From Eledone cirrhosa (taxonomy: Eukaryota): 64,000 nucleotides of DNA. Of this stretch, positions 1-64,000 are shown piece after piece. Both the position numbers and the translations under genes were made by a program. The DNA lies in the NCBI GenBank assembly GCA_964016885.1, contig OZ024756.1, positions 6,944,001 to 7,008,000 of the forward strand, read 5' to 3'. The notes beneath the pieces are model-generated. The model did not search any database and had not been told where the DNA came from. It worked only from the letters and a program-made list of their open reading frames with translations. Position 1 is the stretch's first letter, and every line of letters begins with the position of its first letter.

Positions 1-451
1 CCACGAACGTTTAGATGCCACCTCATATAAATACTAATGAATCAGACCAGCTATGCCATATGAAATATGGAAAGCAACTGTATCCCTCCAAAGCAAATGT
101 ATTCCCCCAAAGGCAGTCATATACCGATTAGATTAATCTTACAAACACCCCACATTATCAACCTTACATTTTTGGCCAAGTTCTGACTCTATTAACAAAT
201 ATTTTAAACGAAATTACTAATGATTATAGGAAGATGTGCCCAAGCTATTATAAGCAAAGGAAAATTAACTGCAACTTAAAATCTTCACGTGAGACATAAA
301 CACTGAAAAGAGTTAATTATAGTAGAACCACCCACTCAAATATTTAGGAGTTGAAGCTGGTGAAACCGATGAAATACATAACACAAATAAACAAGAATGA
401 AAATTGAAACTACCCTATAGACATACTTAAAAGTGAAATTAACGAAACAAG

Positions 452-3302
452 ATAGTAGACATACAGAAGTTAGCTGCAGCCCTAGTAATAAACTATATCT
501 CACCACCAGAAACATAGTAGACATATACAAGTTAGGTGCAGTCCTAGTAATAAACTATATCTCACCACCAGAAACATAGTAGACATATACAAGTTAGGTG
601 CAGTCCTAGTAATAAACTATATCTCACCACCAGAAACATAGTAGACATATACAAGTTAGGTGCAGTCCTAGTAATAAACTATATCTCACCACCAGAAACA
701 TAGTAGACATATACAAGTTAGCTGCAGTCCTAGTAATAAACTATATCTCACCACCAGAAACATAGTAGACATATACAAGTTAGCTGCAGTCCTAGTAATA
801 AACTATATCTCACCACCAGAAACATAGTAGACATATACAAGTTAGCTGCAGTCCTAGTAATAAACTATATCTCACCACCAGAAACATAGTAGACATATAC
901 AAGTTAGCTGCAGTCCTAGTAATAAACTATATCTCACCACCAGAAACATAGTAGACATATACAAGTTAACTACAGTCCTGGTAATAAACTATATCTCACC
1001 ACCAGAAACATAGTAGATATACAGAGGTTAGCTGCAGTCCTAGTAATAAACTATATCTCACCACCAGAAACATAGTAGACATATACAAGTTAGCTGCAGT
1101 GCTAGTAATAAACTATATCTCACCACCAGAAACATAGTAGATATACAGAGGTTAGCTGCAGTCCTAGTAATAAACTATATCTCACCACCAGAAACATAGT
1201 AGACATATACAAGTTAGCTGCAGTCCTAGTAATAAACTATATCTCACCACCAGAAACATAGTAGACATATACAAGTTAGCTGCAGTCCTAGTAATAAACT
1301 ATATCTCACCACCAGAAACATAGTAGACATATACAAGTTAGCTGCAGTCCTAGTAATAAACTATATCTCACCACCAGAAACATAGTAGACATATACAAGT
1401 TAACTACAGTCCTAGTAATAAACTATATCTCACCACCAGAAACATAGTAGACATATACAAGTTAACTACAGTCCTAGTAATAAACTATATCTCACCACCA
1501 GAAACATAGTAGACATATACAAGTTAGCTGCAGTCCTAGTAATAAACTATATCTCACCACCAGAAACATAGTAGACATATACAAGTTAACTACAGTCCTA
1601 GTAATAAACTATATCTCACCACCAGAAACATAGTAGACATATACAAGTTAACTACAGTCCTAGTAATAAACTATATCTCACCACCAGAAACATAGTAGAC
1701 ATATACAAGTTAACTACAGTCCTAGTAATAAACTATATCTCACCACCAGAAACATAGTAGACATATACAAGTTAACTACAGTCCTAGTAATAAACTATAT
1801 CTCACCACCAGAAACATAGTAGACATATACAAGTTAGCTGCAGTCCTAGTAATAAACTATATCTCACCACCAGAAACATAGTAGACATATACAAGTTAAC
1901 TACAGTCCTAGTAATAAACTATATCTCACCACCAGAAACATAGTAGACATATACAAGTTAGCTGCAGTCCTAGTAATAAACTATATCTCACCACCAGAAA
2001 CATAGTAGACATATACAAGTTAACTACAGTCCTAGTAATAAACTATATCTCACCACCAGAAACATAGTAGACATATACAAGTTAACTACAGTCCTAGTAA
2101 TAAACTATATCTCACCACCAGAAACATAGTAGACATATACAAGTTAGCTGCAGTCCTAGTAATAAACTATATCTCACCACCAGAAACATAGTAGACATAT
2201 ACAAGTTAGCTGCAGTCCTAGTAATAAACTATATCTCACCACCAGAAACATAGTAGACATATACAAGTTAACTACAGTCCTAGTAATAAACTATATCTCA
2301 CCACCAGAAACATAGTAGACATATACAAGTTAACTACAGTCCTAGTAATAAACTATATCTCACCACCAGAAACATAGTAGACATATACAAGTTAGCTGCA
2401 GTCCTAGTAATAAACTATATCTCACCACCAGAAACATAGTAGACATATACAAGTTAGCTGCAGTCCTAGTAATAAACTATATCTCACCACCAGAAACATA
2501 GTAGACATATACAAGTTAACTACAGTCCTAGTAATAAACTATATCTCACCACCAGAAACATAGTAGACATATACAAGTTAGCTGCAGTCCTAGTAATAAA
2601 CTATATCTCACCACCAGAAACATAGTAGACATATACAAGTTAGCTGCAGTCCTAGTAATAAACTATATCTCACCACCAGAAACATAGTAGACATATACAA
2701 GTTAGCTGCAGCCCTAGTAATAAACTATATCTCACCACCAGAAACATAGTAGACATATACAAGTTAGCTGCAGTCCTAGTAATAAACTATATCTCACCAC
2801 CAGAAACATAGTAGACATATACAAGTTAGCTGTAGTTCTAGTAATAAACTATATCTCACCACCAGAAACATAGTAGACATATACAAGTTAGCTGTTGTTC
2901 TAGTAATAAACTATATCTCACCACCAGAAACATAGTAGACATATACAAGTTAGCTGCAGTCCTAGTAATAAACTATATCTCACCACCAGAAACATAGTAG
3001 ACATATACAAGTTAGCTGCAGTCCTGGTAATAAACTATATCTCACCACCAGAAACAGTAGACATATACAAGTTAGCTGCAGCCCTAGTAATAAACTATAT
3101 CTCACCACCAGAAACATAGTAGACATATACAAGTTAGCTGCAGTCCTAGTAATAAACTATATCTCACCACCAGAAACATAGTAGACATATACAAGTTAGC
3201 TGCAGTCCTAGTAATAAACTATATCTCACCACCAGAAACATAGTAGACATATACAAGTTAGCTGCTGTCCTGGTAATAAACTATATCCACGCCACCAGAA
3301 AC
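452..3302. repeat. 62-bp tandem satellite/minisatellite, about 46 near-identical copies
   Basis: Unit CATAGTAGACATATACAAGTTAGCTGCAGTCCTAGTAATAAACTATATCTCACCACCAGAAA recurs with period 62 (GTCCTAG at 541, 603). Variants GTTAGCTGCAG, GTTAACTACAG and GTTAGGTGCAG. Confidence 0.97.
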
Positions 3303-3322
3303 TGGCTGGCAGCCATTTCAGA

Positions 3323-3668
3323 TATGAGTGTTGGCTGAAAGGTTCATAGGCTGACTATGATGGAGTGATGCTAGAGCTGTGAAATATTTCATACATTAAT
3401 TTCAACTCTTCTTATTACTAGCTACATTGTTTCTTTCTACGGATTATGTTGAAAAATAAACCTTATTTTAGTCATTCTGTGAGAGTATCTTGGTCAACAT
3501 ATGAAGGATTGATGCTAGGGCTGTGAAATCTTGCATTTATTAATTTCAACTCTTCTTATTAATAGCTGTATTGTTTCTTTTCAGAGACTATGTTGAAAAA
3601 TAAACCTCATTTGGTCATTCCATGAGAGTATCTTGGTCAACCTATGAACTTTTCAGCGAACTCTCGTA
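3323..3668. mobile_element. Tc1/mariner-type MITE with an internal ~140-bp tandem duplication
   Basis: Imperfect TIRs TA-TGAGTGTTGGCTGAAAGGTTCATAGGCTGAC and GTCAACCTATGAACTTTTCAGCGAACTCTCG-TA with TA flanks. A related copy lies in the opposite orientation near 62860-63183. Confidence 0.7.
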
Positions 3669-4599
3669 TAATCTAACTAGAGCCTCACCCGAAACATGGA
3701 AGCATTATGCTAGCTGCAAACTGGAGCCTCACAAACAAAAACAGGTAAGGCTTTATATAAATATATATCAAGCAAGATTCACGACAACGGTTTGGCCAAA
3801 GTCGGCTGTGATAAGCTTTACAAACAAATAGGTAGATGAAGGCAGACCATCCAAATAATCTAAGATCTTCTTAGCCTACTTATTCCTGAGAAGTCATGAG
3901 GGCAGAGTCCTCAAACACTCCTTAGCTAGGAAATAAGTCATCCATCATGCGCTTGCGGTACAAGCAGGCACGAAAAATCGCAGCATAGATAGTAAAAGCG
4001 TCCACAGTTAAGACATAGGAGGACTTTGCGGTTAAGCTGGAATCCGACTTCCGCTCAGCAAATAAAATGTTATGGTAGACCATCCGCCGAATTCGTAATA
4101 ATAAGCCCTCCTCTACACTTGCTATTAAGAAAATAATCTGAGATTGATTCGAAAATGTCAGTAATCTAATAGACATCTCTGTTACTTGTGAGTGAAGCAT
4201 TGATTGGAAATGAGGTGTAACATCTAATCCAATTCAAACATCTTAGAATTGGAAGAAAGAAAATGTCGTCAATTATTACATAAACCTATATCTGGGATAA
4301 TTAGAGAATTTAGCATGAGAGTAGAAATATTTCAGCTTACACAATTATAGACGGGCTAAACGATAGATCTAAAATGTACATTGCACATCCTATGTAGGAC
4401 ACAATACATTCAAAAGTACAACTATTTGGCCGTAAATCCTACAGGAGTCGTGATGCCACCACATACAGCGTTTCTAGGGCAATCTTTTTTAAAACTTAGC
4501 GCTGCCCAACTCCTCTCCAGGTTTGAATACAGCAGATTTCTTCTAGAGAAAGAGAGAGAGAGAGGAGGAGAGAGAGAATGCGAAGGGGAAAGATATATA

Positions 4600-5205
4600 G
4601 AGGAAGAATCGTTCCCAGTACTTTACTGGTACTTTTTGTATCAACCTTGAATGGATGAAAGGTAAAGTTGATCTCGGCGGGATATGAACTCAGAGAGAGG
4701 AGAGCCGGCGCGAATGTCGTAAAACCTTCTATCCGACGTTCTAACGACTCACAGCTCGACCCAATCTCGCCGATATCACACAAAAATAATTGTTATTATT
4801 TTTGGCACAAAGCCAGGAATTACACCAGTGCATTACTGGTACTTTATTTTTATCGACCCCGTAGGGATGAAAGGCAATGTTAATCTCAGCAGGATTTGAA
4901 CTCAGACCGTTAAGGGACGTAATTCTATGCTGCAAAATCATGGCGTCCGACCTTCTACCGATACTGCCAATCCCCAAAAAATAATGGTGTCGCATTTAGG
5001 TAGAAGGCCAAACACCTTAGGGGAGGAGAAAGTCGATTAAATCGACCTCAGTGCATGACTGGTACTTTATTTTATCGACTCTGTAAGGATTAAAAGTAAA
5101 GATAACCTCAGTGGAATTTGAACTCAGAACGTTAAGAGCTGTAACTCTATGCCGCTAAGCATGTATTCCAAAGTCCTACCGATAACTACCGATCCGATCC
5201 GCCAT
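4600..5205 (-). mobile_element. Cluster of three tRNA-derived octopod SINEs (OK-like; two subfamilies)
   Basis: Three copies of ACTGGTACTTTATTT..ATCGAC..GGATGAAAGG.AAAGT..ACCTCGGCGGGATTTGAACTCAG (reverse complement includes a B-box-like GAGTTCAAATCC). Confidence 0.85.
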
Positions 5206-5696
5206 ATATGACACAGAAATAATAACTCCTTAGAAAGAACAAGTCTGTTTCGAAGGGAGAGACAGCCGAGTAACTGGATGGCCTATATTATAACCCAACC
5301 GTTTTCAATGCAGAAAATGAACTCCGATATTTGTGGAATTTTCTGTATCCAATATATTTCAGAGCAATCGATTTGTTATTTCTTTTTTGTTATTTTTATA
5401 TATTTATCCTGCTTGTTTTTTTTAATTTATTTGCACGGAGAGAAATCAGTACAGGATATGTTTACATCAAATGTTAGATGCCAGCAGCATTAATCAAGTA
5501 AAGAAGGAGGAACGCTACATGGCGTAGAGTCATTGCTAATTTCCACAGTCCGTGTGCAGACACGCTTCATAATGACATCAACATATATATATATATGTAT
5601 ATATATATGTAGATGTATATATATGTGATATGTTATCTGGTCGAGTTAGTTTGTCATCGCGAACGACGTTACACATGTGTGAGTACGTAAGTGTGT

Positions 5697-5728
<32 letters not shown>

Positions 5729-6066
5729 AAGAGAGAGCGATAGAGAGAGAGAGATATGTTTATGTGTGTGTCTATGGAAGCATGTTCATGTTTGCATGTG
5801 TATGTGCATGTATGTGTGTGTGTCTATGATGTGTGTATGTGCAAGTATGTGTGTGTCTCTTTGTGTATGTGCATGAATTCGTGTGTTTGCTTATGTGTCT
5901 ATGCTTACATTTATGTATATATATATATATATGTGTGTGGTGTGTATGGGGGGGGGTTAAGTATTTCCGTAGGACAGGTAAAGGAAGGAAGAGTGCTCTA
6001 TGCACAGTACAGAGCTATTTAATTATGTAATAAACAAGACAATATAATTATTCCATTTACCCAAGT

Positions 6067-6121
6067 TTTCATGAAGTTAGACGTTTCTAACATAAACTTT
6101 CAGTTGCTTCATCAGATGAAA
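6067..6121 (-). ncRNA. Minimal type I hammerhead ribozyme fold, slightly degenerate
   Basis: Reverse complement: TTCAT CTGATGA AGCAACTGAAAGTTTATGTTA GAAA CGTCTAACT TC ATGAA. Stem I TTCAT/ATGAA; stem III has one mismatch. Confidence 0.55.
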
Positions 6122-6161
6122 TATTTATCCGATTATATACATGTATATATATATATACATG

Positions 6162-6208
<47 letters not shown>

Positions 6209-6523
6209 CCATACATGCATGCACACATATATATATAAATATATATAGAGAAACACACATACATATACACACATATATACATATATATATATATACAGTA
6301 TATATATACATATACGCATATATATATACGTATACATACATATATACATATATAATTATATACATACATATATACATATATATAGACACATATATATATA
6401 TATATACATATAGAGAATTAGTACATCTACCAACATATGTGGACAGATGTACACCCATGCTGGCAAATAGATATGTTATGTCTTAGTACCTTTGTGGTTC
6501 TATGCAGGGGGATGCAGAACAAT

Positions 6524-6908
6524 TATATGAAAGACGTAAAATAAGAAAATTTTTAAAATTAAAAATCAACTTACTTACTAAAATTTTCACTCCAACTAAT
6601 TAGTCACGTGATTGATTCTTTAGAATCTGCCACTGACCAGAGGCAGTGAATTTTTTCAGTGCTCTGGAATTTAGTCCTCGCTAGCTTTATTCCATCCACT
6701 GAATTATTATTTTTATATGGGTTCCTAGTGTCTGCGCATCGCCTGGGAAGTTAGCTGAGAATAGACTCCCGATTGACGTAAGGGATTCTCTATAGTTATA
6801 TTACGTAACTATATTTATCCCCTTACAGAAACTAATTAGTTGGAGTGAAAATTTTAGTAAGTTGATTTTTAATTTTAAAAATTTTCTTATTTTACGTCTT
6901 TCATATAT
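6524..6908. mobile_element. Foldback element with ~80-bp inverted arms beside (TA)n; second family member at 51150-51500
   Basis: 6524-6604 is the reverse complement of 6831-6908 (GAAAGACGTAAAATAAGAAAAT...ACTAATTAGT). The interior is homologous to 51205-51500. Confidence 0.8.
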
Positions 6909-6982
6909 ATATACATATACATATATATATATATATACACACACACACATACACACACAAATATATACATATATATACATAG

Positions 6983-7456
6983 CTTAAGATCGGTGTGGAA
7001 GTCGGACCTTAGTAAAGACCTGAAAATCCGCCTCTTCATTGCTGTAGTGGAGTCTGTGCTGCTGAGACTTGGACACTGACCAAGAAACTCACTCAGATGG
7101 TGGATGGGTGCTACATGAGAATGCTGAGGATGGCTCTGAACATTAATCAGTATACACTGAGGATGAAAAACTCAGAGCTGTATTGGAGCATCCCATAAGT
7201 CAGCTCAAAAGTGACACAGAGGAGTTTGAGGTTAACTGGACATGCTCACCGATATTCAGAGTTGACATTGCACTCAGTGCGCCTGTGTGAGCCCCTACAC
7301 GGACACACTGGAAGAGGAAGACCAAGGTTAACGTATGTTGATGCCCTAAGGACAGACACTGGTCTGTTGGAGACGCAGGACATGGCAGCGATAATGAGGG
7401 ACAGAGACGACTGGAGAGAACTCGTCCATGGGTGTCGGGAATTTTACCCGCCCTAG
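6983..7456 (+). mobile_element. 5'-truncated RTE-clade non-LTR retrotransposon 3' end
   Basis: Translates to an RT C-terminal region (LRLTGHAHRYSE...GRGRPRLTYVDALRTDTGL...RDRDDWR), ending CCCGCCCTAGA before microsatellite. Confidence 0.85.
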
Positions 7457-7571
7457 AAAAAAATATATATATACATATATATATATGTATATATATACAC
7501 ACATACACACACATATATACATATGTATATATATATATTTATATATACACATACATATATCTCTGTATCTA

Positions 7572-7903
7572 TCTAAGGCGGGTAAAATTCCCGAGATCCA
7601 TGGACGAGTTCTCTCCAGCGGTCCCTGTCCCTCATTATCGCTGCCATGTCCTGCGTCTCCAACAGACCAGTGTCTGTCCTTAGGGCATCAACATACGTTA
7701 ACCTTGGTCTTCCTCTTCTAGTGTGTCCGTGTAGGGGCTCCCAAAGGAGCACTGAGTGCAATGCCAACTCTGGATGTCGGTGAGCATGTCCAGCTAACCT
7801 CAGTCTCTTCTGTGTCCAATTTGAGCTGACTTTTGGGATGCTCCCATACAGCTCTGTTTTTTTCATCCTCAGTGTATACTGATTAATGTTCAGAGCCATC
7901 CTC
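7572..7903 (-). mobile_element. 5'-truncated RTE 3' end, inverted relative to the 6983-7456 copy
   Basis: ORF 7573-7899 (RLRLAGHAHRHPEL...LLWEPLHGHTRRGRPRLTYVDAL), near-identical to the upstream copy. Confidence 0.85.
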
Positions 7904-7918
7904 TATATATATATATAT

Positions 7919-7956
<38 letters not shown>

Positions 7957-8507
7957 TATGGTAGACGGTTGAGTGAAAGGAAAATAAAATACCGAAGTAG
8001 AGTTTAATTATTCATTTTATTAAGTCTAATCAGTGAGTCTTGTTACTCTGGAGTTTCGTCTGTTTATCACAGGGACATTTTATATATATATACAGAGAGA
8101 GAAATATATATAGTAAAGAGAGAGAGAGAGCGAGAGAGAGAGCGAGAGAGAGAGAGAGAGAGAGAGACGGAGATGTTTTTTTATTGCTTTTAAATTGCTT
8201 TTGCCTGATCTATGTGCATGTGTGTTTTGCAATAGAATGCGGCTTTCTTCACGGGTAATTGCGATCTAGAGCAGACGGGAAACAAGAAATTCGGAAGTAC
8301 GTCCTCTAATATATGCATCGCTGGTTTGCACGTTAGACTAATTTAAATGTAGTAACATGAAACCGTAAACAGAACACACACAAATACCATAACGTCCTGT
8401 CAGGAATTGAACTTCCAACCTTACGGTCGCGAGCCAAACACATAATCCATTAACCCATACGACTTCACAAGCACACACACATATATATGTATACGTATAT
8501 ATAGTAA

Positions 8508-8708
8508 GAAGGCGCTTGGCTGAGTGTTTAGAGAACTGGATTTGCAATCGTCAGGTTGAGAGTTCGATTCTCGAATCGGGTGATGCGTTATCTCCTTGGA
8601 CAAGACACTTTATTTCAGTTTGCTCTTTCTACCTGGAGTTGCGACCGATAGGAAGTATTAGCAACAGGAAAGACCAATGGAAACATCTTTTCCTTGGTCC
8701 GATTTGAC
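8508..8708 (+). mobile_element. tRNA-derived CORE-type SINE (OR-like)
   Basis: A-box-like TGGCTGAGTG, B-box-like GAGTTCGATTC and CORE-like CCTTGGACAAGACACTTTATTTC. Relatives at 43160-43650, 45247-45400 and 53900-54085 (-). Confidence 0.7.
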
Positions 8709-8952
8709 TTTATATATATCCGTATGTTGTTAAGGGCTGAGAGAATAGATCACTCAATACCGAGGCATAGTTTAAATAGACATTTTATCCCAGGGTCGCC
8801 GTGTGATAAACAAGCAAAACTCGGAATTAACAAGAATCACTATTTATTTAATAAAATGAATATTTATATAGATTTTTTATATAGTTAATTATGATAATTA
8901 GAAGAAGAAATAGTATATATTTTATCTGATGATTCTAAAGACATGATTTATG

Positions 8953-9386
<434 letters not shown>

Positions 9387-10689
9387 ATATATTATATATA
9401 TATATGGATTTTAAGCAAATTTACTTGCCGGCTGACGTTTGTTTTTGTAGTGTAACTTTATAAGATTAAAATTTAATAAAACCTTAATAAAGTTATATTT
9501 TTTTTATTTCATTATACATCCTTCTGTCAGCTATCAAAACCCCTAAAATTCTGTATTTATTGGTCTAGGCGAGCAAAATTACTTCGTTTCCTCTAACATC
9601 TCAATCCAATGGTTTCCAAATGATTTTATATATTAATTACATGGTTAAAAAACATCGATGTTATGTAATAGCTGTATTTGTTTACACAGTAATGAAATTA
9701 AAATTTCTTAAATGACTTCTAATTACTGGAAATTGAAAATACTGGGATTATGTTTTTAATTTATTAAGCATAAAAATTTAATTATATATGCGAACGGAAT
9801 ATAATTGAATGCAATAGACTTATATTGCTATGCCACCACGATTTGAAAATGTATGTTTGTTAATATACATATTAATTAATAGAACCAGGCTCTAACCCTA
9901 ACATGAGGCAGGTTTTTGTAAAAAAAAAAAAAAAAAAAAAGGTAGTAAAATACAAAGTTTAGCAGTTTCTGAAATTCTGATGTTAAAAATACAAAACAAT
10001 AGAAGTCCAAAACGCAATTGTAATCTGACCACCGCTTCCTCTTTGCACCGGTTTCCGTCGAGACCTCGGGATTCCTTTGTTACCACACTGCTGAATTTCT
10101 CTGTAAAATCGGAAAGATCCCGGTCCGCTTGAGGAGAAAGCCCCATGAGGTGGGGTGGCTATTGCCGCGGGTGTCTCTAGTCAGTCACCCCGGTAATACT
10201 TTTGCCATTTTGTCCGTGGGGTGCGACAGAGGCCCCGCTCAGACTGGGGTGTCGTGGCTATCTCTGTCACTCCCTTTCGTTGCTTAATCTTTCTTTCCGT
10301 TTTTTCTGCTTTCCATTTCGTTTTCTCGTCTCCATTTTCTGTTCCCTTTAGAAGTGTGTTTGGACACGCGTTACTTCATTGTTGGACACGCGTTACTTCA
10401 TTGTTGCCAACACCTTTAGGAATGTCATGAACACCATAACTTCCCATTTTAATTATGCCATTTTAATTATGTTTATGTCACAGTTAAATAAGTAAGCAGT
10501 TTGTTGAAGGAGTGTAAGAGAAAGTCTATTGAAATGTCAGCAGGCGTAATAGGTCAATATTTAAGGTGTTTAGAGTCAATAGGTAAATAGATTAATATGT
10601 TCAAATGAAGAAGTTCCAAACTTGCTGATTTTCGATATAAACAATATTAACTGAACCACATTAAAACATTGTATTTATTATCTTTTCTG

Positions 10690-11128
10690 ACTAAGACACA
10701 ACACCAACAATTCTAAAGGAGGGGAAAGTCGATTAAATCGACATCAGTGTGTTACTGGTACTTTATATAATCGAACCCGTAAGGATGAAAGGCAAAGCTA
10801 ACATCAGTGGGGTTTGAACTAGGAAGGTAAAGGGCCGTAACTATGCTGCAAAGCTTAATCTCCGGCGCTCTACCGAATACTACCAACTCACCACATTTAT
10901 AATTATCTAATATAATAAAGGACAATTTATACTAGTAAATAATTGTTTCTACTTTAGGCACCAGGCCAGCAATTACCCAATGCATTACTGGTACTTTATT
11001 TTATCGACCCCGTAAGGATGAAAGGCAAAGTCAACCTCGGCGGGATTTGAACTCAGATCGTAAAGGGACGTAACTATGCAGAAAGCATGGCGTCCGACCC
11101 TCTACCGATACTGCCAATCCACCGCCCT
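10690..11128 (-). mobile_element. Two tandem octopod tRNA-SINEs
   Basis: Two copies of the SINE consensus (10690-10895 and 10939-11128). Confidence 0.85.
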
Positions 11129-11366
11129 ATAATAGTAAATAATGTTGTTTTTATCGATTTTAGTAACGATTTCGAAGACTTGTGATTCTGTAGGACTTCC
11201 AGAATATATATATGTATGTACGTATGTATGTATGTATGTATGTATGTATTTATGTATGTATGTGTGTATGTATGTAGGTACATGTATATGTATGTGTGTA
11301 TGTATATATGTATGTATGTATGTGTGCACGTATGTGTGTATGTATATATGTATATATGTATATATT

Positions 11367-11978
11367 GATGTCAGGTCACCAGTTGGTGCTACTGGTAACA
11401 TGTATCCCAGTACAACCTGTCTCATGGTCGGGTCGTTGGCGACTAAACTGGCAACCCCACCAAGGTTTCTTGGTGAGGAGGGTGACTTTGGACATCCTGC
11501 AGGACTAAAAACAAAACCTGTCAAAGGGCAAAGGAGCTCTTAAGAGTCAATGGCCATCCAAAATCACCGGGAGAGATGACCCCTTAGCCTTTGTCAAGGC
11601 AGAATTCTAGGAGAAGGAAAACTCTGATATAACACCTGCAACCTTGATGGTATCCAATGATGTTGACTTGTTCTTCTTTTTGGTAAATATCATCTTGGTT
11701 AAGAGAGTGGGACTGGCTTTGTGCAGTGCCTTTGCTCACTATAAAAGCTTCACGGCACAGGCATTGCTTTATATCTGGAGATCTCTCTGCACTTGTCCTC
11801 ACAGGGTACCATGGGCCCAGCACTATGTGTCAATAATTGTCACATGTGTAGTGTTTGTACCAGAGTTTTCAAGTCGCTGGCTGGACTAAAAAGTCACACT
11901 CATGCAGCGCTTCGGTAGGGGTTCTCCTACATGGATATAAAGTAGTGGCCGTACTCGAAAACGAGTTGGCAGCCACCA
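11367..11978 (+). mobile_element. Bipartite non-autonomous RTE-derived element (RTE 5'UTR-like part plus RTE 3' tail)
   Basis: Contains the RTE 5'UTR-type motif CTAGGAGAAGGAAAACTCTGA and ends in an RTE-type stem-loop tail CTCGAAAACGAG-TTGGCAGCCACC before (ATAT)n. Near-identical inverted copy at 29527-30141. Confidence 0.7.
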
Positions 11979-12376
11979 TATATGTATATATGTATATATG
12001 TATATATGTATGAATGCATGTATGTGTGTGTATATGCTTCTGATATAAAACCTGCGACTTCGTTTGCATCCAATGATATAATGTATGATGTATGTTTGTA
12101 TGTACGTATATGTATATGTGTGTGTGTGTGGGGGGGGGGGGGGGGTAAAACTTCATCAAATACATCAAGTATCGCTGTGCATAGCTACAAGAAAATTCAA
12201 TAATCACTGTATGCATATATATCAAAATGTATATGAGCATTAGAGATAGCTATATATATAGATAGAGAGAGAGTTAGAGAGAGAGAGATATATATGAATA
12301 TATATGTATATATATATACATATAGTTTCATATGCAAGCGCACAGTCACATACCCACATTAATATATATATATATA

Positions 12377-12912
12377 TATAAGTATGTACACGTACATACA
12401 TACATGCATACAAACGTACATTAGTATGAATATATATATATACATACATGCACACATATATATATATGTACGTATGGATTCACCGAACATTTATTATAAT
12501 GCTCGGTGTGTTTGTTCGGTGCACCCGGCCGATTAACCCACTCGATATGCAAATTGGGCTACTCAGCCGTTAATATGCATAAGGTAAGTATATACGTTCA
12601 ACAGTCTGGCAGGAAGGTATACGTTGCTGACGATAGCTAATAAGCTTGAAACAAGTACAGCGTTCCTTTGTCAGTGTTGAACAAACAAGCAACGATGGTT
12701 GCTAGACACTACGGCTTAATACGGGATGTTTGTTTCCAAACACACCGAGCATTATAATAAATGTTCGGTAAATCCATACGTACATATATATATGTGTGCA
12801 TGTATGTATATATATATATATGCATACTAATGTACGTCTGTATGCATATATGTATGTACGTGTACATACTTATATTTAAGTAACGGCCGTACTAAGAGTG
12901 GGAAATGAAATT
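12377..12912. mobile_element. Family C foldback mini-element with hammerhead
   Basis: Arms 12377-12514 and 12737-12873 are reverse complements. Homologous copy at 32640-33185 (-). Confidence 0.85.
12622..12662 (+). ncRNA. Minimal type I hammerhead ribozyme (family C)
   Basis: CGTTG CTGACGA T AGCT AATA AGCT T GAAA CAAG TA CAGCG. The homolog at 32868-32908 (-) has CGGTG/CATCG and palindromic CTAG. Confidence 0.75.
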
Positions 12913-13022
12913 TTTTTTCATTTTTTCCGTTTATATATATACATATATATATATATATGTATATATATACTCACACACACATATTAATATGTATATATAT
13001 ATATATATATTACACATATATA

Positions 13023-13108
<86 letters not shown>

Positions 13109-13453
13109 ACTTGGAGTAGTAGAGAGGGTGATATAAAACGTACATTGGAATAAATGTGTCACTGACCACTCCCCAAGAAATAACAAAAAAAAACGAGAGA
13201 TTTTTAAAGACTGTTTATGTACAGACTGTCTGTCCATATATGGGCTTTGCACCCCACCTCTACCTCATGAGGATGCCAGCTACGTACCCACCGCTGGACC
13301 ATCTGCGATTCCATTTGGATCGAGCTGTCGAAACGGCTGGAGCTCAGCCGTCGGTGTCTGTATATACATATAAAAATGCCGTGTGTATGTTTAAATGTAT
13401 ATATACACAGACACAAACACACACACAACCCACACACATATATATATATGTTA

Positions 13454-13544
<91 letters not shown>

Positions 13545-13628
13545 ATACTTGGGGAGGGTCATATTTGTGTAATATTGCCAGAATTAATAACCAGAGTATA
13601 ACAGTAACTATCGACTTCCATACACCAG

Positions 13629-55902: not shown

Positions 55903-56512
55903 TTTCGTTTCTGAATTTGTTTAGCAAGATTCTTTATCTGAAATCGTGTGTTGAAACCGATATTGTTATACTTTGGGAGGGCCATGTTGCCAATAAGAAA
56001 CACACGCACCAGTTGCTTTCACTTCAATTTATTATATATTTATAAATTTATAAATTTACAAATCTACAAACCTATAAATTTCTGGTTGGTTGGTTGGTTC
56101 CACAACCAGATAGTTGTTTATATATATAGTCATACGCCATTTTGTTTCTGGGGAGAGGCAGAACAAACTTTCCTCCAAGAGATGTTATAGTTAATATTTT
56201 TGTCTTTCAAGGACCATATCCACTCTTCCATCTTTCTTCATATCATTGGCCATAAATGGCGTAGGATAGAAGAAAGAAAAGGCACAGAAACGAAGAAAGG
56301 AATCCCCAGTCACTGAAGAGGTCACAGAGTGTGTGACGAAAGGACTATGACTATATATATAAACAACTATCTGGTTGTGGAACCAACCAACCAACCAGAA
56401 ATTTATAGGTTTGTAGATTTGTAAATTTATAAATTTATAAATATATAATAAATTGAAGTGATAGCAACTGGTGCGTGTGTTTCTTATTGGCAACATGGCC
56501 CTCCCAAAGTAT

Positions 56513-56520
<8 letters not shown>
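55903..56520. mobile_element. Family E (Neptune-related) foldback pLTR with a captured insert
   Basis: Arms about 55960-56133 and 56347-56520 are reverse complements. Shares AAATGGCGTAG, AACCAACCAA and the CCCTCCC(A)AAGTATAACAAT tail with the 13539-15229 element. Confidence 0.85.
56308..56352 (+). ncRNA. Minimal type I hammerhead ribozyme (family E)
   Basis: AGTCA CTGAAGA G GTCACA GAGTG TGTGAC GAAA GGAC TA TGACT: perfect stems I and II. Confidence 0.8.
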
Positions 56521-56552
<32 letters not shown>

Positions 56553-56742
56553 GCGAATATCTGTCAGTCTGTCTGTCTGCATTATTATGCTATATGTGTG
56601 TGTTTATATATGTTTATATAGTGTGTATATATATAGTGTGTGACGTTTTTCGAAATATTTATTTCTGCGTTCACAGATTGATTTTTTTTTTATTTCAGAA
56701 GATCCCGTTAAGCAGCGATTCTTTGCTTAATTTTTAATCTGT

Positions 56743-59371
<2,629 letters not shown>

Positions 59372-59639
59372 TATATTCGTGTACAGATATTTTTGCATAC
59401 ACAATAATAAAATATAAGTATTTATTTCGCGATAAAGTATTGATTTTCTTCGCACGAAAAAAAAACCCTGGTAATCTATGACGAAATGTTTTTATAAGCA
59501 CAGAGAGAATGAGAGAGAGAGAGAGAGAGAGAGGTGGGGGGGGATAATGTGCAACAGAAATGAAACATGGATTACAGTTTAAAATATATTCTAGCTAGAT
59601 GAGAAACAAAACGAGGATGTAGTTTATGGAACACCCAAA

Positions 59640-60085
59640 TGATTTAGAAATCGACCTTAAGTAGGAGCAATAACATTAAGAAAGACATGAACGACACCAC
59701 AACACTATGTTTTGAAGATTTTGAAAGTAGGTTTATAAGTATGAATTTTCATAAGAATTTCGTAGTTGTCTCTGTGGCTTAGTGGTAGACGGTGGAGATC
59801 CTGGCTTTGGGTTCAATGATGCTCAAGAGGTACGTGTAAACTTTTCCAGTTTTTATTTTACAACCCATAGAAAAAATTGAAAAGGTTTACTGGGAAACTA
59901 CTCCCGACCAGGATCACAACCGTCTATGTTTCCGCCAACTAGGCCACCGAGACAGCTACAAAAGTATAATGAAAGTTGATAATTATAAACCTACTTTAAA
60001 AATCGAAGTTAAAAAGATGTGCTGTCGTTCATGGCTTTCCTAGAGCTATTACTAATATTTAGGGTTGACTTCTGGTCATTGTTGA
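59640..60085. repeat. Diverged foldback/MITE-like element with a tRNA-like inner arm
   Basis: Mirrored blocks GTAGGTTTATAA/TTATAAACCTAC, CATGAACGACA/TGTCGTTCATG and GTCTCTGTGGCTTAGT/ACTAGGCCACCGAGAC. Confidence 0.65.
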
Positions 60086-60321
60086 AAGACTCTGGATTTC
60101 ACAAAATACATAATATTTTTATTGGAGAAGGTAAAATATTTTCCGGCAAAAGTTTAATTGCAAAGTTTTCTTTCCACTTAGATATTTTTCGAAATTGTTA
60201 TTTATTCATTATAAAAATTAAATGATAGCATTTTATATGTAGGTTGGTCCCCTTCATCTCATGGCAACCAATATTTTTAGACCCTGTCCGCCACTGCATA
60301 CATATATATAAATACACACAT

Positions 60322-60415
<94 letters not shown>

Positions 60416-61133
60416 GTAGAACACTGGAAGGTAATATGCGTAGTGGTAGAGAACTCAGTCCATGGGACAAGTTAGGTAGAAGTGGTTACATAACAGTTAG
60501 TTCACCAATTGTTCTCGGTATGGTGAACTAACTGTTGTGTAACCACTTCTATATATATATATATATATATATATAACGAAGGAAGTTTGGTAAGAAACCA
60601 GATGGACCATAACGCACCAGAGTACTCAATACTTAGGGTAGTAGAGTGGGTAATAGACCCGACGGCAGAGACAAGCCGTCGAAACGGCTTGAGCTCTGCC
60701 GTTGGGGTGGTCAAACATATTCCTATATATATATATATATATATATTTACAAATATTATTTCAGCGAGATCGTATTTCGGCAGTGGCCAGAAAACAAAAC
60801 GAAACGCAATCTTCGAGATATGTGGCAAGCGCTCAATGGACTAAAAGAAGACCAGAGCAATTAACATACGTTATAGAGGCCAGACAAAATGAAAACAGTG
60901 GTCGTAAAGCCATCAGCCACCGGAGCCAAAAAACGAAGCAAGCTAAACAGGTTAACAAAAGAATGAATTCATATATATATCTATAAATCTATAATATACG
61001 TATATGTATATATATAAGGTCCTGGGCTGTATATATATATATATATATATATATACTATATATAGAGTTATAAACTCAAATAGTCTTTTACAATTAAATA
61101 GCTCAAAGAAAGAGATATTTCTGAGCCGTGAAA

Positions 61134-61648
61134 TACAAAATTAATATATGATAAACACTAATACAAGTATATAAATGTTTGTATTGCAAAGGACCAAGTT
61201 AGCTAGATTGAAAAATACTAATTAAATTAATACAGTTTGCCTGTCTGGAATCAATAGTGCCATAAATCAATAGTCCCATAAATCAATAGTCCCATAAAAA
61301 CGGCTGCTATTTCTGGCGGCACACTGGGACACCATGTGCGTTCAACAACACATTTCTCTCAGTCTTCCTAAGTATTTTGAAGTGAAACATACCAATTTCT
61401 GGATACCTGCAGCTGAGCACAGAAATGGAATTTTCACTTATTGTTACGAAACAGATTTGAGTTTTGAAATTTAAATTTGTACAGGTATCACGGCTATTGC
61501 CAATATGGGTTTGTTTTAATGATTTATTATTTTAAATCGAGACAGGTAAACTGTATTAATTTAATTAGTATTTTTCAATCTAGCTAACTTGGTCATTTGC
61601 AATACAAACACTTATATACTTGTATTAGTGTTTATCATATATTAATTT

Positions 61649-61653
<5 letters not shown>
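61134..61653. repeat. Foldback element, ~115-bp arms and ~290-bp spacer, ending at (TA)n
   Basis: 61134-61248 is the reverse complement of 61540-61653. Confidence 0.85.
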
Positions 61654-61691
<38 letters not shown>

Positions 61692-61850
61692 TTTTCAATA
61701 TATCTCATATAAAATAATACAGCCAATTATCCACACAATACAATATAGTTAGCACTCCAAAGGTTTAATTCGGAATATACTCCGGTATTTCCTAAAGTTT
61801 GTTGAGTGAGTTGGAAATTCGTCGGAGTATCGCTAATAGCTTTCTCCGTT

Positions 61851-61888
<38 letters not shown>

Positions 61889-62068
61889 TGAGTTTACACT
61901 TGTGTGCGTTGTATATGTTTGTTCTCCACACGTTCTGAAAGCTTACAAACGACACGTTTCTGTACGTCTCAGTGTATATTCACATACGTCACATATGTCA
62001 ACAAGAAGGGATGTAATTTATATACATACACATACACATTGATATATATGTATGCGTCTTTACATACA

Positions 62069-62150
<82 letters not shown>

Positions 62151-62390
62151 CATGCATATATATATGTGTGTTTGTATTATTTGAAACCCTCGTATTTGAT
62201 GACAAATGTCCTCTACTAAATAAATGTTGTTCCAAAGTCTACCACACAAGACAGTGAGACTTTAATGAAGTCTTGCTGTGTACATTCTTATGTTTGTCTT
62301 AATATCGGGAACACTAAACATTCCAAGCCCCCCCCCCCTTATATTTCTTTTATTGTATCTTTTATTTTTATGTTATTTATGGGCATGTGG

Positions 62391-62610
62391 TTAGAATGTC
62401 TCAGATTTTACAAGCGAAACCAAAAGGCAGGAGACCCAGGGATAGACCTCGAGCAAGATAGTTGGATAACATCCAAGAGCTTGGCTAGTCACGCTTGGGG
62501 ATCCAGCCGGATCAGGTGGAGAGAGTTGCTTCAGACAGGAACCGCTAGAAGGATTGTTTGAAGACTCTGCCCCCACGAGCCCCCCAGGAATAAGTGGAAG
62601 AAGAAGAAAG
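62391..62610 (+). mobile_element. Degraded RTE (Expander-like) 3' end
   Basis: QILQAKPKGRRPRDRPRAR*LDNI...ASDRNR..CLKTLPPR, followed by a (GAA)n tail. Confidence 0.65.
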
Positions 62611-62859
62611 AGGGAATTAGTTTTAGTTTTAGTTTTGTTATAACCTTCCCTATTTTCAACCCCATTACGTCTGAAAACTGGAATGGCCTCTTAAACAGCT
62701 ATTTGGTTCTCTCGAAACCATCTATTGTCAAAATACTTATATAAAAGTGCTTATATATATGTGGAGCTTTCGAAAGAGGTATAACGATGGGTTCTCTAGA
62801 GAGAGAGAAAACTAGGCTGCTAGAGTTTTCCACCGGAACAAGACTCTAAGAGTTTTAGT

Positions 62860-63183
62860 CGTCATAGGCTGACTATAAACTCAGCGTCTATACACTCATA
62901 GATTGATCAAATGAGGCTTATCTTTCAACATAGTGCCTGGAAAGTAACAATGCAGATGTTAACAAAAAAAGTTGAAGTTAATACATGAAAGATTTCACAG
63001 CTCTAACATCACTCCTTTAAAGGCTGATCAAGATACTCTCATGGAATGAACAAATGAAGTTTATTTTTCAACATATTCCTGAAAGAATTAATAAGAAGAG
63101 TTGAAATTAATGCATGAAAGATTTCACAGATCTAGAATCATTATTTCATAGTCTGCGTATTAACTTTTCAGTGGATTCGCGTA
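62860..63183 (-). mobile_element. Degenerate copy of the 3323-3668 mariner-type MITE
   Basis: AAGATACTCTCATGGAATGA, AATAAGAAGAGTTGAAATTAATG and ATTTCACAG blocks are reverse complements of the 3.3-3.7 kb element. Confidence 0.65.
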
Positions 63184-63644
63184 ATTTCACGAGAGATTCT
63201 CCATTGTTGGAAAAAGTGAAACACTCGTCGTCAATATAGACGGAGATCTAAAGTACATTCATTGGTGTAGAATTATTTTCTGTAGTAAATACACGTATTG
63301 GCTCAATGTCAGTATGAAAAAAACACCAACACTATCTATATTATTATTTCATAAACAAATAAGAGAGGTTGTGCTTATTTAAGAAATTAATAATTGATAC
63401 TGTTGGTGATGTTGAAAATATGAAATAAAAAATTATGAACTTTCCAAGATAAAGTGGAAATAAATTGGGAGTTTAGAATTTCATTTGAAATTTGTCCCAC
63501 GGATTAATTATTTCATTTTCGAAACGGTTTCTAATTTAGTTCTTTCAAAACAATTAATTTTAGTTTTGCTTGGAAGAAATATTGCTTCTCCTAGCAAAAA
63601 ATGAAAAGATTCCTGGCTATTTCTAACGTGATATATGAAGACAT

Positions 63645-63840
63645 AGAGTCGGACACCATGCTTTGCAGTTTAGAGTTACGGCCCTTTATATTCTGAGTTC
63701 AAATCCTGCTGAGGTTAGCTTTGCCATTCATCTTTACGGGATTGATAAAATAAAATACCAATAATGCACTGGGGTCGATTTAATCGATTTTCCCCTCTGT
63801 CCCAAATTACTAGCCTTGTGCTCAAATCAGAAATCATTGT
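63645..63840 (+). mobile_element. Octopod tRNA-SINE
   Basis: Matches the SINE consensus. Confidence 0.8.
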
Positions 63841-64000
63841 TAATACGTTATAACAACAACAACAACATCAACGACGACGACAACAACAACGGCAACAACT
63901 CGGCACATACCCAAGACAAACAGAGCTGTGTTCGGCAATTCAGTGATGACCGGAAATATAAGACAAATAATACGTCTTTCTAACATTAGCACAAGGCCAG

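Follow-up and report, generated by a model that had tools for sequence, protein, structure and literature searches.

Introduction

Short segments of foreign or duplicated DNA have been found at retroelement insertions and at repaired breaks in several systems, which are cited here from the accessible parts of each paper. For L1, 22 templated insertions are reported, typically shorter than 250 bp and with a template within 15 bp (10.1101/2024.08.27.596794), and inverted local duplications of 52–220 bp are described together with one co-inserted local pre-mRNA (PMC10191854). With R2 (PRINT) the 3′ end of the cDNA can prime further synthesis, with the cDNA itself or nearby target DNA as template, or can switch to a different RNA, and this often follows full-length synthesis (PMC11371274). 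Hybrid foldback insertions in yeast are 2 to about 150 bp long and are primed by microhomology at one end and end-joined at the other (PMC11724301); SD-MMEJ uses templates about 30 bp away (PMC5728401), and polymerase theta inserts are generally shorter than 25–30 nt (PMC12426944, PMC5728401). Among PLEs, inverted 5′-truncated copies are a normal structure whose formation is still called undefined (PMC8557442), and for the PLE protein PAc, a predicted dimer, cutting and extension of both strands are described together with two start sites (PMC11167929). Non-LTR retrozymes consist of head-to-tail tandem units with a type I hammerhead in each (10.64898/2026.07.22.740005). Three further reports (10.1101/2024.12.14.628481, PMC13282606 and PMC5625713) have, in their accessible parts, little bearing on the case described here.

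We analysed a 64-kb stretch of DNA (the window, by which we mean the whole of that stretch) in which a PLE-type foldback of one family, E, carries at its centre an inverted copy of a piece of a neighbouring foldback of another family, A. The inserted piece (106 nt, below 250 bp) is a duplicated genomic segment foreign to element E, and it resembles the L1 cases in that a non-element segment of this size class has been duplicated at the 5′ side of an insertion. The 15-bp range of the L1 templates is far exceeded, since the donor here lies 1.37 kb from the target, and, unlike in L1, the insert sits between two overlapping head-to-head PLE-type cDNAs in an assembled, invertebrate-like genome. R2 differs in having a single cDNA, a fixed rDNA site and extra templates that are almost always U6 RNA (PMC11371274). 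The products of yeast foldback and SD-MMEJ resemble this insert in the inverted copy and in a small hairpin at the joint, and perhaps in being primed by microhomology on one side and end-joined on the other; they are mostly 5–34 nt long and lie beside the break, polymerase theta inserts are generally under 25–30 nt, and no retroelement takes part in any of them. Both families studied here are like described PLEs (PMC8557442) in their foldback form, their two 3′ ends, a candidate hammerhead-like motif and (TA)n sites, but their tails are 57 nt (E) and about 89 nt (A) long as against a published 30–40 bp, and the probably local DNA captured here at an inversion point has no counterpart in the accessible text of PMC8557442 or PMC11167929. 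Our literature search, which covered subscription papers thinly, found no PLE analogue of a templated local insertion. The insert is most likely a repair scar of a known kind, here formed at unusually long range in a little-studied class of elements.

Results and Discussion

An inverted copy of a neighbouring junction

Local alignment of the insert with its donor (coordinates of these and the other features are collected in Table 1) shows the former to be the reverse complement of the latter, gap-free and identical at 105 of 106 positions (E = 2e-47 by BLAST within the 64-kb window). The first-pass annotation had described such a reverse-complement match with about one mismatch, and that description holds, as does the length it gave for the copy; its span of 56150–56255 starts one position too early. 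The sole mismatch, C at 56172 against A at 57974 (both given on the + strand), is a synonymous AGA/AGG difference in the endonuclease frame of family A. The donor begins 1,370 nt past the right end of the family E insertion, and the gap between the facing ends of copy and donor is 1,634 nt. As had been claimed, the donor spans the breakpoint of the family A insertion: the antisense arm stops at 57931 (which pairs with 58409), protein homology runs from 57927, and the five bases between these limits, ATATG (57927–57931), are common to both sides of the junction. An 11-mer over the junction occurs once per strand in the window, at 57925 in the donor and at 56211 in the copy, and the expectation that the junction should be confined to this locus holds for the 64 kb, where donor and copy are its only occurrences.

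The 106-base inverted insert is confirmed as a genuine feature of the sequence as assembled. An assembly or consensus artefact, by which a repeat-driven mis-join placed a piece of the neighbouring foldback in the centre of E, is very improbable. Read foldback chimeras are mostly perfect palindromes, whereas a third segment is present here; in addition the window contains no N, the joints lie at the biological 5′ ends of E, and the copy differs from its donor by one base. In favour of such an artefact, tandem and inverted PLE structures do trouble assemblies (PMC8557442).

Table 1. Positions of the family E and family A features and of related elements in the 64-kb window
Feature	Position	Strand	Description
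E left arm	55903..56150	−	long 3′ end beside (TA)n to natural 5′ end; lacks the 84-nt block that holds the hammerhead-like core
E 3′ tail, left arm only	55903..55959	−	57 nt, missing from right arm
E natural 5′ end	56133..56150	−	18 nt; TA overlap to remainder of left arm; older E copy begins likewise
Captured inverted copy of A junction	56151..56256	−	64 nt endonuclease coding, 5-nt ATATG overlap, 37 nt antisense 3′ UTR arm
E right arm	56254..56520	+	begins 8 nt inside natural 5′ end; stops at short 3′ end in (TA)n
E type I hammerhead-like motif	56308..56352	+	core 56313, GAAA 56338, predicted cut after 56347
A antisense arm	56823..57931	−	long 3′ end beside (TA)n(GA)n run to junction; extra ~170-nt repeat
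Donor segment over A inversion junction	57890..57995	+	ATATG at 57927–57931
PLE GIY-YIG-type endonuclease C-terminal tail, 5′-truncated	57927..58151	+	74 codons and stop; CxxC-xx-E and N...CxH motifs
A sense-arm 3′ UTR/pLTR	58152..59248	+	hammerhead-like motif 59142–59208; short 3′ end in (TA)n
Older diverged single E copy	25577..25880	−	71–81% identity; reference for E's natural 5′ end
5′-truncated GIY-YIG element	13540..15230	+	ORF 13608–14669; 42-nt inverted 3′-end copy

Arms and joints of the family E insertion

In the family E insertion two cDNAs lie head to head, and DNA matching the neighbour separates their 5′ ends. The arms are identical at 174 of 175 positions (55960–56134 against the right arm), and each lacks parts that the other has: the left arm is without an 84-nt block kept in the right arm (56264–56347 in right-arm terms), with a TA overlap at the join, and the right arm is without the first 8 nt of the 5′ end and without the 57-nt 3′ tail. 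Neither arm can therefore be a copy of the other, which argues that both were made from RNA.

The older E copy lies directly after a (TA)n run and begins with sequence matching the 18 nt to the left of the insert, so these 18 nt are taken to be E's natural 5′ end; their final 10 nt equal 56254–56263. TACGCCATTT and AAATGGCGTA, between which the copy had been said to sit at a turnaround point, are accordingly no special motif but this natural 5′ end, present on both arms, and TACGCCATTT does not adjoin the copy, since 8 further bases of E's own 5′ end intervene. We also considered the 16 nt to the left of the insert as snap-back filler, a possibility that the older E copy rules out. At the right joint AAA is common to insert and E (56254–56256), and at the left joint there is no visible microhomology.

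Our scan for hammerhead-like motifs, whose thresholds were fixed after the E motif had been seen, found one in the window and none in 30 shuffles; the fold of the E hammerhead-like region has a z value of −0.72, and Rfam gave no hammerhead and only 6 weak matches under the gathering score. The 84-nt deletion of the left arm ends at the predicted hammerhead cut (56133–56134 against 56346–56348), and one family A left arm (in the 9 kb foldback, 9108–9114) stops 3–4 nt from the cut predicted for A. Ribozyme-cut RNA may sometimes be used as template; the remaining A arms show no such edge.

Nature of the family E element

The 3′ ends of E and of the 5′-truncated GIY-YIG element of Table 1 are 84% identical over 77 nt, and the two have the AAAATGGCG motif and a hammerhead-like core in common. 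The ORF of that element scores 0.95 by features to a GIY-YIG cluster, and visual inspection of its motifs places them in the CCHH type, in contrast to those of family A. From these likenesses in sequence, the element is a likely representative of the kind of parent from which E came. E itself has the marks of a non-autonomous derivative of a PLE pLTR, namely ends and a hammerhead region like those of a coding PLE, a (TA)n target and a tail. Its architecture fits the biochemistry of PAc, in which both strands are cut and extended and two start sites for the reverse transcriptase explain the tail (PMC11167929). We rejected E as a non-LTR retrozyme, as it is found as an inverted pair and a single old copy. 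That E is unrelated to A, as first proposed, agrees with the lack of any arm-to-arm match and with the different PLE types of the two. The AAAATGGCG motif lies near the 5′ end of E (56254–56262) and of the related coding element (14886–14894), and we take it to resemble a YY1 initiator-type site.

The family A neighbour

The endonuclease piece of family A is 48–50% identical to P0001 and P0002, the first of which bears an RT, and 834 representatives match it at E ≤ 0.001. Protein homology starts at Ile-Trp, at 57927, exactly at the junction; this IW motif is present in 123 of 152 fetched homologues, in 98 of which the preceding residue is H or Y, and the EEW-IW start made by the junction occurs in none of the 152. 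The CxxC and CxH motifs around E and N agree with the definition of the Hydra clade (PMC8557442); they are present in the window piece and were seen in 148 and 144 of the 152 fetched homologues. A CxCX5C linker together with a GIY-YIG part free of CCHH cysteines was seen in P0001 and P0057, and the linker was found in 13 of the 152, which are mostly short fragments; the corresponding region is missing from the window. P0001 matches RVT_1 at E = 3e-6, slightly below the curated cut-off, and Pfam returned no family for either window ORF, the A endonuclease piece included. Family A is likely a Hydra-clade PLE, judging by these motifs, and membership is likely rather than proven because both linker and RT are missing from the window. 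The hammerhead-like fold of A (z −3.25) was missed by our own motif scan and by Rfam.

There are five A foldbacks in the window, each with one arm that reaches the long 3′ end and another that reaches the shorter one, with microsatellites beside both; (TA)n flanks are present in all five. The other four are short, and none of them reaches the ORF or carries the ATATG junction. The large A insertion has the same two 3′ ends beside microsatellites, so the simplest reading is that it arose where it now lies, and if it was built in place its junction is local.

The arms of the large A insertion differ at 28 of 817 sites. Its antisense arm has, at 57514–57874, an extra diverged repeat of ~170 nt (73%) that is not in the sense arm, which may mean that the arms were made from different templates or that a unit was lost from one of them. 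In the four short A foldbacks (9114, 17894, 19387 and 36029–36037) one arm begins within a few bases of CATATGTTG, a site ~70 nt upstream of the A hammerhead core, and the 5′ end of E is similarly far upstream of the E core. The common start at CATATGTTG suggests that transcripts begin at a set position in the pLTR.

Local origin and relative age

The first-pass annotation had proposed a survey of foldback centres for inserts that match nearby DNA, and we carried this out in the window for 25 centres set by hand. A near single-copy donor was found at one of the 25 (E56, the family E centre discussed here; the entry for A57 is the same match from the other side), and three further near matches at foldback centres are ordinary family copies. 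We also surveyed the window past its first 3.4 kb for all matches at most 6 kb apart that were at least 25 nt long and at least 90% identical, and no second case at a centre was found. The probability that a junction copy lies within 1.74 kb by chance is 5% if there is one per 64 kb, 15% if there are three per 64 kb, and 1% if 10,000 are assumed in 3 Gb, and chance nearness to a dispersed junction copy is thus unlikely. With a junction that is single-copy in the window, an A insertion apparently built in place and a chance proximity of 1–15%, the proposal of copying from nearby is supported, and the insert is very probably of local origin, by whatever route.

A remote source would require that the A junction exists on a mobile master, or in read-through RNA, at many loci, and that its nearness here is coincidental. 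Inverted 5′-truncated copies are normal for PLEs (PMC8557442), and the mismatch count would suit a sister locus; the count does not discriminate, however, as at least one mismatch is expected with P = 0.44 for a copy of the same age as E, and at most one with P = 0.12–0.37 if the donor was a sister locus. The junction is found nowhere else in the window, the four other A foldbacks included; this, the ends of A that point to construction in place, and the low chance of proximity make a remote source quite improbable. Searches outside the window were blank: the 78-aa frame made by the junction has no near-length homologue, neither that frame nor the 74-aa piece (0 of 2) is in the exact-match collection, and the junction pattern was not found in metagenome contigs. 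A control motif conserved in family A was likewise absent from those contigs, so that these blanks say nothing about copy number.

The arms of E differ at 1 of 175 positions and those of A at 28 of 817, and so low a divergence has P = 0.016 if the E arms are as diverged as those of A. By this measure E is probably younger than A, although arm divergence is an imperfect clock because two arms may derive from different RNAs. The earlier dating of E after A agrees with the lower arm divergence; the copy as such dates the capture and not E, since repair of the centre at some time after E had inserted would leave much the same picture.

How the insert may have been made

Our tentative first choice, to which we give somewhat less than an even chance, is a locally templated insertion during E integration in which the right cDNA folded back onto its own flank. 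Judging from the anatomy of E and from PLE biochemistry, the PLE protein would have cut both strands of the (TA)n run and primed two cDNAs at E's two 3′ starts, and these would have grown toward each other until the right one stopped 8 nt before the 5′ end, at AAA. The free 3′ end of the right cDNA would then have folded to the same strand of the right flank, exposed by resection or unwinding, and annealed at the start of the donor, possibly with a 5-nt hairpin extension that would give an 8-nt primer. A host polymerase would have copied ~103 nt away from the break, through the A junction, after which the new strand would have been released and end-joined, with no visible homology, to the full-length left cDNA. 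Since the right cDNA and the template of the insert are both on the − strand, folding back in this way yields the observed orientation, priming side and direction.

The geometry of the locus is consistent with such a fold-back: the donor is on the right, the copy is inverted, the microhomology is at the right joint, and synthesis runs away from the break. A 5-bp hairpin like that at the right joint was found in 0.36% of 20,000 random local inserts, and in 0.045% together with AAA (the hairpin was noticed post hoc), and the + strand of the window has a single occurrence of the 8-mer that the hairpin implies, precisely at 57890 (also post hoc). Being symmetric, the hairpin gives no direction. 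The AAA overlap alone occurs in 3.9% of random inserts in this AT-rich DNA and is weak, and the left joint has no significant hairpin (one as good forms in 11% of random inserts). Also against folding back, published local templates lie much closer to the break, and this is a single case, at one of 25 centres. Folding back leaves unexplained why the copied piece straddles the A junction; the straddling may be fortuitous or may be connected with the hairpin that A can form. By analogy, the mechanism would resemble the hybrid foldback of yeast and the snap-back of R2 and L1 more than a classical polymerase theta insertion.

The mechanisms named in the first-pass annotation were template jumping and polymerase-theta-like repair, and the second of these is weakened. 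Classical inserts of the latter kind are mostly shorter than 25–30 nt and come from near the break (PMC12426944, PMC11724301, PMC5728401), so the label fits poorly to 103–106 nt copied from 1.4–1.6 kb away, and on this size and distance we rejected the E insert as a classical polymerase theta insertion.

Template jumping is kept as a rival, though a rather unlikely one. The reverse transcriptase of the left arm, on reaching E's 5′ end, would have jumped end-to-end to a + transcript (for example a nascent RNA) ending at 57995 and copied 106 nt across the A junction; the product would then have met the right cDNA at AAA and been joined there after removal of an 8-nt flap. Such a jump fits a left joint that is flush with E's natural 5′ end and free of homology, a left cDNA in which 84 nt had been passed over before, the gap having an edge at the predicted ribozyme cut, and a right arm trimmed by 8 nt at a 3-nt overlap. 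It needs, however, a + RNA that ends exactly at 57995, and no sign of a promoter or of such an RNA was found. The mismatch, A in the donor (+ strand) to G in the copy, has the direction of A-to-I editing, but the 42 nt of stem, in which editing of a full A foldback transcript would be expected, contain no A-to-G change, and the changed A follows a 5′ G, which is a disfavoured context for A-to-I editing; a lone transition is in any case unremarkable. Precedents exist in the local pre-mRNA co-inserted once with L1 (PMC10191854) and in the extra-template junctions known for R2 (PMC11371274).

A bolder form of the same idea, which we consider doubtful, is that the insert records how PLE foldbacks are closed, the PLE reverse transcriptase bridging its two cDNAs by serial jumps, first over the ribozyme cut in its own RNA, with the 84 nt skipped, and then from the RNA 5′ end to the transcript or hairpin loop of an unrelated PLE 1.6 kb away. 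If true, this would be an in vivo sign that ribozyme-cut RNA serves as template (not seen for PAc in the accessible text of PMC11167929), and PLEs would locally shuffle sequence between clades.

The insert could also postdate the integration of E, if E first inserted as a near-perfect palindrome whose centre was later broken, and the repair drew on nearby template DNA or on a stray piece set free from the A hairpin or cruciform. Near-perfect inverted repeats are fragile, and E would form one of ~250 bp. The captured piece also straddles the base of A's potential 477-nt loop. Insertions derived from fragile regions are known in yeast (PMC11724301). We nevertheless think later repair unlikely, because the 5′ ends are kept on both arms (0 and 8 nt lost), so that there was little end loss, the divergence of the copy matches that of the E arms, and the 84-nt gap is internal and aligned with an RNA feature.

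Implications

A foldback centre with a traceable donor provides a rule open to testing wherever a genome is rich in repeats, in that the side of the donor, the orientation of the copy and the side of the microhomology tell a DNA foldback from an RNA jump. At ~25 foldbacks per 64 kb, the whole genome should hold enough cases. The insert further gives a relative date, in that capture came after A, and shows DNA passing between unrelated PLE families. Its weight is modest, being one case in assembled sequence with a type of scar known from L1, R2 and break repair.

Other features of the window

The window has a GC content of 0.26–0.41 per 2 kb and is AT-rich and rich in microsatellites and short repeats; a dispersed repeat of SINE-like form has what we take to be a cephalopod-like look. 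The ~25 foldback insertions in its 64 kb lie in (TA)n runs and belong to many families, and many of their centres are perfectly palindromic. The foldback centre at 61250–61536 is 287 nt long, is unmatched elsewhere in the window and has a triple 17-nt repeat at its start.

Host-like segments of 62–88 nt at 17557–17644 and 18492–18580 are inverted relative to each other (97%) around an A foldback and 400 nt of unmatched DNA, and this pair may represent either another inverted duplication of local DNA or a foldback of greater age. Two inverted single-partner pairs, 41737–41902/44807–44979 and 49981–50054/52641–52714, are ~90% identical and 2.6–3 kb apart and probably belong to sparse repeat families. 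Tandem arrays are present at 449–3302, with ~46 units of 62 bp at ~96% identity, and at 37624–38487, where a 15-bp array, probably a minisatellite, has an open frame of repeated pentapeptides.
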